DNA of 64,000 nucleotides from Oscillospiraceae bacterium (lineage in GTDB: Bacteria > Bacillota > Clostridia > UBA1212 > UBA1255). The notes under the pieces were generated by a model. It did no database searches and had not been told where the DNA came from. It saw nothing but the letters and a program-made list of their open reading frames with translations. Where the stretch lies: positions 65,385-129,384 of the forward strand of contig SVJD01000002.1 in NCBI GenBank assembly GCA_015069165.1. Direction: 5' to 3'. This document shows positions 1 to 64,000 of the stretch, piece after piece (the stretch's first letter is position 1; every line of letters begins with the position of its first letter). Both the position numbers and the translations under genes were made by a program.

Positions 1-384
1 GCTTGGACATTCCTTCAATGGTGGCTTTCCGATGATGTTCAATCAGAATACGGCAGAGAAGTTGAAGCAACATTCGGCGTAGCTTCTCGTTGGAATCCTG
101 CAAATATGGTTGCAGTTCAATCACTCCCTTATTCACAGGAAGAATTGGATGTTATCAATGCTCAGTGGGAACATCTTAAAGAATCTCCCAATGCAATGGG
201 CGGTTACTATACGTCAAGATATTTGCTTACTGCATTGAACCAAACGGTAATTCAAGGTCTCAGCGGAAGAATTTCTCTTGAGGACGCAGTAAAAGAAATC
301 AATAAAGAAATGCGTCGTAAACAAGAAGAATTTGGTATCCCGGCAGACGGCTCAGTTTTGTATGAGCAACCTATCGCAGGGTAA
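1..384 (+). CDS. ABC transporter extracellular solute-binding protein, C-terminal fragment (5' end outside window)
   Basis: Frame 1 is open from base 1 (AWTFLQWWLSDDVQSEYGREVEATFGVASRWNP...) and runs into the listed 106..384 ORF. Two ABC permease genes follow directly. Confidence 0.6.
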   Translation, partial: AWTFLQWWLSDDVQSEYGREVEATFGVASRWNPANMVAVQSLPYSQEELDVINAQWEHLKESPNAMGGYYTSRYLLTALNQTVIQGLSGRISLEDAVKEINKEMRRKQEEFGIPADGSVLYEQPIAG

Positions 385-400
385 TAAGGAGGGATGATTT

Positions 401-1375
401 GTGAGTAAAGAAGAAAAAAAGATAAAAAAAGCTAAAACAAATGCACCCGTTGCACCGAAAAAGAGGTTTTTCAACGTAGAGAAGAGATTAGGATATACGC
501 TTCATGAGATGTGGGTACACAAAATGTCCTATGCGATGATAGCACCGTTCTTCATAATTTTTATAACATTTTCATTGTTGCCGTTGATAGCTTCATTAGC
601 GCTTAGTTTTACATACTGGAATATTTTCGAAGATCCGGTTTTCAACGGACTTCACAACTACGTATATTTGTTCGTTGATGACTCGCTCTTTTTAAAGGCG
701 TTCACTAACACATTGACATATGCAGTAATCGTAGGACCTGTTTCTTATGTAGCTTCATACTTTTTCGCTTGGTTTATCAACCAGGTGCCTGATAAAATCA
801 GACCGCTTTACGTTTTGGCATTCTACGCACCTGCGCTTTCAAGCGGTGTAGCCATGGCAGTTGTTTGGGCAGTAATGTTCTCTAACGATAGTACAGGTTA
901 TCTTAACTCGTTACTATTGAATTTAGGTTTGATATATGAACCTATTCAATGGTTGCAAGACGTAAACTACATCATGCCGGTTATCATCATAGTTGCTTTG
1001 TGGTCCAGTTTGAGTACACAGTTCCTTTCATTTGTTGCCGGCTTCAGAGGTGTTGACAGAGAACTTTATGATGCTGCTTCCGTTGACGGCGTTACATCAA
1101 GATTCCAGAAACTCTTGTATGTTGACGTTCCGCAGACAATGCCGCAGTTGTTGTTCTCAGCGGTTATCACAATTACAAGCTCGTTCTCCGTTGGTGCTAC
1201 TATCGTAGGACACCCCAGCCCGGAGGATGCGGCCCTTACGATTATGTTGCACTTAAGCGACTATTCAGGTACACGATTCGAGGTAGGTTATGCTTCTGCC
1301 ATAGCCGTTATTCTTTCGGTTATGATTCTCGGTATCGGTCGTGTTGCATTTAAAGTTTTAGGCGATAAGGAGTGA
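401..1375 (+). CDS. Carbohydrate ABC transporter permease (MalF/UgpA type)
   Basis: GTG start 8 nt after AAGGAGGG. Multi-TM protein with an EAA-loop-like motif (LYDAASVDGVTSRFQKLLYVDVPQ). Confidence 0.85.
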   Translation: MSKEEKKIKKAKTNAPVAPKKRFFNVEKRLGYTLHEMWVHKMSYAMIAPFFIIFITFSLLPLIASLALSFTYWNIFEDPVFNGLHNYVYLFVDDSLFLKAFTNTLTYAVIVGPVSYVASYFFAWFINQVPDKIRPLYVLAFYAPALSSGVAMAVVWAVMFSNDSTGYLNSLLLNLGLIYEPIQWLQDVNYIMPVIIIVALWSSLSTQFLSFVAGFRGVDRELYDAASVDGVTSRFQKLLYVDVPQTMPQLLFSAVITITSSFSVGATIVGHPSPEDAALTIMLHLSDYSGTRFEVGYASAIAVILSVMILGIGRVAFKVLGDKE

Positions 1376-1379
1376 TAAT

Positions 1380-2249
1380 ATGTTTCAAGTAGACGTTGAT
1401 TATTTAAAGAAAGCGAAAAAACGTAAAGATCACGGTAAAGTTGTCATATTAGTATTTCTTACTTTAGCCGGAGCAGTTTCTTTACTGCCGCTTATTTACC
1501 TTGTTTGTACGGCATTTAAACCCCCGGAGGAATTGTTCCTTTATCCTCCTACGTTTTTCGTACAAAACCCTACACTTCAGAATTTTAAGGATTTGACAGC
1601 TATTACGGCAAACAGTGCAGTTCCTTTTACAAGATATCTTTTCAATACTGTTTTGATAACAGTATGCTACATCTTCTGCTTGGTATGGCTTTTGACCATG
1701 ACATCATATCCGTTGTCAAAACATAAATTCCCCGGAAGAAACGGTTTGATGAGTCTTGTAACAACATCGATGATGTTTATTGCAGCTGCTGCAGGTATTC
1801 CGTCATATTTGATTATTACTTCGTTGAAGTTGGATAATACATATTTCGTATTTATTATTCCTGCTTTGGCAAATACAACATGTTTGTTCCTTATGAAGCA
1901 GTTCCTTGATACAGTTCCGAATGATATATTCGAAGCAGGTAAAATTGACGGTGCTTCAGAATGGCAGTTGTACCAGAAAATTGCAGTTCCGCTCCTCAAG
2001 AATGCTCAGGCAACAGTAATTATATTGACATTCGGAAGTATTTGGAGTGAAACAGCAACTTCAACAACTTATATTTATAAAGAACAATTAAGAACATTGG
2101 GATTCTTTATGTCAACTATCGGTGGCGGTATCGCCAGAACGGGTGCCGGCGCTGCTTCAGGTTTAATTATGACACTTCCGAGTATTATAATCTTCATTGT
2201 AAACCAGAGCAGAGTTCAGGACACAATGGCACACTCAGGAATTAAATAA
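1380..2249 (+). CDS. Carbohydrate ABC transporter permease (MalG/UgpE type)
   Basis: AAGGAG RBS. Six-TM-like profile with EAA loop FEAGKIDGASEWQLYQKIAVPLL. Confidence 0.85.
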   Translation: MFQVDVDYLKKAKKRKDHGKVVILVFLTLAGAVSLLPLIYLVCTAFKPPEELFLYPPTFFVQNPTLQNFKDLTAITANSAVPFTRYLFNTVLITVCYIFCLVWLLTMTSYPLSKHKFPGRNGLMSLVTTSMMFIAAAAGIPSYLIITSLKLDNTYFVFIIPALANTTCLFLMKQFLDTVPNDIFEAGKIDGASEWQLYQKIAVPLLKNAQATVIILTFGSIWSETATSTTYIYKEQLRTLGFFMSTIGGGIARTGAGAASGLIMTLPSIIIFIVNQSRVQDTMAHSGIK

Positions 2250-2265
2250 CGGAGGTTTAAAGACA

Positions 2266-4362
2266 ATGAAATTTAAAAGATTTATCTGTCTTCTTCTATT
2301 GTTTTCCTTAGTATTATCTGTAGGCTTTACAGTAAGTGCGAAGACGCCTTATGCGAACTACTATATTCAGGAAAATGAAAAGACAGCAAAACCTATTCCT
2401 GCAGCTTATGAAACAAGTACGGTTATTGACTTCCTGTCAACAGAAACAGGTAAGCTCAAGAATCCGGAAGATATGTTTATTGATAAAGATGGAAAAATCT
2501 ATGTTGCAGATACAGGTAACAACAGAATTGTTGTTTACAGTGCAAAATATGAGTTCCTTTTTGAAATCAGTAGCGACGGAGCTTATGCAGACGGTGATTT
2601 GTCAGCATTGAAAGACCCTACGGGTGTATATGTTGATCCTAAAGACGGTGCGATTTTGGTAGCCGATTCAGGTAACGGTCGTATTGTTGAGTTTACAAAA
2701 TACGGTAACCTTCGTTATTCATATCCGAAGCCGGAGAGTGAACTTCTCGCGAGCGACTTTTCTTATCAGCCGGAGAAGGTAACAAAAGACTCAAGAGGAT
2801 TTATGTACGTTACCAATAAAGGTGACAGTAACGGTATTATGCAGCTTAGCACTAACGGTGAATTCATAAGCTACTACGGTACAAACAAAGTTAATCTTTC
2901 TTTTTGGGAATCTATTGCAAAGCTTCTTTGGAGCCGTGAAGACAGAAAAGGTACGGTTGTAACACTTCCTTATACGTTTACAAACATATACTCAAGTGAT
3001 GACGGATATATGTACGCTACAACAACGACAGAAACACCTCCGCAAGTAAGAAAAATCAACATCGGCGGATCTGACGTTCTTTACGGAGCATACGATTTCC
3101 GTGATAACAGTATTATGTCGAGTATTACGGAAGTAAACCAAATTTTCTGTGATGTTACTGTTGATAAATACAATAATATGCTTATTGTAGACAGACAGTT
3201 CGGCAGAATATATGAGTATGACGAAAGAGGTAATAACTTGTTTGCCTTTGGTGATAAAGGTTCAGGTTACGGACAGCTTTCTTATCCTGTAAGTATTGAA
3301 ACAGATTCAGAAGGCAGAGTATATGTACTTAATAAAACAACAGGTAACATAACAGTATTTAAACCTACAGAATTTGCTGATCTTGTACATGAAGCAAACA
3401 AACTTTATAGTGAAGGTAAATACGAAGAGTCAAAAGCTATTTGGCAAAAAGCTCGTGAAAAGAGTAATTATTACTCTTTGGCTCTTGTAAATATCGGTAA
3501 TATCCTTTTGAGAGAAGAATTTAACAATGAAGCTTACGATTACTTCTACGAAGCTGAAAACGCAACTTATGCTTCTGATGCATATGAAGAAATCAGAGCA
3601 GATTTCTTGCGAGATTACTTTTCATGGATCATTATTGCGGTAGTTGTATTGTTGGTTTTGTTGATTGTAGTTTCTGCTGTTAAAAAAGCGAGAAGAAAAA
3701 AACACGGTGCTCCTGTTGAAAAGAAGAATGCTTTAACTGTTATTAAAGGATTCTTTGGCAGAGTATGGGGCATTATGCGTCACCCCATTGATGGATTTGA
3801 GGAAATAAGATATGAGAATCAAGGTTCCTATGCAGATATGATTATCATTATGATTTTGTATGCTTTAGTTTCTGTTTTTTCTGTTTACGGTGAGAGTTTT
3901 ATTTACAGAGACGGTGCTTCTCTCGATACAGTAGAACCTGTTTCAACATTCTTCTTTGCATTCTTACCTTGGATAGTTGTTTGCGTTGTAAACTACGGTG
4001 TAACTACTATCATGTACGGTGAAGGCAGATTCAGAGATGTTATAATAGGCGGTGCTTATTGTCACGGTCCCTTGTTACTCCTTTCGTTGCCGTATGCATT
4101 GCTTACACACTTGCTTACATTAAACGAATCAGGTATTTATTCGATTTTAGGAACATTGCTTGCAATTTATACTGTTGCTCTTGTTTACTTCTGCATTAAG
4201 GGTATTCACGGTTTCCATCCTGTAAAAGCATTTATAGTATTCTTGCTGACAGTTGTAGGCGTAGCTGCTGTGGCATTGTTGTTCTTTATAGTATACGGTC
4301 TTGCGGCACAGATGTTTGACTTTATTATTCAATTTGGTAAGGAGTTGATTTATCTTGTTTAA
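2266..4362 (+). CDS. Secreted NHL-repeat / TPR-like protein fused to a C-terminal Yip1-type polytopic membrane domain
   Basis: Signal peptide (MKFKRFICLLLLFSLVLSVGFTVSA). Repeated NHL-like units (YVADTGNNRIVVY, LVADSGNGRIVEF, IVDRQFGRIYEY, VYVLNKTTGNITVF). A helical TPR-like stretch, then a TM helix, a basic loop and 4-5 further TM helices. Confidence 0.7.
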   Translation: MKFKRFICLLLLFSLVLSVGFTVSAKTPYANYYIQENEKTAKPIPAAYETSTVIDFLSTETGKLKNPEDMFIDKDGKIYVADTGNNRIVVYSAKYEFLFEISSDGAYADGDLSALKDPTGVYVDPKDGAILVADSGNGRIVEFTKYGNLRYSYPKPESELLASDFSYQPEKVTKDSRGFMYVTNKGDSNGIMQLSTNGEFISYYGTNKVNLSFWESIAKLLWSREDRKGTVVTLPYTFTNIYSSDDGYMYATTTTETPPQVRKINIGGSDVLYGAYDFRDNSIMSSITEVNQIFCDVTVDKYNNMLIVDRQFGRIYEYDERGNNLFAFGDKGSGYGQLSYPVSIETDSEGRVYVLNKTTGNITVFKPTEFADLVHEANKLYSEGKYEESKAIWQKAREKSNYYSLALVNIGNILLREEFNNEAYDYFYEAENATYASDAYEEIRADFLRDYFSWIIIAVVVLLVLLIVVSAVKKARRKKHGAPVEKKNALTVIKGFFGRVWGIMRHPIDGFEEIRYENQGSYADMIIIMILYALVSVFSVYGESFIYRDGASLDTVEPVSTFFFAFLPWIVVCVVNYGVTTIMYGEGRFRDVIIGGAYCHGPLLLLSLPYALLTHLLTLNESGIYSILGTLLAIYTVALVYFCIKGIHGFHPVKAFIVFLLTVVGVAAVALLFFIVYGLAAQMFDFIIQFGKELIYLV

Positions 4363-6844
4363 GAAGAAAAATATTGAACAAAAACAAAATAATGATCCTT
4401 TGTTTCAAGTAGCAAAACGCGAAAAGAGAATTAAAATCATTAAAGCTTGCGTGGCTCTTGCTTTTGTCGGACTCCTTGCGTTTATCGTTATTGCTGTTGC
4501 AACCGGCGACGGAAATGATGTTATATTCCGTAAAGACGGTGTTGAAGCAGTAAGAGAGGTTGCTGCAACAGATACATCAAAAGGTATTAAAGGTGTAATG
4601 CTTAACGACCAAGGTTTGACTGTAGTAGCTGAAAATGACAAATTAAAACTCAGTTTTTCCAATAAAGATAACCTCTTTATGGTAGAGGATAAAGCAACGG
4701 GAGAAATTTTCCGTTCTTATCCGGAGCCGATACATGAAACAACTTTGGCAGAAAATGAAACTTCTGACTTGGCTGCATACGCCGCAAATTCAGAAACAGG
4801 ACAATTCATTACTTCTCCTGTATTTGTAGGATATACAAAATCAGGTATGGACGGCGGATTTACTCTCGGTGTAAATCAGATGCCTCATGTAAAGACTGTC
4901 TACCACATTAAAAACGGTGTTCGTTTGCGCTATGAAATGAAAGATCTCGAGTTGGAATTTTCTGTTGAGATTACAATTGAAGATAATGAACTCGTTTACA
5001 GAATTCCCGTAAACGGAATTATCGAAAGAGAAGGTCTTGCAGGCGAAGAACAAGACAGAAGACCTTTGCTCGTTTCTTTGAGTGTTCTTCCTTATATGGG
5101 AGCTCACCGCAGCGGTCAAGAAGGTTATTTTGTAACTCCCGACGGAGTTGGTGCACTTACAAAGTTTGATTCTGCAAGAATTACAAACTACAATGAGTAT
5201 TCCAAAAAACTCTACGGAACTGACTTAACTTTTGATACTTCAGATTCACCTGATTACAACAATCAGCTTCTTTCAATCGGAGCTTACGGTATTGTTGAAA
5301 ATTTAGGCGAAGAAGGTAAAAATATAAACAGCGTTGCAAATTCTATGATGACTTCATTTATCCATGAAGGCGATTCAAATGCAGAGCTTAAAATTTCTAA
5401 CCCGGGCATCAGAAGTCTTCCTTTCTATGCAATATACTTCCAGTACAATTACCGTGATTTCTACAAATTGCAGATTTCAGACGGCGGTACTCAGTATGAT
5501 ATGGTTGTTAAAGATAAGCAAATCGGCGATGTTGAGCAACGCATAAAGTTTACTGTATCAGATAAAGATGATTTTTCTTATGTTGATGTAGCTAAAGAGG
5601 TTCGCAATAAACTTCTTGCTCAGTGGAAAGAGCGTTATGGTGCTGATGTTGCTATGGGTTCATCAGGCAATGCTCCTGCTCTTAATATGAAAATGTTCAT
5701 GGGTGCTCAGAATGAAATGGGCGGTGTTCTTAACCAAGTTAAGACAATGACAGATTTTCAAGATGTTCAGGATATATACAACGAGCTTAATTCAATGGGT
5801 GCGACAGATTTACGTCTTTCACTTTTGGGTTGGCAAAAGGGCGGATATTATTGGAATTCTACTTCAAAGCTGAAAACAGACAGTGCTTTCGGCGGAAGTG
5901 ACGGTCTTGAAGAGCTCTACAAATGGGCTAAAGGCAAAGATATAACTCTTGCTCTTGATAACAACCTCTTGATTGTATACGGAGATCCCACTAACGGTGC
6001 AACATTCAGAAACTCTATTGTAAAACAGGCAAATACATTCTATCTTAACTATTACATTAAGAATAACTCCGGTGTATACAGAAAGACAGATTTCTATGTA
6101 TTGAGCCCCGAGTATTTTGATGAAGAAATTCTTGAAGATGTAATAGAAAGACTTAAAGAATTCGGTGCAAATAATGTTGATTTGCAACAGTTGGGCGATA
6201 TGGTATATTCTGACTATAACGAAGAAAACCCGCTCTTCAGAGTTCAAGCTATAAGTCTTTATGTGAAATGGTTGCAGAAATACGGCGAGAACTTCGACGA
6301 TGTTGCGGTATACAGCGGAAACTCATACGCAATTCCGTATGTTGATACAATTCTCGATATGCCTATTGAAAAATCTTCACATATCGTTCTTGATGAAGAG
6401 ATTCCGTTTATGCAAATTGTATATCACGGTTTGGTAGATTACTATTCAGCTCCTGTAAACAATCAGGATGATGAAGTATTCTTTACACTCCGTTCAATAG
6501 AATACGGTTCACTTATGTCTTATGAAATAACAAAAGAAAAGACAAGTGATTTGAGATACACATATTATAACGGTTTGTACCGTTCTGAATATGCTAACCT
6601 CAAAGATGAAATAGTTGCTCGTTACAATGCGGTTGCAAAAGCAGTTAAACCTTTTGCATCACTTGAAATTGCAGATCACTTTAGAGTAGAAGAAGGTAAA
6701 GACGTATTCTGTACGGAATATTCTGACGGAACTCGTGTTTATGTAAACTATGAAACAAGCGATTTTGACTCTGTTGACGAGGCAGGTAATAAAATAAAAG
6801 TTGCTGCTAAAAATTATACAATTTCAAAGAAGGGAGGAAAGTAA
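4355..6844 (+). CDS. Large membrane-anchored extracytoplasmic protein, DUF5696-like (function unknown)
   Basis: TTG start overlaps the upstream stop, with AAGGAG 9 nt upstream. One N-terminal TM helix, then about 770 aa of soluble sequence. The family assignment is from memory of similar ABC-locus neighbours and was not searched. Confidence 0.5.
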   Translation: MFKKKNIEQKQNNDPLFQVAKREKRIKIIKACVALAFVGLLAFIVIAVATGDGNDVIFRKDGVEAVREVAATDTSKGIKGVMLNDQGLTVVAENDKLKLSFSNKDNLFMVEDKATGEIFRSYPEPIHETTLAENETSDLAAYAANSETGQFITSPVFVGYTKSGMDGGFTLGVNQMPHVKTVYHIKNGVRLRYEMKDLELEFSVEITIEDNELVYRIPVNGIIEREGLAGEEQDRRPLLVSLSVLPYMGAHRSGQEGYFVTPDGVGALTKFDSARITNYNEYSKKLYGTDLTFDTSDSPDYNNQLLSIGAYGIVENLGEEGKNINSVANSMMTSFIHEGDSNAELKISNPGIRSLPFYAIYFQYNYRDFYKLQISDGGTQYDMVVKDKQIGDVEQRIKFTVSDKDDFSYVDVAKEVRNKLLAQWKERYGADVAMGSSGNAPALNMKMFMGAQNEMGGVLNQVKTMTDFQDVQDIYNELNSMGATDLRLSLLGWQKGGYYWNSTSKLKTDSAFGGSDGLEELYKWAKGKDITLALDNNLLIVYGDPTNGATFRNSIVKQANTFYLNYYIKNNSGVYRKTDFYVLSPEYFDEEILEDVIERLKEFGANNVDLQQLGDMVYSDYNEENPLFRVQAISLYVKWLQKYGENFDDVAVYSGNSYAIPYVDTILDMPIEKSSHIVLDEEIPFMQIVYHGLVDYYSAPVNNQDDEVFFTLRSIEYGSLMSYEITKEKTSDLRYTYYNGLYRSEYANLKDEIVARYNAVAKAVKPFASLEIADHFRVEEGKDVFCTEYSDGTRVYVNYETSDFDSVDEAGNKIKVAAKNYTISKKGGK

Positions 6845-6847
6845 TAC

Positions 6848-7735
6848 ATGGCTAAACAAGTAAAAGCAAAAAAGCAATTAGCACATAAGCGTACTTTAGG
6901 CAGTGTTATTTCCTTTGAAAGAAGAAAGTCCCTTGAGGGTTGGGCGTTCTCTATTCCTTGGGTTATCGGATTCATAATTTTCATTTTGGTTCCGCTCATA
7001 CTTTCAATCAGAATCAGTTTTTATATTACTCAGCTTACTGACCTTTACGGTTTTGAAGGCCAGAGTAAATGGACCGGCATTCAAAACTACGTGGATATTG
7101 TTCAGAATCCGGAAGTCGGAGAAGTAATGCTGAACTCCTTCCTTGATTCACTTTGGCAAGTGCCGATTATAGTGTTCTTTGCACTTTTTGTAGCGGTACT
7201 TCTTAAACAGAAATTCGCGGGAAGAGTATACTTCAGAGTAATATTCTTTATCCCTGTTATTCTCGCCGGCGTAATTATGAGTTACCTCTTCGGAGAAGGT
7301 GTAGGAAGCATAAGCGTATTCGGTTCGCTTGTAAATTCCACATCAGGTATTTTCTCTACTTTCGGCGGAAAGCTTACACAGTATATCGGTGATATCATGT
7401 GGAGCAGCAGTGTTGAAATATTGATTTTCCTTGCAGCTTTGCAGAGTGTTCCGGATATTCTTTACGAGGTAGTTGAAATTGACGGTGCCACAGCTTGGGA
7501 GTCATTCTGGCATGTAACACTTCCTTATATTTCACCTTTCGTAATTTTGAATTGTATATATGCTCTTGTTGACTCATTTACAAAGTATAACAACCCTGTA
7601 ATGAGTATGATGAATCAGATGACGGAAAAGGGTACTGAGTACGGTATGGCATCTGCTTTGAGCTGGATGTATATGCTCCTTGCTCTCGTTACGATTCTTA
7701 TATTCATCTTATTTACAAGGAGGTGGCTCAAGTGA
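6848..7735 (+). CDS. Carbohydrate ABC transporter permease (MalF type), second system
   Basis: GGGAGGAAAG RBS. Multi-TM protein with EAA loop YEVVEIDGATAWESFWHVTLPYI. Confidence 0.85.
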   Translation: MAKQVKAKKQLAHKRTLGSVISFERRKSLEGWAFSIPWVIGFIIFILVPLILSIRISFYITQLTDLYGFEGQSKWTGIQNYVDIVQNPEVGEVMLNSFLDSLWQVPIIVFFALFVAVLLKQKFAGRVYFRVIFFIPVILAGVIMSYLFGEGVGSISVFGSLVNSTSGIFSTFGGKLTQYIGDIMWSSSVEILIFLAALQSVPDILYEVVEIDGATAWESFWHVTLPYISPFVILNCIYALVDSFTKYNNPVMSMMNQMTEKGTEYGMASALSWMYMLLALVTILIFILFTRRWLK

Positions 7736-8700
7736 CGAAGTTATATAATAAAGTTTCTGATTTTTTCACAGGACTTGTTGAGAAATACAGAAATTTGGGC
7801 TATAAAGCAAAAAAGAAAATTACTTTTGTAATCGGACGTATTTTCCTGTATTATGTTTTGATTGAGCTTGCTTACTTATTCTTGCTGCCGTTCATATACA
7901 TTTTGACAACATCTATGATGTCATATCAGGATTATATGGATCCTACGGTAAGTTGGATTCCGACTGCGTTCGAATATCAAAACTTCGTTGATGCTTGGAT
8001 TGGTCTTTCATATCCTCGTTCATTCTTGAACTCTTTGATTTTGTCTTTGGGAAGTGCGCTCTTACAAGCAGTTTCTTGTGCAATCATCGGATATGCTTTG
8101 GGTAGATTTAAATTCAAAGGAAGAAATCTTTTGTTTATCTTCTTGATTCTTGTTTTGTTGATTCCTCCCCAAACAACAATCTTGTCATCATACGGTATGT
8201 GGGCTACATTTGGTTTGACAAATACATACGCTCCGATTCTTGTTCCGTGTATATTCGGTCTTGGTTTGAGAGGTGCATTGTTCGCTTTGATTTATATGTA
8301 CTTCTTCCAGAGAATCCCCGATGCTATGGATGATGCGGCACGTATCGACGGTGCAGGTCCTTTGAGAGTATTTATCCAGATTATGTTACCTTTGGTAAAA
8401 TCTGCTATTGCAATTGTATTTATTTTCTCATTTGTATGGCACTGGAATGATAACTACGAAGCACCGACATATATGTTCAAACAAAACATGATGACACTTC
8501 AGCCGAAACTCGATAAGATTCAGACATATTATGCTGAAATTATGGGTTACAGCGGCGAAGCAAGTGATTTTGATAAAGCTATGACAGAGCCCATGCTTTT
8601 TGCAGGATGTTTGCTTGTTATGATCCCTGTTTTGATCGTATACATAGCAGGCCAAAATAAATTGGCATCCGGTATTGAGCGACTCGGCGTTATAGAGTGA
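7732..8700 (+). CDS. Carbohydrate ABC transporter permease (MalG type), second system
   Basis: The GTG at 7732 lies 8 nt after AAGGAGG (7717..7723) and overlaps the upstream stop (GTGA). The track start at 7723 sits inside the RBS. EAA loop DDAARIDGAGPLRVFIQIMLPLV. Confidence 0.8.
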   Translation: MTKLYNKVSDFFTGLVEKYRNLGYKAKKKITFVIGRIFLYYVLIELAYLFLLPFIYILTTSMMSYQDYMDPTVSWIPTAFEYQNFVDAWIGLSYPRSFLNSLILSLGSALLQAVSCAIIGYALGRFKFKGRNLLFIFLILVLLIPPQTTILSSYGMWATFGLTNTYAPILVPCIFGLGLRGALFALIYMYFFQRIPDAMDDAARIDGAGPLRVFIQIMLPLVKSAIAIVFIFSFVWHWNDNYEAPTYMFKQNMMTLQPKLDKIQTYYAEIMGYSGEASDFDKAMTEPMLFAGCLLVMIPVLIVYIAGQNKLASGIERLGVIE

Positions 8701-8711
8701 CGGAGGATTAT

Positions 8712-10244
8712 ATGTTTAAGAAATTACGTAATGCTTTAATATTAGTATTAGTTGTTGTGATGACCGTATCTTTAATCGGTTGCTCCGGAAGCGGAAGCGG
8801 AAACAACGATGACAGCAATTCGGGACAGACAAAACCTGTTCCGGAGGATCTTGCCGGAACAATTACAATTTCTGCATACAATGCAGAATATACAGCAAAT
8901 GACCCCTACGGTGAAGACGAAAACAATGATAATGATAATGATTTGTTTATGTTCACACAGGCATTTGCACAGCAATATCCCAGTGTAGATGTTCAGTTGG
9001 ATGCAACACTCGGATATGATGAGTACTTTGAAACTCTTGATGCAAGAATTGAAAGCGGAAATATCGGAGATGTAATTCTTATAAGCTCCGACAAACTTCC
9101 CGAGTATGTTGAAAAGGGTTGGATTGTTGACATCAGCAATGAAGCAAACGGTGTAACAGACTTCACAGATCCTCAATATAACAAACTTTATCCTTCAAAA
9201 GTATACATGCAAGCAGCTTATGATGCTTCTGTGTATGACGGTCGTTTGTATATGTGCCCTGTTGAGTATTTGAATCAAGTAGTTATTCTTAACCTTGATT
9301 TGCTCAAAGCAGCGGGAATTGAAAACCCGGTTCCTGCAGATGATTGGACATGGGAAGATTTGCGCGGATATGCAGAAGCACTCAAAAACAGCGGTGTAGA
9401 AACACCAATGCTTATGAATTATAACGATTATTCTATTTGGGGTTCTTTTGCTCAAAGCTTTGGCGGCAGTATTTACAATGATGTAAACTTTGCAGATAAG
9501 ACTGTTGAACTTAATTTGACAGACCCTAATGTTATCGAAGGTCTTGTGTATTTTGCAGAAAACTTCCTCAGAACAGGTTACGTAAGTGATAAAACAACGA
9601 AGGAAGTTAAAGGCGAGGATTTGTCTAAATACGGTATTATAGTGGCTGACCACTCTGATATTGTAAAATGGCAGAAAACTTTGGAGACTGTAAAAGCAGA
9701 TGACGCCGAAAGCACTGCTTTTGATTGGGAGTTTGCTCATTTTCCGGGATTTGCGGCTGAAGATGGTACAGTTTGTAAAAATATAGGAGTAAAGACTTTG
9801 GGCTTTGCGGTTATAAATCGTGAAGTAGTAAAATCAATTGATTCTTCTGCGATTGATAAAACTGAGGACGAAATCAAAGAAGAACAGGCAGAAATTGCAA
9901 ATACAATTAAATTGGCAAAGAGCCTTGCTCTTTATGCAATGGTAAAAGATGCAGCGGTTGCTTATGCAGGTGAAACAGGATACAAAGTACCGGCAATAAA
10001 GAATGCAAATGATATGAAGTTTTGGAGAGAATATCCTGCTTCAGGAAAGAACACATCAGTTTTCTCTTTGTATGCAGAAAATGACTACCCTGCGATTCTT
10101 ACTTCTTTCATGTCATGGAATGCTTCTAAAGAAGTAAAAGATGCAGTTGCAAAAGTTTTTGAGTCGTATGTTGAGGAACAGTCGATAGCGCGTATTGATG
10201 AATTACTTCAGGAAATTCAAGATGCCGCAAATGCAAATGATTAA
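8712..10244 (+). CDS. ABC transporter solute-binding lipoprotein
   Basis: ATG follows GGAGGA. Lipobox LIGC followed by a Ser/Gly/Asn/Asp-rich linker. SBP-like body. Confidence 0.8.
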   Translation: MFKKLRNALILVLVVVMTVSLIGCSGSGSGNNDDSNSGQTKPVPEDLAGTITISAYNAEYTANDPYGEDENNDNDNDLFMFTQAFAQQYPSVDVQLDATLGYDEYFETLDARIESGNIGDVILISSDKLPEYVEKGWIVDISNEANGVTDFTDPQYNKLYPSKVYMQAAYDASVYDGRLYMCPVEYLNQVVILNLDLLKAAGIENPVPADDWTWEDLRGYAEALKNSGVETPMLMNYNDYSIWGSFAQSFGGSIYNDVNFADKTVELNLTDPNVIEGLVYFAENFLRTGYVSDKTTKEVKGEDLSKYGIIVADHSDIVKWQKTLETVKADDAESTAFDWEFAHFPGFAAEDGTVCKNIGVKTLGFAVINREVVKSIDSSAIDKTEDEIKEEQAEIANTIKLAKSLALYAMVKDAAVAYAGETGYKVPAIKNANDMKFWREYPASGKNTSVFSLYAENDYPAILTSFMSWNASKEVKDAVAKVFESYVEEQSIARIDELLQEIQDAANAND

Positions 10245-10292
10245 CGCGATTTTAAAAAATTGTTAAGATAATGTTATATTCGCAGGCGCGTA

Positions 10293-10320
10293 TTGACAAA
10301 TTGCTTGCGTGTGATAATAT
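10293..10320 (+). promoter_or_regulatory. SigA-type promoter candidate for the second SBP gene
   Basis: TTGACA (10293..10298), 16-nt spacer, TAATAT (10315..10320), with TG at 10312..10313 (extended -10). Confidence 0.45.
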
Positions 10321-10371
10321 TAAATTGTTTAAATGTAAAGAAAATAGACTTTATTTTAGGAGGTTATTTTG

Positions 10372-11718
10372 ATGAAAAAGTATATCAAAAGTGCAGTAGT
10401 TATGTTGCTTGCATTTATTATGGTATTCTCCATCGTTGCTTGTAGCAAGCCGCCCATGGTCTCACAAGAAGAACTTGAAATTGCTGAGAAACAGGGTGTA
10501 GCAGAGGGCGAAGTTACTTTCACATACGGACCCGCTGCTTCAAGTGCAGACTACAGAGCCGCTGCAGATAGATTTGTATCTGCTTTTGAGAGTAAGTACC
10601 CGGATGTAAAGGTTGAAACAGACTATACTGCAACATCAGATACGAGAATTGCGGCAGCAGATATTGGCGATGTATTTTATTTTTCTGAGGACCAGACATA
10701 TAAATATGCAGTTTCCGATAAAGCTTTGCTTCCCCTTGACGGTTTCGTTGAGAAATTCGGTATTGATTTGAGCGATGTATACAGCGGTATTTATGCATTG
10801 GGTCTTGTTAACGGACGTTTGTATTTTGTTCCCAGAGACTACAACCACATGGCATTGATTTACAATAAAACAGCTGTAACAGAAGCAGGTGTAAGTGAAT
10901 CTGTAAAACCTGAGTGGACTTGGGAAGAATTCCAAGTTCTTTGTGAGCAGCTCTATAGTGAAGATTATTATCCGGTTGAGTTGAACCTTGGATATTCACC
11001 TGTATACACAGCTTTCTTTGAGGCTTATACACACAGAAATTCTTGGTGCAGCACAAGTGAAAAGAAAATCACTTTTATTGACGAAGAAGGTAAAATCCTC
11101 AGAGCAGTAAAAGAAGCTCTCGATTTGGCAAAGAAAGACTATGCTAAATTCCCCGGAATCAACGATACACAAGAAGGTCTCCAAAACAGAGATGCTATCT
11201 TCACAACTTGCGTATATCCTCAGGTTCAAACTTATGGTAAAAACTTTGATGCTTTGGATGTTGAGTGGGATGTAATAAATATGCCTTTGTTCGAGAATCC
11301 TTCATTCGGATGCGGTGCTTCAGGTGTTGGAGTATTCAGCAGAACACAGAACGTAACAGGAGCTGCTGCGTTGGCTTTGTTCTTCTTCACACCCGAAGGA
11401 CAGAAAGCATTTAACGCAGGACAGGGTGGTTCTGTACCGCTTCTTAAATCTATTGATGCAGAAGGTTACGATGCTTGGAAATATCCTGATGATGAAAATT
11501 GGAGTACAAAGAACTGGGATGCTTTCGTTTATAAAGCAGACACTGCTTCAACTCCCGGTCAGGTTAACTGTCGTATGCCTGTAGAAGTTGCTTCAGCAAT
11601 TGACACAGACATTAAGAAGATTTTAGGTCAAGACCTTGCAGGTACAACAAGTTACCTTGATGGTTTTGCAACACTCGAGAAAAAATGTAACGAGCTTTGG
11701 GGTCTTCTTACAGCCTAA
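10372..11718 (+). CDS. ABC transporter solute-binding lipoprotein
   Basis: GGAGG RBS. Signal peptide and lipobox (IVAC SKPP). SBP-like sequence. Confidence 0.8.
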   Translation: MKKYIKSAVVMLLAFIMVFSIVACSKPPMVSQEELEIAEKQGVAEGEVTFTYGPAASSADYRAAADRFVSAFESKYPDVKVETDYTATSDTRIAAADIGDVFYFSEDQTYKYAVSDKALLPLDGFVEKFGIDLSDVYSGIYALGLVNGRLYFVPRDYNHMALIYNKTAVTEAGVSESVKPEWTWEEFQVLCEQLYSEDYYPVELNLGYSPVYTAFFEAYTHRNSWCSTSEKKITFIDEEGKILRAVKEALDLAKKDYAKFPGINDTQEGLQNRDAIFTTCVYPQVQTYGKNFDALDVEWDVINMPLFENPSFGCGASGVGVFSRTQNVTGAAALALFFFTPEGQKAFNAGQGGSVPLLKSIDAEGYDAWKYPDDENWSTKNWDAFVYKADTASTPGQVNCRMPVEVASAIDTDIKKILGQDLAGTTSYLDGFATLEKKCNELWGLLTA

Positions 11719-11756
11719 TAAGCATTTAGCAGAACTAACATAAAATTTTGAATTAA

Positions 11757-11787
11757 AGGTGTAATCTTCGGATTACACCTTTTTTTG
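11757..11787 (+). terminator. Rho-independent terminator
   Basis: AGGTGTAATC-ttcg-GATTACACCT followed by T7. Confidence 0.85.
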
Positions 11788-11794
11788 TACGGAA

Positions 11795-12727
11795 TTATAA
11801 AAAGCTAAATATTGCAAGTGTAAGTATAAAAGCAATAAATGATTGGAGAATTTTTGCGATCAAGTAATATTTTGTTTTAATTTCATAGCTTTTTAATATA
11901 CCGCATACTTGCAGGTGAACACAAAAACCGGACCATCCCGTAACGGCAGATATTATTGCTGTTTTTAGCGGAAACGCAAAGTTTGAAGTTTGCGAAAACA
12001 GTGATTTAACAAGGACATTTAAGCCGCCGGTAAGTTCGGTAATACTGTAAAGAGCAGTATATGCAGAGTCGGACAAAATGGGTATTTTTTTAAAAAGTGA
12101 TGTAACAGAAGCAAAGAATACAATTACTGCGCCTACATACATTGCTGTATTTAATCCTGATGTAATGGCAGTTGTCAGATTAATGTTGTTTGTTTTCGGA
12201 GTTGTAACATTTTGGTGTTGTTTTTCTTTGAGTAAAAATTTACACAAAAGCAATCCCGAAATTAAAGATGATAAAACAAGGCATATCCAAATCAATAAAC
12301 CGAGTTTTGTGCTTTTAAGATGTAATCTGCCTATAATCGTTATAACATATGCAGGACCTGCGTTGTTTGTAAAAGAAGCTAAAAGTGCTGCTTCTTTTTT
12401 TGAAATCAGCTTGTTTTGGTATAAATCACAGGTAACCTTTGCGCCTACGGGAAAGCCGCAGAGCAGTCCTAAAATTATTGCGGTTAAAGATTCCGGCGGC
12501 AATTTGTAAAGGCGAGAAACAGGCGTAAAAAATTTGCTGATTTTTGAAAGAAGCGGATTTGTTGTCAAAATGGCAGTAAGTACATAAAAAGGGAACATTG
12601 CAGGAAAAACGGAATTTAAAAACATATAAAGTGCATCTCTCGTTTCTGTCATGCAGTTTTGATTAAAAACAACAAATAAAAGCATAAGTAAAAAAGAAAA
12701 AAGCCCGATGATACAAGAAATGAACAT
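11795..12727 (-). CDS. ylbJ: Sporulation integral membrane protein YlbJ-like (nucleoside-recognition/Gate domain protein)
   Basis: Start moved to the internal ATG at 12727 (MFISCIIGLFSF...). The longer track ORF would run across the metA start. Polytopic protein with YlbJ-like motifs (AIILGLLCGFPVGAK, SFTNNAGPAY). Confidence 0.65.
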   Translation of the reverse strand: MFISCIIGLFSFLLMLLFVVFNQNCMTETRDALYMFLNSVFPAMFPFYVLTAILTTNPLLSKISKFFTPVSRLYKLPPESLTAIILGLLCGFPVGAKVTCDLYQNKLISKKEAALLASFTNNAGPAYVITIIGRLHLKSTKLGLLIWICLVLSSLISGLLLCKFLLKEKQHQNVTTPKTNNINLTTAITSGLNTAMYVGAVIVFFASVTSLFKKIPILSDSAYTALYSITELTGGLNVLVKSLFSQTSNFAFPLKTAIISAVTGWSGFCVHLQVCGILKSYEIKTKYYLIAKILQSFIAFILTLAIFSFL

Positions 12728-12856
12728 ATTTATGATCCTTTCTAAAGATAATTTTAGTAAAATTTTGCACATAATATATTTATGTCGGATATGGACAATT
12801 ATCCCGCAGAAGTGTAAAATAGAAGGGATAACATAAGATTCAGAAAGGGAAATGTT

Positions 12857-13807
12857 ATGCCTATTAAAATACCTAATGATTTGCCGGCAGCGGAAACGCT
12901 CCACAAAGAGAATGTATTTGTAATGAATGAAAATATGGCTTTTCATCAAGATATCAGACCTCTTAAAATAGCCATAATGAATTTGATGCCTACAAAGATT
13001 GTTACTGAAACTCAAATTTTAAGATTACTCAGTAATTCTCCGTTGCAGGTTGAGCTTACGTTACTTCATCCGGCAACTCACGTATCTAAAAATACATCAT
13101 TAAGTCATATGAACGCATTTTATCTCACACCGGAGGATGTTAAAGAACGTAAATTTGACGGCTTGATAATTACGGGTGCGCCGGTTGAACAGATGCCGTT
13201 TGAAGAGGTAGGTTATTGGAAAGAACTGTGCAGTCTTATGGAATGGTCCAGAAAAAATGTCACAACAACATTTCATATTTGTTGGGGTGCTCAAGCCGGT
13301 TTATATTACCATTACGGCATAGACAAGTATCAGTTGGACAAAAAGCTTTTCGGTATTTTTGAGCACAAATCTCACAACAGAGTCGCCAGACTTTTGAGAG
13401 GATTTGATGATTGTTTCTATGTACCTCATTCTCGCTATACGGGGGTAAGAATGGAAGATGTTGAAAAAAATCCTGATTTAGATATTCTTGCTACATCGGA
13501 AGAAGCCGGTCTTTGCATTTGTGCTTCACATGACAGACGTCAAATTTTTATGTTAGGTCATCTTGAGTACGACAGAGATACATTGAAACTTGAGTACGAA
13601 AGAGACAGAGCCAAGGGTTTAGACACACAGATTCCTGAAAATTATTTCCCGAATGACGATCCTGCGGCAAAACCGTATTTTAAATGGAAAAGTCACGCTT
13701 ATTTGCTGTATGCAAATTGGCTTAATTACTATGTATATCAAGCAACACCGTATGATATGGAAAATATCAATATGGACTTTAAACCACCGGTAGGTCACAA
13801 GCGATAA
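12857..13807 (+). CDS. metA: Homoserine O-acyltransferase MetA
   Basis: N-terminus [15 protein letters not shown]...[13 protein letters not shown] is typical MetA. Length 316 aa. Confidence 0.9.
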
Positions 13808-13826
13808 AAATATTTCGGAGGGGAAT

Positions 13827-15356
13827 ATGGCACAGAGAATCGGTAAAACATATATAAAAAAAGGCAGAAAAGCAGGTTTTTTAATTATGCTTGTAACATT
13901 GATTGTTATAGGTATAGTTATTGCTGTGATTCAATTGCTGCCCGGTAATGTTCCGGAGATTGGATATTCCGAACAAAACGGCCTCGGCAGATCTTTTATG
14001 TATCCGTTTGTTTTTACTGACAGTCAATCGCAACTGTATGTTTTAAAAGAAGATAACAGTGTAGTCCCGGTTGATAACAATGTTTCATATTCTTTGCACG
14101 ATTCTTCTCACGACAGAATATACTATGTGAGTGAAAATAATCTTTACGAATACTCATTAAAGACAAACGACAGAGTGGCTTTGTGTGAAAGTGTTGTAAA
14201 ATTCAGCCTTTTAGGTAACAGAAGAGGCGTTGTATATACTGATAATTCTAATAGGGTTCTTATGTACTTATTTAAAGGAAAAGAAAATGTGCTTCTCAGC
14301 GCACAAGAAAATGCGGAGGAACCTTATTACGCTGTTTGTGATGAAGGTGTGATTTTTGCAGACGGCACAAAACTGAAGTATTGTGATTATTTGGGAAAAA
14401 TCAAGGAACTTACACAAAAATTGAATACATCAAAGAAGTTTTATATATCTTCGGATAATGAAAACATATGTTTTTATGAGGATTCAACACTTGTGATTTG
14501 CAAAACAAATGGTAAAGTTGTAAAAAAATTGCAGAATGGTCAGCCTGTTGTTTCACAAGATGAAACGGCGTTGATTTATCCCGGTACAAATGAACTGAAA
14601 AAGAATGACGGTATAGCTTTTAAGTATTTTTTGAGCAATATAGGTCAAGTTGAAGCTGAGCAGAATAACCCGGGGATGTACAATGCAGGCAATCTTCATT
14701 ATTTTGACGGAAAAGAATTTAAAGAAGTTGCAAAAGACATATATAAAGTGATCTATTATTCAAAAGACGATAACTTTTTGCTCTATACAGTTTTAAATAA
14801 GGATAAAATGGATGTATATATGACTTCGAAAGGGGCAAAACCAAAAAAGCAAATAACATGCGATGTAGGCAGTAATTTTATGTTTGATAATAAATCGAAG
14901 TTTTTGTATTTCAGAGATGAAGAGTCAACGCTGTGGAGATACGATATATATGATGTCAATTTTAAAAAAGTTAAAATTGCGGAAAATACGGGCAATATTT
15001 ATGACTATTACAATAAGCCGTTTGTTGCGTATACCGACAAAGAACAAAAATTTGAATATTTAGTTTTAAAAGATAAAATTGTGCGTGCAGAGACCGGAAC
15101 TGATATAAGACTTTACGGCAGAAGCCATGAAACGTACCTTCTTTGCAAACAAAATACAAACGGACTTGTAACATTGGATTATGTTTTTGAAGATAGGCTT
15201 ACAAGAATAGCAAATAATATAAGCTCTAATATATACTTTGATAAAGATATTGAATATGCCATATATAACGAAAATCAAAAAATGTATTTGTGGCACGGCG
15301 GAAATATTACTTATATAGGAGATTACGAGTCTGTAAAAGCGGTGGACATAATATGA
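13827..15356 (+). CDS. Hypothetical membrane-anchored protein (N-terminal TM, repetitive beta-rich ectodomain)
   Basis: GGAGGGG RBS. One TM helix (FLIMLVTLIVIGIVIAVIQLL). No motif I recognise. Confidence 0.55.
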   Translation: MAQRIGKTYIKKGRKAGFLIMLVTLIVIGIVIAVIQLLPGNVPEIGYSEQNGLGRSFMYPFVFTDSQSQLYVLKEDNSVVPVDNNVSYSLHDSSHDRIYYVSENNLYEYSLKTNDRVALCESVVKFSLLGNRRGVVYTDNSNRVLMYLFKGKENVLLSAQENAEEPYYAVCDEGVIFADGTKLKYCDYLGKIKELTQKLNTSKKFYISSDNENICFYEDSTLVICKTNGKVVKKLQNGQPVVSQDETALIYPGTNELKKNDGIAFKYFLSNIGQVEAEQNNPGMYNAGNLHYFDGKEFKEVAKDIYKVIYYSKDDNFLLYTVLNKDKMDVYMTSKGAKPKKQITCDVGSNFMFDNKSKFLYFRDEESTLWRYDIYDVNFKKVKIAENTGNIYDYYNKPFVAYTDKEQKFEYLVLKDKIVRAETGTDIRLYGRSHETYLLCKQNTNGLVTLDYVFEDRLTRIANNISSNIYFDKDIEYAIYNENQKMYLWHGGNITYIGDYESVKAVDII

Positions 15357-16441
15357 CAAAATATTACAGAAAAGGAATAATTTTTTGCTTGGCTGTTGCG
15401 GCAATTATAGCTGTTTTGGCTTCGGGATGTCAAAATGACAACGAAATTACGATGCCTACTTTTTCTGTACCCACACCGACACCTACTATTTCGGCTACGG
15501 GAGCAATTATGCCTACACCGACACCGAATTCGGAAGAGGAAATACATTTTGGTGACGTGCGTCTTGAAAATATAGTAAGAGATAAAATCGGCAAAAATAT
15601 CGGTCCTATAATGAGAGCTGATGTTGAAAATATAACAGTATTCAGTGCCAGAGTTGAAGGAATTTACTCCGTTGACGGATTGCAGTATTTTACATCTTTG
15701 GAAGAACTTGACTTATATGGCAACAGAATTTCGGATTTAACGCCTGTTTCAAGCCTTACTTCGCTAAAAAAACTTAATTTGGGAAAAAATTACAATGTAT
15801 TATCGGCAGGTTCATCGGATGTAAAAGGTTTAGACATAACACCCCTTAAGACGCTCAGTTTGTTGGAAGAGGTTGATTTGTCTGATAATATGCTTTCCAA
15901 TATAGATACATTGCGCTCTTTGCCACTGCTTAAAAGAGTTGTTCTGACCGGAAACAGAATAGACGATATTACGCCGCTTTCTGCGTGTAAGAATATTAAA
16001 TACGTAGATTTGTCATACAATTACGGATATAATGATGATAATACAGAAAGAGGTATTGTTGATTTATCACCTCTTTACGAAATATCTTCTCTTGAAACGC
16101 TTATTGCAAATTACAACATAATTGCAGATGTGACAGGAATAGAAAAATTAACGGAGCTGAAATATATAGACCTTTCAGAGAATTTTGTCAGTGATATAAC
16201 ACCAATCAGCAAACTTCCGAAAGTCGAGACCGTAATACTTAATCGCAACAGCCTTGTTTCTATAGCTCCGCTTAGAAATAATGAAACAATAAAGACACTT
16301 GATGTTTCACAGAATATGATTACACATTTTGATGTTATTCTTACAATGAAAAATTTACAGGAACTTAACTGGGCACAGAATAATATTCAAAATTACAAGC
16401 CGATAGATAAATTTGAGGAGAATAAAAATGAACCCGGATAA
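15353..16441 (+). CDS. Leucine-rich-repeat (internalin-like) lipoprotein
   Basis: The ATG at 15353 overlaps the upstream stop (ATGA). Lipobox LASGC with a Pro/Thr linker. At least 8 LRR units of about 22 aa (LxxLxLxxNxIsDItPL). Confidence 0.75.
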   Translation: MTKYYRKGIIFCLAVAAIIAVLASGCQNDNEITMPTFSVPTPTPTISATGAIMPTPTPNSEEEIHFGDVRLENIVRDKIGKNIGPIMRADVENITVFSARVEGIYSVDGLQYFTSLEELDLYGNRISDLTPVSSLTSLKKLNLGKNYNVLSAGSSDVKGLDITPLKTLSLLEEVDLSDNMLSNIDTLRSLPLLKRVVLTGNRIDDITPLSACKNIKYVDLSYNYGYNDDNTERGIVDLSPLYEISSLETLIANYNIIADVTGIEKLTELKYIDLSENFVSDITPISKLPKVETVILNRNSLVSIAPLRNNETIKTLDVSQNMITHFDVILTMKNLQELNWAQNNIQNYKPIDKFEENKNEPG

Positions 16442-17330
16442 TATAAACGAAAAGCAAATACAGTGGTTTCCCGGACACATGGCAAGGGCAAGACGAATTT
16501 TAAGCGAAAACTTGGCTCTTGTTGATGTTGTGGTGGAAATAGTTGATGCGAGAATACCTTTTTCGAGCAGAAACCCGGAAATAGACAGAATACTCGGGCA
16601 AAAGCCGCGCGTTATTATAGGAAATAAAAAAGATCTTTCGGATTCTAAAATGAATGGTTTTTGGAAGAATTATTACGCTTCGAAAGGCATTAAAGTTTAT
16701 TACACAGATTGTAAAAGCGGTAACGGAGTAAAAGATGTTATAACAGCAGTAAAAGAGGTAAAAGCTGAGAAGTTCAAAAAATACGAAGCTATCGGCAGAA
16801 AACCTCCCGTAATTAAAGTGATGACAGTAGGCATTCCGAATGTGGGAAAATCTTCACTTATAAATAAAATCGTAGGTAAAAATGTTGCTGTGACAGGGGA
16901 CAAGCCGGGGGTGACGAGAAATAAGCAATGGCTCAGAATTAACCCGGAAGTAATGCTTTTGGATACGCCGGGACTTTTGTGGCCTAAATTTGAAGACAAA
17001 AGATGTGCATATCGTTTGGCGGCAACAGGCGCAATAAAAAATGATGTACTTGATGTTCAGGATATTGCTATTTTCTTGCTTGAACACTTAACGGAGAATT
17101 ATCCGGAGGCAGTAGCAGAAAAATACGGAATCAAAAAAGAAAATATAAAATTGCCGACAGATTATTTAGAAATTTGCGGTCGCCGCAGAGGTTGTCTTGT
17201 AAAGGGCGGAGAAGTCGATATGTACAGAGCAGCCGGAATTGCATTAGACGATTTCAGAAGCGGTAAACTCGGCAAAATAACACTTGACGGACGCGAAATG
17301 TTGGAAGCTCCGGAGGTGCAAAATGACTGA
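16428..17330 (+). CDS. rbgA: Ribosome biogenesis GTPase A (YlqF/RbgA)
   Basis: GAGGAG RBS. IQWFPGHMARA, circularly permuted GTPase motifs (NKKD ... GIPNVGKSS ... DTPG). Confidence 0.9.
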   Translation: MNPDNINEKQIQWFPGHMARARRILSENLALVDVVVEIVDARIPFSSRNPEIDRILGQKPRVIIGNKKDLSDSKMNGFWKNYYASKGIKVYYTDCKSGNGVKDVITAVKEVKAEKFKKYEAIGRKPPVIKVMTVGIPNVGKSSLINKIVGKNVAVTGDKPGVTRNKQWLRINPEVMLLDTPGLLWPKFEDKRCAYRLAATGAIKNDVLDVQDIAIFLLEHLTENYPEAVAEKYGIKKENIKLPTDYLEICGRRRGCLVKGGEVDMYRAAGIALDDFRSGKLGKITLDGREMLEAPEVQND

Positions 17331-17958
17331 AGAGAGATTTTTAGAATTATGTAAATTTGAAAGACAGTTAAAAGAAGAAGGGTATACACTCATAGCAGGA
17401 ATTGACGAAGCGGGCAGAGGTCCTTTGGCAGGCCCCGTATCGGCGGCTTGCGTAATAGTAGGAGCAGACGGCCCCTTTGTAAGAGGTGTGGATGATTCAA
17501 AGAAGTTAAGCGAAAAACGACGGGAAAGTTTATTCGACGAAATAAAAGAAACTTCATTTGCGTACGGTATAAGCTTTGTTGATAGTAAACGCATCGACGA
17601 AATAAACATTCTACAAGCAACATACGAAGCTATGAGAAACGCTCTTAAGCAAGCGATAGAAATGGCAGAAGGTAAAGCACCGGGAATGATTTTGGTAGAC
17701 CATGTACATATTCCTGAGATTGAAATTCCGCAAATGTCCATAACGCACGGAGATGCACAAAGCATATCAATCGGTTCGGCATCAATACTTGCAAAGGTTG
17801 CAAGGGACAGACTTATGAGAGAATATGATGAGAAATATCCTGAATATGGTTTTGCAAAGCATAAAGGTTACGGAACAAAGGCTCACTACGCAGCAATCGC
17901 ACAGTATGGGCCCAATGAAATACACAGGAAAACTTTTTTGAAAAAATTATTTAATTAA
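17323..17958 (+). CDS. rnhB: Ribonuclease HII
   Basis: IAGIDEAGRGPLAGPV motif. The start overlaps the rbgA stop. Confidence 0.9.
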   Translation: MTEERFLELCKFERQLKEEGYTLIAGIDEAGRGPLAGPVSAACVIVGADGPFVRGVDDSKKLSEKRRESLFDEIKETSFAYGISFVDSKRIDEINILQATYEAMRNALKQAIEMAEGKAPGMILVDHVHIPEIEIPQMSITHGDAQSISIGSASILAKVARDRLMREYDEKYPEYGFAKHKGYGTKAHYAAIAQYGPNEIHRKTFLKKLFN

Positions 17959-17970
17959 AGGTATTATTTT

Positions 17971-18609
17971 ATGAAAGTAAAAAACGCAAAATTTGTAATA
18001 TCGGCAGTTTCGCCAAAACAGTATCCCGACAGCAATCTGCTTGAAGTAGCTTTTGCAGGCAGATCGAATGTGGGGAAGTCATCTTTAATAAATGCACTTT
18101 TAGGAAGAAAGAGGTTGGCGTACAGCGGCTCGAAACAAGGTATGACACGCCAAATAAATTATTATAATTTAGATGACGAGCTTCATTTTGTGGATTTGCC
18201 GGGGTATGGTTTTGCCGCAGTATCAAAGAGTGAAAAAAATTTGTGGGGTAAAGTTATTACAGATTATTTAAATGTTAGACCGCAGCTTTATCTTGTGCTT
18301 ATGCTGGTAGACATACGCCATAAACCATCAAAAGACGATGAAAATATGTATCAGTGGATATTGAATTCCGGAATAGACTACTTGATAGTTGCTACAAAAG
18401 CAGATAAATTAAGTAAGCAGCAAGCCAAAAATAATGCTCAAATTATAAGAAAGACTTTACAAATACCCCCTGAAAAGGATATTATATGCGTATCTGCCGA
18501 AAAAAGGACAGGTATAGATAAATTATGGGAAGCCATAGACAGTTACATCGTAGAAGATGAAATTGAAGAAGATGATAATACAGAGAAAGGTGCGCAAGAA
18601 AATGAGTAA
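17971..18609 (+). CDS. engB: Ribosome biogenesis GTP-binding protein YsxC/EngB
   Basis: EVAFAGRSNVGKSSLINAL, DLPGYGFA, TKADK motifs. Confidence 0.9.
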   Translation: MKVKNAKFVISAVSPKQYPDSNLLEVAFAGRSNVGKSSLINALLGRKRLAYSGSKQGMTRQINYYNLDDELHFVDLPGYGFAAVSKSEKNLWGKVITDYLNVRPQLYLVLMLVDIRHKPSKDDENMYQWILNSGIDYLIVATKADKLSKQQAKNNAQIIRKTLQIPPEKDIICVSAEKRTGIDKLWEAIDSYIVEDEIEEDDNTEKGAQENE

Positions 18610-19864
18610 AAACGCATTCATTACAAAAGAACAAGCAGAAGCGATTTGCAAGGAGTTCCCCACTCCGTTTCATATATACAGTGAAGACGGCATCAGAAAT
18701 GTCATCAGAAATTTAAAAAAAGCATTTTCATGGAACAAAGGTTACCGCGAATATTTCGCAGTAAAAGCTTGCCCCAATCCTTTTCTTATAAAAATAATGC
18801 AAGAAGAAGGTTGCGGTGTTGACTGCTCATCATATACGGAATTGATGCTCGCCGAAAGTCTCGGTTTTAAAGGCAACGGAATAATGTTTTCATCAAATGC
18901 CACTCCGGCACAGGATTTCGAATACGCAAGAGAATTGGAAGCAATTGTAAATTTAGATGATTTTACACATATAGATTTTTTGGCAAAACACGGCGGAATT
19001 CCCGAAGAAATTTGTTTAAGATATAATCCGGGAGGATTTTTCTCAATAGGCAACAGCATAATGGGTAACCCCGGAGATGCAAAATACGGTATGACACCGG
19101 ATCAAATGGTAGAAGGAATACGCAAACTTATGAGTTTGGGTGCAAAAAGATTCGGAATACACGCATTCCTTGCCAGCAATATGACAGAAAAAGATTATTA
19201 TCCCACATTGGCGGCTCAGCTTTTCCGTGAGGCAGTAAGACTTAATAAAGAAACAGGTGCAGAAATAAGCTTCGTAAACCTTTCGGGAGGAATAGGCATT
19301 CCGTACAAGCCCGAAGACGAAGCTGCCGATATATTCTACATAGGCGCAGGTGTAGAAAAGGCGTATAACGAAATAATAGTGCCTTCCCCCATAAAGAATC
19401 TTGATATAAAAACAGAATTGGGAAGATATATAACAGGACCTTACGGAATGTTGGTAACACGTGTTTTGCATGAGAAAAATACATTCAAACATTACATCGG
19501 AACAGATGCGTGTGCGGCAAACCTTATGAGACCTGCAATGTACGGAGCGTACCATCATATAGTTGTTTTGGGAAAAGAAAATGCTCCGCATACCGAAAAG
19601 TATGACATAACAGGCGGACTTTGCGAAAATAACGATAAATTTGCAATTGACCGTATGCTTCCCGAAATAGAAATAGGAGATTTACTGGCAATACTTGATT
19701 CCGGCGCACACGGTTTTGCAATGGGATACAATTATAATGGTAAACTCAGAAGTGCAGAGCTTCTTTTGAAATCTGACGGCAGCGTGCAGATGATAAGAAG
19801 AGCAGAAACTCCGAAGGATTATTTTGCTACATTTGATTTTTCGGATATAATTAAAGTAAAATAA
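18602..19864 (+). CDS. lysA: PLP-dependent group IV decarboxylase, probably diaminopimelate decarboxylase
   Basis: The ATG at 18602 overlaps the engB stop. FPTPFHIYSED...YFAVKACPN (PLP lysine) with a C-terminal beta domain. Substrate not provable from sequence alone. Confidence 0.7.
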   Translation: MSKNAFITKEQAEAICKEFPTPFHIYSEDGIRNVIRNLKKAFSWNKGYREYFAVKACPNPFLIKIMQEEGCGVDCSSYTELMLAESLGFKGNGIMFSSNATPAQDFEYARELEAIVNLDDFTHIDFLAKHGGIPEEICLRYNPGGFFSIGNSIMGNPGDAKYGMTPDQMVEGIRKLMSLGAKRFGIHAFLASNMTEKDYYPTLAAQLFREAVRLNKETGAEISFVNLSGGIGIPYKPEDEAADIFYIGAGVEKAYNEIIVPSPIKNLDIKTELGRYITGPYGMLVTRVLHEKNTFKHYIGTDACAANLMRPAMYGAYHHIVVLGKENAPHTEKYDITGGLCENNDKFAIDRMLPEIEIGDLLAILDSGAHGFAMGYNYNGKLRSAELLLKSDGSVQMIRRAETPKDYFATFDFSDIIKVK

Positions 19865-19894
19865 TAAAATTACTATAGAAAGAAGGAATTTATT

Positions 19895-20458
19895 ATGGCA
19901 AATTCAACAAAAATCCAGGAAATTGCATCACGTGTAAAAGAGCTCCGTGAAATATCTGACGTCACAATTGAAGAGATGGCAGAGCAATTAGGCATGTCTG
20001 CAGAAAAATATACGGCATACGAAAATGCACAAGCTGATTTCCCGGTGAGCGTGCTGTACGAAATTTCGTCTTTCTTGCGAGTCGACATGACGGAACTTCT
20101 TACAGGAGTATCTCCTCGTCTTGCAAACTGTTCATTAGTGAGAAAAGGCGAAGGTATTGCTGTTGACAGATATGAGGGTTATGACTTTGAAAGCATAGCA
20201 TACAAGTTTATAGGCAGAAAAATCGAGCCTATGATAGTTACGGTTGATGCCAAAACAGAACAAGAGCCGCCGAAGATGGTTTCACACACAGGGCAAGAAT
20301 TCAACTACGTGTTGGAAGGAACCGTTAAAGTACATTTCGGAAACAGTGAATTTATATTAAACGAAGGTGATTGTTTGTATTTTGACCCTACAACACCGCA
20401 CTCACAAAATGCTATGGGCGGCAAAGATGCAAAATTCTTAACGGTTATTTTGCTGTAA
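19895..20458 (+). CDS. XRE-family HTH transcriptional regulator with C-terminal cupin domain
   Basis: N-terminal HTH_3-like sequence (IEEMAEQLGMSAEKYTAYENAQADFPVSVLYEIS). C-terminal cupin (GQEFNYVLEGTVKVHFG...GDCLYFDPTTPH). Confidence 0.8.
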   Translation: MANSTKIQEIASRVKELREISDVTIEEMAEQLGMSAEKYTAYENAQADFPVSVLYEISSFLRVDMTELLTGVSPRLANCSLVRKGEGIAVDRYEGYDFESIAYKFIGRKIEPMIVTVDAKTEQEPPKMVSHTGQEFNYVLEGTVKVHFGNSEFILNEGDCLYFDPTTPHSQNAMGGKDAKFLTVILL

Positions 20459-20476
20459 TTATTTGGAGGTTATTGA

Positions 20477-22153
20477 ATGGATTATATATTAAATAAATTT
20501 TTGCCTCGTATAAAATTTGACTCATACGAGGACTTTAAAAAGAATTTTAAAATAAATGTTCCCGAGGATTTTAACTTCGGTTATGACGTAGTAGATGCTT
20601 GGGCAGAGGCAGAGCCGGAAAAACGTGCTCTCGTTTGGTGTAACGACTACGGCGACGAGAAGATTTTTACATTTACGGACGTAAAACACATAAGTAACAA
20701 AATGTGTAATTATTTCAAGTCCATAGGCTTGAAAAAAGGCGATAAGGTACTTCTTATAATGAAACGTCGTTGGGAATATTGGATTACCGTAACAGCACTT
20801 CATAAAATGGGTGTCGTAATTATTCCGGCTACATTCCAACTTACAGAAAAAGACCTTGTTTACAGAATCAACGCAGCTTCTGCGAAAATGATTATTTGTG
20901 CACAAGACGACAATATAATATCGCACGTTGAAAATTCATTGGATCAGTGCCCCACACTTATGTATAAAGCACTCGTTATGAAAAGTGGTGAGTCAAGAGA
21001 CGGTTGGATAAATTATACGGAAGCTTACGAAGGTCAAAGCGACGTATTTCCCCGTCCTCAGGGAGAGGATTTCGTATCTGCCAATGATTTAATGATAATT
21101 TACTTTACAAGCGGAACAACAGGCATGCCCAAAATGGTACAACACGTTCAGTCATATCCTTTGGGACATATTCTTACTGCGAAATATTGGCAGCAAGTAG
21201 AGGAAAACGGACTTCATTTGACTGTTGCCGATTCCGGCTGGGCAAAATTCTCTTGGGGCAAAATTTACGGTCAGTGGATTGCGGGCTCTGCAAATCTCGG
21301 TTACGATATGGATAAATTTGAACCCCACAAGCTTTTGAGTGTTATTGAGAAATATAAAATAACAACTTTCTGTGCGCCTGCTACGATGTACAGATTTATG
21401 ATAAAAGAAGATGTTACAAAATATGACTTGTCTTCGATTCATCACTGCTGTATGGCGGGAGAACCATTGAACCCTGCTGTTTTCGAGCAATGGGAAAAAT
21501 TGACGGGACACAAGCTTTACGAAGGTTTCGGACAGACAGAAACACCCGTTTTAATGGCTAACTTTGAATGGCTAAATATTAAGCCCGGCTCTACAGGAAA
21601 AGCATCTGCTCTTTACGATATACATATCGTAAATGAGAACGGCAAAGATTGTGAAATAGGCGAAGAAGGCGAGATAGTAATTAAAAATGCAAAGGCTAAT
21701 CGCCCGGTAGGACTTACAATAGGATATTACAATGACGATAAAGCAAACGAAAAATTGTATGCAGGCGGAGATTTCCATACGGGAGACAACGCTTGGTACG
21801 ACGAAGACGGACATATATGGTTTATTGGTCGTGTGGATGACGTTATTAAATGTTCCGGCTACAGAATAGGACCTTTCGAGGTTGAAAGTGCGCTCATGAC
21901 GCATCCTTCTGTTTTGGAGTGTGCCATTACGGCTGCTCCCGACCCGGTAAGAGGACAAGTGGTAAAAGCAACGATTGTATTGGCAAAAGGGTACGAAGCC
22001 TCTGAGGAACTCAAAAAAGAGCTTCAGAACCACGTTAAAAAGGTTACGGCTCCTTATAAGTATCCGAGGATAGTAGAGTTTGTAAAAGAGCTGCCAAAGA
22101 CTACCAGCGGCAAGATTCGCCGCGCGGAAATCAGAGCGCAGGAGAAAAAATAA
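20477..22153 (+). CDS. AMP-forming acyl-CoA synthetase (medium-chain ACSM-like)
   Basis: AMP-binding motif YFTSGTTGMPK, then GYGQTE-like EGFGQTE, then C-terminal LPKTTSGKIRR. Confidence 0.8.
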   Translation: MDYILNKFLPRIKFDSYEDFKKNFKINVPEDFNFGYDVVDAWAEAEPEKRALVWCNDYGDEKIFTFTDVKHISNKMCNYFKSIGLKKGDKVLLIMKRRWEYWITVTALHKMGVVIIPATFQLTEKDLVYRINAASAKMIICAQDDNIISHVENSLDQCPTLMYKALVMKSGESRDGWINYTEAYEGQSDVFPRPQGEDFVSANDLMIIYFTSGTTGMPKMVQHVQSYPLGHILTAKYWQQVEENGLHLTVADSGWAKFSWGKIYGQWIAGSANLGYDMDKFEPHKLLSVIEKYKITTFCAPATMYRFMIKEDVTKYDLSSIHHCCMAGEPLNPAVFEQWEKLTGHKLYEGFGQTETPVLMANFEWLNIKPGSTGKASALYDIHIVNENGKDCEIGEEGEIVIKNAKANRPVGLTIGYYNDDKANEKLYAGGDFHTGDNAWYDEDGHIWFIGRVDDVIKCSGYRIGPFEVESALMTHPSVLECAITAAPDPVRGQVVKATIVLAKGYEASEELKKELQNHVKKVTAPYKYPRIVEFVKELPKTTSGKIRRAEIRAQEKK

Positions 22154-22183
22154 AATTATAAATAACGAAAGGAATTGATAGAT

Positions 22184-22522
22184 ATGGCAAAAGGATTCAG
22201 AGGCGGTTTCGGAGCAAAAAACGGTGCGGGTAATAATATGCAACGTCTTATGCAGCAAGCACAGCAAATGCAAAGAGAAATGGAAAAAGAGCAGGCTGCA
22301 ATTTCAGAGAAAGTTTTTGAAAGTACATCAGGCGGCGGTGCGGTAAAAGTTGCTATGACAGGAGAAAAGAAAATCACTTCTCTTGAAATTAAACCCGAAG
22401 TAGTTGATCCTGAAGATGTTGAAATGCTTCAAGATCTTATTATGGCGGCTATAAATGAGTGTGTTGAGACTATTGACACAGAAACACAAGCTGTAATGGG
22501 CAAATATACAATGGGAATGTAA
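22184..22522 (+). CDS. ybaB: Nucleoid-associated protein YbaB/EbfC
   Basis: MQQAQQMQ...[20 protein letters not shown]...[12 protein letters not shown] is typical of the family. The ATG at 22184 has better RBS spacing than the track's TTG at 22175. Confidence 0.85.
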
Positions 22523-22523
22523 A

Positions 22524-23120
22524 ATGGGAGTATACGGAGCATCAGTTACAAAACTCATAGAGCAATTTGAAAAATTACCGGGAATTGGGCATAAGTCTGC
22601 CCAAAGAATGGCTTTTTATATTTTGGGCAGAACACAAGAAGAAGCAGACGAGTTCGCAGATGCAATAAAAACTGCAAGAAAAGAACTTAAATATTGCCGG
22701 ATTTGTCAGAATATGGCTGATAAAGACGTTTGTGACATTTGCAGTAATGTAGCAAGAGATAACGGTAAAATATGCGTTGTGGAAGATCCGAGAGATGTTA
22801 TGGCAATGGAAAGGTCAAAAGTGTTTCTCGGCAGATATCACGTTTTGCACGGTGTTATGTCGCCCATAAACGGCATTGGTCCGGATGAGTTGAAAATCAA
22901 AGAGCTTTTGGCAAGAATTGATGACAGTGTAAGCGAAATAATTATCGCAACAAATCCTAATGTTGAAGGCGAGGCGACTGCAATGTACCTTGCTAAGCTT
23001 TTAAAACCATTCGGTGTTAAAATCACACGAATAGCTCACGGTGTGCCGGTTGGAGGCGACCTCGAATACGTGGATGAAGTAACAATAGCAAGAGCATTGG
23101 AGAACAGAAAAGAATTATGA
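22524..23120 (+). CDS. recR: Recombination protein RecR
   Basis: [15 protein letters not shown]4 zinc finger (CRICQN...CDIC) and Toprim region. Confidence 0.95.
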
Positions 23121-24187
23121 TAGATAAATTACAGGCAGCAGAATTTCGATACGAAGAGCTGACTCAAAAATTAACAGACCCGGAGGTTTTGAGTAATTCC
23201 GACGTCTACAGAAGAACCGCCACAGAGCATTCAGAATTAGAAGAGCTTGTGACGGTTTACAGAGCATACAAAGAAGCTGTAAAAGAACGTGACGAAGCAA
23301 AAGCTATGCTTTCTGAACAATTAGAAGACGAATTTCGCGAGCTTGTAAAAGAAGAGTTTCGCAGTAAAAACGAAGAAATTGCAGAGTTTGAAGAAAAACT
23401 TAAAATAATGCTTATCCCCAAAGACCCTAACGACAACAAAAACGTAATTGTTGAAATACGAAGCGGTACGGGAGGAGAAGAAGCAGCACTTTTCGGAGCG
23501 GTGCTTTTCCGAATGTATTCAAAATTTGCAGAGCGCATGGGCTGGCGTATAGACATCGTAGACTTTAACGAAACCGAGATAGGCGGTGTTAAAGAGTGTA
23601 CTTTCACGATTGTGGGCGCGGGCGCTTACAGTAAAATGAAATTCGAAAGCGGTACCCACAGAGTTCAGCGCGTACCTGCTACGGAATCAGGCGGCAGAAT
23701 TCACACTTCTGCGGCTACTGTTGCAGTTCTTCCTGAAGTGGAGGACATTGATGTAGAATTAAACTTAAGTGATGTTGAAATAGAAACTTGCAGAGCAGGC
23801 GGTGCGGGCGGTCAGCACGTAAATAAAACGGAATCTGCTATACGTTTGATTCATAAACCCACAGGAATAGTGGTTACTTGCCAAGATGAACGTTCGCAGC
23901 TTAAAAACAAAGAACGTGCATTTAAAGTGCTTCGTTCAAAGCTTTACGAGAAACAAAAAACGGAGCGCGATAATTCCGTAGCAGAAACGAGAAAAAATCA
24001 AGTCGGCTCAGGCGACCGCAGCGAAAAAATCAGAACGTACAATTATCCGCAAAACCGCGTGACAGACCACAGAATAAATCTTACATTGTATCAGTTGGAA
24101 GCTATTCTCGACGGAGACCTTACAGAAATAATCGAAGCCCTTATCACAAGTGAACGTGCGGAAAAACTTGCAAAAGGAAACGGATGA
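23117..24187 (+). CDS. prfA: Peptide chain release factor 1
   Basis: PAT tripeptide ([10 protein letters not shown]) and the GGQ motif ([13 protein letters not shown]). Confidence 0.95.
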
Positions 24188-24194
24188 CGTCAAA

Positions 24195-25259
24195 ATGAAC
24201 ACAGAAATAGTAAAAATCGACAGAAATAATATCGACAAAGAAAAAATTTCATATTGCGCAGAAGTAATAAAAAGAGGCGGACTCGTTTGTTTTCCGACGG
24301 AAACCGTTTACGGCCTTGGGGCAAGTGCGTTTAATGCAGAGGCAGTAAATAATGTTTATAAAGCAAAAGGCAGACCGGCAGATAATCCGCTTATTGTTCA
24401 TATTTCAAATTACGAAATGTTGGAACTCGTTACTGATTGTGAGGGGGAACAACGCAACGTATTAAATAAATTGGCAGATAAATTTTGGCCGGGACCGCTT
24501 ACAATGATTGCACACCGTGACGATGCAGTGCCTGCAAATGTTTCTTGCGGACTTGATACAGTAGGAATCAGATTTCCGTCACACCCGATTGCTCAAGCTT
24601 TAATTGAAGCTTCCGGAGTGCCGATTGCCGCGCCGAGCGCGAATTTGTCGGGAAAACCCAGCCCTACAAGAGCTTCTCATGTAATTGAGGACATGATGGG
24701 CAGAGTGGATATTATAATCGACGGAGGAAATTGTGACGTAGGAGTGGAATCCACTGTTTTTGATATTGCAGGAGAGCAAATGAGCGTATTAAGACCCGGA
24801 GCTGTTACTTTGGAGCAAATTTTAACTGTCGTAGAATCGGCAGACGAGCCGGATTGGATGAAATCACATGGGGATTCCGACGAAAAACCACGTTCGCCGG
24901 GACTTAAGTACAGACATTATGCGCCGAAAGCAACCGTGAAAATTTATGACGGAGAGCAAAATTTAAGAGTAAAACATATATTAAATGAAATAGAAAAAGC
25001 AAAGATGGGCGGGCTTAATTGCGGAGTTCTTACCACGGACGAGAATGTGAGATACTATGAAAATGCCGCAACCGTTTTATCTCTCGGTAAAGAAAGTGAC
25101 AGCTTACAGCAAGCTTCGAATCTTTTTCACTGTTTAAGGAGCTTCGATGAAATGAAAGTTGATTTTGTTTTTGCCGAAGCTGTGCCGTCGGGCGGAGCAG
25201 GAGATGCTGTTATGAACAGACTATACAGAGCCGCCGGAGGGAATATTATTCGGGTTTGA
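24195..25259 (+). CDS. tsaC: L-threonylcarbamoyladenylate synthase (Sua5/YwlC type TsaC)
   Basis: YrdC-domain motif GGLVCFPTETVYGLGA plus a C-terminal Sua5 domain. Start chosen as the first ATG after the prfA stop. Confidence 0.85.
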   Translation: MNTEIVKIDRNNIDKEKISYCAEVIKRGGLVCFPTETVYGLGASAFNAEAVNNVYKAKGRPADNPLIVHISNYEMLELVTDCEGEQRNVLNKLADKFWPGPLTMIAHRDDAVPANVSCGLDTVGIRFPSHPIAQALIEASGVPIAAPSANLSGKPSPTRASHVIEDMMGRVDIIIDGGNCDVGVESTVFDIAGEQMSVLRPGAVTLEQILTVVESADEPDWMKSHGDSDEKPRSPGLKYRHYAPKATVKIYDGEQNLRVKHILNEIEKAKMGGLNCGVLTTDENVRYYENAATVLSLGKESDSLQQASNLFHCLRSFDEMKVDFVFAEAVPSGGAGDAVMNRLYRAAGGNIIRV

Positions 25260-25397
25260 ATGTTTTGTCATATATGACTCTCGCTTTATGCAAATTATCT
25301 TTTAATATTATACATATAAAGGAAACATAAACGCTTGTTTTTTCTCTAAACTACAGTAGTGTAAAATATAAGAATGATTTTATACGGAGGTATTGAA

Positions 25398-26240
25398 ATG
25401 GAGAAAAAATTAACAAGAGAACACATTCAGAGTTTTTACACATGGCTGAAAACAGAAGAAAAAAGCAAAAACACAATAGAAAAGTATATTAGAGATGTAT
25501 CAGCTTTTATAAAATATTTAGGAAATGTTAGTGTTACAAAAGATAAAGTAATTGAATATAAAACAAAGTTGATTGATGAAGAATATGCCGTACGCAGTAT
25601 AAATTCTATGCTTGCATCATTAAATAGCTTATTTACCTTTCTTGGGTGGCATGATTTAAAAGTTAAATCAATAAAATTGCAAAATCAAATATATTGTTCG
25701 GAAGAAAAAGAACTTACAAAAGCCGAATATTTGCGTCTTGTAAATACAGCTAAACAAAATGGGAACAAGCGTCTGAATTTATTGATACAAACAATCTGCG
25801 CAACAGGAATACGTGTAAGTGAATTGCGATATATAACTCTTGAAGCGGTTAGAAGGGGGACAGCTGTTGTTTCTTTGAAAGGAAAAACTCGACCGGTTTT
25901 AATTATCTGTGAATTGCAAAAAAAGTTACTCCGTTACGCAACAGAACAACAAATTACGTCAGGTGCAATATTTATAACTCGAAACGGCAAACCAATGAGT
26001 CGTATTAATATTTGGAAAGAAATGAAAAACCTTTGCAAAGAAGCAGGCGTTAACCCGTGCAAAGTGTTTCCTCACAATCTAAGACATCTTTTTGCTCGTA
26101 CTTTTTATGGAATAGAAAAGGATATTGCAAAACTTGCGGATGTTCTGGGTCATAGCAGTATAAATACTACACGAATTTATATTGTTACAACCGGAGATGA
26201 ACACAGGAAAAAGTTGGAAAGTATGAGATTGATAATATGA
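25398..26240 (+). CDS. Small tyrosine site-specific recombinase (XerC/D-like), candidate invertase
   Basis: GGAGG RBS. SAM-like N-terminal domain. Catalytic signature ATGIRVSEL (Arg) ... HNLRHLFA (His-x-x-Arg) ... LGHSSINTTRIY (His, Tyr). Confidence 0.85.
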   Translation: MEKKLTREHIQSFYTWLKTEEKSKNTIEKYIRDVSAFIKYLGNVSVTKDKVIEYKTKLIDEEYAVRSINSMLASLNSLFTFLGWHDLKVKSIKLQNQIYCSEEKELTKAEYLRLVNTAKQNGNKRLNLLIQTICATGIRVSELRYITLEAVRRGTAVVSLKGKTRPVLIICELQKKLLRYATEQQITSGAIFITRNGKPMSRINIWKEMKNLCKEAGVNPCKVFPHNLRHLFARTFYGIEKDIAKLADVLGHSSINTTRIYIVTTGDEHRKKLESMRLII

Positions 26241-26265
26241 AAAAGAAAAATAAAACGATAAAAAC

Positions 26266-26287
26266 AACATAATCAATATTATGTTTC
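26266..26287. repeat. Left inverted repeat of the invertible element
   Basis: AACATAATCAATATTATGTTTC is the exact reverse complement of 26538..26559. Confidence 0.95.
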
Positions 26288-26370
26288 GGATATATATTCG
26301 AAAAAAACAAATATATCGTCTCGATGTTAAATTTTATCATAGAACAAAATAAAAATCAACAGATAAAAAA

Positions 26371-26399
26371 TTTAAAAATGAATTTTCGTAAATTATAAT
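26371..26399 (+). promoter_or_regulatory. Weaker promoter candidate on the + strand, sharing the palindromic -10
   Basis: TTTAAA (26371..26376), a 17-nt spacer, then TATAAT (26394..26399). Confidence 0.3.
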
Positions 26400-26420
26400 T
26401 TACATAAGTGAGCATGCCAA
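26392..26420 (-). promoter_or_regulatory. SigA-type promoter candidate inside the switch, currently pointing away from the surface operon
   Basis: The minus strand reads TTGGCA (26420..26415), a 17-nt spacer, then TATAAT (26397..26392). Confidence 0.45.
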
Positions 26421-26486
26421 TATAAACCTTATTATAGAGTATTTTGAGTACAAATATAACAAGGTTTATATTGTTATGCTTTTTTT
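26418..26486 (+). terminator. Hairpin plus T-run inside the switch (orientation-dependent terminator candidate)
   Basis: CAATATAAACCTT (26418..26430) pairs with AAGGTTTATATTG (26461..26473). The stem is extended by TTATA/TATAA after one mismatch. T7 at 26480..26486. Confidence 0.4.
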
Positions 26487-26537
26487 ACTGTTTTTTAGAG
26501 CGCTTTTTAACTGTGGTAAAACTTTTAAGTTTTATTT

Positions 26538-26559
26538 GAAACATAATATTGATTATGTT
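26538..26559. repeat. Right inverted repeat of the invertible element
   Basis: GAAACATAATATTGATTATGTT. With its flanks it reads GAAACATAA-TATTGA-TTATGTTTC, two 9-bp inverted arms around an asymmetric centre. Confidence 0.95.
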
Positions 26560-26597
26560 TCAAAGTGTCAAAAAATATTATACAAGGAGTGTGGATA

Positions 26598-29500
26598 ATG
26601 AAATCAAAAACAAAAAGGATTATTTCTTTATTGCTTGTGGTTATTTTGGTATGTAGTATTTTACCAATACAGACAGTTCAAGTTCAAGCGGCAGGCTTGA
26701 GTCTTCAGCAACTAAAGGACAAATTTCCACAAGATGCTTATTGGAACGGCGGTAACGTAGATAGTTATACGTGGACGCCATGTGCTTCGCATAGCAATTG
26801 TGATTATTATGGTGGGTGTAATTGTAATTCGTTTAGCAATGCGATTCAATGTCATGGCTTTGCTCTAAAATTGGGATATGATGCATTTGGCACAAACCCG
26901 AGAAATTGGTCACGAGCAGGAGCTCCATATAGTTATATTGACTCTTTAAAACCAGGCGATATTGTAACATCTGATTCTCCGTATCATACCTTTTTTGTTA
27001 TTGGTGTTACATCTTCTTCTGTAACTATAGGAGAGTGCAATTATGGTGGGAGATGCAGAATTAATTGGGGAAGAAGCATTAATAAAGCTACGATAGCTGG
27101 TTATTCTGGACTTGCAATCTATATTGCTCCTGCGACTCTCAATATAGATAATCATGTTCATTCATACACCTCAAGTGTAACCACGAATCCCACATGTACT
27201 TCTGCAGGCGTGCGTACATATAGGTGCTCTTGTGGTAGTAGCTACACTGAGAGTATTGCTGCGTTGGGTCACGATTATACCGGTGATAGATTGTATGAAA
27301 CTGCACACCCGCACCAAATTTCACAAAGGTGCGTCAGATATAGTTCTTGCGGTGGTTTTTATTGGACCGGAGAGAATTATTTTTTATCGGATTGTAGTAC
27401 TTGTTTGGCAGAAAATCCAAAACAAATACATAGTTCTCATAGTTCTGCATCACTGTCCTTAGGAGGTGCGGATTCACAAACTATATATTTTTGGTCAAGT
27501 GGCTATTATAATGGTAACTGTAGTTATCTTTGGGAAAGAAGTAATTCGAACATATTGCCCATTTGGGGAGATTGGACGGAAGATAATAAACTCCCGTTAA
27601 CTATAACAGCGAATTCTATAGGAACAACAGTGTTGACTGTATCTATAATAGATAGCGATACGGAAGCAGTTTTAAGCCGCAAGACGATAAATGTCACTGT
27701 GGGTGTATCTACTTCTTCGTTAAGTGTAAATACCTCAAACAGCGCGACAATATCTACTGCCGGAAAAATGAAGTATTATGAATACACTCCGTCAACAAGT
27801 GGTACATACGTTATTTATTCAACTGGTTCTGCGGATACAAAGGTGCATTTGTATAATGTAAGCGGAACAGAGTTGGATAGTAATGATGACGGCGGTGATA
27901 ACAGTAATTTTAGATTGGAGTACAATCTGACGGCCGGAACAAAATATATATTTGGAGTAAAATACTATAGTTCCTCAACAACGGGAACGATTCCGTTTAA
28001 GTTTGGCAATGTATACACCGTAAATTATAATGCTAATGGTGGAACCGGTGCTCCTTCTTCACAAAAAAAAGATTATGGCGCGAGTATTACATTGAGTAGT
28101 ACTTTACCAACAAGAAGTGGATATACATTTAAGGGCTGGGCTACAAGCAGTTCTGCGACAAGTGCAACATATCAGCCCGGTGACACCTATACAGCTAACT
28201 CCAGTACAACGCTTTATGCTGTTTGGAAAAAGGTGTTCTATGGAGATGTAAATCAAGACGGTGTGCTTGACAATAACGATATTCTGCGTATGAACAAGAT
28301 TCGTCTTGGCAATGTAGAGGCAACAAATTGGGAATTGTTCGCAGGAGATTTGGATGGTGATGGCACCATTACAATGGATGACATCGAATTGCTAAACGCA
28401 TTTATTCTGAGAAAAAGCACACAATTTCCGGTAGAACAGATGAAAAAAATGCTGATGATCAACACATACCCAGATAAAACGGATTATTGTATTGGAACAC
28501 AAATTAGCACAAACGGATTAAGCGTTATTTTATATTATGCAGAAACCTCCGAATGCTATTATGTGACAGAGTATTGTGATATCGTGCTTCCCTCAACAAG
28601 CAGCGCAGGCAAGAAGAATGTAGATATTTCTTTTGGAGGCTTAGAGACGCAGTATCAAATTACCGTTACATCGGAACACAGCTATACCTACAAGACCACC
28701 AAGACACCGACAACGTCTGCAACCGGTATATTGACGGGCACCTGCTCAAAATGCTCCGGTACGACTACCGTAACTTTGCCCAAATTGAATACTACCGACT
28801 ACGGCTACCAAGTCACTAAATCGGCAACCTGCACAGCCACCGGCACAGGGCGGTACACCTGGAAGACAACCACCTATGGTAGCTTCTACTTCGATATAAC
28901 GATTGCCAAGGCGGCACACAGTTGGAAAGCGGCAACCTGCACCAGTGCACAAACTTGCTCTGTTTGTGGCACGACCAGTGGTTCGGCGTTGGGGCACAGT
29001 TACAACTACAAGGCAACCAAAACGCCTACAACTTCTGCAACCGGCACACTGACGGGCACCTGCTCAAAATGCTCCGGTACGACTACCGCAACTTTGCCCA
29101 AGCTGAATACCACAGATTACAGTTATTCCGTTAGAACTGCTGCGACTTGCACCGGAGCAGGTAGTGGTCGCTATACTTGGAAGACAACAACATACGGTAG
29201 TTTCTACTTTGATGTTTCTATTTCTGCAACCGGACACAATTATTCCGGCGGCAAATGTACACGATGCGGGGCAAATGATCCGAATCATGTAATTGACCAA
29301 AATGCACCCATGATAATGGTAGATACTGTTAACGGAAAAGCCGGCGAAACGGTAAAAGTAACTGTCAGCATGAAAAACAACCCCGGTATTTGGGGTATGG
29401 ACTTGGTTGTTAACTATGACAAGACACAATTAACACTTGCAAGTGTTACAAACGGAACGGTTTTTTCTTCGTCAGAATGGACACAGGGTAATTTGTCTGG

Positions 29501-29909
29501 CGACAAATGTATTCTTTCTTACGAGGCAAGTGGTCTTGATAACATTACAACAAATGGTGTACTTGCAGCATTAGAATTTGCTGTTAATAAAAATGCAACA
29601 GTTGACAGTTTTGTAAATATTTCGCTTTCATACAATGCTGGTGACATTATTAATGTAAATTTTGATGATGTAAAAGTTGCCATTGTTCCGGGCGGAATTA
29701 ATATTGCAGATTTTGTCTATGGTGATTTGAACAGCGATGGATTGGTCAACAAGAAAGATTCCTTGTTGATGAAAATGTATCTTGCTGACAATACAACAAC
29801 CATTGATATGCAAGCTGCGGATGTGTATGTTGATGGAAACATAAATAAAAAAGATTCACTCTATCTGAAACAGTACTTAGCCGGATTAGATGTTGAATTA
29901 GGTGCTTAA
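26598..29909 (+). CDS. Secreted multidomain protein: CHAP-like papain-fold domain, Cys-rich modules, Ig-like domain, PPC, Listeria-Bacteroides repeat, dockerin, Ig-like domain, 2x106-aa repeat, cohesin, C-terminal dockerin
   Basis: AAGGAG RBS and signal peptide. QCHGF...YHTFFV...GECN (Cys-His-Glu-x-Asn). YTVNYNANGGTG...YTFKGW...LYAVWK. Dockerin Ca loops GDVNQDGVLDNND/GDLDGDGTITMDD and GDLNSDGLVNKKD/DVYVDGNINKKD. Cohesin-like GKAGETVKVTVSMKNNPGIWGMDLVVNYDK...VAIVPGGINI. Confidence 0.8.
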   Translation: MKSKTKRIISLLLVVILVCSILPIQTVQVQAAGLSLQQLKDKFPQDAYWNGGNVDSYTWTPCASHSNCDYYGGCNCNSFSNAIQCHGFALKLGYDAFGTNPRNWSRAGAPYSYIDSLKPGDIVTSDSPYHTFFVIGVTSSSVTIGECNYGGRCRINWGRSINKATIAGYSGLAIYIAPATLNIDNHVHSYTSSVTTNPTCTSAGVRTYRCSCGSSYTESIAALGHDYTGDRLYETAHPHQISQRCVRYSSCGGFYWTGENYFLSDCSTCLAENPKQIHSSHSSASLSLGGADSQTIYFWSSGYYNGNCSYLWERSNSNILPIWGDWTEDNKLPLTITANSIGTTVLTVSIIDSDTEAVLSRKTINVTVGVSTSSLSVNTSNSATISTAGKMKYYEYTPSTSGTYVIYSTGSADTKVHLYNVSGTELDSNDDGGDNSNFRLEYNLTAGTKYIFGVKYYSSSTTGTIPFKFGNVYTVNYNANGGTGAPSSQKKDYGASITLSSTLPTRSGYTFKGWATSSSATSATYQPGDTYTANSSTTLYAVWKKVFYGDVNQDGVLDNNDILRMNKIRLGNVEATNWELFAGDLDGDGTITMDDIELLNAFILRKSTQFPVEQMKKMLMINTYPDKTDYCIGTQISTNGLSVILYYAETSECYYVTEYCDIVLPSTSSAGKKNVDISFGGLETQYQITVTSEHSYTYKTTKTPTTSATGILTGTCSKCSGTTTVTLPKLNTTDYGYQVTKSATCTATGTGRYTWKTTTYGSFYFDITIAKAAHSWKAATCTSAQTCSVCGTTSGSALGHSYNYKATKTPTTSATGTLTGTCSKCSGTTTATLPKLNTTDYSYSVRTAATCTGAGSGRYTWKTTTYGSFYFDVSISATGHNYSGGKCTRCGANDPNHVIDQNAPMIMVDTVNGKAGETVKVTVSMKNNPGIWGMDLVVNYDKTQLTLASVTNGTVFSSSEWTQGNLSGDKCILSYEASGLDNITTNGVLAALEFAVNKNATVDSFVNISLSYNAGDIINVNFDDVKVAIVPGGINIADFVYGDLNSDGLVNKKDSLLMKMYLADNTTTIDMQAADVYVDGNINKKDSLYLKQYLAGLDVELGA
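28677..29290 (+). repeat. Tandem intragenic repeat (2 x 318 bp, a 106-aa Cys-rich module)
   Basis: Copies start at 28677 (HSYTYKTTKTPTTSATG...) and 28995 (HSYNYKATKTPTTSATG...). They share an identical 39-nt run (tgacgggcacctgctcaaaatgctccggtacgactaccg). Confidence 0.9.
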
Positions 29910-29924
29910 AGGAGGCAATGAAAA

Positions 29925-32171
29925 ATGAAAAAAAGGCTTTTAGCACTCATACTTTCTTTAACGATGATTTTTGCTATGAGTGCTGTCAATATGTCAGCAA
30001 CGGAAACAACAGAACACACAATTACGATTGAAAATGTTGAAGCTGAAAGCGGAGAAGATGTCGCAATCAAAGTTATGATTGAGAACAATCCGGGTATATG
30101 GGGTATGGATTTAAAAATTTCATACGATAAATCAGCATTAACTCTTACAAGTGTTGATAATGGTGATTTTTATCAAGCATCTGAATGGACAAAAGGTAAT
30201 TTGAACGCGGATGTTTATATTCTTTCTTATGAGGCGGGTGGTTTAGATAATATCACTACTAAATCCGGTACTTTAGCTATTCTTAATTTCAAAGTAAGCG
30301 ATACCGCTGTAGCTGGTGATTACGCAGTAACCGCTTCTTGTAATGATGGTGATATTATCAATGTAAGTTTTGAAAATGTTCCATTTACCATTACAGGAGG
30401 TGGAGTAACTGTTAAAGCAAAACCTGTAACTGTCACAGGCGTAACCATTGACGAAACTTTGTCTCTCAAAACTGGCGAAACAAAGACCCCGGGCTACACC
30501 GTAAACCCTGCAGAAGCTACAAACAAAGCCGTTTCGTTTAAGTCTGACAATACCGATGTTGCAACTGTAAACGAGACCACCGGTGAGGTAACCGGTATCA
30601 AGGGAGGTACTACTACCATTACAGTAACCACCGCAGACGGTAACTTTACCGATACCTGCATAGTAACTGTTGCGTGCTCTCACGCAAACAAGACCCCCGT
30701 TGCAGAAAAGTCTTCCGACTGTAAGAACAAGGGTTGGGATGCTTATGTGAAATGTGACGATTGCGGTCAGCTCTTCGCTGAAAACGGCACTACCGAGATT
30801 GCCGAAATTCCCTTTCGCCAGCTCTCTGACCAACACACCGGAGGAACCGCAACTTGTACTAAACAGGCTGTTTGTACCGTGTGTAGCCAGTCTTACGGTG
30901 CTTTGACTTCTCATGATTATACTGCTGAAACGAAGAAAGCGGAAGCATTGAAAACTGCCGGTAACTGCCGTGATTATGCTGTTTACTACTATTCATGCTC
31001 TGCTTGCGGCAAAGTGGAAGATAAAGACAGCCATACTTTCAACGGCGATAAGGTTGCAGATAATCATATCGGCGGAACCACTCTTGTAAATCAGGCTGAA
31101 GCAAATCACAAAACACAGACCAACGGTTATACCGGTGATGCTAAATGCCTCGGCTGTGGCGAAATCATTGACTATGGTGAGACGATTCCGGCGGGGGCAC
31201 ATACTCCTGCTGATATTTGGTCTACTGATGGTGAGTATCACTGGAAAGAGTGTAATGTTGTTGGCTGTGGTATTGTAATTAATAATTCAAAGATTTCTCA
31301 TAGCTCTACAGGAGCAAATGTTGCTACTTGTCAAAAAAGAGCTGTCTGTGATGTTTGTGGCGTTTCCTATGGAGAAGTGGCAGACCACGATTGGAATACA
31401 ACTGCTTGGGAAAAAGATTCTACAGGTCACTGGCACGAATGCAATACTGTTGGTTGTACAGAAAAGAATGCTTTTGAGGGACATACACCTGATCACCAAG
31501 GTAATGCTACTGAAGAGTATGCTATAAAATGTACTGTTTGTCAGTATGAAATTGAAGCTCAACTCGGTCATACCCATGTGTTTGACAAAGAAGTTGCAGA
31601 GGAACAGTATATTGCAAGTAAGGCAAACTGCACTGATGCTGCAAAATACTATAAGTCTTGCAAGTGCGGAGAAAAAGGTACAGAAACTTTTGACTTTGGT
31701 GAAAAACTCGGTCATATTGAAGGTACTGCATGGGAGAAAGATTCTACAGGTCACTGGCATAAGTGCTCTATAGCCGGCTGTGGTGTAATTATCGAAAGCA
31801 GCAAAGCATTGCACACTCCTGATCGTGAAGCGGCTACAGAGAAAGATCCGATTAAGTGTTCTGTTTGTGGCTATGTAATTGCTCCTGCTATAGGTCATTC
31901 TCACGATTATAGCGGCGAGTGGAAGTCTGATAAGGGAATGCATTGGAATGAATGTTCTTGTGGTGAGGAGGCTAACAAAGCAGCTCACAAAGACGATAAC
32001 AAGGATGGTAAGTGTGATGCTTGCGGATACAATGTAGGTATTTCTACAGTTCCGAGCAATCCTCAAACCAGTGACAGTGATATGTTTTCTCTTTGGGGCA
32101 TTTTGCTCTGTGTCAGTGCTTTGGGTGTAGTTGGAATAATTTTAATTGGCAAAAAGAAATCTTTTAGATAA
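29925..32171 (+). CDS. Cell-surface cohesin protein: signal peptide, cohesin, Big_2 Ig-like domain, long Cys/His-rich repeat region, C-terminal sorting-signal-like anchor
   Basis: GGAGG RBS 15 nt after the upstream stop. Cohesin-like GEDVAIKVMIENNPGIWGMDLKISYDK...FTITGGGVTV. Big_2-like VTGVTIDETLSLKTGETKTPGYTVNPAEATNKAVSFKSDNTDVATVN. C-terminus NPQTSDSD + hydrophobic helix + KKKSFR. Confidence 0.8.
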   Translation: MKKRLLALILSLTMIFAMSAVNMSATETTEHTITIENVEAESGEDVAIKVMIENNPGIWGMDLKISYDKSALTLTSVDNGDFYQASEWTKGNLNADVYILSYEAGGLDNITTKSGTLAILNFKVSDTAVAGDYAVTASCNDGDIINVSFENVPFTITGGGVTVKAKPVTVTGVTIDETLSLKTGETKTPGYTVNPAEATNKAVSFKSDNTDVATVNETTGEVTGIKGGTTTITVTTADGNFTDTCIVTVACSHANKTPVAEKSSDCKNKGWDAYVKCDDCGQLFAENGTTEIAEIPFRQLSDQHTGGTATCTKQAVCTVCSQSYGALTSHDYTAETKKAEALKTAGNCRDYAVYYYSCSACGKVEDKDSHTFNGDKVADNHIGGTTLVNQAEANHKTQTNGYTGDAKCLGCGEIIDYGETIPAGAHTPADIWSTDGEYHWKECNVVGCGIVINNSKISHSSTGANVATCQKRAVCDVCGVSYGEVADHDWNTTAWEKDSTGHWHECNTVGCTEKNAFEGHTPDHQGNATEEYAIKCTVCQYEIEAQLGHTHVFDKEVAEEQYIASKANCTDAAKYYKSCKCGEKGTETFDFGEKLGHIEGTAWEKDSTGHWHKCSIAGCGVIIESSKALHTPDREAATEKDPIKCSVCGYVIAPAIGHSHDYSGEWKSDKGMHWNECSCGEEANKAAHKDDNKDGKCDACGYNVGISTVPSNPQTSDSDMFSLWGILLCVSALGVVGIILIGKKKSFR

Positions 32172-32192
32172 TAAACAATACATTAAGTATTT

Positions 32193-32224
32193 GGTGGTGA
32201 CGTTTTTGTGTCACCACCTTTATT
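32193..32224 (+). terminator. Rho-independent terminator of the surface operon
   Basis: GGTGGTGAC-gtttttgt-GTCACCACC followed by TTTATT. Confidence 0.65.
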
Positions 32225-32257
32225 AAATAAGGAATGTTTCATGCAAGGTGAGTAAAT

Positions 32258-32794
32258 GTGAGCGGCGATAATATAGACAACGCAAAAACTACTGAAAATT
32301 TTCATCGGCTACACTCCTCTCGCGGAATATCTCGTCGCAGAGCAAGAGGTCAAGTACACAGGTATTCGTTAAATGAAAAAGATAGAATTCGTAGGGCGAT
32401 TAAGCGTAAAAAACAACGTATTATTCGTATGTGGTTTATCATTGGTTGCGTGATGGTGTTGCTTGTGGCGATTGTTGCTCTTATCTGCAAATATTGTGTG
32501 AGGGAACAGAAAAGGAATACAGAGCTTGCAGGAGTGTGGCATTACGACCAATACACGGAGTATGAATTTGATGGGAAGGGCAAAGGCTGTATGTGCCTTG
32601 ATGGAAACAATCACTTTGAATTTACCTACAAGACAGAGGGTACTGCTCTCTATCTTGATTTTATTTTGGATTATGTAACTGATTGTCAGTACAGTTACAA
32701 CATTGAGGGAGAAAAACTGACTCTTGTAGGCGGTGAAGGTACTGCGGAAGTTGGCAAGAAATATGAATTGACAAAAATTCTTTTAGATAAATAG
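32258..32794 (+). CDS. Hypothetical type-II membrane protein (basic N-terminus, one TM, small beta-rich ectodomain)
   Basis: GTG start after AAGGTGAG. TM helix MWFIIGCVMVLLVAIVALI. No recognisable catalytic motif. Confidence 0.5.
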   Translation: MSGDNIDNAKTTENFHRLHSSRGISRRRARGQVHRYSLNEKDRIRRAIKRKKQRIIRMWFIIGCVMVLLVAIVALICKYCVREQKRNTELAGVWHYDQYTEYEFDGKGKGCMCLDGNNHFEFTYKTEGTALYLDFILDYVTDCQYSYNIEGEKLTLVGGEGTAEVGKKYELTKILLDK

Positions 32795-32802
32795 TTTTTG
32801 AA

Positions 32803-33075
32803 TTGAATACAAATCAAAAAAACGGAGGTAATAACAACTTAGCAGTTACAACGAAAGATAAAGTTTTTTTGTTGAGCGTAGAGGAAGTTGAACAATATTT
32901 TAATACGCAAATTGCTCGACAATTTGATAGTTATAATTGGTGGTTGAGAACGCCGGGAAACCCAAAAAATACTGTTGCTTATGTAGATGATAGAGGAAAT
33001 ATCAATGAAGATGGCAGGAATGTTAAAGTTTTGACTGCTGTTCGCCCGGCGATGTGGATTGATTTGAATTCTTGA
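32803..33075 (+). pseudogene. C-terminal fragment of a DUF6273-type protein (probable gene remnant)
   Basis: FLLSVEEVEQYF...WWLRTPG...VRPAMWIDL matches only the last ~70 aa of the intact paralog at 36408..37391 (VYLPSADEFNKYF...WWLRETG...VRPIISV). Non-ATG start, no signal peptide and no N-terminal half. Confidence 0.55.
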
Positions 33076-33107
33076 TTTGTAATGAAGTATATCGAAAATC
33101 TGTGTGG

Positions 33108-33139
33108 GATACGCTTGCAATATTGCAGGCGTATCTTTT
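33108..33139 (+). terminator. Terminator-like hairpin
   Basis: GATACGC...TGCAATATTGCA...GCGTATC followed by TTTT. Confidence 0.5.
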
Positions 33140-33390
33140 CATATGAAGCTCTATTTTTGCATTCAGTGTTATTTGAAGAAATAACTGAATAAAATTTTGG
33201 TTACAGAAAAAATCTCTTGAAGGACAAAAACAATTCCATGAACAACTTAATCACTTTACTTATGCTGAAATTTATGATACACTTTTCGAGCAAAAACGAT
33301 ATGTAATATATTTTTCAAAATACATTTACAATATAACAAGGATTGTATAGTAGATAATTGTTTTTTACTTATGAAAGTGAGGGAGTAAAT

Positions 33391-34368
33391 ATGGACGGTA
33401 ATGATTTATCTGCAAAAAAAGCTTATGGCAGAATAGGCGTAGCATTGGCAGTAGTATGTATCTCATCTATTGTTATGCAGATTTTGGCCGGAATTATAGT
33501 TGGCGTCATAACGCAAAAAAGTAATTTGTTTGATGAAAACGGTTGGCTGAAATGGGTAGCGACATTTTTACCTGTTTATGCGTCGTTTATAATGGGAATT
33601 TTAATTATGAAAAAGATTCCGAAAGATGGATGTGAAAGCGTTAAATTAGGAACGAAGAATTTCTTTGTTATCATGCTTTGCTGTTTTCCTATTACGTACG
33701 GAGGCAATATAATTGGTACGCTTTTGTCGGAATTTTTGTCCGGCGGCAGTGCTGAGAATGGATTAAATGAATTTGCTTTTGATAACAACCCGCTAAAAAT
33801 AATTGTAATAGTGATTTTGGCACCGTTATTGGAAGAATTGTTTTTCAGAAAACAAATAATAGACAGATGCGCTCGTTATGGTGAGAAAACAGCAATTTTG
33901 TTTTCTGCGCTGGCTTTTGGTTTGTTTCATATGAATTTATTTCAATTTTTCTATGCTTTCGGTTTGGGGTTAGTTTTTGCGTATACATATATAAGAACTC
34001 GTAAGCTGCGTTATTCTCTAATTATGCATATGGTAATAAATTTTATGGGTTCGGTAATAGCTCCTGCTATTTTATCGTCACTTGATATGGAAACAATAGA
34101 TAAAATGTCAACAGGTACAGTCAGTGATGCGGAAATTCTTCAAGTATTACCGCAGATTTTAGGCCTTTTGTTATATGTTTTTTCTTTGCTCGGATTAAGT
34201 ATTGCAGGTCTTGTTGTGCTTATTGTAATGATACGAAAACTTGTATTTTTACCAAAAGAGCAAGAAATTGAAAAAGGTAAATGTTTTAAAACAGTATATT
34301 GCAATATAGGTGTAATTCTGTTTGTTTTATTTTGCGTTGCAATGTGTGTATTAGCTTTAATTATATAG
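33391..34368 (+). CDS. CPBP-family intramembrane glutamic endopeptidase (CAAX protease/Abi family)
   Basis: GAGGGAG RBS. Polytopic protein with the three family motifs: LLEELFFRK (EExxxR), FGLFH (FxxxH), HMVINF (HxxxN). Confidence 0.85.
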   Translation: MDGNDLSAKKAYGRIGVALAVVCISSIVMQILAGIIVGVITQKSNLFDENGWLKWVATFLPVYASFIMGILIMKKIPKDGCESVKLGTKNFFVIMLCCFPITYGGNIIGTLLSEFLSGGSAENGLNEFAFDNNPLKIIVIVILAPLLEELFFRKQIIDRCARYGEKTAILFSALAFGLFHMNLFQFFYAFGLGLVFAYTYIRTRKLRYSLIMHMVINFMGSVIAPAILSSLDMETIDKMSTGTVSDAEILQVLPQILGLLLYVFSLLGLSIAGLVVLIVMIRKLVFLPKEQEIEKGKCFKTVYCNIGVILFVLFCVAMCVLALII

Positions 34369-34382
34369 GAGGTAAAAAAACG

Positions 34383-34679
34383 ATGGAAGAAAATAATATT
34401 TTTCAAGAGCCAAAAGAAATAACAGTTGAGGAAGGTGGTAAAAAACCTTTAGATACTACAGCTTTAGTGCTGGGTATTGTGGCAATTGCCGCAGCATTGT
34501 TCATTCCGCTCATTTCGTATGCTTGCGGAATTATCGGTCTTATATTTTCAATTAAGCACCGCAAAGAAAAAAGAACAAAAGCTGCATTGATTCTCTGTAT
34601 AATCGGACTTATTTGTGGCCTTGCTTCCCATGTTTATTCCATGATTGTAATACTTGGAACATTAGAAACTATAATATAA
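34383..34679 (+). CDS. Small two-TM membrane protein (DUF4190-like)
   Basis: GGAGG RBS 8 nt upstream of the ATG at 34383. Two hydrophobic helices separated by KHRKEKRTK. Confidence 0.55.
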   Translation: MEENNIFQEPKEITVEEGGKKPLDTTALVLGIVAIAAALFIPLISYACGIIGLIFSIKHRKEKRTKAALILCIIGLICGLASHVYSMIVILGTLETII

Positions 34680-34695
34680 TAGTTCTAAAAAAAAG

Positions 34696-34725
34696 CGCCG
34701 GCAAGATTGCCGGCGTTCTTTTTTT
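34696..34725. terminator. Bidirectional Rho-independent terminator
   Basis: CGCCGGCA-agat-TGCCGGCG flanked by an A-run upstream and a T-run downstream. It lies between convergent genes. Confidence 0.8.
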
Positions 34726-34757
34726 CTATACAATTGTTTTTTGAAAGAAAAGGTGGT

Positions 34758-36236
34758 TTAAAGAATTATACAAATCAGACCGCCGCTGCCTTCATTTATT
34801 ACGCGCTGAATTGTCTCTTGGAGCTTAACGCGCTCTTCGTCGGGGATTCTGTTCAATTTGCTCTGCAAACCCTCTCCCATAAGCTCGTTAAGCGGTTTTC
34901 CGAATAAATTCGAAGTCCAAATAGCCTCCGGCTTATCTTCAAACTCGTTTAATATGTAATTAACCAATTCCTCAGATTGTTTCTCTGTACCCACAAAAGG
35001 TGCAATTTCCGTTTCTATATCGGCTTTAATCATGTGAATAGACGGTGCGTGAGCGCGAAGCCTTACCCCGAAACGATTTCCTTGTTTTACAATTTCAGGC
35101 TCTTCCAAATGCATCTCTTCCATGGTAGGCATTACAATTCCGTAGCCTTTAAGTTCTACTTCACGAAGGGCAGTTTCAAGTCTTTCATGTTCGCGCTTGA
35201 TACGGCCCAAATCGCGAATCATTGAAATGAGAGCTTTGTCGTCAGTAATGTCAAGGCCCGAACGTTCCGACAAAATGTTATAAAAAAGCTCGTCGGGAAG
35301 CTGCAAATCAATTAAAGAATAACCGCTGCCGGCATCAATGGTAGACACAAAAACTTTCTTTATAAAAGGAAAATTTGCCAATTTATCCACGCAAGAATTG
35401 ATGTGACGGACTTTTGAGGCAGGCTCAAAAGACTCTTTAATGGCATCGGTAAGAGATGCCTTAAGCTCTTCATTATAATCAAGACTAACCATCCAAGACG
35501 GAATATTAATGGCAATTTCGCAAATAGGAAACTCATATAATAAAGTTTGCATTATATCGTTAATGTCATCTTGCGACATTGTACTGCAATTTACGGGAAG
35601 AACAGGAACACCATAGCTTTCCGACAGTTTTGATTTAAGCACATGAACTTCTTCTGAATTCGGGTCTGTGCAGTTTAAAAGAATGGCAAAAGGTTTGCCG
35701 GTGTTCTTAATTTCATCAATAACTCGTGCTTCGGCTTCTTCGTATTCACTGCGCGGAATATCGGTAATGCTGCCGTCTGTGGTGATGACGAGACCAATTG
35801 TAGAGTGTTCGGTGATTACTTTCTTTGTGCCCAATTCTGCAGCCTGACCGAAAGGAATTTTTTCCTCAAACCAAGGCGTATCGACCATACGGGGCGCATC
35901 GTTTTCCAAATGCCCCAAAGCAGCCGGAACCAAGTAACCGACACAATCCACCAGGCGCACCCGTAAGTTGATGTTGCCGTCTATTGTAATGTTTGCCGCT
36001 TCATTCGGAATGAATTTCGGTTCTGTCGTCATTATGGTTTTGCCGGAAGCACTTTGGGGCAATTCGTCAATTGCACGGTCACGCTCGAAAGTGTCTGTGA
36101 TATTGGGAATGACCAATAAATCCATAAATCTTTTAATAAAAGTAGACTTTCCCGTGCGTACGGGGCCTACGACACCAATATAAATATCTCCGTTAGTTCT
36201 TTGCGCTATTTGCTGGTAAATATCAAATCTATCCAC
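34758..36236 (-). CDS. spoIVA: Stage IV sporulation protein A (spore coat morphogenetic ATPase)
   Basis: N-terminus MDRFDIYQQIAQRTNGDIYIGVVGPVRTGKSTFIKRFM (Walker A) is diagnostic. 492 aa. Confidence 0.95.
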   Translation of the reverse strand: MDRFDIYQQIAQRTNGDIYIGVVGPVRTGKSTFIKRFMDLLVIPNITDTFERDRAIDELPQSASGKTIMTTEPKFIPNEAANITIDGNINLRVRLVDCVGYLVPAALGHLENDAPRMVDTPWFEEKIPFGQAAELGTKKVITEHSTIGLVITTDGSITDIPRSEYEEAEARVIDEIKNTGKPFAILLNCTDPNSEEVHVLKSKLSESYGVPVLPVNCSTMSQDDINDIMQTLLYEFPICEIAINIPSWMVSLDYNEELKASLTDAIKESFEPASKVRHINSCVDKLANFPFIKKVFVSTIDAGSGYSLIDLQLPDELFYNILSERSGLDITDDKALISMIRDLGRIKREHERLETALREVELKGYGIVMPTMEEMHLEEPEIVKQGNRFGVRLRAHAPSIHMIKADIETEIAPFVGTEKQSEELVNYILNEFEDKPEAIWTSNLFGKPLNELMGEGLQSKLNRIPDEERVKLQETIQRVINEGSGGLICIIL

Positions 36237-36407
36237 TGAAAGACCTCCTTGTTAAATAGTAACCCTGTAGTCGCTGCGGTTTACAAAATCAGTATATGAA
36301 CAGACTACAGATTTAATACTAAATTTTTTATTTTTTATTGACATCATATTTAATTGAAGGTATACTTCATAGGTGTATTATTGTGTTATCTATTGGGAGG
36401 CAAATTT

Positions 36408-37391
36408 ATGATACGTAGAAAAGTATTGCCTGTAATTTTGGTAGTTGTAATGGCTATGACTGCACTTTTGCTTACAGGATGTAATGAAACAACGCTCGGT
36501 ACATCAAACTGGACAACAAACGGCGGAGACCCTTCTTTAACAAAACAAGAAGAAGTTGCCGATGATAAACTTGTAGAGTTTGGTATGTATCCTCAGACAA
36601 AGGCTGCTGCAGACGTACAGAGCACAATTAAATCTAATGTTAAAATCGATCCCGAAACAGGCTTGTGGACAGAGTTCAATGATGAGAAAGCTTCTGCAAG
36701 ATACGATCTTGAAACAGGATATTTTGTATATCAGGCTAAAGTTGAAGGTGAAGCTCAAGCAGAGCAGTATTATATGATGTGTGGAGAGAACCTTTATCTC
36801 GTAGAACCCATCAAATGGATTGTTCTTGAAACATCAGGCAGTGAAAGCCTTCTTATTTCAAGCAAAATTTTAGATGGCGGCAGAAAGTATAACAACCTCT
36901 ACGGCGAGTGTACATGGGCAGAGTCTTCCATGCGTGATTGGCTTAATGGTACGGATGATTACGATATAAACAATGGAGCTAATTATAAAGAAGAACTCAA
37001 TTTCTTAAACAGAGCTTTCAATGAAACAGAAATTGCTGCATTAAAGAAAGTGTCTTTGTCTTGCAAAGATAACGATACATATAAAACAGACGGCGGAGAA
37101 GATACTCAGGATTTGGTTTATTTGCCTTCTGCAGACGAGTTCAATAAATATTTTACAAAGGAAAGCGGTCTTAACTCCATGGCATACGGCACAAATTATG
37201 CTGAAGGAAGAGGTCTTGCTACAGATAAAAACAAAGCCGGAATATGGTGGCTCAGAGAAACCGGCGCCAAAACATTTATGTTGGCTGTAGATCGTTCGGG
37301 AAATATCACTGAAGGCGGCTATGCTGTAAGCGATGTTTCAGCAGGTGTACGTCCCATAATCAGCGTATCAACATCGGCTCTCAAAAAATAA
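36408..37391 (+). CDS. DUF6273-domain lipoprotein
   Basis: GGGAGG RBS. Lipobox LLTGC. KWIVLE...SWAESSMRDWLNG...WWLRETG...VRPIISV. Confidence 0.65.
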   Translation: MIRRKVLPVILVVVMAMTALLLTGCNETTLGTSNWTTNGGDPSLTKQEEVADDKLVEFGMYPQTKAAADVQSTIKSNVKIDPETGLWTEFNDEKASARYDLETGYFVYQAKVEGEAQAEQYYMMCGENLYLVEPIKWIVLETSGSESLLISSKILDGGRKYNNLYGECTWAESSMRDWLNGTDDYDINNGANYKEELNFLNRAFNETEIAALKKVSLSCKDNDTYKTDGGEDTQDLVYLPSADEFNKYFTKESGLNSMAYGTNYAEGRGLATDKNKAGIWWLRETGAKTFMLAVDRSGNITEGGYAVSDVSAGVRPIISVSTSALKK

Positions 37392-37424
37392 ATAAAAATT
37401 TTTCGAAAAATTTGAAAAATACTA

Positions 37425-37453
37425 TTGACAACACCTGTTTAGTGATGTATTAT
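37425..37453 (+). promoter_or_regulatory. SigA-type promoter of tRNA-Lys
   Basis: TTGACA (37425..37430), a 17-nt spacer, then TATTAT (37448..37453), about 37 nt before the tRNA 5' end. Confidence 0.6.
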
Positions 37454-37490
37454 ATGCAAGCGCTTTGCGAAAACGAAGCACTTGCGACAT

Positions 37491-37566
37491 GATCCATTAG
37501 CTCAGTCGGTAGAGCACCTGGCTTTTAATCAGGGTGTCCGGAGTTCGAGTCTCCGATGGATCACCA
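37491..37566 (+). tRNA. tRNA-Lys (anticodon UUU), CCA encoded
   Basis: Acceptor stem GATCCAT/ATGGATC. D-arm AGCTCAGTCGGTAGAGC. Anticodon stem CCTGG/TCAGG with loop CTTTTAA. T-arm CGGAGTTCGAGTCTCCG. 3' ACCA. Confidence 0.95.
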
Positions 37567-37568
37567 CG

Positions 37569-37610
37569 AAATCCGAATCTGTGCATTAAGCAGATTCGGA
37601 TTTTTCTTTA
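37569..37610 (+). terminator. Rho-independent terminator after tRNA-Lys
   Basis: AAATCCGAATCTG-tgcattaag-CAGATTCGGATTT followed by TTCTTT. Confidence 0.8.
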
Positions 37611-37656
37611 TATAAACAATTTATTATAATTCACGCAAATCAAAGGGGTATTTGAA

Positions 37657-38997
37657 ATGAGCGAGAAACAAAGTAACCAAAGAAAAATAGTAGAACCGTC
37701 TATACTTTCCGGTTTCATGGAACTTTTACCGAAAGAACAAATGGTTTTGACAAGAATGACAGATACAATCAAAAAGACTTTTGAAAGCTATGGATTTATT
37801 CCGCTTGATACACCTGTACTTGAAAAATCGGAAGTTTTACTTGCGAAAAGCGGCGGAGAAACTGCAAAACAAGTATATCGCTTTAACAAAGGCGACAGCG
37901 ATATCGCTATGAGATTTGACTTGACCGTTCCGCTTGCAAGATATGTAGCACAGCATTACGGCGAGCTTACATTCCCATTCAGACGTTACCACATAGGAAA
38001 GGTTTACAGAGGCGAGAAACCCCAAAAAGGAAGATTTCGTGAGTTTTATCAATGTGATATAGACATCATCGGCAACGGCTCTTTGGGTATTGTAAATGAT
38101 GCAGAAATCGTAAGCGTAATATTTTCTACTTTTAAAGCACTTAATATAGGTGCATTTAAGATTATGATAAATAACAGAAAATTGCTTAATGGTTATTTTG
38201 ATTATCTCAATATTGAAAATACTGTTGAAACTTTAAGAATTGTAGATAAAATTGACAAAATCGGCAGAGAGAACGTAAAAAAAGAACTTATAAAAGAAAT
38301 AAATGTTTCAGAAGAAATTGCCGATGCGGTTTTGGGATTTTTGGATAATTCAGGAAGTGTTTCCGATATTATTGCAAACCTGAAAACATATGAGATTGAA
38401 AACGAAACATTCCGTCAAGGACTTACAGAACTTGAAGCAGTTTGCGAAAACATAAAGGCTTTGGGGGTTGATGAAGAATATTTCACGGTAAATCTTAAGA
38501 TTGCAAGAGGTCTTGATTATTATACAGGTACTGTATATGAAACACTTCTTTGCGATTATCCTCAATTGGGCAGTATTTGTTCCGGTGGCAGATATGACGA
38601 GCTTGCTTCAAATTACACAAAGCAAAGTTTACCGGGAGTTGGTATTTCAATCGGACTTTCAAGACTTTTCTACCAGCTCAATGAAGTTGGCGCCATACAA
38701 TACGATAACAGATGTACACCTACGGAAATTTTATTTATTCCCATGAGTGACACCGTAACGTATACATTGGAAAAAGCTACTGAATTCAGAAATGCGGGAT
38801 ACTCTGTGGAAGTATATATGAATGACGGTAAGGTTTCCAAAAAGCTCACATATGCCAATAAATTGGGTATTCCTTATGCTGCGATTATCGGCGAAGACGA
38901 AATGAACAGCGGTGTGTTTAAGATAAAAGACATGATGAGCGGAGAGCAATTTGAGGTTTCAAGCTTGGAAGATGCTGCGAAAATCATAAAAAAATAA
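37657..38997 (+). CDS. hisS: Histidine--tRNA ligase
   Basis: Class II motifs: RFDLTVPLARY, FRRYHIGKVYRGEKPQKGRFREFYQCDIDIIG, GGRYDEL. C-terminal anticodon-binding domain. Confidence 0.9.
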   Translation: MSEKQSNQRKIVEPSILSGFMELLPKEQMVLTRMTDTIKKTFESYGFIPLDTPVLEKSEVLLAKSGGETAKQVYRFNKGDSDIAMRFDLTVPLARYVAQHYGELTFPFRRYHIGKVYRGEKPQKGRFREFYQCDIDIIGNGSLGIVNDAEIVSVIFSTFKALNIGAFKIMINNRKLLNGYFDYLNIENTVETLRIVDKIDKIGRENVKKELIKEINVSEEIADAVLGFLDNSGSVSDIIANLKTYEIENETFRQGLTELEAVCENIKALGVDEEYFTVNLKIARGLDYYTGTVYETLLCDYPQLGSICSGGRYDELASNYTKQSLPGVGISIGLSRLFYQLNEVGAIQYDNRCTPTEILFIPMSDTVTYTLEKATEFRNAGYSVEVYMNDGKVSKKLTYANKLGIPYAAIIGEDEMNSGVFKIKDMMSGEQFEVSSLEDAAKIIKK

Positions 38998-38999
38998 AT

Positions 39000-39028
39000 T
39001 TGACAATAAATTCAAATATATGTAAAAT
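39000..39028 (+). promoter_or_regulatory. SigA-type promoter candidate
   Basis: TTGACA (39000..39005), a 17-nt spacer, then TAAAAT (39023..39028). Confidence 0.45.
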
Positions 39029-39060
39029 TTATATGATTTCAGTTTAGAGGAGATTATAAA

Positions 39061-39564
39061 ATGAAGAAAAGATCATTACTTACTAATATTTTCGTTATTA
39101 CTTTAATGGTATCTATAGTGTTTGTGTTGTTGGCATTTTTTGAAATTTTCCCTGACAACATTCAACAACCCGTTTTATTGGTTTCAATGACATTGGCACT
39201 TCTTTCCGTTTTGCTTGTAGACATTGTATTCCCTTTGTTGGATAACATGGAAAGATTTAAGAGTGAAACTTCATATAAGGTTAAAACGGCTGCTAAAGTT
39301 GTTCTTTTTATTGTTGCAGTAGTTTTCCTCGTTCTTACAGTTAAGAGCGTTGGTATCTTCGGAAAGCAATTCGTAGGCATTGCATTGTTCTGCGTTGCAT
39401 ATTTGGCACAGTTCTTTATCGACCTTGATAAGAATAAAAATGCTCAAATCGAAGAAGATGAAGAAGATGAAGATGAAGATGAAGAAAATTCGAATGTTAT
39501 CGCTTTTGATGACGAAGACGAATTTGACAATAGTTACGATAATGAAGACGAAGACATTAAGTAA
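39061..39564 (+). CDS. Hypothetical 4-TM membrane protein with a poly-acidic C-terminal tail
   Basis: GAGGAG RBS. Four hydrophobic helices, then EEDEEDEDEDEENSNVIAFDDEDEFDNSYDNEDEDIK. Confidence 0.55.
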   Translation: MKKRSLLTNIFVITLMVSIVFVLLAFFEIFPDNIQQPVLLVSMTLALLSVLLVDIVFPLLDNMERFKSETSYKVKTAAKVVLFIVAVVFLVLTVKSVGIFGKQFVGIALFCVAYLAQFFIDLDKNKNAQIEEDEEDEDEDEENSNVIAFDDEDEFDNSYDNEDEDIK

Positions 39565-40844
39565 GCTGTAATCGTTTCGCCGTCAGTTGAAACAGGAACA
39601 ACATACGCACAAGTTCCGCTTAAGTTTTTATCTGACGGACAACTAAATTCAATGAAATTATCGGAATGTCCTTTGAGAATACCTTCTTTATAGGTTTCGA
39701 AAAGGACATTTGCTTTTTGGCCGGAATTTATAAATTCATTAAGTAAATCATTTTTTATTTCAGACTGAATTTTTGCAAGCAAAGCTGCACGCTCTTTTTT
39801 CTTCTCGGGCGAAATTTGATTTTCCATTACTGCGGCTTCTGTACCCTCTCTTTGAGAATAAGGGAATATGTGCAGATGTAAAAAACGCACGGATTGAATG
39901 AAATTTATCGTATCATTGAAATCTTCGTCCGTTTCTCCGGGGAAACCTACAATTACATCGGCAAAGAGATTGCAATTCGGGAAAACAGATTTTAAATATA
40001 AAATTCTTTCTAAAGCCCTTTGGGCATTATATTTTCTTCGCATGGCGGCAAGAATTTTGCTTGAACCGTTTTGAAGAGATATATGAAAATGGGGACAGAG
40101 CTTTTTTATGCCCGCAAGAGAATCTACAAGCTCCTTTGAAAGGAAAAAGGGGTCAAGAGAACCTAAACGTATACGTTCCAAACCATCAATTTTATCTATT
40201 TCTTGCAAAAGTTTTATAAAATCAAATTGATAAGACGAAATTTCAATACCGGTTAAAACAACTTCTTTACAGCCTCCCGCAACCAGCAAGGAAATCTCTT
40301 TTAAAATATCTTGGCGTGGTTTTGAACGAACCGGTCCGCGAGCTTTCGGAATAATGCAATAAGCACATCTTGAACTGCAACCGTCTTCGATTTTTATATA
40401 TGCACGTGTCCTTTTGAAAGTATTTATAAAACACTCTTGTAACGTATCGGAAAAAGGTAAAACTCGTATCTCAGCATGCGTTCTTTCGCAGCTGTACATA
40501 TCCATTATTTGCTTTGCTATGGAAATTTTGTCTTCGTTGCCTGTTATAAGTGCAACACCCGGAATTTCAGCGAATTTTTCCGGTTCGCGCTGTGCCAAAC
40601 AACCTGTAACAGCAACAAAAGCATCGGGGTTTCTTCTAAGTGCTCTGCGGACATTTTTTAACGCCTTGCGGTCGCTGTCGGCAGTTACGGTGCAAGAATT
40701 TATTACATAAATATCACATATATCTTCAAAGGGTTTTATTTCAACCCCCATAGAAGAAAGTGATTCTGCAATAGCTTCACTTTCGTATAAATTAACTTTG
40801 CATCCCAATGTAAAAATAGCTGCTGTCAGTTGTTTTTTGTTCAT
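39534..40844 (-). CDS. mtaB: tRNA t6A37 methylthiotransferase MtaB (radical SAM)
   Basis: N-terminal FTLGCKVNLYESE (MtaB-type UPF0004 domain). Radical-SAM CSSRCAYC. 436 aa. Confidence 0.8.
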   Translation of the reverse strand: MNKKQLTAAIFTLGCKVNLYESEAIAESLSSMGVEIKPFEDICDIYVINSCTVTADSDRKALKNVRRALRRNPDAFVAVTGCLAQREPEKFAEIPGVALITGNEDKISIAKQIMDMYSCERTHAEIRVLPFSDTLQECFINTFKRTRAYIKIEDGCSSRCAYCIIPKARGPVRSKPRQDILKEISLLVAGGCKEVVLTGIEISSYQFDFIKLLQEIDKIDGLERIRLGSLDPFFLSKELVDSLAGIKKLCPHFHISLQNGSSKILAAMRRKYNAQRALERILYLKSVFPNCNLFADVIVGFPGETDEDFNDTINFIQSVRFLHLHIFPYSQREGTEAAVMENQISPEKKKERAALLAKIQSEIKNDLLNEFINSGQKANVLFETYKEGILKGHSDNFIEFSCPSDKNLSGTCAYVVPVSTDGETITAYLMSSSSLS

Positions 40845-40911
40845 AAAAAATCCTTTTATCTGTAATATTTTCGACGAGTAAAATTATAGGCAAGTAAGCA
40901 GGCGTTGTCAA

Positions 40912-40940
40912 TTGACATAAAAAATAAAAGCTATTATACT
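40912..40940 (+). promoter_or_regulatory. SigA-type promoter candidate for the DUF881 gene pair
   Basis: TTGACA (40912..40917), a 17-nt spacer, then TATACT (40935..40940). Confidence 0.5.
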
Positions 40941-40980
40941 GTAGAAATAATGCTATACTTTGGCAGGGGAGTAAATAAGC

Positions 40981-41730
40981 GTGGAAGCAAACAAAAAAAA
41001 TACAAACAAAAAAAGTATGTTGATTGTAATGTTGGTTTTTACATTACTCGGTATTGTTTTTGCGCTTCAATTCAGGTCAGTTGCCCATACGCAAAAAACT
41101 CAAAATGAAAAGACTTCCGCAGAGATTTTGCAATATCAAAAAACAATCGAAGAACTTGAGAAAAAAATAAATGACAATAAAGAAACAAAAGAAGCTCTTG
41201 AAACTCGATATGATTCGGAAATGGATTACTTATACAATAACGAAAAGCAGTTTTATGAGCTATATAAGAAATACGAAACTGATATAGCACAGTACAGATT
41301 TAATGCAGGTCTTACAACAGTTTCCGGCAGCGGAATAGACATAGGACTCGATGACGCCCCCACACGGTATGAATTGACGCCCGGACTTCTCGTTCACGAC
41401 ATATATTTGAATGAAATAATAAATACTTTGAGATTGGCGGGAGCGCAAGCGATTTCCGTAAACGGAGAAAGAATTGTATCGATGAGCGAAACACTTTGCG
41501 TAGGTCCGAGTATACGAATAAATAATACAAAGCTTTTTGCTCCGTATCATATACAGGCAATAGGCGACCCGCAGGAATTGATGGCGGCATTTAAGACCAG
41601 CTCGATATACTCGATTATGATAAAAGAAAACTTGATTGTAGACCCCGTTATTAAAGATAACATTACAATAAAAAAATACAGCAAATCATATTTGTCATCG
41701 ATTGATAAGCTGAGTGACATAGGAGAATAA
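40981..41730 (+). CDS. DUF881-domain protein (YlxW/YlxX-like, division/sporulation-associated)
   Basis: GTG start after GGGGAG. N-terminal TM, coiled coil, then a C-terminal motif LRLAGAQAISVNGERI typical of DUF881. Confidence 0.7.
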   Translation: MEANKKNTNKKSMLIVMLVFTLLGIVFALQFRSVAHTQKTQNEKTSAEILQYQKTIEELEKKINDNKETKEALETRYDSEMDYLYNNEKQFYELYKKYETDIAQYRFNAGLTTVSGSGIDIGLDDAPTRYELTPGLLVHDIYLNEIINTLRLAGAQAISVNGERIVSMSETLCVGPSIRINNTKLFAPYHIQAIGDPQELMAAFKTSSIYSIMIKENLIVDPVIKDNITIKKYSKSYLSSIDKLSDIGE

Positions 41731-41731
41731 A

Positions 41732-42448
41732 ATGGAAGAAAATAAAAAGAAAACAGCCTCTATAGTATACAATGTTGCGCTTACGGTAGTTTGTATTGTA
41801 TTGGGCATAGTTATTTCCGTGCAGTACAGAAGTTTAAGTGCATCGGGCAGTGCTTCGGCAGACGCGGAGAAAATTGCAATGTATCAATCTAACATACTTA
41901 AACTTGAGCAAGAACTCAATACTTTGGAAACAGAAAACGAAGAACTTTCAGATAAAGTTGAACTTTTGGAAAGTGCAACAAATGAAGAGCAAATAGAAAA
42001 GTTGTCAGAAGAATTAAATAATATCAAAAAGTTCTCAGGTGTTACAAAGGTTGAAGGAGAAGGTTTGTACATTTCTATTTCTTTAAAAGGCGAAATGCTT
42101 TCGGCAACTCTCCAACGCCATTTGCTCAGCTTGATTAACGAATTGAAGGCCAGCTCGGCACAGGCAATTTCCATAAACGGAGAAAGACTTACGGCAATGT
42201 CAGAAATAAGAATAGTAGGACAATACGTAATTATTAACGGACGTCAACATTCAGCACCGTTTGAAATATATGCAATAGGTGAGCCTGAGAAACTCTACAG
42301 CGGTGTTTATTTGAATGGCACAGGGCCTTTGGGGGTATTGAACAAAGAGAAAGCTTGCGAAGTTTCATGGCAAATGCGCGAGAATATTGTTTTGGAAGGT
42401 TGTAATCCCCTTGACATAAATACAGATATGCTCAAAAACGCAGAATAA
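41732..42448 (+). CDS. DUF881-domain protein (second paralog)
   Basis: Same architecture as the gene above. LKASSAQAISINGERLT. Confidence 0.7.
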   Translation: MEENKKKTASIVYNVALTVVCIVLGIVISVQYRSLSASGSASADAEKIAMYQSNILKLEQELNTLETENEELSDKVELLESATNEEQIEKLSEELNNIKKFSGVTKVEGEGLYISISLKGEMLSATLQRHLLSLINELKASSAQAISINGERLTAMSEIRIVGQYVIINGRQHSAPFEIYAIGEPEKLYSGVYLNGTGPLGVLNKEKACEVSWQMRENIVLEGCNPLDINTDMLKNAE

Positions 42449-42532
42449 ACAAACGAGTTTTAAACGTCATAAAGTGCGGCTCTTCAGAATAGATATTGTA
42501 CGAACAATATCGAAAGGAAGTGCCGTTTTTTT

Positions 42533-43363
42533 ATGCGTTCAAAATTATTTATTGCAATGCCGGTTATATTGCTGATGTTACTTCTTGCATATCCTATATT
42601 AAAGGTGTCGGGGATAATAGAAGGAAGTAACGCTGACAAATATTCCGTAGAAATAGTACAGACTGCCACGAAAGCCGATAAGTCGGTTTGCAGATGGGGA
42701 TTAAGCCGAGGAAAAAATGGGGCCATTCCCGAAGCCGGGAAAGACGATGTGGAAATTTTGCTTAAAGGCGGAGGAATGTACTTAGGAGATATTAACGAAA
42801 ACAGAATGTATCTTACGTTTGATGAAGGTTACGAAAACGGCTATACAGAAGCTATACTCGATACGCTCAAAGAAGAAAATGTAAAAGCAATATTTTTTAT
42901 AACCGGAGATTATTTTGAAAAAAATGATGCCATTATAAGACGAATGCTGGCAGAAGGTCACAGCGTGGGAAATCATTCTTTGAATCATTACTCAATGCCG
43001 GAATTGTCATACGATAAATGTGAAAGTGAAATTTTGGAGCTCGACAGGCTTTTTTATAATAAATTCGGGCAGCACATGAGTTTTTTCAGACCGCCAAAGG
43101 GAGAGTACAATGCCCAGGTGTTGGATATTACAAAGAAACTTAACTATAAATGTGTTATGTGGAGTTTTGCGTATCAAGATTGGCTGACAGATTCACAAAA
43201 GGGGGCAGATTATGCACTTAAAACAGTCAGTGACAACTTCCATGATGGAGCAATTATATTACTTCACGCAGTGTCAAAGGATAATGCAGATGCGCTGTCT
43301 GCAATAATTCGCGAAGCAAGAAAACAAGGGTATGAGTTTGGAGAGCCGGAGGAGTTAAAATGA
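42533..43363 (+). CDS. Polysaccharide deacetylase family sporulation protein (PdaA/PdaB-like)
   Basis: NodB-domain motifs: LTFDEGYENGYT, HSVGNHSLNH, ILLHA. Confidence 0.75.
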   Translation: MRSKLFIAMPVILLMLLLAYPILKVSGIIEGSNADKYSVEIVQTATKADKSVCRWGLSRGKNGAIPEAGKDDVEILLKGGGMYLGDINENRMYLTFDEGYENGYTEAILDTLKEENVKAIFFITGDYFEKNDAIIRRMLAEGHSVGNHSLNHYSMPELSYDKCESEILELDRLFYNKFGQHMSFFRPPKGEYNAQVLDITKKLNYKCVMWSFAYQDWLTDSQKGADYALKTVSDNFHDGAIILLHAVSKDNADALSAIIREARKQGYEFGEPEELK

Positions 43364-43566
43364 GCATTCCGTCAATAAGATTATATGGCAACCGCAAGGT
43401 GCAAGTTATTACGCATAAAGGAATTTGTTCTTGCAGTGACAGACATATTGAGATATTCAGTATAGCCGGAATAATTTGTGTTTGCGGGAAAAACTTGGAA
43501 ATTATGGAAATTACAGACGAATATTTATGCATAAAAGGCACGATAGAGGGGATTTCGTACAAATAA
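43360..43566 (+). CDS. yqfC: Sporulation protein YqfC (YabP family)
   Basis: Small protein with a YabP-like pattern (IRLYGNRKVQVITHKGI...IEIFS...ICVCGKNLEIMEIT...LCIKGTIEGISY). Immediately precedes yqfD. Confidence 0.75.
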   Translation: MSIPSIRLYGNRKVQVITHKGICSCSDRHIEIFSIAGIICVCGKNLEIMEITDEYLCIKGTIEGISYK

Positions 43567-43581
43567 CAACGGAGAAGTGGT

Positions 43582-44766
43582 ATGTACAAGGTTTTAAGTT
43601 ATGTTCAGAATTACGTTAAAATAAAAATAACGGGAGCAAGACCGCAAAAATTTATCAATATTTGCTTGAGAAGACGAATTGCAATATGGGAGCTTACACA
43701 AATTTCCGAGAATGAATTTACAATGTGCATGCTTGTTTCGGAATATTTGAGAAACGTTCGCAGTGCGGCGGCAAAAGCAGGCGTAAAGGTGTGCGTGCTG
43801 GAAAAAGAAGGTTTGCGCTATACTTTAAGACGATATAAATCAAGAAAAGCATTTGTGATAATTTCTATACTTCTCTGCGCTTTGTTTGTGGTTGCAAGTT
43901 CAATGGTTTGGAATATTACAATAGAAGGGGCAGATGCGATTTCAAGGCAGAATACTAAGGCGCTCGTTGCTTCTTTGGGAGTAAAAAGAGGTACATTCAT
44001 GTCAAACATTAACTCCCGCGCATTGGCAGAGCAGCTTTTATCAAAGCAGAGTAATCTTTGCTGGGTGGGAGTAAAGAAAAGAGGAATGACTCTTTGCATA
44101 GAAATAGAAGAAGGAACATACTACGAAAGCAAAACGAGCGAGGATATTCCGTATGATGAGCCGTGTGATATAGCCGTGTCGAAAGATTGTCTGCTAAGTA
44201 AAGTGACAGTCGAACAAGGAGTGCAGAAAATTGAGACGGGTAGTACCGCCCTTGCAGGGCAGGTCGTAGTGTCGGGAGAGGGAAAACACGCAAAGGCGAA
44301 AATAATGGGCTGTGTGTGGTATAAAGCAGAGGTTCCGATAGAAAAAGAAACAACGGAGCTGGTGTATACGGGTAAAGAAAAAAAGGAAAAAGCTCTTTTG
44401 GTTTTCGGCATGAAATTGGAGATGCCTTCTTGGAAGTGGCTTCCGTGGAATTGGGGGAAGGAAACTTTTGAAAGCTATGACAGTGTTTACAGTGAAAAAT
44501 TTTTTGGTAAAAATGGAGATTTTCCGATAGGAACGGCGCAAATGATAAAAAAACAAACTGCATGGGTTACGAGGGAAATGACCGAAGAAGAAACTTTGAT
44601 GAAAGCAAGAGCAGAGGCAATCACAACACTTGATGCGGTAATAGATGATGAAAGTGAGATTTTAAACACGAAATGGGAAATTGTAAATAAAAACGGCGAG
44701 TTTTTTTACAGAGTGACCGCCGAGGTTTTGGAAGAAGTGGGAATTATTGTTTCTGCACAAAATTAA
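43582..44766 (+). CDS. yqfD: Sporulation protein YqfD
   Basis: N-terminus YVKIKITGARPQKFINICLRRRIAIWEL, a central TM helix, length 394 aa and synteny with yqfC. Confidence 0.8.
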   Translation: MYKVLSYVQNYVKIKITGARPQKFINICLRRRIAIWELTQISENEFTMCMLVSEYLRNVRSAAAKAGVKVCVLEKEGLRYTLRRYKSRKAFVIISILLCALFVVASSMVWNITIEGADAISRQNTKALVASLGVKRGTFMSNINSRALAEQLLSKQSNLCWVGVKKRGMTLCIEIEEGTYYESKTSEDIPYDEPCDIAVSKDCLLSKVTVEQGVQKIETGSTALAGQVVVSGEGKHAKAKIMGCVWYKAEVPIEKETTELVYTGKEKKEKALLVFGMKLEMPSWKWLPWNWGKETFESYDSVYSEKFFGKNGDFPIGTAQMIKKQTAWVTREMTEEETLMKARAEAITTLDAVIDDESEILNTKWEIVNKNGEFFYRVTAEVLEEVGIIVSAQN

Positions 44767-44767
44767 A

Positions 44768-44796
44768 TTGACATAAAAGAAGGGAAGTGATAAACT
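44768..44796 (+). promoter_or_regulatory. SigA-type promoter candidate
   Basis: TTGACA (44768..44773), a 17-nt spacer, then TAAACT (44791..44796). Confidence 0.4.
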
Positions 44797-44841
44797 AAAT
44801 GACATATTATTGAACGGAAAACTGAATTAGGAGGAATGTAC

Positions 44842-46911
44842 ATGAAAAGTTCTGATTTAAGAAATGTCGTGCTTTTGGGGCATGGCGGAATGGGTAAAAC
44901 ATCTTTGGCAGAGGCCATGTTATATAATGCGGGTGCTATTGACCGCTTGGGAAGAGTAAGTGAAGGTAATACTGTTCTTGACTGCGACCCTGAGGAAATC
45001 CGCAGAAAAGCTTCTGTAAGTCTTTCTATAGCTCCTTTTGACTGGAGAGGTTCTACAGTAAATATTATTGATACTCCGGGATATTTTGATTTTGCAGGCG
45101 AAATGCTTGAGGGCGTTTCCGTTGTAGATTCTGCTGTAATCGTTGTTTCTTCTACTATGACGGTAGGAACTGAAAAAGCGTGGGAATTTGCAAACAGCAG
45201 AAATATACCGAGAGTGATTTTTGTAAATAAAATGCATGATGAGAATGCTGATTTTGATAAGATTTACGCAGAGCTTAAAGAAATGCTCGGTAAACCATGT
45301 GTTGCGCTTCAGCTTCCCATAAGAAAGAACGGGAAGCTCGTAGGTGTTGTAGACGGCATTTCGCTGCAAGCCAGAGTTTTTGATGATTTCGGAAATCTTG
45401 TAGACGGAGAACTTCCTGCGGATATGGTTGAAAGAGCAGAAGAAATTCATATGAATTTATCTGAAATTGTTGCTGAAACAGATCCTGAACTTATGGAAAA
45501 ATTCTTCGGCGGAGAGCGCTTTACAAGAGAGGAAATAATAAAAGGCCTTAAAGTTGCAATCAATAACTGTACATGTGCACCGGTACTTTTGGGTTCCTCT
45601 TATGAAAATGTGGGTGTAAAGAAGCTTATGGACTTTATAGTGGATTACATGCCTTCTCCGCTTGAGAGAACAATCCTTGATTATACAGATGCAGACGGCA
45701 ACGCATTACAAATGAAACCTGATCCGGACGGACATCCTACATTATTTGTATATAAAACAATCGCGGATCCATTCGTTGGTCGTTTGTCACTCTTCAGAGT
45801 TTGCTCCGGAACAATGACCCCCGACACCATAATGTACAATGCAAACAAGGGTGCAGACGAAAAAATCGGACAAATATTCGTATTGCGCGGACGTAAACAG
45901 ATTCCTGTAAAAGAGCTTGTTTGCGGAGATTTGGGAGCTGTTGCGAAATTAAGCGTTACAACTACAAACGATACTTTGGGATCCAAAACAAAGCCTATTA
46001 TAATTTCGGCAACTCCTTTCCCGGAGCCGCAACTTACTTTGGGAATTGTACCTAAATCCAGAGGCGATGAAGAAAAAATCAGTGCAGGCATTTCGAAATT
46101 AAAAGACGAAGATCCTGTTATTCAGTTTAATATTAACAAAGAAACAGGCCAAATGCTCGTTTCCGGTTTGGGTGACCAGCATATCGATACAATAGTAAGT
46201 AAACTTAAAACTCGTTACGGCGTTGAGGTAGAATTGGAAGATCCCAAGATTCCGTACAGAGAAACAATAAAAAAGAAAGTTTCCGCAGAAGGACTCCACA
46301 AGAAACAATCCGGTGGCGCAGGTCAGTACGGTAAAGTAGTTATCGAATTCGAGCCCGGTGAAAATCCGGAATTGGAATTCTGTGAGAAAGTTTTCGGCGG
46401 CGCAGTACCGAAGCAATTTTTCCCGTCAGTTGAAAAAGGTCTCCAAGAAAGCGTTAAAAAAGGTGCTTTGGCAGGATATCCTGTGGTAAATCTCAAAGCT
46501 ACATTGGTAGATGGTAAATATCACCCTGTTGACTCAAAAGAAGTTGCGTTCGTTTCTGCAGCAAAGATTGCGTTTAAAGCTGCAATGAAAGATGCAAAAC
46601 CCGTTTTGCTTGAACCTGTGTATAGTATGAATATATACGTTCCCGAACGTTATATGGGCGATATAATGGGAGATATGAATAAACGCCGCGGACGCGTTTT
46701 GGGAATGAATCCGATGGACAATAATATGCAGGAAATAGTTGCCGAAGCTCCGTATTCCGAAGTATTTAAGTATGCCGTAGATCTTCGATCTATGACTCAG
46801 GCAAGAGGCTCTTTCAAGATGGAATTTGTAAGATATGAGGAAGTACCCGAAAGCATTGCAAAGAAAATTGTTGATGAAGCCAAGAAAAATATGAGTGATG
46901 ACGAAGATTAA
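44842..46911 (+). CDS. Elongation factor G paralog (EF-G2-like translational GTPase)
   Basis: AGGAGGA at 44829..44835 favours the ATG at 44842. G1 GHGGMGKTS and G3 DTPG. EF-G domains II-V are recognisable. The G4 motif reads NKMH rather than NKMD. Confidence 0.8.
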   Translation: MKSSDLRNVVLLGHGGMGKTSLAEAMLYNAGAIDRLGRVSEGNTVLDCDPEEIRRKASVSLSIAPFDWRGSTVNIIDTPGYFDFAGEMLEGVSVVDSAVIVVSSTMTVGTEKAWEFANSRNIPRVIFVNKMHDENADFDKIYAELKEMLGKPCVALQLPIRKNGKLVGVVDGISLQARVFDDFGNLVDGELPADMVERAEEIHMNLSEIVAETDPELMEKFFGGERFTREEIIKGLKVAINNCTCAPVLLGSSYENVGVKKLMDFIVDYMPSPLERTILDYTDADGNALQMKPDPDGHPTLFVYKTIADPFVGRLSLFRVCSGTMTPDTIMYNANKGADEKIGQIFVLRGRKQIPVKELVCGDLGAVAKLSVTTTNDTLGSKTKPIIISATPFPEPQLTLGIVPKSRGDEEKISAGISKLKDEDPVIQFNINKETGQMLVSGLGDQHIDTIVSKLKTRYGVEVELEDPKIPYRETIKKKVSAEGLHKKQSGGAGQYGKVVIEFEPGENPELEFCEKVFGGAVPKQFFPSVEKGLQESVKKGALAGYPVVNLKATLVDGKYHPVDSKEVAFVSAAKIAFKAAMKDAKPVLLEPVYSMNIYVPERYMGDIMGDMNKRRGRVLGMNPMDNNMQEIVAEAPYSEVFKYAVDLRSMTQARGSFKMEFVRYEEVPESIAKKIVDEAKKNMSDDED

Positions 46912-46944
46912 TCCTAAAAAGCTACCTTAAAACGCAATAAACAT

Positions 46945-46973
46945 TTGACATAATTGCAACGATTTAATAAAAT
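46945..46973 (+). promoter_or_regulatory. SigA-type promoter candidate for citrate synthase
   Basis: TTGACA (46945..46950), a 17-nt spacer, then TAAAAT (46968..46973). Confidence 0.45.
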
Positions 46974-47047
46974 AAGCTATTATACTTATGCTTTCATACA
47001 ATGGGCTAAGAGTATAATAGTTTATTTGTTTGTTGGAGGAAATTAAA

Positions 47048-48436
47048 ATGTATCGTCACGATTATGATTCTACATTGGCGCAATACGGTGATTTCATAAA
47101 AAATATGTCAGATACTGCAGTCGCAAAAGACACATTTAATCCTGAGCTTTACGGTAAATACAATGTAAAGAGAGGATTGAGAAATGCTGACAATACGGGT
47201 GTATTGGTAGGACTTACAAGTATAGGCGACGTACGTGCTTATATTATAGAAGAAAATGAAAAAGTGCCCATTGACGGTAAACTTTTATACAGAGGTATAA
47301 GTGTAGAAGATTTGGCAAATGGTTTTGAAAAAGACCACCGTTTTGGTTTTGAAGAAACAGCATATCTTCTTATTACCGGAAAATTGCCTACAGCGCAGGA
47401 ATTGAGTCAGTTCAACGGACTTTTGGACGATTACAGAAGACTTCCCGAAGGTTTTGCTGAGGATATGATAATGAAAGCACCCAGCAGAGATATTATGAAT
47501 AAGTTGGCACGCTGTATTTTGGCGTCATATTCTTATGACTTTAATCCCGACGATGTTTCATATAACAATGTTATGCGTCAGTGCATAAGATTGATTGCAC
47601 AGATGCCTACAATGGCAGCGTACGCATATCAAACAAGAAGTCACTACTATTATGACGAAAGTCTTTATATTCACAATCCTCAAAAAGGACTTTCAACATC
47701 GGAGAACTTCTTGCAGATGATTCGTCCCGACAGTAAATATACACAGCTTGAGGCTGAATCTCTCGACCTTGCTCTTGTTTTGCATGCGGAACACGGCGGC
47801 GGAAACAACTCTACTTTCACAGTTCATGTTGTTACTTCTACGGGAACAGATACTTATTCCGCATTTGCTGCAGCAACAGGTTCGTTAAAAGGTCCGAAGC
47901 ACGGCGGAGCAAATCATCGCGTTATGGAAATGATAAACGATATAAAAGAACATATCACAGACACAAAAGACAAAGGTCAGATAAAGGATTATCTTATAAA
48001 GATTCTTGATAAACAAGCGTACGACAAATCGGGACTTATTTACGGTATTGGACACGCAGTTTATACAAAATCTGACCCGAGAGCAAGACTTTTAAAGAAA
48101 AAAGCCAGAGAACTTGCGTACTCAATGGGACAAAAGTGGATTGATGAGTTCGAATTCTACAATACAGTTGAAGAATTGGCACCTAAAGCTTTTGAGGAAT
48201 ACAAAAAATCATCAAAAGTTATGTGCGCAAACGTAGACTTTTATTCGGGTTTTGTTTACACAATGCTTAATATCCCAAAAGAGTTGTACACACCTATTTT
48301 TGCTATTTCAAGAATGGCAGGTTGGAGTGCTCACAGACTTGAAGAACTTGCCGTAAGCAACAGAATAATAAGACCTGCGTATAAGAATGTAGGCGGCAAA
48401 CAGCAATATATTGCATTGTCAGAGAGAAATAATTGA
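47048..48436 (+). CDS. Citrate synthase
   Basis: GGAGGA RBS. Signature GIGHAVYTKSDPR plus HAEHGGGNNSTF. Confidence 0.85.
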   Translation: MYRHDYDSTLAQYGDFIKNMSDTAVAKDTFNPELYGKYNVKRGLRNADNTGVLVGLTSIGDVRAYIIEENEKVPIDGKLLYRGISVEDLANGFEKDHRFGFEETAYLLITGKLPTAQELSQFNGLLDDYRRLPEGFAEDMIMKAPSRDIMNKLARCILASYSYDFNPDDVSYNNVMRQCIRLIAQMPTMAAYAYQTRSHYYYDESLYIHNPQKGLSTSENFLQMIRPDSKYTQLEAESLDLALVLHAEHGGGNNSTFTVHVVTSTGTDTYSAFAAATGSLKGPKHGGANHRVMEMINDIKEHITDTKDKGQIKDYLIKILDKQAYDKSGLIYGIGHAVYTKSDPRARLLKKKARELAYSMGQKWIDEFEFYNTVEELAPKAFEEYKKSSKVMCANVDFYSGFVYTMLNIPKELYTPIFAISRMAGWSAHRLEELAVSNRIIRPAYKNVGGKQQYIALSERNN

Positions 48437-48460
48437 TTATAAATTAAGGAGATGCTTGTA

Positions 48461-50884
48461 ATGAAAGAAAAAATATATGAGTACAGACCGTCTGACATAG
48501 AGAAAAAATGGCAGAAAATCTGGGAAGACGATAAAGCATTCGAGGCAGTTATAGATAAAAGCAAAAAGAAATTTTACGGTTTGATTGAGTTTCCTTATCC
48601 TTCGGGAAACGGACTCCACGTAGGTCATCCGCGTTCAAATACTGCTATGGATATAATTGCAAGAAAGCGCCGTCTTGAGGGATATAATGTAATCTTCCCG
48701 ATAGGTTGGGATGCTTTCGGACTTCCTGCAGAGAACTTTGCTATTAAAAATAAAGTGCATCCCGCAACAGTTACGGAGAAAAACGTTGCACACTTTAAAG
48801 AGCAACTTAAAAAAATAGGTTTTTCTTTTGACTGGTCAAAAGAAATAAATACAACAGATCCTGCTTACTATAAATGGACACAGTGGATTTTCCTTAAATT
48901 GTTCGAAAAAGGACTTGCTTATAAAGCAGAGATTCCGATAAACTGGTGCACAGAGTGTAAGGTAGGTCTTGCAAATGAAGAAGTTGTAAACGGCGTTTGC
49001 GAGCGTTGCGGCGGAGAAGTAATAAGAAAAGTTAAATCACAATGGATGCTTAAAATTACAGATTACGCACAAAAGCTTCTTGACGGACTTGACAATGTTG
49101 ACTTCATTGAAAAAGTTAAAACTCAGCAGCGTAACTGGATAGGCAGAAGCGAAGGTGCAGAGGTAGATTTTAAAGTTCCTGCAATGGGCGGAACTCTTAC
49201 AGTTTACACAACACGTCCCGATACGCTTTTCGGCGCAACATATATGGTTGTTTCTCCCGAACATCCGGCTATCGAGCAGTTGAAAGATAAAATCGAAAAT
49301 TACGATGAAGTTTTGGAATATAAAGCTGCGGCAGCAAAAAAATCCGATTTCGAGCGTACGGAAATGGCAAAAGACAAGACCGGTGTGCCGCTTAAAGGAA
49401 TTACAGCAATAAACCCCGTAAACAATAAAGAAATTCCTATTTGGATTTCCGATTACGTTTTGATTTCTTACGGAACGGGAGCTATTATGGCTGTACCTGC
49501 TCACGATGACAGAGACTGGGCGTTTGCAAAAAAATTCGGTTTGCCGATTATAGAAGTAGTTCAAGGCGGAGATGTTCAGAATGCGCCGTATACAGATATT
49601 GAAAGCGGTATAATGACAAATTCACAATTCTTGGACGGCTTGAGCGTAGCAGAAGCTAAAAAGACAATAATTGATTGGCTTGACAGTAAAGGTTTCGGAC
49701 ACCGCAAAGTAAATTATAAGCTTCGTGACTGGGTATTCAGCAGACAAAGATATTGGGGAGAGCCTATTCCGCTCGTATATTGTGAACATTGCGGATGGGT
49801 GCCTGTTCCGGAAAAAGAGCTTCCCGTAAAATTGCCTGACATTGAAAACTATGTACAGACAGACAGCGGTGAATCTCCGCTTGTAAATGTACCGGAGTGG
49901 GTAAACACAACTTGCCCCAAATGCGGAGCTCCGGCTAAAAGAGAAACAGACACAATGCCTCAATGGGCAGGTTCGTCATGGTATTTTATAAGATACTGCG
50001 ATCCGCTCAATTCAGAGGAATTGATATCAAAAGAGGCTATGGATTACTGGATGCCTGTTGATTGGTACAACGGCGGAATGGAGCATACTACACTTCACTT
50101 GTTGTATTCCAGATTCTGGCATAAATTCCTTTATGATGCAGGCATTATTTCTTGTCCTGAGCCGTATATTAAGAGAACTTCACACGGTATGATTTTGGGC
50201 GAAAACGGCGAGAAAATGTCTAAATCACGCGGTAATGTTATAAATCCTGATGACATAGTAGCTGAAATCGGTGCAGATGCATTCCGTGTATACGAAATGT
50301 TCATGGGAGCATTCGACCAAGCTATTCCGTGGTCCACAAAAGGTGCGAGAGGATGTTTCAGATTCCTTGACAGAGTGTGGAAACTCCAAGACATTCTTAC
50401 AGACGAAGACGGAATGTCAGACGAACTCAAACCTGCAGTTCACACTACAATAAAGAAAGTTACTGAAGACTACGAAAAAATGAAATTCAATACGGCTATT
50501 GCTGCAATGATGTCATTGGTAAATGATATTTATGCTTACGGCAAAGTTACACGCGATGAACTTCGTGCGTTGTTATTGTTGTTAAACCCTGCAGCACCTC
50601 ATATCACAGAGGAAATTTGGCAGATTCAGAAACTTTCCGACAAGCCGATTTATAAGTCAGAATGGCCTGCTTATGATGAAAAAGCTATGGCGAAATCAGA
50701 AGTTGAAGTAGCTGTTCAGATTTGCGGTAAAGTGAAAATGAAATTGATGGTACCGTCTGAATACGGAAAAGAAGAGACAGAGAAATTTGCTCTTGAAAAT
50801 GCAGATGTTCAGGCGCTTATAGCTGGTAAACCGGTTCGCAAAATAATTGCAGTACCCGGCAGAATCGTTAATATAGTTATATAA
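48461..50884 (+). CDS. leuS: Leucine--tRNA ligase
   Basis: HIGH-type motif (LHVGHPRS), KMSKS (GEKMSKSRGN) and a CP1 editing domain. Confidence 0.95.
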   Translation: MKEKIYEYRPSDIEKKWQKIWEDDKAFEAVIDKSKKKFYGLIEFPYPSGNGLHVGHPRSNTAMDIIARKRRLEGYNVIFPIGWDAFGLPAENFAIKNKVHPATVTEKNVAHFKEQLKKIGFSFDWSKEINTTDPAYYKWTQWIFLKLFEKGLAYKAEIPINWCTECKVGLANEEVVNGVCERCGGEVIRKVKSQWMLKITDYAQKLLDGLDNVDFIEKVKTQQRNWIGRSEGAEVDFKVPAMGGTLTVYTTRPDTLFGATYMVVSPEHPAIEQLKDKIENYDEVLEYKAAAAKKSDFERTEMAKDKTGVPLKGITAINPVNNKEIPIWISDYVLISYGTGAIMAVPAHDDRDWAFAKKFGLPIIEVVQGGDVQNAPYTDIESGIMTNSQFLDGLSVAEAKKTIIDWLDSKGFGHRKVNYKLRDWVFSRQRYWGEPIPLVYCEHCGWVPVPEKELPVKLPDIENYVQTDSGESPLVNVPEWVNTTCPKCGAPAKRETDTMPQWAGSSWYFIRYCDPLNSEELISKEAMDYWMPVDWYNGGMEHTTLHLLYSRFWHKFLYDAGIISCPEPYIKRTSHGMILGENGEKMSKSRGNVINPDDIVAEIGADAFRVYEMFMGAFDQAIPWSTKGARGCFRFLDRVWKLQDILTDEDGMSDELKPAVHTTIKKVTEDYEKMKFNTAIAAMMSLVNDIYAYGKVTRDELRALLLLLNPAAPHITEEIWQIQKLSDKPIYKSEWPAYDEKAMAKSEVEVAVQICGKVKMKLMVPSEYGKEETEKFALENADVQALIAGKPVRKIIAVPGRIVNIVI

Positions 50885-50901
50885 AAAGAGGAGAAATTCA
50901 A

Positions 50902-52629
50902 ATGAATTATAAAAAAGCAGCAGCACAAATAATTGCCAATGCAATGAATTCTGAAGACTTAACTATAGAGCAAGCAGAAAAACTTATGGCAGTACCGCCG
51001 AATCCTGAAATGGGAGATGCGGCATTTCCGTGTTTTACACTTGCAAAAACATTCCGTAAAGCACCCCCTGCAATAGCGGCGGAGCTTTGCGAGAAAGTTT
51101 CGGAGGCTGTTTCAAACAGCGATTTGTTTGAAAAAGTTGCTGCTATGGGCGGTTATTTGAATTTTTATCTGAAACACGGGGCTTTTGCTAAAGAAGTAGT
51201 TTCTGAAGTTCTTGAAAAAGGCGAGGATTACGGAAAGTCAAACGAGGGCGAAGGTAAAAAAGTTTTGGTGGAGTTTTCTTCTCCCAATATTGCAAAGCCT
51301 TTCCATATAGGACACCTTGTAACCACTGCTTTGGGAAGCTCTTTGGAGAGAATTTATTCGTTCTTGGGTTATGATACGGTAAAAATTAACCATTTGGGCG
51401 ATTGGGGAACTCAATTCGGCAAACTTATAAGCGCATATAAAAGATGGGGAGATGCTGAAACTATAGAGGCAGATCCCATAAATGAGCTTTTAAAGATATA
51501 CGTTAAATTCCACACAGAGGCAGAAAAGGCTCCTGAATTGGAAGACGAAGCAAGAGCGTATTTTAAAATGCTTGAAGATGGCGACGAAGAAATTACAAAG
51601 CTTTGGAAATTCTTTGTAGATGCAAGCTTGAAAGAATTCAATAAGACTTATAAGCTTCTTGATATTACATTTGATTCTTATGCGGGCGAAAGCTTTTATT
51701 CCGATAAAATGCCGGAAATCGTAGAGCTTCTCCAAGAGAAAAAGCTTCTTGAAGAAAGCGACGGCGCGCAAGTAGTACGTTTCGAAGACGAAAATGTACC
51801 TCCGTGCATTATTTTGAAATCGGACGGAACTACTATTTATGCAACACGTGATTTGGCTGCAGCTTTGTATAGAAAAAGAACGTATGATTTCTACAAAAAC
51901 ATTTATGTAGTAGGTACACCCCAAGCACTTCATTTTAAACAAATTTTTTCCGTTTTGAATAAAATGGGGTATACTTGGTCTGATGATTGTGTTCACGTAG
52001 GATTCGGATATGTTCGTTTCCCCGATAAAGTATTGTCTACACGTCACGGAGATGTAGTGTTCTTGGAAGATGTACTTCGTGAATCTATTGAAAAAACGAA
52101 AGAAATCATCAAAAACAGTGCTACAAGCAAAAACATTGATAACATTGATGAAGTTTCGGAAAAAATCGGTGTAGGCGCTATTTTGTATTCGTTCCTCAAA
52201 AACGGACGTGAAAAAGATATTGTATTTACTTGGAAAGATATTCTTGACTTTGAAGGTGAGTCAGGTCCGTACGTACAATACGCTTATGCAAGAGGAAGAA
52301 GCGTTTTGAGAAAAGCAACCGAGAATGGAATTAACTATTCATCTGCGGATTTGTCTTTGCTTGAAGGAAACGATGAGTTTGAATTGATAAAACTTATTAA
52401 CTCTTTTGAAGATGTTGTTCGTGATGCCGCAAATAAAAACGAACCTTGTTGCGTAACGAGATATGTAACAGAACTTGCGCAGATGTTCAATAAGTTTTAC
52501 AATACATGTAACATTATGAAATCAGAAGATGCACTCAGGGATGCAAGGTTAAAACTTACTGAAGCTGTTTGCATTTGTATTAAATCTGCATTGTATCTTA
52601 TCGGAGTAAGAGTTGTAGAGAAGATGTAA
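50902..52629 (+). CDS. argS: Arginine--tRNA ligase
   Basis: FSSPNIAKPFHIGHL (HIGH) and a C-terminal DALR-type anticodon-binding region ending ...RVVEKM. Confidence 0.9.
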   Translation: MNYKKAAAQIIANAMNSEDLTIEQAEKLMAVPPNPEMGDAAFPCFTLAKTFRKAPPAIAAELCEKVSEAVSNSDLFEKVAAMGGYLNFYLKHGAFAKEVVSEVLEKGEDYGKSNEGEGKKVLVEFSSPNIAKPFHIGHLVTTALGSSLERIYSFLGYDTVKINHLGDWGTQFGKLISAYKRWGDAETIEADPINELLKIYVKFHTEAEKAPELEDEARAYFKMLEDGDEEITKLWKFFVDASLKEFNKTYKLLDITFDSYAGESFYSDKMPEIVELLQEKKLLEESDGAQVVRFEDENVPPCIILKSDGTTIYATRDLAAALYRKRTYDFYKNIYVVGTPQALHFKQIFSVLNKMGYTWSDDCVHVGFGYVRFPDKVLSTRHGDVVFLEDVLRESIEKTKEIIKNSATSKNIDNIDEVSEKIGVGAILYSFLKNGREKDIVFTWKDILDFEGESGPYVQYAYARGRSVLRKATENGINYSSADLSLLEGNDEFELIKLINSFEDVVRDAANKNEPCCVTRYVTELAQMFNKFYNTCNIMKSEDALRDARLKLTEAVCICIKSALYLIGVRVVEKM

Positions 52630-52651
52630 TCTTTTATTACGGAGTGGTAAT

Positions 52652-53473
52652 ATGGAAGAGAAAAAGAATCTTTGGACACAAAAAAAGAAAAAAATTATTC
52701 TTTTGATTGCTGCAGTTATGGTGCTTGTTTTTGCTGTGTCTTTTATAAGCTATTTTAAAGTTGAAGAAGAAAAAAAAGAGGAAGAATTTAAGCCTTATGA
52801 CTCTATGTACAATGCGTCGAGATACTTTTTCCGTGTGTTCTATCCTGATAATTGGGATGTTTCGGCAGAACCTTACGGCTTTTTGCTTAATGAAGAAGGG
52901 CTTGTACTTGAACTTTTTCCTCTAAAGAAAATTTCGCAAACACCCGAAGCTACTGCCGAATTGACACCGACTCCTTCACCGACACCTGAAAATACGGCTT
53001 CGGCTACGGTAGATCCCAGAGCCGGAATGGAGAGAGATACTTCTCTCACCGTAAAGATTTATTATAAAGAATATGGCGATATTGCAGAAAAAATAAAGTC
53101 TGACAGTGAGGATGTGAGTACATCTGTACCTACAGCAGTCCCTACAGGCACAGAGCCGGCAAAGCCTACTCCGCAAGTGAAATTGCTTGATTTGGCAGAT
53201 TATATATTTGAAAATCATAAAAAAGAGCACGAAAATTTAAATTATGAGTATATAGCGCCCAAACATTTCAACGGTGCCTCAGTCGAATTTTGCAGTTTGC
53301 CGTATACTTATGTAAAAGATGATTTGAAAATGACAGGCGAAATTTATGTTGCTAATCGTGCTATGGTGTATTATATAATCACTGTAGAAGGAACGAATGC
53401 TGCTTTTGAAACAAACAGTAAAGTAGTAAGTAACATAATTCATAATTTGAAGTTTTCTGTGTTTGATTATTAA
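52652..53473 (+). CDS. Hypothetical membrane-anchored protein with Pro/Thr-rich linkers
   Basis: One N-terminal TM helix. Two PT-rich linkers (TPTPSPTPENT, VPTAVPTGTEPAKPTP). Confidence 0.5.
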   Translation: MEEKKNLWTQKKKKIILLIAAVMVLVFAVSFISYFKVEEEKKEEEFKPYDSMYNASRYFFRVFYPDNWDVSAEPYGFLLNEEGLVLELFPLKKISQTPEATAELTPTPSPTPENTASATVDPRAGMERDTSLTVKIYYKEYGDIAEKIKSDSEDVSTSVPTAVPTGTEPAKPTPQVKLLDLADYIFENHKKEHENLNYEYIAPKHFNGASVEFCSLPYTYVKDDLKMTGEIYVANRAMVYYIITVEGTNAAFETNSKVVSNIIHNLKFSVFDY

Positions 53474-53474
53474 T

Positions 53475-54113
53475 ATGACAGAGAATATGAATGTTTCAAA
53501 ATTAAAAATTGCCGATAAAGCCAATGTAATTTTTTTGGCAATACAAAAAGCCGAGGGATTATCTTATTGTGATTTCTATGCATTTGAGAAAAAAGCAGGA
53601 AAATGGCAACCGGTTTTTAAAACAGATGGTTTTATGGGAGCAAACGGTATAAAGGAGCCTTTGACAAGAACAGAAGGAGATGCTACTACGCCTGCAGGAG
53701 TTTATTCTTTCGGGATGCTTTTCGGCATAAAAGATGCACCCGGAAATTTAAAAAAATCCTATAAGAAACTTGATGAAGATGATTATTGGGATGGCGATAC
53801 AAATTCAGATACATATAACAAATATGTAAAATGCAGCACAATGCCAAAATATTGGAATCAGGCGGCATCGGAACATTTAATTGATTATAAAGAATCATAT
53901 AACTATGCGGCACAAATAAAGTTTAATGAAAATCCTACGGTAAAGGGAAAAGGTTCAGCGATATTTTTGCACTGCATAAGAAACGGCAGTACGAGTACTG
54001 CGGGGTGTATTTCGATTCCCGAAGACAAAATGTTTATGGCTTTAAAAATGATTGATGATGATTCTTTTGTTGTGATAGTAAAAGAGGAAGAAGAACTCGC
54101 AAAATATTTTTAA
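53475..54113 (+). CDS. L,D-transpeptidase catalytic-domain (YkuD-like) protein
   Basis: C-terminal GSAIFLHCIRNGSTSTAGCISIP matches the H-x(n)-[ST]-x-G-C active site. No obvious signal peptide. Confidence 0.6.
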   Translation: MTENMNVSKLKIADKANVIFLAIQKAEGLSYCDFYAFEKKAGKWQPVFKTDGFMGANGIKEPLTRTEGDATTPAGVYSFGMLFGIKDAPGNLKKSYKKLDEDDYWDGDTNSDTYNKYVKCSTMPKYWNQAASEHLIDYKESYNYAAQIKFNENPTVKGKGSAIFLHCIRNGSTSTAGCISIPEDKMFMALKMIDDDSFVVIVKEEEELAKYF

Positions 54114-54199
54114 AAGACAAAAAAGGGTTTTCGCGAACAATGTCGTATAATAGAATAGCGATTTAAAAATCGTTGCAACTCGGAAAGGTGCGAAAGAAA

Positions 54200-56041
54200 G
54201 TGATTTCACAACAACAAATCGACGAAATTATCGAAAGAAATGATATTGGCGATGTTATCGGCGAGTATGTTAAATTAGAGCGCAAAGGAAGCGGCTACAG
54301 CGGACTTTGTCCTTTCCACAATGAAAAAACTCCTTCTTTTTCCGTACATGAGGGCAAACAGATTTTTAAATGCTTTGGTTGCGGTGCGGGCGGCAATGTT
54401 GTGAATTTTATAATGCGTGCAGAGAATTTAAGTTATCCCGAGGCACTTGAGTTTTTGGCAGAAAGAGCCGGCATAACTTTAGAAAAAAGTATAAGCAAGG
54501 CACAAGAAGAAAAAAATAAAATCAAAAACGACATAATTACCGTAAACAAACTTGCAGCGAGATTTTTTTACGACACATTGAAAAAATCTCCCGCAGCACA
54601 GAAATACTTATTCGACAGAGGGATAAGAGCAGAAACAGTAAAACAGTTCGGGCTTGGCTATGCACCTGACAGTTGGGACGCGCTGTATAAGCACTTTGAA
54701 AACAACCGTATAGCACCTGATATTAAACTCCTTGAAAAAGCAGGACTTGTAACAGCCAGAAAGGATAAGCCGGGGTGTTACGATAAATTCCGAAACAGGG
54801 TTATTTTTCCTATATTTGACGTACAAGGAAATGTAATAGCATTTGGCGGTAGGGTAATGGATGATTCATTGCCCAAATACTTAAACTCTCCTGAAACGGC
54901 AGCGTACAGTAAGGGCAACAACTTATACGCTTTAAACGTGGCAAAAAAGGCTCAATCAGACAGGGTTATTATAGTGGAAGGGTACATGGATTGCATTGCA
55001 CTTCACAAGGCCGGTATAAATTGGGCTGTCGCGTCGCTGGGTACTGCACTTACGCAAGCGCAAGCAAAACTTTTAAAGAAATACTTTAATGAGGTTATTA
55101 TCGGTTATGATGCAGACAGTGCCGGACAGAAAGCCACTATGAGAGGATTAGACATATTGGCACAGGCGGGATTCAGAGTAAGGGTTTTGTCGCTTGCAGA
55201 TGTGGATAAAAATGTAAAAGATCCTGATGAGTTTTTAAGGAAACACAGCGTTGATGATTTTTTGAAAGCCGTAGATTTGTCAAAATCTCTCGTTGAGTAT
55301 AAAATCAGCAAAATTGCAGAGAAATATCCTGTGACAGTTTTGGAGTCCAAAGCAATGTTTTTAAAAGCTTCTATGCAAGTACTTGCAGGCATAACAAGTG
55401 CTTCGGAGAAAGATTTGTATGCTGATTGGTTTGCAAAGAAATACAATATATCAAAGGAAGCACTTCTTTCGGAAATGGAAGCATTGCAAAACGGAGATTA
55501 CGTTGCGAAAGCAGATACGGTTACAAGAAGAATTAAGAAAGCTTCGGGAGTTGATTCTGTTGACGGTGCAAACGCCGAAAGTCATAGTAAAACCCCTGAG
55601 GAAATAAAATTGGACAAGCATATCAAAACCTTAATCATTCTTATGAGTGAAGATAAAAAGGTTATGGAAAAATATTACAAAAAGGTGTATGATATTGCTG
55701 ATTCCGATACAAATAAATTGTTATTGGAAAAATTAAAGTCAAGATATGACAATTTGAGTAAAACCGGACCGGAAGCAATACTTGCCGACGCGGCAGATCA
55801 ATCCGATGACGAAGTAAGAGTGCTTACGGATTTAATCAGCAAGTGGATGAGACCTCCGGATATTCAGGCGGCGTGTGAAACGCTTGTTAAAAATTGCATA
55901 ATTATAAATTGCGAAAGAAAAATTGCTTGCATAAATGAAATTTTGAGGAATACGGAGCTGACTTCAGAAGAACGAACAGCACTTTTAAAAGAAACTGCAG
56001 CTATTATCGAAGAAAGGAAGAAATACAAAAATGGCAACTAA
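54200..56041 (+). CDS. dnaG: DNA primase
   Basis: Zinc-ribbon [13 protein letters not shown]...[11 protein letters not shown], Toprim EGYMD...GYDADSAG. The GTG at 54200 gives a canonical N-terminus ([19 protein letters not shown]); the TTG at 54173 is an alternative start. Confidence 0.9.
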
Positions 56042-57425
56042 GAAGAATGATTCAAAAGAAACAGATGATATAAAAGAACTTAAAGATGATCAGGCGGACA
56101 AAGAATATTGCGATGATTTGAAAAATAATTATGATGAAGTTTCTGATGATGAATTAGATGAGTTAGATGATTTTGACGTATTTGAAATAGAAGCTCCTGA
56201 GGATTTGGACGGAATCGAGGAAGAACCTATCGATTTTGATATAGATGTAGATGTTGATAAAGTGGATGCAATTTCTTCTGATGAAGACGACAATTTAGAA
56301 GATTACGAGGAGAATGATTTTAACTCCAATTCAATTTTGACAAAAGAGGACAAGGCTGTTTTCAATGATGAGCCGCTTATAATTGCACTTTTCGAAAAAA
56401 GCAAAATTAAAGGCTCGATGACATTTGACGAAATTAATGCCGTTCTTGATGAAACAGAGCTTGAACCTGAGATTATTGATAAAATTTATGAAGTTGCCGA
56501 AAGAGTCGGTATTGCTGTAGTAGGCGAGTACGATGTGGGAAATGCCGATGCAAACAAGCAATATGTTGAAGACCTCGAATCTCTTGCAGAAGGTGTCGGA
56601 CTTGAAGATCACGTAAGAATGTACCTTAAAGAAATCGGAAAAGTTCCCCTTCTTACAGCAGAAGAAGAGGTTGAGCTTGCTATCAGAATAGAGCATGGAG
56701 ATGAGGCTGCAAAAGATCGTCTTAATGAAGCTAACTTGAGATTGGTTGTAAGTATTGCAAAGCGTTATGTAGGTAAAGGTATGCAGTTCCTTGATCTTAT
56801 CCAAGAAGGTAATCTCGGACTTTTGAAAGCAGTTGAAAAGTTCGATTACAGAAAAGGATATAAATTCAGTACTTATGCTACGTGGTGGATTCGTCAAGCG
56901 ATAACCAGAGCAATCGCAGACCAAGCACGTACGATTCGTATCCCCGTTCATATGGTGGAAACGATTCACAAATTAGGCAGAGTTTCAAGACAACTTTCAC
57001 AGGAATTGGGAAAAGATCCGACTCCTGAACAGATTGCACTTGAAATGAATATGCCCGTAGATAAAGTTCGTGAGATTATGAAAATCTCACAAGACCCTGT
57101 ATCACTCGAAACTCCCGTAGGTGAGGAAGAGGATAGCCATATCGGAGATTTTATCCCCGATGATGATGCACCGGCACCGTCAGAAAGTGCTGCTGCGATA
57201 TTACTCAGAGAACAACTCATGGAAGTTCTCGAAACTCTCACACCGAGAGAACAGAAAGTTTTGCGTTTGCGTTTCGGTCTTGATGACGGTTGCCAAAGAA
57301 CTTTGGAAGAAGTAGGTAAAGAATTCAGCGTTACCAGAGAGCGTATAAGACAAATCGAAGCAAAAGCTTTGAGAAAACTTCGTCATCCGAGCCGCAGCAA
57401 GAAATTAAAAGATTATATCGATTAA
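56031..57425 (+). CDS. rpoD: Primary RNA polymerase sigma factor (SigA/RpoD) with a long acidic N-terminal region
   Basis: Regions 2-4 are canonical ([27 protein letters not shown]; [30 protein letters not shown]). Lies downstream of dnaG, as in the macromolecular synthesis (MMS) operon. Confidence 0.95.
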
Positions 57426-57434
57426 CAATGTGAA

Positions 57435-57454
57435 AAAAACATTTTTATGTTTTT
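57435..57454 (+). terminator. Weak AT-only hairpin after rpoD
   Basis: AAAAACAT-tttt-ATGTTTTT. The stem has a single G-C pair, so function is doubtful. Confidence 0.25.
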
Positions 57455-57556
57455 AGAAAATCGCAGATTTCTTCCCGGAATATTGAGGTCTCTTTTTGTT
57501 CTCACCCTCTCTGTTTTGGGAAGGGTCTGCGCTTAATATTAAAGAACAAAATCAAA

Positions 57557-59797
57557 ATGAAAATATATTTAAATAAATTTGAAAGTGAAAACGAAAGCAA
57601 ATTTTCCAGAGGTGTGGCTTTGGGGAATTTTGACGGAATTCACATAGGTCATTCTAAATTAATACAGACTCTTGTACATGAATGCAGAAACAGAAATTTT
57701 GTTTCGTGTGTGTATACATTCGAGAATCATCCCAACAATGTGATTTTCAAAGATAAACATACGCCCGTTATTATGACTGTGGAACAGAAAATCAAAATTA
57801 CGGAAGAACTCGGTGTTGACGAGCTTTTTTTAGAGCGTTTTGATGAAGAATACGCGGCGACATCTCCCGAAGATTTCATAAAAAATATTTTGGTGGAAAA
57901 ATTAAGTGCAAAGCTCGTTGTGGTGGGTTATGACTATTCATACGGCCGTTTTGGACAAGGTAAAGTTGAAATGCTTATTGAAAAAGGCAAAGAATACGGC
58001 TTTGAAGTAATTGTAATTCCCCAAATTAAGAAGTTTTTGCCCGGCTTGGAAAAAGAAGTAAAAGTTTCCAGTACCGTGCTCAGAGAATTTATAAAGAATG
58101 CAGATATGGAAAATTACAGGGCCTTGACAGGGCGTAATTACGCTATCCCCGGAAAAGTAGCTCAAGGCAGAAAAGTCGGCAAAAAGTTAGGTTTTCCCAC
58201 AGCAAATATTTTGCCGAAAGCAGGATTTGCATTGCCTGAATTCGGAGTATATGCAACCGTAACTCACGCAGACGGCAAAACATACAGAAGCATAACCAAT
58301 ATCGGTAATAATCCTACTTTCAAAGATGCCGAAAGTATCACCATAGAAACACATCTTATAGGATTTAAAGGGGAACTTTATGGGCAAGATATAGAAGTTG
58401 AATTCATAAAGAAAATGCGAGGCGAAATCACATTTTCATCGCCTGATGAACTCATAAATCAGATTAGTAAAGATTTGAAGGACAGAAAAGATATGAATGA
58501 CGGCATACAAAAAATGTATGAAAGAAACGGTGTGGAGATTTATTATGTTCCGGCCGATAAATTTAAAACTGCAGTTATTAAAGTTATGATTTGTGATAAT
58601 TTGTCGCACGAAAGAGCGTATAAAAACAGCCTTATTTCTGCAATATTAAACAGCGGAACAAAAAAATATCCCACAATAAAGAAAATTTCCGAGAAAATGC
58701 AAGAATTATACGGAGCAGGATTGTCGGTGGGCGTTTCATCGGTAGGCGAAGTGCAAACTACGGAAATTTGGACGGAATATACGGAGCAAAAATACGTTCC
58801 CAATAATCCTCGTCTCGAAAGAGATATTATTGATTTTGTTTTTGAACTTATTTTTAATCCCGATACGAGAGAATATAACGGTAAAACAGGATTTGTACAA
58901 GAAACATTCGAACGCGAAAGAATAAACCGCGATGAGCAGATTAAAGCTCTCATAAATGATAAAAATTCGTATGCAAATCGCAGATGTATAGAAGTGATGT
59001 GTGAAAATGAGCCGTACAGCGTAAGCAGTATCGGCAAAATAGGCGACGGCGACAACCTTACGCCAGTTTCTCTTTATGAATATTACAAAGAAAACTTTTT
59101 AAAACATTCAGTAGTAAAAATATTCTATTCAGGCAAAAAATATCCCGAAATACTAACGGAGTATACAGCGAAATTCTTTGAAGATACAAATCGAATACAA
59201 ATAAATGAAGCGTATCTGCAAAAAGAAAACATAAAAGAAAGTGACGTAAAATATGTGGAAGAAGCCCAAAATATTACTCAAGGCAAACTTTTTATGGGCT
59301 TTAGAGTCAATACTCCGCCTTTATCGCCTGAATATTATGCGTCTGTTTTGTGTGTTGCTATATTAGGACAAGGCACACAATCGAAAATGTTTGTAAATAT
59401 AAGAGAAAAAAACAGTATGGCATATTATGCGGCGGCATATTCAAACAGAATGAAAGGTGTAATGCTTGCATATTGCGCAATAGATTTTGCTGACAAAGAT
59501 GCGGCGCAAAAACTCATAAAAGAGCAACTTGACGCCATTCGAAACGGTGAAATTTCACAAGACGAGTATGTAGCTGCAGTAAAAACACTTTGCAACGATT
59601 TGTATTCTTACAGTGACAGCCAAAGCCACATGCTATCTTATTATTTTAACCAGTCTGTTATGGGTAGAATTACAGATCCGTCGGAATATGCAGAAAAAAT
59701 TAAAGCAGTTACTATCGAAGAAATTTCCAAAGCGGCCAAAAGAATCAGTTTGGATACCGTATATTTTTTAACGGGAGAAGGGGAGCAAGGTAAATAA
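57557..59797 (+). CDS. ribF: Fusion protein: bifunctional riboflavin kinase/FAD synthetase (aa 1-~310) + M16-family peptidase-like domain lacking the zinc motif (aa ~313-746)
   Basis: N-terminal GNFDGIHIGHSKLI and GRKVGKKLGFPTANI...IETHLIGF. The frame continues without a stop into an insulinase-like module (YERNGVEIYYVPADKFKT...) with no HxxEH. Confidence 0.75.
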   Translation: MKIYLNKFESENESKFSRGVALGNFDGIHIGHSKLIQTLVHECRNRNFVSCVYTFENHPNNVIFKDKHTPVIMTVEQKIKITEELGVDELFLERFDEEYAATSPEDFIKNILVEKLSAKLVVVGYDYSYGRFGQGKVEMLIEKGKEYGFEVIVIPQIKKFLPGLEKEVKVSSTVLREFIKNADMENYRALTGRNYAIPGKVAQGRKVGKKLGFPTANILPKAGFALPEFGVYATVTHADGKTYRSITNIGNNPTFKDAESITIETHLIGFKGELYGQDIEVEFIKKMRGEITFSSPDELINQISKDLKDRKDMNDGIQKMYERNGVEIYYVPADKFKTAVIKVMICDNLSHERAYKNSLISAILNSGTKKYPTIKKISEKMQELYGAGLSVGVSSVGEVQTTEIWTEYTEQKYVPNNPRLERDIIDFVFELIFNPDTREYNGKTGFVQETFERERINRDEQIKALINDKNSYANRRCIEVMCENEPYSVSSIGKIGDGDNLTPVSLYEYYKENFLKHSVVKIFYSGKKYPEILTEYTAKFFEDTNRIQINEAYLQKENIKESDVKYVEEAQNITQGKLFMGFRVNTPPLSPEYYASVLCVAILGQGTQSKMFVNIREKNSMAYYAAAYSNRMKGVMLAYCAIDFADKDAAQKLIKEQLDAIRNGEISQDEYVAAVKTLCNDLYSYSDSQSHMLSYYFNQSVMGRITDPSEYAEKIKAVTIEEISKAAKRISLDTVYFLTGEGEQGK

Positions 59798-59798
59798 A

Positions 59799-61091
59799 AT
59801 GGAAAAACAGCCAATTATAAAAGAACGTAATTTTTCTGATTTCAATGAAAAAATATATGAGTTTGACCATGAATCCGGCTTGCATGTACAGATAATTCCA
59901 AAAAAAGGTTTCGTTAAAAAGTTTGCGGTGCTTACCACTGACTTCGGCTCTGTGAATACAAAATATTTAGACGAAAACGGCGAAACAATAACCGTTCCTG
60001 ACGGTACGGCGCATTTTTTGGAGCATAAGCTATATGAACAGCCCGATGGCGATGTTATGAATAAATTTGCGGCTTTGGGGGCAGATTGCAACGCGGCAAC
60101 AGGTTATTCAAGAACATTTTACTATTTTGAAAGCACCGAAAACTTTTCGGAATGCCTTGCCCTTTTGTTAAAACATGTTTTTCATCCTTACTTTACGGAA
60201 GAAAACGTAAATAAAGAAAAAGGCATTATTGTGCAGGAAATAAATATGTATTTGGATGAGCCCGAATACGTTTGCTCCACAGAGCTTATGAAGCTTTTGT
60301 ATAAGAACAATCCTGTAAAAAAAGATATAGCAGGAACCGAAGAATCTGTAATGAGCATAACACCGGAAATGCTTTATAAATGCCACAGCGTATTTTACAG
60401 ACCTGACAATATGTGCCTTACGGTTGTGGGAGATGTGGAAAATGATTTGGTGCTTTCCGCTCTGGAAAGAGCAGAACTTCCGCAAAAGAGCCGCAAACCG
60501 ATTGTTAAGCTTCTTCCCCAGGAACCTGATACTGTTTTCGGCAAGAAAAGCACGGTTAAGATGGATGCATCTTTGCCTCTTTTTAGTTTTGGATTTAAAG
60601 ATAATCCGGATTTGTACACAGGGCAAACACGTGTCAGAAGAAAATTAACGGGAAGAATCGTAAAAGAATTGCTTTTCGGGACTACTTCAGATTTGTATGA
60701 AAAACTGTACAACGAAGGATATATAAATTATGATTTTTATGCATCTTACGAATTGGAACGTGATTATGCGATGTTCAGTATATCAGGTTCATCGGAGCAA
60801 ATCGACAAAGTTGAAGAAATAATAAAAGAATATATTCAAGATGTCATAAAAAACGGTGTAAAAACAAAAGAATTCCTTATGGTGCGAAACGCTATGCAAG
60901 GGGAAACAATAAGATACTTTGATTCCCCCTCGTATCTGGGCAGAATATTCGGCAGATTCTATCTGCAGGAAATGGATGCGTTTGACTATTTCCTTTCATG
61001 TGGTAAAATTACTGAGGAAGAAGTCAACAATATGATAAAAGATTTATTTTCAGGAGAACCGGCAATCTCCGTAGTCGAAAGGCAGGAATAA
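59799..61091 (+). CDS. M16-family (pitrilysin/insulinase) zinc metallopeptidase, active-site subunit
   Basis: Inverted zincin motif HFLEH (GTAHFLEHKLYE) with a downstream Glu (EKGIIVQEI). Starts 1 nt after the upstream stop. Confidence 0.8.
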   Translation: MEKQPIIKERNFSDFNEKIYEFDHESGLHVQIIPKKGFVKKFAVLTTDFGSVNTKYLDENGETITVPDGTAHFLEHKLYEQPDGDVMNKFAALGADCNAATGYSRTFYYFESTENFSECLALLLKHVFHPYFTEENVNKEKGIIVQEINMYLDEPEYVCSTELMKLLYKNNPVKKDIAGTEESVMSITPEMLYKCHSVFYRPDNMCLTVVGDVENDLVLSALERAELPQKSRKPIVKLLPQEPDTVFGKKSTVKMDASLPLFSFGFKDNPDLYTGQTRVRRKLTGRIVKELLFGTTSDLYEKLYNEGYINYDFYASYELERDYAMFSISGSSEQIDKVEEIIKEYIQDVIKNGVKTKEFLMVRNAMQGETIRYFDSPSYLGRIFGRFYLQEMDAFDYFLSCGKITEEEVNNMIKDLFSGEPAISVVERQE

Positions 61092-61094
61092 TAT

Positions 61095-62084
61095 ATGGGC
61101 CCAGTGTTAAACAATATAGCGTTACTTACAAAGGGGTGGGTAGAATTTCCGAATCTCTTCGGAGATAAAGGTCTGCGCATACCGATAAATGATACAGCCT
61201 TTAACCTCGGTACAATCGAAGTTAAGTGGTATGGTTTGATTATTTGTCTTGCGGTTGTTTTGTGTATATTTTTGGGCTTGAAATCATGCCAAAAACACGG
61301 TATGACACAAGACGATATGCTTGATTATGTTTTATTTGCTATTCCTTCTGCAATGGTAGGGGCAAGACTCTACTACGTAATATTTGAATGGGAAAGTTAT
61401 GCGCAAGAACCGATTAAAGCGTTCTACGTTTGGGAGGGCGGTTTGGCAGTATACGGTGGTGTGATAGCCGCGTTAATAGCACTGCTTTGCGTTGCGAAAT
61501 ATAAAAAACAATCTTTTTTAAGAGTTGCCGGTTTTGCAATGCCTTACATAATTTTGGGGCAAGCAATAGGCAGATGGGGAAACTTCTTCAACCAAGAGGC
61601 ATTCGGACGCTATACAACACTTCCTTGGGGCATGACAGGTGACCGGATATCACAGTGGGTCAATACGCAAGTTGCAAATGATGTGCCGGGATATTCCGTC
61701 GGAACGCTCGTACACCCTACATTTTTGTACGAATCCCTTTGGTGTTTTGCAGCTTTTGCTTTTATGATGGTATATCGCAAAAAGTGGGAGAAGCATGAAG
61801 GCGAAAGCTTGTGTCTTTATATGATTTTATACGGATTGGAAAGAACTTTTGTTGAAGCGTTGAGAACGGATAGTCTTTATATAGGAAATACAAATGTGAG
61901 AGTTTCGCAACTTCTTTCTGCAGTATTGATAATAGTGGGTGTAGCTTTGTTTTTTGATATAAAACGCAGACAGAAAAATGCTGTATATGAAGACATTGAT
62001 ACGGAATCTGACGAGGAAGTTTCGGGCGGACTTGAGAGCGTAGTTGAAATAATGCAACGAGGGGAAGACGATGAAGCTCAATAA
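61095..62084 (+). CDS. lgt: Prolipoprotein diacylglyceryl transferase
   Basis: Lgt pattern: VKWYGLII...GARLYYV...GGLAVYGGVI...GRWGNFFNQEAFG...HPTFLYESLW. Acidic C-terminal tail. Confidence 0.9.
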   Translation: MGPVLNNIALLTKGWVEFPNLFGDKGLRIPINDTAFNLGTIEVKWYGLIICLAVVLCIFLGLKSCQKHGMTQDDMLDYVLFAIPSAMVGARLYYVIFEWESYAQEPIKAFYVWEGGLAVYGGVIAALIALLCVAKYKKQSFLRVAGFAMPYIILGQAIGRWGNFFNQEAFGRYTTLPWGMTGDRISQWVNTQVANDVPGYSVGTLVHPTFLYESLWCFAAFAFMMVYRKKWEKHEGESLCLYMILYGLERTFVEALRTDSLYIGNTNVRVSQLLSAVLIIVGVALFFDIKRRQKNAVYEDIDTESDEEVSGGLESVVEIMQRGEDDEAQ

Positions 62085-63258
62085 CGGATTGCGGACCGGA
62101 GGCTTTAATGCAAAACGTCCGTATATGATGCAAATCGAGGCGAAAGGCAAACTCGACTATATACTTAAATTTGACTATTTTCTCATGGGAACAGTGTTGA
62201 TGATTTCCTTGATAGGTTTGTTGTTCCTTGATGGAGCTATGTCTAATATGTATGCCGACGGAGGCAAGAGTGCGATGCTTGTGCAAATTATAGGTTTGGT
62301 AGCAGGTGTTGCAATTGCAGTAGGTTTTTCATTTGCAGATTATTATTTATTCAGAGTATTCAGTTGGATTTTTTACGGATTCAATGTCTTAATGATGCTG
62401 AGTGTATTTACGCCGTTGGGCATAGAACAAAACGGCAGCAGAGCTTGGATAGATTTGAAATTTACAACATATCAGCCGTCTGAACTTATGAAGCTTGCTA
62501 TGGTACTCGTTATAGCGCAACAGATTGAATTCATGGAAAAAGAAGGCGGTATGACATTAAAACGAGGAGCAATTATATTAGGCTCATTTTTACTGCCTTT
62601 AGGTCTTGTTTTCTTGCAGAAAGATATCGGTCAGTCGATGGTGTTCATATTTGTGTTTTTGATTTGCATTTTTGTGGGCGGCGTCAATATGAAATTTATA
62701 CTTTCAATAATCGGCGTAGGAGCATTAGCAGTGCCGTTTGTTTGGAAATTTGCTATGAATGATGCCAGACGAGGAAGATTGCTGTCTTTCATCGATCCCG
62801 ACAAATATTTGGACTATTCCTACCAGTTGAGGCGAACAATGATGGCAATAGGCTCCGGCAAGCTTACGGGAGAAGGTATCGGAGAAGGTACTATGAATAA
62901 TGCGAAAAAAATTCCCGTAAAAATGTCTGATTCCATTTTTGCCGTAATAGGCGAAGAAGCCGGATTTATTGGTTGTGTTATAGTTATTTTGCTTATGGCA
63001 GTAATGCTTGGCAGAATGTTTTACATTTCATATAAAGCAAGAGAAACATTCGGAAAATGTGTTGCAGCAGGCATTTTTGCCATGTTTGCATTTAATATAG
63101 TAGAAAACATCGGAATGAACATCGGAATTATGCCTATTACAGGCTTGCCGCTTCCTTTTATAAGTAAAGGCGGCAGCTCTATGATTACTAACTATATGGC
63201 AATAGGCGTTTTATTAAGCATATCAATGAGGCGGCAACGTGGCTTTTTCTCGGATTAA
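62071..63258 (+). CDS. SEDS-family peptidoglycan glycosyltransferase (RodA/FtsW/SpoVE type)
   Basis: YQPSELMKL, SDSIFAVIGEEAGFIG, LPFISKGGSS motifs. Start uncertain: 62071 has a GAGGGGAAG RBS, and the ATG at 62125 is an alternative. Confidence 0.85.
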   Translation: MKLNNGLRTGGFNAKRPYMMQIEAKGKLDYILKFDYFLMGTVLMISLIGLLFLDGAMSNMYADGGKSAMLVQIIGLVAGVAIAVGFSFADYYLFRVFSWIFYGFNVLMMLSVFTPLGIEQNGSRAWIDLKFTTYQPSELMKLAMVLVIAQQIEFMEKEGGMTLKRGAIILGSFLLPLGLVFLQKDIGQSMVFIFVFLICIFVGGVNMKFILSIIGVGALAVPFVWKFAMNDARRGRLLSFIDPDKYLDYSYQLRRTMMAIGSGKLTGEGIGEGTMNNAKKIPVKMSDSIFAVIGEEAGFIGCVIVILLMAVMLGRMFYISYKARETFGKCVAAGIFAMFAFNIVENIGMNIGIMPITGLPLPFISKGGSSMITNYMAIGVLLSISMRRQRGFFSD

Positions 63259-63316
63259 ATTTACAAAAATAAAAAAATACAGCGTATTGAGTTTTAAAAT
63301 ACTTTGCTGCGCTTTT

Positions 63317-64000
63317 ATGGTGCTGTGCCTTTTTTGCGGTTTAGTACCTCTGTTTTTGTTTGGTCACTTTAATCCGGGAAATATTTCCCTTATAATCTAC
63401 GCAGTATTATTGTTTGCGGTTCTCTTTCCCAAAAATGTAAAAACAAAAAATATTAAAATCAAAAAAATTTTGTTTGTTCTTAAAAAAACAGTAGCAGTAT
63501 TTCTTGCGGTATGTTTTTTAACAGGCGCTTTTGTAAGTGTATTTATGATAGAACACGCCTTTTTCAACGAGCCTTCCGAGGGTACGGAATCTGCCGGAAC
63601 AGTTGTGGTTTTAGGGTGCAAAATAATAAACAAAAGGCCGTCGCTTACACTCAAAGGAAGACTTGATGCAGCGTATGAGTATTTAGACAAGAATAAAGAT
63701 ACTGTTGCAATAGTTTCGGGAGGACAAGGTTGGGATGAAGAAACATCGGAAGCTTCCGTTATGAAAAAATATCTGGTGGACAAAGGTATTGAGGAACACC
63801 GCATTATTATGGAAGAAAAAGCAGTAAATACAGATGAAAATATAAAATTTTCCGGTGAAATAATAAAAGAAAACAATTTGCCTGAAACAATGTATATTGT
63901 GACAGACACTTTTCACTCTTACAGAGGATATTTATTTGCAGAAAAAAACGGATATGAAGCAAAAAATATAAGTTCGGATATATATTGGCCGCTTTTCGGA
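63317..64000 (+). CDS. DUF218 (YdcF/SanA-like) membrane protein, 3' end outside window; not in the supplied ORF track
   Basis: Hand translation of the + frame gives ...VVVLGCKIINKRPSLTLKGRLDAAYEYLDKNKDTVAIVSGGQGWDEETSEASVMKKYLVDKGIEEHRIIMEEKAVNTDENIKFS...YIVTDTFHSYRG, the DUF218 pattern. The frame is open to base 64000. Start uncertain (ATG 63317 or TTG 63287). Confidence 0.7.
   Translation, partial: MVLCLFCGLVPLFLFGHFNPGNISLIIYAVLLFAVLFPKNVKTKNIKIKKILFVLKKTVAVFLAVCFLTGAFVSVFMIEHAFFNEPSEGTESAGTVVVLGCKIINKRPSLTLKGRLDAAYEYLDKNKDTVAIVSGGQGWDEETSEASVMKKYLVDKGIEEHRIIMEEKAVNTDENIKFSGEIIKENNLPETMYIVTDTFHSYRGYLFAEKNGYEAKNISSDIYWPLFG

Follow-up and report, generated by a model that had tools for sequence, protein, structure and literature searches.

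The 64-kb stretch of DNA analyzed here (hereafter, the window) contains, between the gene of a tyrosine recombinase and two cohesin/dockerin genes, a 250-bp segment enclosed by inverted repeats, which is very probably an inversion-competent promoter switch, that is, an element of phase variation. If it is such a switch, the orientation in which it has been sequenced is probably the OFF one. The recombinase and the switch form a cassette, and the family of such cassettes, found across the Clostridia, is large, conserved and little characterized. The window element shows every feature of this family (the coordinates of the main features are given in Table 1).

Table 1. Features of the recombinase-switch cassette and its cargo, in coordinates of the window
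Feature	Position	Strand	Description
Xer-like tyrosine recombinase, putative invertase	25398..26240	+	280 aa
Left inverted repeat (IRL)	26266..26287		core ACATAAT 26267-26273, centre CAAT 26274-26277, ATTATGT 26278-26284; family consensus
Putative invertible segment	26288..26537		250 bp, non-coding, 21.6% G+C
Promoter-like site P1	26331..26359	-	TTGATT, 17 nt, extended -10 TGaTAAAAT
Second promoter-like site	26392..26420	-	TTGGCA, 17 nt, TATAAT (11/12)
Predicted intrinsic terminator	26410..26498	+ only	A/U-rich hairpin 26410-26481, then TTTTTTTACTGTTTTTT
Right inverted repeat (IRR)	26538..26559		core ACATAAT 26541-26547, centre ATTG 26548-26551, ATTATGT 26552-26558
Ribosome-binding site	26584..26589	+	AAGGAG, 8 nt ahead of ATG 26598
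Cargo gene 1	26598..29909	+	secreted protein, 1103 aa; signal peptide, Flg_new, cohesin and two dockerins
Cargo gene 2	29925..32171	+	748 aa; signal peptide, cohesin, Big_2

The start of the recombinase gene at 25398 was preferred over the one at 25374, as a GGAGG ribosome-binding site is located 7 nt upstream of its ATG. The encoded protein has the Phage_integrase domain (Pfam, 1.2e-25) and an N-terminal SAM-like domain (Phage_int_SAM_1, 7e-10), and its nearest solved structure is XerA (PDB 4A8E, 1e-24), with which the catalytic residues R, K, HxxR, H and Y can be aligned, the predicted catalytic tyrosine being that of TTRIY, close to the C-terminus. The preliminary description of this DNA, made from the sequence alone, had placed a small tyrosine recombinase next to the left repeat, and both the domains and the catalytic motifs agree with this. 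The best NCBIfam matches of the protein are the XerA and "integron integrase" models, both of them below the cut-offs. In particular, the scores are 140 with the cut-off of 220 for XerA, 125 with 330 for XerD, 108 with 335 for XerC, 50.6 with 265 for the integron integrase TIGR02249, and 30.5 and 26.7 bits with 221 and 222 for FimB/FimE (NF007370/NF007371). Judging by these scores, the recombinase is outside the FimB/FimE, XerC/D/A and integron-integrase families. The identical protein is encoded on 14 contigs and is labelled as integrase in a Ruminococcaceae/Oscillospiraceae MAG; the window matches this NCBI MAG, the proteins there being MBE7057681-85.

The left repeat, AACATAATCAATATTATGTTTC, is matched by its exact reverse complement in the right repeat (22/22), and the similarity between the two stretches to 27 nt at 93% identity. 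The recombinase gene stops 25 nt before the left repeat, and the ATG of cargo gene 1 lies 38 nt past the right one. All these details of the preliminary description, that is, the exact 22-bp inverted repeats, their location and both distances, have been reproduced from the sequence and the ORF coordinates. The same description had considered that the 22-bp sequence could be a dispersed repeat; when up to three mismatches are allowed, the 22-mer has only these two sites in the 64-kb window, with 0 expected from 100 shuffles. Its parse of each site into two 9-bp arms and a 6-bp centre is compatible with the data, but is refined by the family to 7-bp arms and a variable asymmetric 4-bp centre.

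The sites of the window have the arms of the family and its polarity (read from the outside inwards, the centre starts with C), and the centre CAAT is their own. Each repeat is palindromic by itself, folding at -13.9 kcal/mol, and the palindrome local to the right repeat occupies positions 26535-26564. No further exact core is found elsewhere in the 64-kb window. The half-site GAAACATAA at 25322, ahead of the recombinase gene, was considered as a third site but rejected, since it is not conserved as a feature; upstream half-sites of any kind are found in 22 of 75 loci, at scattered positions.

The family was delineated by scanning GTDB species, one genome each, which yielded at least 599 stretches, with at least 536 of them encoding relatives of the recombinase. 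The best 80 of these at least 536 relatives show 67-80% identity. The hosts of the relatives are Acutalibacteraceae, Oscillospiraceae, Ruminococcaceae, Lachnospiraceae and other Clostridia. Eleven of 80 contigs end just past the recombinase gene; such ends could be assembly bubbles at the repeat, and they were not counted as evidence, as contigs also break upstream of this multi-copy gene.

The layout was analyzed in the fetched loci whose sequence extends about 330 nt or more past the gene (n = 69) and is conserved in 64 of them, with the core ACATAAT-NNNN-ATTATGT about 30 nt past the recombinase stop and a second, inverted core about 262 nt beyond the first one. Past the right core come a ribosome-binding site and then a gene, starting about 30 nt from the core; a plus-strand ORF mostly begins within about 60 nt of it, and the cores are frequently extended inward by TGTAAA. 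The 7-bp arms ACATAAT/ATTATGT are constant across species, while the 4-nt centre varies, its 25 observed variants including no palindromic ones. Moreover, the two centres of a pair are reverse-complementary in 64 cases out of 64, compared to the mean of 4.3 and the maximum of 11 for shuffled partners. Pairs were accepted with at most two mismatches in 16 nt, a rule that could conceal at most the five unmatched loci. In none of 63 loci does a third core occur within about 5 kb. A tyrosine recombinase needs matched asymmetric centres for strand exchange, and with these in the inverted arrangement the exchange leads to inversion. From the adjacency observed in 64 loci we infer that the recombinase is the enzyme acting on the left and right repeats.

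Comparison of the relatives shows the inner segment in both orientations. In a homology cluster covering 44 species it lies one way in 36 cases and the other way in eight, with none of the 399 edges being inconsistent, and a second cluster of inner segments is divided by orientation as 3 versus 1. The clearest details come from the loci of Ca. Avimonas merdigallinarum (L043) and UMGS1623 (L048), whose flanks are 94% (left) and 98% (right) identical and whose cores are the same, while their inner segments have 97.3% identity as reverse complements versus 58% in the forward comparison. These two loci differ by a clean inversion whose limits are the cores. In yet another locus (L047), the contig breaks off 81 nt past the right core, and these 81 nt match, exactly and as reverse complement, the 81 nt preceding the left core. 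This contig end reads as the flipped junction on the other strand, meaning that k-mers of both orientations occurred in one metagenome; the alternative is a fold-back artefact.

The 44 aligned inner segments have a conserved outward sigma-70 promoter (TTGnnn, 17 nt, extended -10 TGnTATAAT), whose -35 box starts 60-85 nt from one core, and one or two terminators (a hairpin followed by a T-run) on the opposite strand, closer to the other core. Of the 45 "major" loci, 42 have the promoter directed at the recombinase, three are ties and none has it facing the cargo; in eight of the nine "minor" loci it is directed at the cargo, and thus the orientations assigned by features and by homology agree. 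The terminators are on the plus strand in the loci of the majority orientation, at the equivalent position, and on the minus strand in the flipped ones. The window follows the majority pattern, with the putative promoter towards the recombinase and the predicted terminator on the plus strand; about 80% of the family assemblies have the same orientation.

Taken together, the covarying centres, the presence of both orientations, the L043/L048 pair and the L047 contig end strongly support inversion in the family at the level of sequence comparison, while inversion of the window copy itself is what we infer. The reading of the locus as an invertible switch, proposed in the preliminary description, is in this way upheld for the family and for the anatomy of the element, by the covarying centres of the relatives, their two orientations and the L043/L048 pair.

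The enclosed 250-bp segment had been described as non-coding and AT-rich, carrying promoter hexamers and a hairpin. Indeed, it has no ORF of 60 aa or longer of its own, and its G+C content is 21.6% versus 38.2% for the window. The promoter-like hexamers are present as well, but their number in this AT-rich element, 10 versus 8.1 expected, is not above chance, and hence the choice of the promoter rests on the position conserved in the family. The -35 box of P1 starts 75 nt from the near (left) core, within the family zone of 60-85 nt, and P1 is directed towards the recombinase as sequenced. The second promoter-like site has the polarity of P1, but is located outside the family-conserved position, and a plus-strand promoter-like sequence (TTTAAA-17-TATAAT, positions 26371-26399) reads directly into the terminator. 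In the family zone, the promoter score of the window is 11 towards the recombinase versus 9 towards the cargo.

The hairpin was also recovered, as a part of the predicted terminator; it folds at -28 kcal/mol (z = -5.4), with the U-run on the plus strand alone. The only Rfam match in the element is a spurious sub-threshold miRNA one, falling on the terminator hairpin. As the inner segment of the window has no detectable similarity to those of the relatives (pairwise scores of at most 36; nhmmer with the family profile, E = 0.3), its orientation was assigned by features. The sole weak nhmmer match aligns the terminator of the window with that of the family, on the same strand.

These features suggest the following mechanism. 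The 280-aa recombinase would bind the cores at 26267-26284 and 26541-26558 (ACATAAT-CAAT-ATTATGT, inverted), and strand exchange across the asymmetric centre would invert the 250-bp segment. In the sequenced orientation, transcription from P1 would run into the recombinase gene from its 3' end, and read-through from this gene would be stopped by the terminator at 26410-26498. The 38 nt between the right repeat and the ATG at 26598 contain only the AAGGAG ribosome-binding site and are too short for a separate promoter, so the cohesin/dockerin genes (26598-32171), having no promoter of their own there, would be OFF. In the inverted state, the promoter would be located about 40 nt inside the right repeat, firing at 26598, and the terminator would face away, producing the ON state, in which the 5' UTR, about 97 nt long, would span the palindrome of the right repeat. 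As a speculation, the orientation bias of about 80% may be due to antisense transcripts that run into the recombinase gene in the OFF state.

Other assemblies of the same locus were found in JGI and ENA metagenomes via the recombinase, the 1103-aa protein and two near-identical variants, the assembly listing merging places with the same neighbouring proteins. Candidate samples with this locus are JGI 3300032167, 3300024270, 3300018493, 3300024272, 3300024303 and 3300023371, ENA ERZ27248306, ERZ27248446 and ERZ27248370, and SRA SRR27361825. The window orientation is observed in 14 other full assemblies, with zero mismatches in the inner 250 bp, as well as in a partial contig ending within the element (L099) and in a divergent strain (L117), in which the repeats and the centre are conserved and the inner sequence has drifted. 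No flipped copy of the locus was found among these 14 full assemblies, the partial contig and the divergent strain. Exact searches of JGI metagenome contigs yielded 0 matches for the flipped left junction, its signature at the left repeat being CGATAAAAAC-IRL-AAATAAAACTTAAAAG, and 0 matches for the flipped right junction; the orientation-independent junction search in viral contigs also yielded 0 matches. Since assemblies report the majority orientation only, the absence of flipped contigs is a weak negative. In the same samples, all seven contigs of a paralogous module (P0098) have one orientation (7/7).

Such uniformity would also be expected from a decayed or locked switch, one that no longer inverts in this lineage, with the cargo being permanently silent or expressed in some other way. 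The single orientation in 15 other assemblies and in the 99%-identical strain L117 and the lack of flipped junctions in JGI contigs fit this reading, as do a nonsense mutation in the recombinase of one population (L094) and a split cargo gene in another (L002). The nonsense variant of the recombinase is seen in ERZ27248436. Nevertheless, we consider it improbable: the 22-bp repeats are perfect and their centres are matched, the recombinase ORF is intact, with its catalytic residues, in 14 of the 15 assemblies, and L117 has retained the repeats and the centre despite the drift of the inner sequence. Moreover, as about 80% of the family assemblies share the orientation, a uniform majority fits a functional switch that is biased to OFF.

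The cargo of the window consists of two genes separated by 15 nt and probably co-transcribed. Pfam domains of the first one are Dockerin_1 (3.8e-17), Flg_new (2.5e-16) and Cohesin (8.5e-15), and the product of the second one, in addition to the domains listed in Table 1, has Cys-rich repeats and a C-terminal membrane anchor. Thus, Pfam and the signal peptide confirm the secreted 1103-aa protein and the cohesin/dockerin genes that had been recognized downstream of the repeats.

The first downstream protein is diverse across 48 modules, with surface proteins being frequent. The classes counted are SPFH Band_7_1 proteins with zinc ribbons (12), BspA-type LRR (5), Flg_new (5) and collagen-like (3) proteins, and also NRPS, SLH, histidine kinase and TIR proteins (2 each), while cohesin is found as cargo in the window alone among the 48 modules. 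In L117, the recombinase is 99% identical to that of the window, the upstream Sua5 gene is the same, and so is the centre CAAT; divergence begins 6 nt past the right repeat, and the cargo is a BspA-LRR/C-type-lectin protein. A paralogous module from the same metagenomes has a 1511-aa LRR protein with a dockerin as its cargo. The G+C content of the module is below that of its housekeeping neighbours.

The variation of cargo even beside 99% identical recombinases, the divergence point 6 nt past the right repeat and the G+C content lower than that of the housekeeping neighbours could also be explained if the repeats were attachment or resolution sites, namely Xer/dif-like sites, ends of a mobile element, or sites of integron-like cargo capture, and XerA and "integron integrase" are indeed the best NCBIfam matches of the recombinase. 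This explanation seems to us even less probable than a locked switch. The Xer and integron scores are far under the cut-offs; the cores always come as two inverted copies whose asymmetric centres match, an arrangement that leads to inversion and not to excision or integration; there is no third core within about 5 kb in the 63 loci and no other exact core in the window; and the relatives L043 and L048 differ by a clean inversion. Integron-like capture in particular was rejected, given the lack of a further core near the cargo and the TIGR02249 score of 50.6 versus 265. Finally, a chance or purely transcriptional palindrome (a terminator or an operator) acting with no recombination could be suspected from the 21.6% G+C of the region, the folding of each repeat at -13.9 kcal/mol and the chance level of promoter-like matches, but it is effectively refuted and has a negligible probability, given that no chance match of the 22-mer is expected, that the arms and covarying centres accompany the same recombinase family in 64 loci, and that both orientations are observed in relatives.

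Considered as a promoter switch, the element can be compared with several known systems. The likeness to fimS with FimB/FimE, pointed out in the preliminary description, holds for the layout: the tyrosine recombinase gene is directly upstream of the controlled gene and has the same direction, and the putative invertible element is non-coding, about 300 bp long, bounded by short inverted repeats, and has a putative promoter inside that would turn a surface structure ON and OFF. It does not hold for the enzyme, which, with 30.5 versus 221 bits, is outside the FimB/FimE family, being an Xer-like protein of 280 aa with a SAM-like domain, unlike FimB/FimE of about 200 aa. Other differences are that there is a single recombinase instead of two, that neither the 7-bp arms nor the variable 4-bp centre is related to the fimS repeats, and that the window element also carries a predicted one-way terminator. 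Invertible promoters of Bacteroides (Mpi, Tsr-type) control surface structures in gut commensals, and some of them adjoin tyrosine invertases, while Mpi is a serine recombinase acting globally. The Bacteroides invertons differ from the window element in the phylum, the repeat motifs and the promoter type.

The match to the RecV-dependent switches of Clostridioides difficile (cwpV/Cdi1 and flagellar/Cdi4), which had been proposed as well, is partial. What the window has in common with them is the Clostridia host, the tyrosine recombinase and a short intergenic element, putatively invertible, ahead of surface-protein genes, with phase variation as the probable outcome. However, the cwpV switch has its promoter outside the element and works by a terminator formed in the leader RNA, whereas the putative promoter of the window element lies within it. 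The layout is also different, as RecV is a master recombinase inverting several switches, whose inverted repeats differ in sequence (PMC5903667), while the switches of the present family, judging by their layout, each have an adjacent recombinase of their own and arms conserved across species.

A study of 119 cultured gut strains (hCom2; Microbiome 2025, PMC11892184) describes inverton group 139, listed with invertase group 35. Its 33 invertons are supported by reads and come from 17 strains, with Clostridia contributing 32. A tyrosine recombinase lies within 5 kb of nearly all of them, the two examples given are 255 and 257 bp long, and the orientation shifted during passaging (PMC11892184). 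The size, the host class and the recombinase adjacency agree with the window family, and by these features group 139/invertase group 35 is probably the same family as the window cassette. The text consulted contains no core anatomy, centre covariation, promoter/terminator layout or cohesin/dockerin cargo for group 139 (PMC11892184). In the literature searched, no paper links either inversion or phase variation to cohesin, dockerin or cellulosome, consistent with the initial remark that no such switch was known to control a cohesin-dockerin system. The kind of switch is known, and it is the cohesin/dockerin cargo that appears to be new.

Cohesin-dockerin assemblies of gut and rumen Oscillospiraceae/Ruminococcaceae, which bind fibre or cells, are usually seen as constitutive or substrate-regulated. 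A heritable reversible switch would mean that the complex is displayed by only a part of a clonal population. Such display would represent bet-hedging against phage, host immunity or expression cost, and the switching would affect the interpretation of metagenomic and transcriptomic data for cohesin-dockerin genes.

In a broader view, which we put forward tentatively, as possible rather than probable, the cassette is self-contained and spreads horizontally, its centres are diversified, the slot for cargo lies outside the right repeat, and the cohesin-dockerin assembly is phase-variable. If this is true, the cassette has radiated over species-representative genomes of Clostridia, on at least 536 stretches, and the diversification of its 4-bp centre keeps paralogous cassettes of the same genome from recombining with one another. 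The slot just outside the right repeat would then take swapped surface-protein genes, even in near-identical strains, and a cellulosome-like cohesin-dockerin surface assembly would be phase-variable, which is unreported in the literature searched.

The comparative result is the more useful part of this analysis, as it describes a compact recognizable cassette in hundreds of Clostridia species. The recombinase together with ACATAAT-NNNN-ATTATGT may serve as a simple sequence rule to annotate candidate phase-variable genes of Clostridia, with the cargo of the cassettes spanning BspA-type LRR, SPFH/zinc-ribbon, collagen-like and TIR proteins. Moreover, the family is a natural source of recombinase/site pairs, which may be orthogonal. 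More than one module can be present in one genome, as is the case for L016 and L024, and for L069 and L085.

The sequences of the window strain and of a diverged strain (L117, Logan SRR27361825) part 6 nt 3' of the right inverted repeat. The recombinases are 99% identical, and the Sua5 neighbour, the crossover centre CAAT and the orientation are all shared; the L117 cargo is a BspA-LRR and C-type-lectin gene in place of the cohesin/dockerin gene of the window. Between these two strains, the cargo appears to have been exchanged at the switch. Among the relatives (L011-L090), the first ORF 3' of the right core encodes SPFH (Band_7_1) and zinc-ribbon proteins in 12 of the 48 modules, and TIR-domain, NRPS or histidine-kinase genes in others, therefore the cassette is not confined to adhesins. 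For some of these downstream genes, a link to phage defence is possible.

Within the module (25398-26559), the G+C content is 32.5% in the recombinase gene and 21.6% in the switch, well below the 41.5% of recR, prfA and sua5, the housekeeping genes next to it (20000-25259), which fits horizontal acquisition of the module. Metagenomes carrying the window locus also contain two paralogous modules, P0079 and P0098, from the genome of the window or from others. Two genomes have two modules each, and the centres are unlike within each genome. This is compatible with insulation of paralogous switches, but also expected by chance, since the probability that two random modules share a centre is about 0.07.

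Coordinates and properties of the loci and features discussed (centre, the variable 4-nt crossover middle of the core)
Feature	Locus	Position	Strand	Centre	Context or cargo
Exchanged cargo	L117	2218-3718 (window 26240-26700)		CAAT	
Contig-end reverse complement	L047	5776-6213			
Broken recombinase	L094	300-1143 (window 25398-26240)			
Split cargo gene	L002	6201-9511 (window 26598-29909)			
Terminator-like hairpin with T-run	window	25925-25950	minus		inside recombinase coding region
Terminator-like hairpin with T-run	window	26044-26057	minus		inside recombinase coding region
Half-site GAAACATAA	window	25322-25330			76 nt 5' of recombinase ATG
P0079 module	L100-L109			CCGT	adjoins relaxase/NikA mobile-element backbone; TM2 + patatin
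P0098 module	L110-L116			CTGT	1511-aa LRR protein with dockerin
MAG RGIG8528, two modules	L016, L024			CCAC, CTGC	
MAG DOME_MAG_5610, two modules	L069, L085			ATGC, CCGC	

In one relative (L047, GTDB MAG JAZRTX010000004.1), the stretch from the right core to the contig end is the reverse complement of the sequence 5' of the left core (81/81 nt). This contig end is either the junction of the flipped orientation, assembled from the same sample, or a fold-back artefact.

Two metagenome assemblies of the window locus carry damaged genes. In one population (L094, ENA ERZ27248436), a nonsense mutation (nt 142, A to T) breaks the recombinase into ORFs of 47 and 223 aa, which predicts a locked switch in this lineage. 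In one metagenome (L002, JGI 3300024270), two ORFs of 817 and 271 aa stand in place of the intact 1103-aa cargo gene, suggesting pseudogenisation of a putatively phase-variable gene.

The half-site upstream of the recombinase gene is probably fortuitous, as such half-sites are not conserved among relatives, any half-site being found in 22 of the 75 loci at scattered positions. The two hairpins within the recombinase gene could stop an antisense transcript from the putative promoter in the presumed OFF state, the window orientation, in which it faces this gene.

What the first reader, a model, noticed from the sequence alone, without database searches (positions are those of the whole stretch)
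26418..26486. Nested palindrome inside the switch that would act as a terminator in only one orientation
A 13-bp perfect stem, CAATATAAACCTT (26418..26430) with AAGGTTTATATTG (26461..26473), lies inside the invertible segment. It is extended by TTATA/TATAA (26432..26436 with 26455..26459) after one mismatch. On the + strand the stem is followed by T7 (26480..26486) and T6 (26491..26496). On the opposite strand the same stem is followed by GCATGCTCACTT, with no U-run. In the present orientation it therefore lies between the recombinase gene (and any + strand promoter) and the surface operon, and could stop read-through. After inversion it would have no U-tract and would sit upstream of the outward-facing promoter. 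The cwpV switch of C. difficile uses this orientation-dependent terminator logic.
Basis: inference. Interest (0 to 1): 0.6.

Follow-up and report, generated by a model that had tools for sequence, protein, structure and literature searches.

The report
One-way terminator inside invertible promoter
The palindrome is this genome's copy of a conserved hairpin-plus-T-run inside a flip-flop promoter switch of gut Clostridia. It most likely stops transcription from the neighbouring recombinase gene from reaching the surface-protein genes only when the switch is in its OFF position.

Summary
It is a 70-nt hairpin (26411-26480) whose core is the 13-bp stem. T7, T6 and T5 follow on the + strand and no T-run follows on the - strand.

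It lies inside a ~290-bp segment bounded by two sites, ACATAAT-N4-ATTATGT. A dedicated tyrosine recombinase gene sits directly upstream and a cohesin/dockerin surface operon directly downstream.

The same module occurs in 67 of 80 related loci and in 48 of 401 Clostridia genomes. Both orientations occur: 52 loci match the window and 13 are flipped, and one near-identical pair is exactly inverted.

- **Hairpin:** it is conserved with compensatory changes (42 double-changed cells against 10 in shuffles).
- **T-run:** it is conserved on one side only (62 of 63 loci).
- **Direction:** the hairpin faces opposite to the conserved promoter (59 of 65 loci).
- **Strict terminators:** they occur only in this sense (17 of 65 against 0 of 65).
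- **No earlier stop:** no + strand terminator lies between the recombinase stop codon and the switch.

The best reading is a detachable intrinsic terminator. In the assembled OFF state it ends recombinase read-through. After inversion it is inert and lies behind the promoter.

The closest analogue is the fimE/fimS detachable terminator, more than cwpV. Function is inferred, because no RNA or read data could be obtained. All 13 contigs of this species show the OFF orientation.

The parts
25398..26240 (+). Tyrosine recombinase gene, Xer-like and dedicated to the adjacent switch. The ORF opens at 25374, but the 280-aa homologues start at 25398.
   Evidence: Pfam gives PF00589 at 1.2e-25 plus SAM-like N-domains. 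The translation shows the motifs TGIRVSEL, HNLRH and GHSS..TRIY. Thousands of 280-aa relatives reach about 80% identity. It is the only copy of this family in the genome. It falls below every NCBIfam cut-off, and the best matches are XerA/XerD-like.
26241..26265 (.). A-rich spacer between the recombinase stop codon and the left site. It holds no + strand terminator.
   Evidence: Sequence. At this position 47 of 68 family loci carry a canonical - strand terminator (GCCGCC..GGCGGC plus a T-run) and 0 of 68 carry a + strand one. The window has only the T-rich - strand tract.
26266..26292 (.). Left inverted repeat. The core recombination site is ACATAAT-CAAT-ATTATGT at 26267-26284.
   Evidence: In 66 of 67 family loci the central 4 nt differ between loci but are exactly complementary between the two sites of one locus.
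26331..26359 (-). Family-conserved promoter P1, TTGATT-17-TG-A-TAAAAT. It now points toward the recombinase gene, which is the OFF state for the cargo.
   Evidence: It aligns with the family consensus TTGTAA-17-TGATATAAT. In 59 of 65 segments the best sigma-70-like match lies on this strand, typically 36-49 nt from the site.
26392..26420 (-). Second promoter-like match, TTGGCA-17-TATAAT. Its -35 overlaps the left foot of the hairpin, and it is not conserved in the family.
   Evidence: The alignment shows no counterpart in other loci.
26411..26480 (+). The nested palindrome, which is the family's 'hairpin 1'. It has a 6-bp foot, a mismatch, a 13-bp perfect stem, a mismatch, a 5-bp stem and an apical mini-hairpin.
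   Evidence: -26.2 kcal/mol for the 70-mer. It is homologous to AAGCCTTTTC..GAAAAGGCTT of the family, with a G:C to A:U compensatory change. Covariation is shown.
26480..26508 (+). T-rich tail on the + strand only: T7 at 26480-26486, T6 at 26491-26496 and T5 at 26504-26508.
   Evidence: The one-sided T-run is conserved in 62 of 63 loci. The tail score is 4.77 against 0.53.
26533..26559 (.). Right inverted repeat. The core site is ACATAAT-ATTG-ATTATGT at 26541-26558. It is itself part of a 13-bp perfect palindrome, 26535-26547 with 26552-26564.
26584..29909 (+). RBS AAGGAG (26584-26589) and cargo gene 1 (ATG at 26598), a secreted protein with Flg_new, cohesin and dockerin domains. There is no room for a promoter of its own after the right site.
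29925..32171 (+). Cargo gene 2, a cohesin plus Big_2 protein.

Best explanation
The palindrome is an orientation-dependent ('detachable') intrinsic terminator built into an invertible promoter cassette.

Shown by sequence: a dedicated tyrosine recombinase gene reads straight into a ~290-bp segment bounded by two ACATAAT-N4-ATTATGT sites, with no terminator of its own. The segment carries an outward-facing promoter on one strand. On the other strand, behind the promoter, it carries the long hairpin followed by T7, T6 and T5.

Inferred for the assembled orientation (OFF): the promoter fires toward the recombinase gene. RNA polymerase coming from the recombinase gene transcribes the hairpin and its U-tract and terminates at about 26481-26490. 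The surface operon, which has no promoter of its own, therefore stays silent.

Inferred for the inverted orientation (ON): recombination at the two sites would turn the promoter toward the operon. The hairpin would then lie upstream of the promoter and would be transcribed in the sense that has an A-run before it and no U-run after it. It would no longer terminate, and recombinase read-through would simply add to operon transcription.

The same element is therefore both the OFF-state insulator and the recombinase gene's only terminator in that state.
For: - **Anatomy:**
- **Fold and tail asymmetry:** the hairpin folds well in both senses, but only the + sense has a U-tract.
- **Family:** 67 of 80 loci found through the recombinase have the paired sites ~244 bp apart, starting ~30 bp after the stop codon. 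The central spacers co-vary between the two sites. The exact paired-site pattern occurs in 48 of 401 Clostridia genomes, against 0 for the control pattern.
- **Real inversion:** 52 segments share the window's orientation and 13 are flipped. In L045 and L048 the 255-nt inner segments are 97% identical over their full length in opposite orientation, with identical sites and a 98.7% identical right flank.
- **Conserved architecture:** the promoter lies on one strand. On the other lie hairpin 1 with its T-run and, in many loci, a second canonical GC-rich terminator.
- **Hairpin covariation:** 88% of cells are paired and 10 of 11 pairs have double changes. There are 42 double-changed cells against 10.3 +/- 2.7 in shuffles (0 of 500), and slid registers give 24-65% pairing. 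Several loci (L078, L050, L083, L090) have entirely different stem sequences at the same place.
- **One-sided T-run:** present in 62 of 63 loci.
- **Strict terminator scan:** 17 of 65 segments score in this sense and 0 of 65 in the other, with 11 of 1300 shuffles scoring.
- **No earlier + strand terminator:** 0 of 68 loci have one between the recombinase and the switch. In contrast, 47 of 68 have a - strand terminator there, which would stop the promoter's transcripts in the OFF state. The cassette as a whole is therefore built from one-way terminators.
- **Cargo depends on the switch:** cargo ORFs mostly start 5-50 bp after the right site, so they depend on transcription that leaves the segment.
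- **Possible compensation:** the window lacks the second terminator, and its hairpin 1 is the third strongest of 63. This is a weak trend (p = 0.05).
Against: - There is no transcript evidence.
- The hairpin is atypical for an intrinsic terminator. It has a ~24-bp AU-rich stem with about 5 G:C pairs and two mismatches, and an 18-nt apical region. The simple terminator scan did not flag it. It does not meet the Lesnik-type limits quoted in PMC2784873 (stem 4-18 bp, loop 3-10 nt).
- In many family members the first T-run starts 2-4 nt after the inner stem, which is not ideal for termination.
- The stem sequence AAGCCTTTTC/GAAAAGGCTT is more conserved than a mere terminator requires. It could also serve as a binding site.
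- All 13 independent contigs of this species carry the same orientation, so inversion is not shown for this species itself.
Confidence: 0.7

Rival explanations
1. The palindrome is a DNA-level element. It would be a dimeric protein-binding or architectural site, for example for a bending or accessory protein needed to synapse two sites only ~270 bp apart, or for a regulator of the nearby promoter. The T-runs would be incidental.
For: The stem sequence AAGCCTTTTC/GAAAAGGCTT is 80-99% conserved in most loci, although the recombinases are only 66-81% identical. In the window the left foot of the hairpin overlaps a -35-like TTGGCA. fimS needs IHF and Lrp sites inside the segment (established knowledge of fim).
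Against: The loop length varies from ~8 to ~30 nt, and some loops contain nested hairpins. Several loci have unrelated stem sequences at the same position. Compensatory changes keep the pairing. The one-sided T-run is conserved. A second, unrelated GC-rich terminator follows in the same sense in many loci. A symmetric binding site predicts none of these features.
Confidence: 0.1
2. The hairpin terminates a short + sense transcript that starts inside the segment (TTTAAA-17-TATAAT, 26371-26399). This would give a ~80-nt hairpin RNA whose genomic sense flips with the switch. Its main job would not be to block recombinase read-through.
For: A + strand promoter-like match scoring 10 of 12 lies just upstream of the hairpin. 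The family has a conserved block, AAAAGTATGATTT, that contains a -10-like TATGAT in this sense ~35 nt upstream of hairpin 1.
Against: The family block has no -35 at 16-18 nt, and the nearest candidate, TTACAA, is 19 nt away. In 59 of 65 segments the best promoter is on the other strand. The window's + strand match shares a palindromic -10 with the better - strand match. No Rfam family fits. The only hit, mir-787 at 30.9 bits against a gathering score of 57, is a chance match to a long AU hairpin. Even if this rival were true, the hairpin would still be a one-way terminator.
Confidence: 0.07
3. In this species the switch no longer flips, or flips very rarely. The hairpin is then simply the ordinary, constitutive terminator of the recombinase gene, and the orientation dependence is only a historical property of the family.
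For: All 13 independent contigs from different samples show the window's orientation. One sample carries a truncated recombinase of 223 aa. The window lacks the - strand terminator that most relatives have left of the switch.
Against: The two sites share a perfect 22-bp core with complementary spacers, and the recombinase ORF is intact with its catalytic motifs in 12 of 13 contigs. Two contigs break exactly at the right site, as assemblies do at heterogeneous inversions. Consensus assemblies show only the majority state, and 80% of family assemblies are also OFF. The cargo has no other promoter.
Confidence: 0.1

Closest known systems
E. coli fimS switch with the 'detachable' terminator of fimE (Joyce & Dorman 2002; Hinde et al. 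2005, as summarised in bioRxiv 10.1101/2022.09.20.508701)
   Same: Both are ~300-bp invertible segments bounded by inverted repeats. A tyrosine recombinase gene lies directly upstream and reads into the segment. The segment carries both the cargo promoter and a terminator for the recombinase transcript. Inversion therefore connects or disconnects the cargo from its promoter and the recombinase gene from its terminator.
   Different: The fimE terminator is Rho-dependent, while this one has the form of an intrinsic hairpin plus U-tract. fim has two recombinases and this cassette has one. The recombinase here is Xer-like, and its matches to the FimB/FimE-type invertase models reach only 27-30 bits against cut-offs of ~221. 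The recombination sites have a different sequence. Most family members add a second internal terminator and an external - strand terminator.
Clostridioides difficile cwpV switch (Emerson et al. 2009, PMC2784873)
   Same: Both are invertible segments in Clostridia upstream of a surface-protein gene. In both, an intrinsic terminator (stem-loop plus poly-U) exists in the RNA of only one orientation and keeps the gene OFF.
   Different: In cwpV the promoter is outside and upstream of the 195-bp switch, which contains no promoter. The terminator acts on the cargo's own transcript. The recombinase RecV is encoded elsewhere and serves several switches. Here the promoter is inside the segment, the terminator acts on read-through from the adjacent recombinase gene, and the recombinase is dedicated to this switch.
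Clostridia 'inverton group 139' linked to tyrosine 'invertase group 35' (PhaseFinderDC survey of the hCom2 community, PMC11892184)
   Same: These are ~250-bp intergenic invertons in Clostridia, nearly always next to a tyrosine recombinase. Reads show that they flip in culture. The sizes match this family (for example 1750639-1750893).
   Different: Identity with this family could not be verified, because the motif tables are not in the held supplements. That paper describes no internal terminators and names terminators only as future work.
Engineered recombinase-flipped asymmetric terminators ('transcriptor' logic; recalled from memory, not checked here)
   Same: A one-way terminator between inverted recombination sites gates transcription according to its orientation.
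   Different: Those devices are synthetic, use serine integrases and have no promoter in the flipped segment.

Membership tests
Tyrosine-recombinase invertible promoter switch (fimS-like kind) | An adjacent tyrosine recombinase with its catalytic motifs | tested here: met
   PF00589 at 1.2e-25. The translation shows the motifs TGIR, HNLRH and GHSS..RIY.
Tyrosine-recombinase invertible promoter switch (fimS-like kind) | Two inverted core sites with symmetric arms and an asymmetric spacer | tested here: met
   ACATAAT-CAAT-ATTATGT and ACATAAT-ATTG-ATTATGT. The spacers co-vary within each locus in 66 of 67 relatives.
Tyrosine-recombinase invertible promoter switch (fimS-like kind) | An outward-facing promoter inside the segment and a cargo gene without its own promoter | tested here: met
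   Consensus matches only. TTGATT-17-TGATAAAAT is conserved in position and strand across the family. The cargo ATG lies 39 nt after the right repeat. Promoter activity was not measured.
Tyrosine-recombinase invertible promoter switch (fimS-like kind) | Both orientations found in nature | tested here: inconclusive
   Met for the family: 13 of 65 are flipped, and L045/L048 are exactly inverted. Not met for this species: 13 of 13 contigs share one orientation. Read-level data were unavailable.
Intrinsic (Rho-independent) terminator | A stable RNA hairpin directly followed by a U-tract on the transcribed strand only | tested here: met
   The hairpin gives -26 to -29 kcal/mol, and T7 starts at the last paired base. 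The tail score is 4.77 against 0.53.
Intrinsic (Rho-independent) terminator | Canonical geometry: stem 4-18 bp with at least 4 G:C pairs and loop 3-10 nt (criteria quoted in PMC2784873) | tested here: not met
   The stem has ~24 pairs with two mismatches and about 5 G:C pairs, and the apical region is 18 nt. The consensus scan did not flag it, nor did my strict scan. Many relatives do have a canonical second terminator in the same sense.
Intrinsic (Rho-independent) terminator | RNA 3' ends in the U-tract, or reduced read-through | not testable with these tools
cwpV-type switch (terminator-only inverton) | The promoter lies outside the invertible segment, which holds no promoter | tested here: not met
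   A conserved promoter lies inside the segment. The cwpV definition comes from PMC2784873.
fimE/fimS detachable terminator | The recombinase gene reads into the segment, and its terminator lies inside and works in one orientation only | tested here: met
   Met by anatomy. No + strand terminator lies before the left site in the window or in 68 loci, and the one-way hairpin with its T-run lies inside the segment.
fimE/fimS detachable terminator | Rho dependence | not tested
   The element has the form of an intrinsic terminator. Rho involvement cannot be judged from sequence.

The most novel reading that the evidence does not exclude
The window holds one member of a portable, self-insulated phase-variation cassette that is common in gut and rumen Clostridia, present in ~12% of the species genomes sampled. 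One promoter is boxed in by up to three one-way terminators. Two lie inside the segment and face away from the promoter. One lies outside, between the recombinase gene and the left site, and faces the other way. Inversion would then do more than switch the cargo. It would also change the recombinase mRNA between a short, hairpin-ended form and a long form co-transcribed with the cargo. It would also decide whether promoter transcripts run antisense into the recombinase gene. The switch state would then feed back on its own switching rate, an intrinsic-terminator version of fimE 'orientational control'.
Probability: 0.3. Interest if true: 0.7.

Novelty: new variant of a known kind. Interest (0 to 1): 0.5.

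Why it matters
Invertible promoters are usually described as a promoter between two repeats. This case, and about 65 relatives, show that the segment also carries conserved one-way terminators behind the promoter. These make the OFF state tight even though the recombinase gene reads straight into the switch.

This explains how a compact ~1.2-kb cassette can be placed in front of very different cargo genes. The cargoes seen include surface proteins, ATPases and possible defence genes. The cassette can keep them silent without depending on the local context.

It gives a natural, intrinsic-terminator counterpart to the fimE/fimS detachable terminator. It also offers a set of natural parts (sites, recombinase, promoter, asymmetric terminators) for genetic switches in Firmicutes. 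For gut and rumen ecology, it makes phase-variable cohesin/dockerin surface display directly testable.

Tried and rejected
- **Rfam:** the only hit on the region is mir-787 on the - strand, at 30.9 bits against a gathering score of 57. I rejected it as a chance match to a long AU-rich hairpin.
- **DNA search of 60 relatives:** searching with the 421-bp switch gave only short chance matches. The family is too diverged for this, so I went through the recombinase protein instead.
- **Metagenome pattern scan:** an exact-pattern scan of metagenome contigs for the 13-bp stem pair found nothing.
- **Sequencing runs:** No read-level test of inversion and no RNA 3'-end evidence was possible.
- **Slow terminator scan:** a first, permissive RNAfold-based scan timed out and was too lax, because it counted the stems' own T's. 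I replaced it with column-based T-run counts and a strict stem/loop/T-run scan with shuffles.
- **Link to 'inverton group 139':** I tried to confirm that the family equals that group of PMC11892184 by searching its supplements for the site motif. The held files do not contain the motif.
- **Compensation idea:** a stronger hairpin 1 where the second terminator is missing is only a trend (-17.4 against -14.2 kcal/mol, p = 0.05).
- **L046 terminal repeat:** the 99-bp inverted terminal duplication in contig L046 is more likely an assembly path through the repeats than evidence of inversion.
- **Nature 2025 long-read phage paper:** it turned out to be irrelevant.

Full report
**1. The observation**

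Every string and coordinate in the finding is correct.
- The 13-bp perfect stem pairs 26418-26430 with 26461-26473.
- A 5-bp extension follows one mismatch.
- T7 lies at 26480-26486 and T6 at 26491-26496. A further T5 lies at 26504-26508.
- On the opposite strand the stem is followed by GCATGCTCACTT.

The repeat finder extends the arms to 26 nt, 26411-26436 with 26455-26480. As RNA the element folds to -29.4 kcal/mol in the + sense (z = -5.5) and -28.5 in the - sense (z = -6.4). None of 200 shuffles does as well in either sense.

The hairpin is therefore symmetric and only the tail is not. A tail score gives 4.77 against 0.53. A d'Aubenton-Carafa-type discriminant gives +5.9 against -68.8. I recalled that formula from memory, so only the contrast should be trusted.

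**2. Surroundings**

The hairpin lies in a segment bounded by inverted repeats 26266-26292 and 26533-26559. These share a 22-bp perfect core that is unique in the 1.94-Mb genome. Each repeat is a recombinase-type core site, ACATAAT-CAAT-ATTATGT on the left and ACATAAT-ATTG-ATTATGT on the right.

Upstream on the + strand is a tyrosine recombinase gene at 25398-26240 (PF00589). Its catalytic motifs are visible in the translation. It is the only member of its family in the genome.

Downstream, 39 nt after the right repeat, a cohesin/dockerin/Flg_new protein gene starts at 26598. A cohesin/Big_2 gene follows it.

Between the recombinase stop codon and the left repeat there are only 25 A-rich bases and no hairpin. 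On the - strand the segment has two promoter-like matches: TTGATT-17-TGATAAAAT (26359->26331) and TTGGCA-17-TATAAT (26420->26392).

**3. Related loci**

DNA searches found nothing useful, so I searched with the recombinase protein. It belongs to a very large family of 280-aa proteins at ~80% identity in gut and rumen Clostridia.

I took 80 loci from species-representative genomes. Of these, 67 have two ACATAAT-N4-ATTATGT sites in inverted orientation, about 244 bp apart, starting ~30 bp after the recombinase stop codon. The central 4 nt differ from locus to locus but are exactly complementary between the two sites of a locus in 66 of 67. This is what sites that must recombine with each other should show.

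Of the other 13 loci, 11 are contigs that end within ~320 bp after the recombinase gene. Assemblies typically break like this at a heterogeneous inversion.

An exact paired-site pattern occurs in 48 of 401 genomes sampled across the class and in 29 of 216 genera. A control pattern gives none.

**4. The segment really inverts**

A direction-adjusting alignment of 65 inner segments places 52 in the window's orientation and 13 in the opposite one. L045 and L048 are the clearest case. They have identical sites and a 98.7% identical right flank. Their 255-nt interiors are 97% identical over the full length, but reverse-complemented.

In the window's own species, all 13 independent contigs from different samples have the window's orientation. 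Two of them break exactly at the right repeat. Inversion is therefore shown for the family and not for this species.

**5. Architecture of the family**

Read in the window's sense, the consensus runs as follows:
- the left site, followed by a variable stretch;
- ATTATATCA, the reverse complement of the extended -10 TGATATAAT;
- 17 nt, then ACAA, the reverse complement of a TTGTAA -35;
- AAAAGTATGATTT, then ATTGTCGA;
- CAGCACAAATAAGCCTTTTC, a loop, then GAAAAGGCTTGGTTTTTTATGCCCATTTTTAG;
- in many loci GCGTTCACGA..TCGTGAGCGTTTTTTTT;
- the right site.

The window's palindrome aligns with the AAGCCTTTTC/GAAAAGGCTT hairpin. It carries a G:C to A:U double change (AAACCTT/AAGGTTT).

In 59 of 65 segments the best sigma-70-like match is on the strand opposite to the T-run sense, usually 36-49 nt from the site. 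In 42 segments it has an extended TG. The window's TTGATT-17-TGATAAAAT sits at this conserved position, 46 nt from the site. Its TTGGCA-17-TATAAT has no counterpart in relatives.

**6. Tests of the terminator idea**

(a) Structure. I tested an 11-bp helix on a fresh MAFFT alignment of 63 hairpin regions.
- 88% of cells form standard pairs.
- 10 of 11 pairs show changes on both sides.
- 42 cells are double-changed, against 10.3 +/- 2.7 in shuffles (0 of 500 reach the observed value).
- Sliding the partner by 1-3 columns drops pairing to 24-65%.
- RNAalifold recovers the same helix.
- Loop length varies from ~8 to ~30 nt, sometimes with nested hairpins.
- L078, L050, L083 and L090 have unrelated stem sequences at the same place.

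(b) Asymmetry. A T-run of at least 4 lies within 25 nt 3' of the stem in 62 of 63 loci, and a run of at least 5 in 51 of 63. An A-run of at least 4 within 15 nt 5' of the stem occurs in only 6 of 63.

(c) Strict scan. I required a perfect stem of at least 6 bp with at least 3 G:C pairs, a loop of 3-9 nt, and 5 of 6 T's. This finds a terminator in the window's sense in 17 of 65 segments and in the other sense in 0 of 65. Shuffles score in 11 of 1300.

(d) Flank. In the 60 nt between the recombinase gene and the left site, 0 of 68 loci have a + strand terminator. However, 47 of 68 have a canonical - strand one (GCCGCC..GGCGGC plus T5-7).

Together these results show three things. Recombinase transcripts must enter the segment. 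The first terminators they meet are the internal ones, and only in the orientation where the promoter faces the recombinase. In that same orientation, an external terminator stops the promoter's own transcripts before the recombinase gene.

The window lacks the external GC hairpin, having only a T-rich tract after the palindromic left site. It also lacks the second internal terminator. Its hairpin 1 is the third most stable of 63 and abuts T7 directly. The apparent compensation is only a trend (p = 0.05).

**7. Mechanism**

Shown by sequence: the gene order, the sites, the hairpin, the one-sided T-runs, their conservation and covariation, the strand relation to the promoter, and the existence of both orientations in relatives.

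Inferred for the assembled state:
- The promoter(s) fire leftward.
- Polymerases from the recombinase gene stop at about 26481-26490, with T6 and T5 as back-up.
- The operon is OFF.

Inferred after inversion (mirror coordinate x -> 52825 - x, simulated):
- The promoter moves to about 26466-26494 and reads through the right site into the operon.
- The hairpin moves to 26345-26414, upstream of the promoter.
- It is then transcribed as an A-run, a hairpin and CACUUAUG, which should not terminate.

I put this model at about 0.7.

The main weaknesses:
- The geometry is non-canonical, being long, AU-rich and with a large apical region. The simple scan did not flag it.
- The stem sequence is more conserved than a terminator alone needs.
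- This species shows a single orientation.

**8. Rivals**

- **DNA-level binding or architectural site (0.1).** The variable loops, unrelated stems, compensatory changes and conserved one-sided T-run argue against it.
- **Terminator of a short internal + sense RNA (0.07).** The family lacks a proper -35 in that sense, and the best promoters are on the other strand.
- **Fossil switch in which the hairpin is just a constitutive terminator (0.1).** The 13 of 13 contigs and one truncated recombinase allele speak for it. The perfect sites, the intact recombinase and the contig breaks at the right site speak against it.

**9. Comparison with known systems**

In cwpV the promoter is outside the switch, the segment has no promoter, and RecV is encoded elsewhere (PMC2784873).

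The nearer analogue is fimS. [quoted passage not shown] That terminator is Rho-dependent (Hinde 2005 and Joyce & Dorman 2002, as summarised in the preprint read).

A 2025 survey links ~250-bp Clostridia invertons ('group 139') to an adjacent tyrosine recombinase group and shows that they flip in culture (PMC11892184). This is probably the same family, but I could not verify it. That paper leaves terminators as future work.

Earlier notes of this scan describe the same switch family in other genomes. They agree with this reading but are not independent evidence.

**10. Verdict**

The element is best described as a detachable intrinsic terminator inside an invertible promoter cassette. This is a new variant of a known kind. 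It is moderately interesting in itself, and more so as part of a widespread, self-insulated cassette.

Noticed in passing
L017-L094, the 60 nt left of the left site; window 26241-26265: 47 of 68 family loci carry a canonical - strand terminator (GCCGCC..GGCGGC plus T5-7) between the recombinase stop codon and the left site. None carries a + strand one. It would stop promoter transcripts from running antisense into the recombinase gene in the OFF state. The window has lost the GC hairpin and keeps only a T-rich - strand tract after the palindromic site.
   Followed up: partly
window 26535-26564: The right site is embedded in a 13-bp perfect palindrome with a 4-nt spacer (TTTGAAACATAAT ATTG ATTATGTTTCAAA). 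It would form a stable hairpin in the 5' UTR of ON-state transcripts, ~20 nt before the RBS. No T-run follows it.
   Followed up: no
alignment; window about 26373-26385: A strongly conserved block, AAAAGTATGATTT (80-90% per column), lies between the promoter -35 and the hairpin. Its function is unknown. It could be an UP-like element, a regulator site, or a -10-like TATGAT in the other sense. The window has only AAAAATGAATTTT.
   Followed up: no
L095 (Logan SRR27361825), 2219-2600: A strain with a 99% identical recombinase has a mosaic switch. The left half, including the left arm of the hairpin, is ~12% diverged. The right half, with the right arm and the T-runs, is nearly identical. Directly after the right site comes a completely different cargo gene of 1355 aa. 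This suggests that cargo is exchanged at the site.
   Followed up: partly
L106 (ENA ERZ27248436), 1030-1872: In one sample the recombinase gene is broken into ORFs of 47 aa and 223 aa, while the switch is in the usual OFF orientation. This may be a naturally locked variant.
   Followed up: no
L015-L094, downstream of the right site: The cargo genes of the cassette are very diverse. They include many proteins starting MAQIAEIIKYEGDNSTFIWKHP.. The recombinase-plus-switch unit therefore looks like a portable module.
   Followed up: partly
window 25925-25950, - strand: A terminator-like hairpin with a T7 tail lies on the - strand inside the recombinase ORF (GTTGTTCTGTTGCGTAACGGAGTAAC TTTTTTT). It could end antisense transcripts from the switch promoters, or it could be a by-product of the conserved ELQKK coding sequence.
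   Followed up: no
window 26391-26400: The palindrome AATTATAATT gives TATAAT on both strands, so promoter-like matches face each other (TTGGCA-17 on the - strand and TTTAAA-17 on the + strand). Neither is conserved in the family.
   Followed up: partly
L016, L020, L025, L027-L029, L060, L063, L070, L079, L087, L104, L105: Many contigs end inside or at the edge of the switch: 11 of 80 species genomes and 2 of 13 same-species contigs. This is the usual assembly signature of a mixed-orientation inversion.
   Followed up: partly

Follow-up and report, generated by a model that had tools for sequence, protein, structure and literature searches.

We describe a cassette in which a secreted CHAP-like hydrolase would be tethered to the cell surface through cohesins and dockerins encoded in the cassette itself, downstream of a DNA segment which is probably invertible. 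The window, i.e., the whole 64-kb stretch of DNA analysed, is chromosomal and stems from an uncultured gut Clostridia bacterium whose nearest relatives are 'Candidatus Egerieisoma' and MAGs of the Oscillospiraceae type. We consider it fairly probable that the cassette is a self-contained accessory unit which works as proposed below, and this reading explains the data best as a whole. Pore-forming MACPF heads in related cassettes hint at a surface weapon, not at a fibre-digesting machine.

Layout of the cassette

The order of elements is tyrosine recombinase, repeat-flanked segment, effector (gene 1), anchor (gene 2) and a DUF5640 gene. The features are as follows (strand in brackets).

25398..26240 (+): tyrosine recombinase, putative invertase, 280 aa; Phage_integrase 90.7 bits, with a SAM-like domain at the N-terminus
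26266..26287 (+): left inverted repeat, AACATAATCAATATTATGTTTC, with core site ACATAAT-N4-ATTATGT
26288..26537 (no strand): predicted invertible segment, 250 bp, between the 22-bp inverted repeats
26331..26359 (-): second promoter-like site, TTGATT-17-TGnTAAAAT, pointing away from gene 1
26392..26420 (-): promoter-like site, TTGGCA-17-TATAAT (11/12), pointing away from gene 1
26410..26488 (+): terminator-like hairpin followed by U7; -28 kcal/mol, z = -5.9 by folding
26538..26559 (-): right inverted repeat, a perfect 22-nt match to the left repeat
26598..29909 (+): gene 1, effector, 1103 aa, secreted; identical protein in 16 contigs
26694..27167 (+), aa 33-190: CHAP-like cysteine hydrolase domain, predicted by profile and structure model
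27726..28013 (+), aa 377-472: PPC-like/galactose-binding-like beta-sandwich module; PPC 12.7 bits
28014..28223 (+), aa 473-542: Flg_new (Listeria-Bacteroides) repeat; Pfam 60 bits (cut-off 27)
28239..28409 (+), aa 548-604: dockerin 1, internal; 38.3 bits, profile positions 1-57 of 57
29304..29696 (+), aa 908-1015: cohesin 1, type I-like; Pfam 55.6 bits
29718..29879 (+), aa 1041-1094: dockerin 2, C-terminal; 52.8 bits
29925..32171 (+): gene 2, anchor, 748 aa; signal peptide, cohesin 2, Big_2, Cys-rich stalk, sorting signal
30018..30413 (+), aa 32-136: cohesin 2; Pfam 48.8 bits
30432..30665 (+), aa 170-247: Big_2 domain; Pfam 48.2 bits
32058..32168 (+): sorting signal; NPQTS, hydrophobic segment, KKKSFR tail
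32193..32228 (+): terminator-like hairpin after gene 2; 11-pair stem with 6 GC pairs, then TTTATT
32258..32794 (+): DUF5640 membrane protein, fourth cassette gene; PF18692 82.9 bits

A preliminary description had noted both reading frames and had regarded them as a two-gene unit. The pair stands. The extent does not, since the recombinase, the switch and the conserved DUF5640 gene also belong to it. Genes 1 and 2 are tightly coupled: only 15 nt separate them and each has its own ribosome-binding site, AGGAG 8 nt upstream of the ATG of gene 1 and AGGAGG within the gap for gene 2. The effector starts with a signal peptide and the CHAP-like hydrolase, followed by a Cys-rich and Ig-like region, the PPC-like module and Flg_new; then come dockerin 1, a Big_3-like module, two Cys-rich repeats, cohesin 1 and dockerin 2. 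NCBI has an identical copy of the gene 2 protein, annotated as hypothetical and derived from a Ruminococcaceae MAG.

The full layout, from recombinase to DUF5640, recurs in L058/L059, L060 and L062, i.e., at no fewer than three metagenomic loci. In L058, L060 and L062 the DUF5640 gene again directly follows the anchor, and its copies are 35-65% identical to that of the window. The effector-anchor pair is also present in L011. In all these recurring pairs the effector invariably ends with a dockerin and the next gene invariably starts with a cohesin. A relative of gene 1 in L012 has no adjacent anchor.

Cohesins, dockerins and the surface anchor

Pfam gathering cut-offs were applied (24.1 bits for cohesin, 22.9 bits for dockerin) and each dockerin of gene 1 was scanned separately. 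The two cohesins, the two dockerins, the Listeria-Bacteroides repeat of gene 1 and the Big_2 domain of gene 2, all initially named from the sequence, score above the respective cut-offs. The PPC domain fared less well: the window copy falls short of the cut-off of 25.9 bits, and 6 of 30 homologous segments match PF04151 (best 9e-7) while others match PA14 and GBD families.

Both cohesins indeed possess the NNPGIWGMDL motif, and they share 52% identity over 127 aa. The cohesin-dockerin tandem of gene 1, modelled with AlphaFold2 (pLDDT 89.7), matches solved type I cohesins in Foldseek (E about 1e-12, TM 0.80-0.86; structures 2vn5 and 2vn6 are among the matches), which confirms the cohesin fold. 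The type I-like fold is shared with the anchoring and adaptor scaffoldins of cellulosomes, such as R. flavefaciens ScaE and ScaC, and with the type I cohesin-dockerin system of Clostridium thermocellum. Dockerin 2, separated from cohesin 1 by only a few residues, has internally duplicated NKKDSL segments, a duplication reminiscent of type I dockerins with a dual binding mode; position 3 of its second Ca loop is a non-canonical Tyr. Dockerin 1 is asymmetric, with two canonical Ca loops, and is only 34% identical to dockerin 2. Unlike a cellulosome, the gene pair encodes neither a glycoside hydrolase nor a CBM, and it lacks a scaffoldin with several cohesins. As noted earlier for the glycoside hydrolases, a Pfam search of both proteins gave neither a glycoside hydrolase nor a CBM family.

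The wiring originally suggested, in which the cohesin of the anchor captures a dockerin of gene 1, is backed by the recurring effector-anchor pairs, by the matching of types and by a precedent from R. bromii. In 5/5 cassettes, the anchor cohesin that comes closest to the effector cohesin is the one of the same type (41-51% identity versus 22-46% for anchor cohesins of other types), a match which persists although the recombinases of L058 and L060 are 95% identical. The dockerins of the cassettes are internally duplicated, differ in type between cassettes and co-vary with the cohesin type. Cohesins and dockerins move jointly as cassette-specific triads, of which there are four distinct types. 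The likeness of effector and anchor cohesins could, judged from the sequences, also reflect duplication within a cassette instead of a common specificity.

The closest precedent is the Amy4/Sca2 pair of R. bromii. The cohesin of Amy4/Sca1 binds its own dockerin, and the same dockerin binds the anchor Sca2, as was shown biochemically (Ze et al., 2015, PMC4611034). In both systems the enzyme ends with a cohesin and a dockerin, and a second protein combines one cohesin with a C-terminal sortase signal. The two systems also differ. Instead of a GH13 amylase, the predicted payload in the window is a CHAP-like hydrolase; effector and anchor are encoded side by side in a single operon; the anchor has a long Cys-rich stalk with its cohesin at the N-terminus; the effector has an extra internal dockerin; and the cassette includes a DUF5640 gene and a putative invertible switch. 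The amylases of R. bromii are reported to be produced constitutively (PMC4611034).

The C-terminal anchoring signal claimed at the outset is borne out by NPQTS, a hydrophobic stretch and KKKSFR. A motif [SNP]PxT[GSD] is conserved at the same position in 104 of 120 homologues, including 70 with SPQTG and 16 with NPQTG; that of gene 2 terminates in Ser, not Gly. The NCBI name of one homologue refers to a sortase B sorting domain, and TIGR03063 (sortase B target) reaches 13.6 bits on gene 2, below its cut-off of 18.15. No sortase gene is found within the 64-kb window. Sortase-dependent anchoring, predicted here, is a property of ScaE as well, yet the window-type motif [S/N]PQT[G/S] differs from the LPXTG used in cellulosome anchoring. 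The majority of gene 2 relatives have no cohesin.

From these features the following assembly is proposed. Gene 2 would be exported and a sortase would join its [S/N]PQT[G/S] signal to the wall, the long Cys-rich stalk keeping the N-terminal cohesin off the cell. Secreted gene 1 product would then dock its symmetric C-terminal dockerin into this cohesin. Further copies might add head to tail, as in R. bromii Amy4, because this dockerin is immediately preceded, in gene 1, by a cohesin of the anchor's type.

The pair may instead be one portion of a larger, genome-wide scaffoldin network and not self-contained, the dockerins of gene 1 docking into cohesins from other loci and the two cohesins recruiting dockerin proteins from outside the pair; we regard this as unlikely, if to be taken seriously. 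Dockerin 1 is of another type than dockerin 2 and is present in relatives without any cohesin (P0030, P0067, P0097); if functional, it therefore requires an outside partner. Also, the cohesins of R. bromii are promiscuous over several dockerins. Against a network speak the cassette-specific triads and a scan of the 64-kb window, which gave no cohesin beyond the two described and no Ca-loop dockerin motif beyond the four described.

The head of the effector and its possible role

The CHAP-like domain was first treated as incidental. We now consider it most likely to be the payload of gene 1, a Cys/His hydrolase acting as peptidoglycan amidase or endopeptidase. A Pfam search with this domain gave no match. 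An alignment of 22 sequences shows an invariant Cys, His and Cys-Asn, and the putative catalytic residues are Cys85, His130, Glu146 and Asn148. Both profile and structure model match CHAP and NlpC/P60 proteins first, in agreement with the initial assignment: in the PDB the profile finds the CHAP lysin Ly7917 (E 7.8e-4) and an NlpC/P60 protein (0.037), and all top Foldseek matches of the AlphaFold2 model (pLDDT 87) are CHAP or NlpC/P60 at a probability of 0.99-1.0, with TM values of just 0.3-0.4. The family comprises 3887 cluster representatives. In homologues the head is replaced by CHAP, NlpC/P60, M23 or amidase domains, and the effectors of L058/L059, L060 and L062 have MACPF or NlpC/P60 heads, MACPF being found in L058 and L060. 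L061 has four effectors in series with heads of the M14 carboxypeptidase, M23 plus PG_binding_1, M23 and CHAP-like types; the fourth ends at the contig edge and the three complete ones each possess a cohesin-dockerin pair of one type.

We propose that the assembly is a lytic device tethered to the cell surface and that it does not serve to degrade polysaccharides. Bacteroidales MACPF proteins (BSAPs) kill competing strains. The heads in L058 and L060 recall them; yet BSAPs are freely secreted and have no cohesin-dockerin tether, and the window effector itself has no MACPF domain. The literature searched contained no joint mention of dockerin, cohesin and MACPF. A statement in the review of Vermassen et al. 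(2019, PMC6403190, citing Morais 2016 and Bensoussan 2017) places cell-wall hydrolases with dockerins in ruminococcal cellulosomes, and a multi-enzyme complex for bacterial lysis, the 'lyticome', has been speculated upon as a concept (PMC6403190); in the literature searched, a single paper uses the term. The cassette similarly joins a predicted wall hydrolase to a cohesin-dockerin assembly. It differs from such lytic passengers of cellulosomes in that the operons are dedicated and have their own cognate anchor, CAZymes are absent, MACPF heads occur as alternatives and a putative DNA switch is attached.

Two other roles must be weighed against antagonism. The device might serve nutrition, as the equivalent of a cellulosome for peptidoglycan, breaking down bacterial debris for food. 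The effector series of L061 does resemble a multi-enzyme degradative set, and the cohesin-dockerin systems that act on starch and mucin serve nutrition. We nevertheless judge this improbable: MACPF heads suit membrane attack better than feeding, no genes for muropeptide uptake or catabolism are linked in the cassette, and phase variation is more typical of exposed or costly surface structures. Less probable still is a housekeeping role with the same wiring, i.e., an autolysin for remodelling or separation of the own wall, or for cell-cell aggregation, which the connectors keep at the surface. CHAP, NlpC/P60 and M23 enzymes are classic autolysins (PMC6403190) and many homologues carry the wall-binding modules SH3_3 or PG_binding_1. 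However, the cassette, as an accessory island, is missing from the closest species and is predicted to be phase-variable, both unusual for such autolysins; MACPF pore-forming heads occupy the same slot in sister cassettes; and the long stalk would keep the enzyme distant from the wall of its producer.

The recombinase and the repeat-flanked segment

Phase-variable control, already suspected from the sequence, is supported by the adjoining tyrosine recombinase, by the perfect 22-bp repeats and by inversion at a sister locus. The recombinase is XerD-like, yet scores far below the XerC/XerD equivalog cut-offs. It has more than 8000 homologues, hundreds of them 77-81% identical and all of these 280-281 aa long, and in every homologue examined a pair of inverted repeats then follows. 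Every locus of this site type has exactly two copies of the core site ACATAAT-N4-ATTATGT. The 22-nt repeat has two copies only in the 64-kb window; two matches were obtained in 0/100 shuffles. We found no description of this recombinase family and core site in the literature, nor, in the literature searched, any link of dockerins with invertons.

Invertible promoters beside tyrosine recombinases are well known, e.g., E. coli fimS with FimB/FimE, Clostridioides difficile cwpV with RecV and the capsule promoters of Bacteroides. These share with the window short inverted repeats around a 200-300-bp segment, which lies between a recombinase gene and genes of surface proteins; as in cwpV, a terminator is predicted in one orientation only. 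The U-run of the hairpin is on the plus strand only, and the terminator faces gene 1 only in the orientation of the window. When the segment is inverted in silico both promoter-like sites would point towards gene 1, and the leader of about 160 nt would contain no terminator. The recombinase would invert the 250-bp segment between the two 22-bp sites. The window is probably in the OFF orientation because the promoters, including the best one, point away from gene 1 and the terminator hairpin faces it; inversion would direct a promoter into gene 1 and turn the cassette ON. This assignment is tentative since promoter-like matches in the AT-rich switch region are no commoner than in shuffles.

At the window locus switching is deduced, not seen, because all 20 contigs from 15 samples share one orientation; a scan for the inverted junction gave no match. 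This single orientation, together with a nonsense mutation (K48*) in the recombinase of one sample, would suit a disused switch, in which the repeats are relics and the cassette is locked, silent or constitutively read through; we consider this quite unlikely. The two repeats agree at all 22 nt, no other sample has a disrupted recombinase, and the cargo genes are both undamaged and do not differ between samples. Only the majority orientation is reported by assemblers, and a module with an 81%-identical recombinase clearly inverts. In this sister locus (L041-L044) a 224-bp segment is exactly reverse-complemented between assemblies with identical flanks, L041 and L043 having one orientation and L042 and L044 the other.

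Unlike the invertons of fimS, cwpV and the capsules, the window-type module travels with varied cargo. In a strain variant (L047) homology to the window stops 6 nt past the right repeat and a different cargo gene follows. Behind the same recombinase-switch module we find TIR/TPR proteins, an SLH protein, an LRR/lectin protein and cohesin-dockerin cassettes.

The gene pair and its modules

The operon at 26598-32171 consists of two genes transcribed in the same direction, gene 1 for a secreted effector and gene 2 for a putative cell-surface anchor. The gap between them is 15 nt and contains an AGGAGG ribosome-binding site. This two-gene layout, proposed in a preliminary description, is borne out by the open reading frames. 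The functional unit is wider than that description had it, i.e., it includes a recombinase gene and a switch (a 250-bp segment between 22-bp inverted repeats) in front of the pair and a DUF5640 gene behind it.

Features of the cassette; modules with amino acid positions score above the Pfam gathering cut-offs
25398..26240, tyrosine recombinase, 280 aa, directly upstream of the switch
26598..29909, + strand, gene 1, open reading frame of 1103 aa
26694..27167, + strand, CHAP-like head of gene 1, from alignment, profile and predicted structure
gene 1, aa 473-542, Flg_new repeat
gene 1, aa 548-604, internal dockerin (dockerin 1)
gene 1, aa 908-1015, cohesin (cohesin 1)
gene 1, aa 1041-1094, C-terminal dockerin (dockerin 2)
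29925..32171, + strand, gene 2, open reading frame of 748 aa
gene 2, aa 32-136, cohesin (cohesin 2)
gene 2, aa 170-247, Big_2 domain
32258..32794, following gene 2, lipocalin-like DUF5640 protein, membrane helix at its N-terminus

Both proteins open with typical signal peptides, as judged by inspection. The two dockerins, the cohesin and the Flg_new (Listeria-Bacteroides) repeat claimed for gene 1 are all recovered by Pfam, and so are the N-terminal cohesin and the Big_2 domain of gene 2. The Cohesin model (PF00963, cut-off 24.1 bits) gives 55.6 bits for gene 1 and 48.8 bits for gene 2. The type I dockerin model (PF00404, 57 positions, cut-off 22.9 bits) gives 38.3 bits for dockerin 1 (positions 1-57) and 52.8 bits for dockerin 2 (positions 1-56). 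The four EF-hand-like calcium loops all reside in gene 1; three are canonical, with D/N at positions 1, 3, 5, 9 and 12, and the second loop of dockerin 2 has a Tyr at position 3. The cohesins are 52% identical and have the motif NNPGIWGMDL in common; the dockerins are only 34% identical. The 64-kb window holds no further dockerin loops or cohesins. A model of the cohesin 1-dockerin 2 tandem has a pLDDT of 89.7 and a pTM of 0.70, values which by themselves do not show whether the dockerin docks to its own cohesin. The best PDB matches of the cohesin 1 model are type I cohesins (E about 1e-12, TM 0.80-0.86, rmsd about 2 Å), and the domain is predicted to adopt the nine-stranded jelly-roll fold of solved cohesins.

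In line with the preliminary description, which recognised no carbohydrate-active catalytic module, no glycoside hydrolase or CBM family of Pfam is matched in either protein. The stretches without a family are short Cys-rich repeats. Many such Cys/His-rich repeats, e.g., HSY..K.T..PT....G.LTG.C..C and GHWHEC..GC, are located at 27168..27440, 28668..29282 and 30666..32039, and none matches a Pfam family. They form the stalk of the anchor and, at about 70% identity, are better conserved among distant homologues than any other part.

The N-terminal domain of gene 1 had been called CHAP-like. It has no match to Pfam CHAP (PF05257) or NLPC_P60 even at E-values up to 10, yet a putative catalytic motif is conserved. 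In an alignment of 22 homologues a Cys in QCxGF, a His and a (D/E)CN element are invariant or nearly so. A profile of this alignment retrieves from the PDB the CHAP lysin Ly7917 (E 7.8e-4), an NlpC/P60 protein and the Gsp amidase, and the His and ECN of gene 1 align with the His and EQN of Ly7917. An AlphaFold2 model has a pLDDT of 87. Its top Foldseek matches are all CHAP or NlpC/P60 proteins with probabilities of 0.99-1.0, but TM values are only 0.3-0.4. Relatives of gene 1 bear recognised CHAP, NlpC/P60, M23 or amidase domains. Because of these motifs, matches and relatives the head of gene 1 is likely a catalytic payload, a putative peptidoglycan hydrolase. The family is large and without a Pfam model, comprising, in a library of 1.84 billion proteins, 3887 cluster representatives at an E-value threshold of 0.001 and 496 at one of 1e-30; a Cys-rich insert precedes the putative catalytic Cys. 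The supposed PPC domain fared less well. The window copy scores 12.7 bits with PF04151 against a cut-off of 25.9. Of 30 homologous segments the model recognises 6, and a profile of the module finds nothing significant among PDB sequences. The module therefore appears to be, at best, a distant relative of PPC.

Gene 2 ends in NPQTS-DSDMFSLWGILLCVSALGVVGIILIG-KKKSFR, i.e., a motif, a hydrophobic segment and a basic tail, consistent with the anchoring signal noted earlier. A motif [S/N/P]PxT[G/S/D], mainly SPQTG or NPQTG, occupies the matching position in 104 of 120 homologues, and one homologue has been named a sortase B sorting domain protein by NCBI; however, the sortase B target model TIGR03063 yields 13.6 bits against a cut-off of 18.15. 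From the tail we infer anchoring by a sortase; the 64-kb window itself contains no sortase gene. Most homologues combine Big_2, Cys-rich stalk and anchor with other N-terminal heads, and for this reason the stalk looks like a general display chassis. A protein identical to the gene 2 product has been deposited for a Ruminococcaceae MAG. At the position of gene 1 one comparison locus (L049, JGI 3300024270) has a gene called as an 817-aa product with no cohesin listed; with the sequence read over its first 1.1 kb, this may be a truncated allele.

The recombinase and the predicted invertible segment

The gene product at 25398..26240 is a tyrosine recombinase, not XerC or XerD proper: it scores 125 bits for XerD and 108 bits for XerC, against NCBIfam equivalog cut-offs of 329.6 and 335, respectively. 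A phage or plasmid origin was rejected, the best plasmid and phage matches being below 60% identity. The repeat AACATAATCAATATTATGTTTC begins 26 nt past the recombinase stop codon. Its reverse complement, perfect over 22 nt, lies beyond a segment of 250 nt and ends 38 nt upstream of the gene 1 start. Each repeat reads as a short palindrome around an asymmetric centre (ACATAAT-N4-ATTATGT), which is what a tyrosine recombinase site should look like. Inverted repeats around a short intergenic segment beside a recombinase gene resemble an inverton. A multi-site system of the integron or shufflon kind can be dismissed, because every fetched locus of this site type has exactly two copies of the core site.

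The orientation in the window would be OFF. This assignment is supported by promoter-like sites on the minus strand of the segment, the best being TTGGCA-17-TATAAT (11/12 of the consensus) next to a second one, and by a strong hairpin (-28 kcal/mol, z -5.9) whose trailing U7 run is confined to the plus strand. Inversion would place the promoter-like site in front of a leader of about 160 nt without a terminator. The assignment is tentative because promoter-like matches are no more numerous than in shuffled segments. Promoter scans of related switches (L041, L058, L062) give no clear call either way.

The preliminary description had suggested phase-variable control of the operon, and the recombinase, the perfect repeats and a sister locus argue in its favor. 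The sister recombinase is 81% identical. Flanks and repeats are identical in four assemblies from different samples, and the 224-bp segment between them has one orientation in two assemblies (L041 and L043) and is the exact reverse complement in the other two (L042 and L044). At the window locus itself, however, all 20 assembled contigs from 15 samples share the window orientation. Inversion is predicted to create the junctions AAAACGATAAAAACAACATAATCAATATTATGTTTCAAATAAAACTTAAAAG and TTTCGAATATATATCCGAAACATAATATTGATTATGTTTCAAAGTGTCAAAAAA; a scan of metagenome contigs for the left junction of this ON orientation returned 0 matches. The sole match to the 22-nt repeat was an unrelated one, by chance, inside a coding region, and the scanned collection is evidently without this organism. 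One sample (L004, ENA ERZ27248436) carries an A-to-T change at position 142 of the recombinase gene which creates a stop (K48*). With its switch in the usual orientation it may be a naturally locked variant or an assembly error.

Recurrence of the cassette and its connector types

The order recombinase, repeat-flanked segment, effector, anchor and DUF5640 recurs in three further loci (L058/L059, L060 and L062). Their effectors are large, secreted, and carry a cohesin and a dockerin at the end. Their anchors start 10-18 nt after the effector, with the cohesin first and the sorting signal last. The effector heads are MACPF with Big_3 in L058/L059, MACPF with a C-type lectin in L060, and NlpC/P60 in L062. 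In L061 a small serine recombinase is followed by four effector genes, for an M14 carboxypeptidase, an M23 protein with PG_binding_1, another M23 protein and a CHAP-like enzyme. The contig ends within the CHAP-like gene; the other three effectors are complete, and each bears a cohesin-dockerin pair, all of one type. L011 has an effector and anchor pair. A switch upstream of the gene 1 relatives was looked for in L011 and L012 and not found; therefore, the switch is not universal.

In all five cassettes having both, the effector cohesin is closest to the anchor cohesin of its own type, with 41-51% identity within a type versus 22-46% to the anchor cohesins of other types. This holds even though L058 and L060 have recombinases that are 95% identical and DUF5640 proteins that are 84% identical. 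The dockerins at the effector C-termini are type-specific and internally duplicated. A matched set of dockerin, effector cohesin and anchor cohesin would be expected to show such a pattern; duplication within a cassette could produce the same cohesin pattern. The comparison supports the wiring first proposed, in which the cohesin of the gene 2 anchor would bind a dockerin of gene 1.

The DUF5640 gene is located 3' of the anchor in all four full cassettes, irrespective of the effector head. That it is kept alongside different heads speaks against a role as immunity protein for one particular effector. PHROGs and PADLOC were uninformative on effector, anchor and DUF5640.

To judge from the gene order in related genomes, the whole stretch 25260..34757, including the cassette, is an accessory island in a variable spot, because the distance between Sua5 and SpoIVA is about 635 bp in the closest species (L014, L025) versus 9.5 kb in the window, and in other relatives unrelated genes (sugar kinases, ABC transporter) occupy the interval. 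A genome-collection scan with gene 1 retrieved no relatives. By its SpoIVA, which is 84-90% identical to theirs, the organism falls among uncultured Clostridia MAGs and 'Candidatus Egerieisoma'. Outside the island the window contains housekeeping genes. Of DUF6273, only the C-terminal part is matched by a 90-aa open reading frame at 32803..33075, which has the look of a truncated gene. An origin as a duplication scar of the island was rejected, its identity to the complete DUF6273 gene at 36354..37391 being only 28%.

Cohesin-dockerin assemblies are mostly regarded as digesters of plant fibre and, more recently, of starch and mucin. The closest precedent is the amylosome of Ruminococcus bromii. 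In Amy4 a C-terminal dockerin comes after a cohesin; this dockerin is bound both by the Amy4 cohesin and by Sca2, a cohesin protein with a sortase signal (PMC4611034). The likeness, here drawn from sequence, consists of an enzyme with cohesin and dockerin and a separate wall-anchored cohesin protein. Unlike cellulosomes and the amylosome, genes 1 and 2 have no dockerin-bearing glycoside hydrolase or CBM. There are reports of cell-wall hydrolases that carry dockerins in ruminococcal cellulosomes, and one review has raised the notion of a 'lyticome' (PMC6403190). In our literature search this term occurred only there, and no paper brought MACPF together with dockerin and cohesin or linked invertons to dockerin.

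A possible, though still doubtful, reading is that the window holds one member of a family, as yet undescribed, of self-contained 'lytic' cohesin-dockerin systems that are phase-variable and occur in gut Clostridia. A wall-anchored stalk would hold chains of peptidoglycan hydrolases (CHAP-like, NlpC/P60, M23, M14) or MACPF pore-formers via type-matched pairs for contact killing or digestion of neighbours, and a portable recombinase-inverton module would turn the system ON in part of the population. Here the connectors reside in compact, mobile operons with payloads predicted to attack the cell envelope, each with its own matched anchor and a DNA switch in front. If confirmed, this would provide a concrete genetic basis for the 'lyticome', so far speculation in a review, a possible system of contact-dependent antagonism in abundant, uncultured gut Firmicutes, and several orthogonal cohesin-dockerin pairs as parts for protein engineering.

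The switch module in other settings

The recombinase has more than 8000 homologues, thousands of them close. Recombinase and inverted repeats make up a widespread portable unit (25398..26559 in the window; comparison loci L041-L046, L058, L060, L062, L063 and L064) whose cargo differs: TPR/TIR-domain proteins beside ToxN/AbiEi genes in L041, small ORFs in L045. In cultured Pusillibacter faecalis the module is positioned upstream of a 1500-aa SLH protein, with different repeats. In cultured Monoglobus pectinilyticus (L064) the same core site adjoins a 51%-identical recombinase, with a hypothetical gene as cargo. The core site of this widespread module is simple and conserved; the module could be tested in M. 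pectinilyticus.

A strain variant of the window's own locus (L047, Logan SRR27361825; aligned over 24023..26565) retains Sua5, recombinase and switch at 96% nucleotide identity. From 6 nt past the right repeat it has another cargo gene, for a BspA-type LRR_5 and C-type lectin protein whose called length of 1355 aa is a minimum, the contig ending inside the gene. Cargo seems to be exchanged at the switch boundary. Many close recombinase homologues are located on contigs of only 1-2 kb, a pattern consistent with assemblies that end at a switch or in variable cargo beside the gene.
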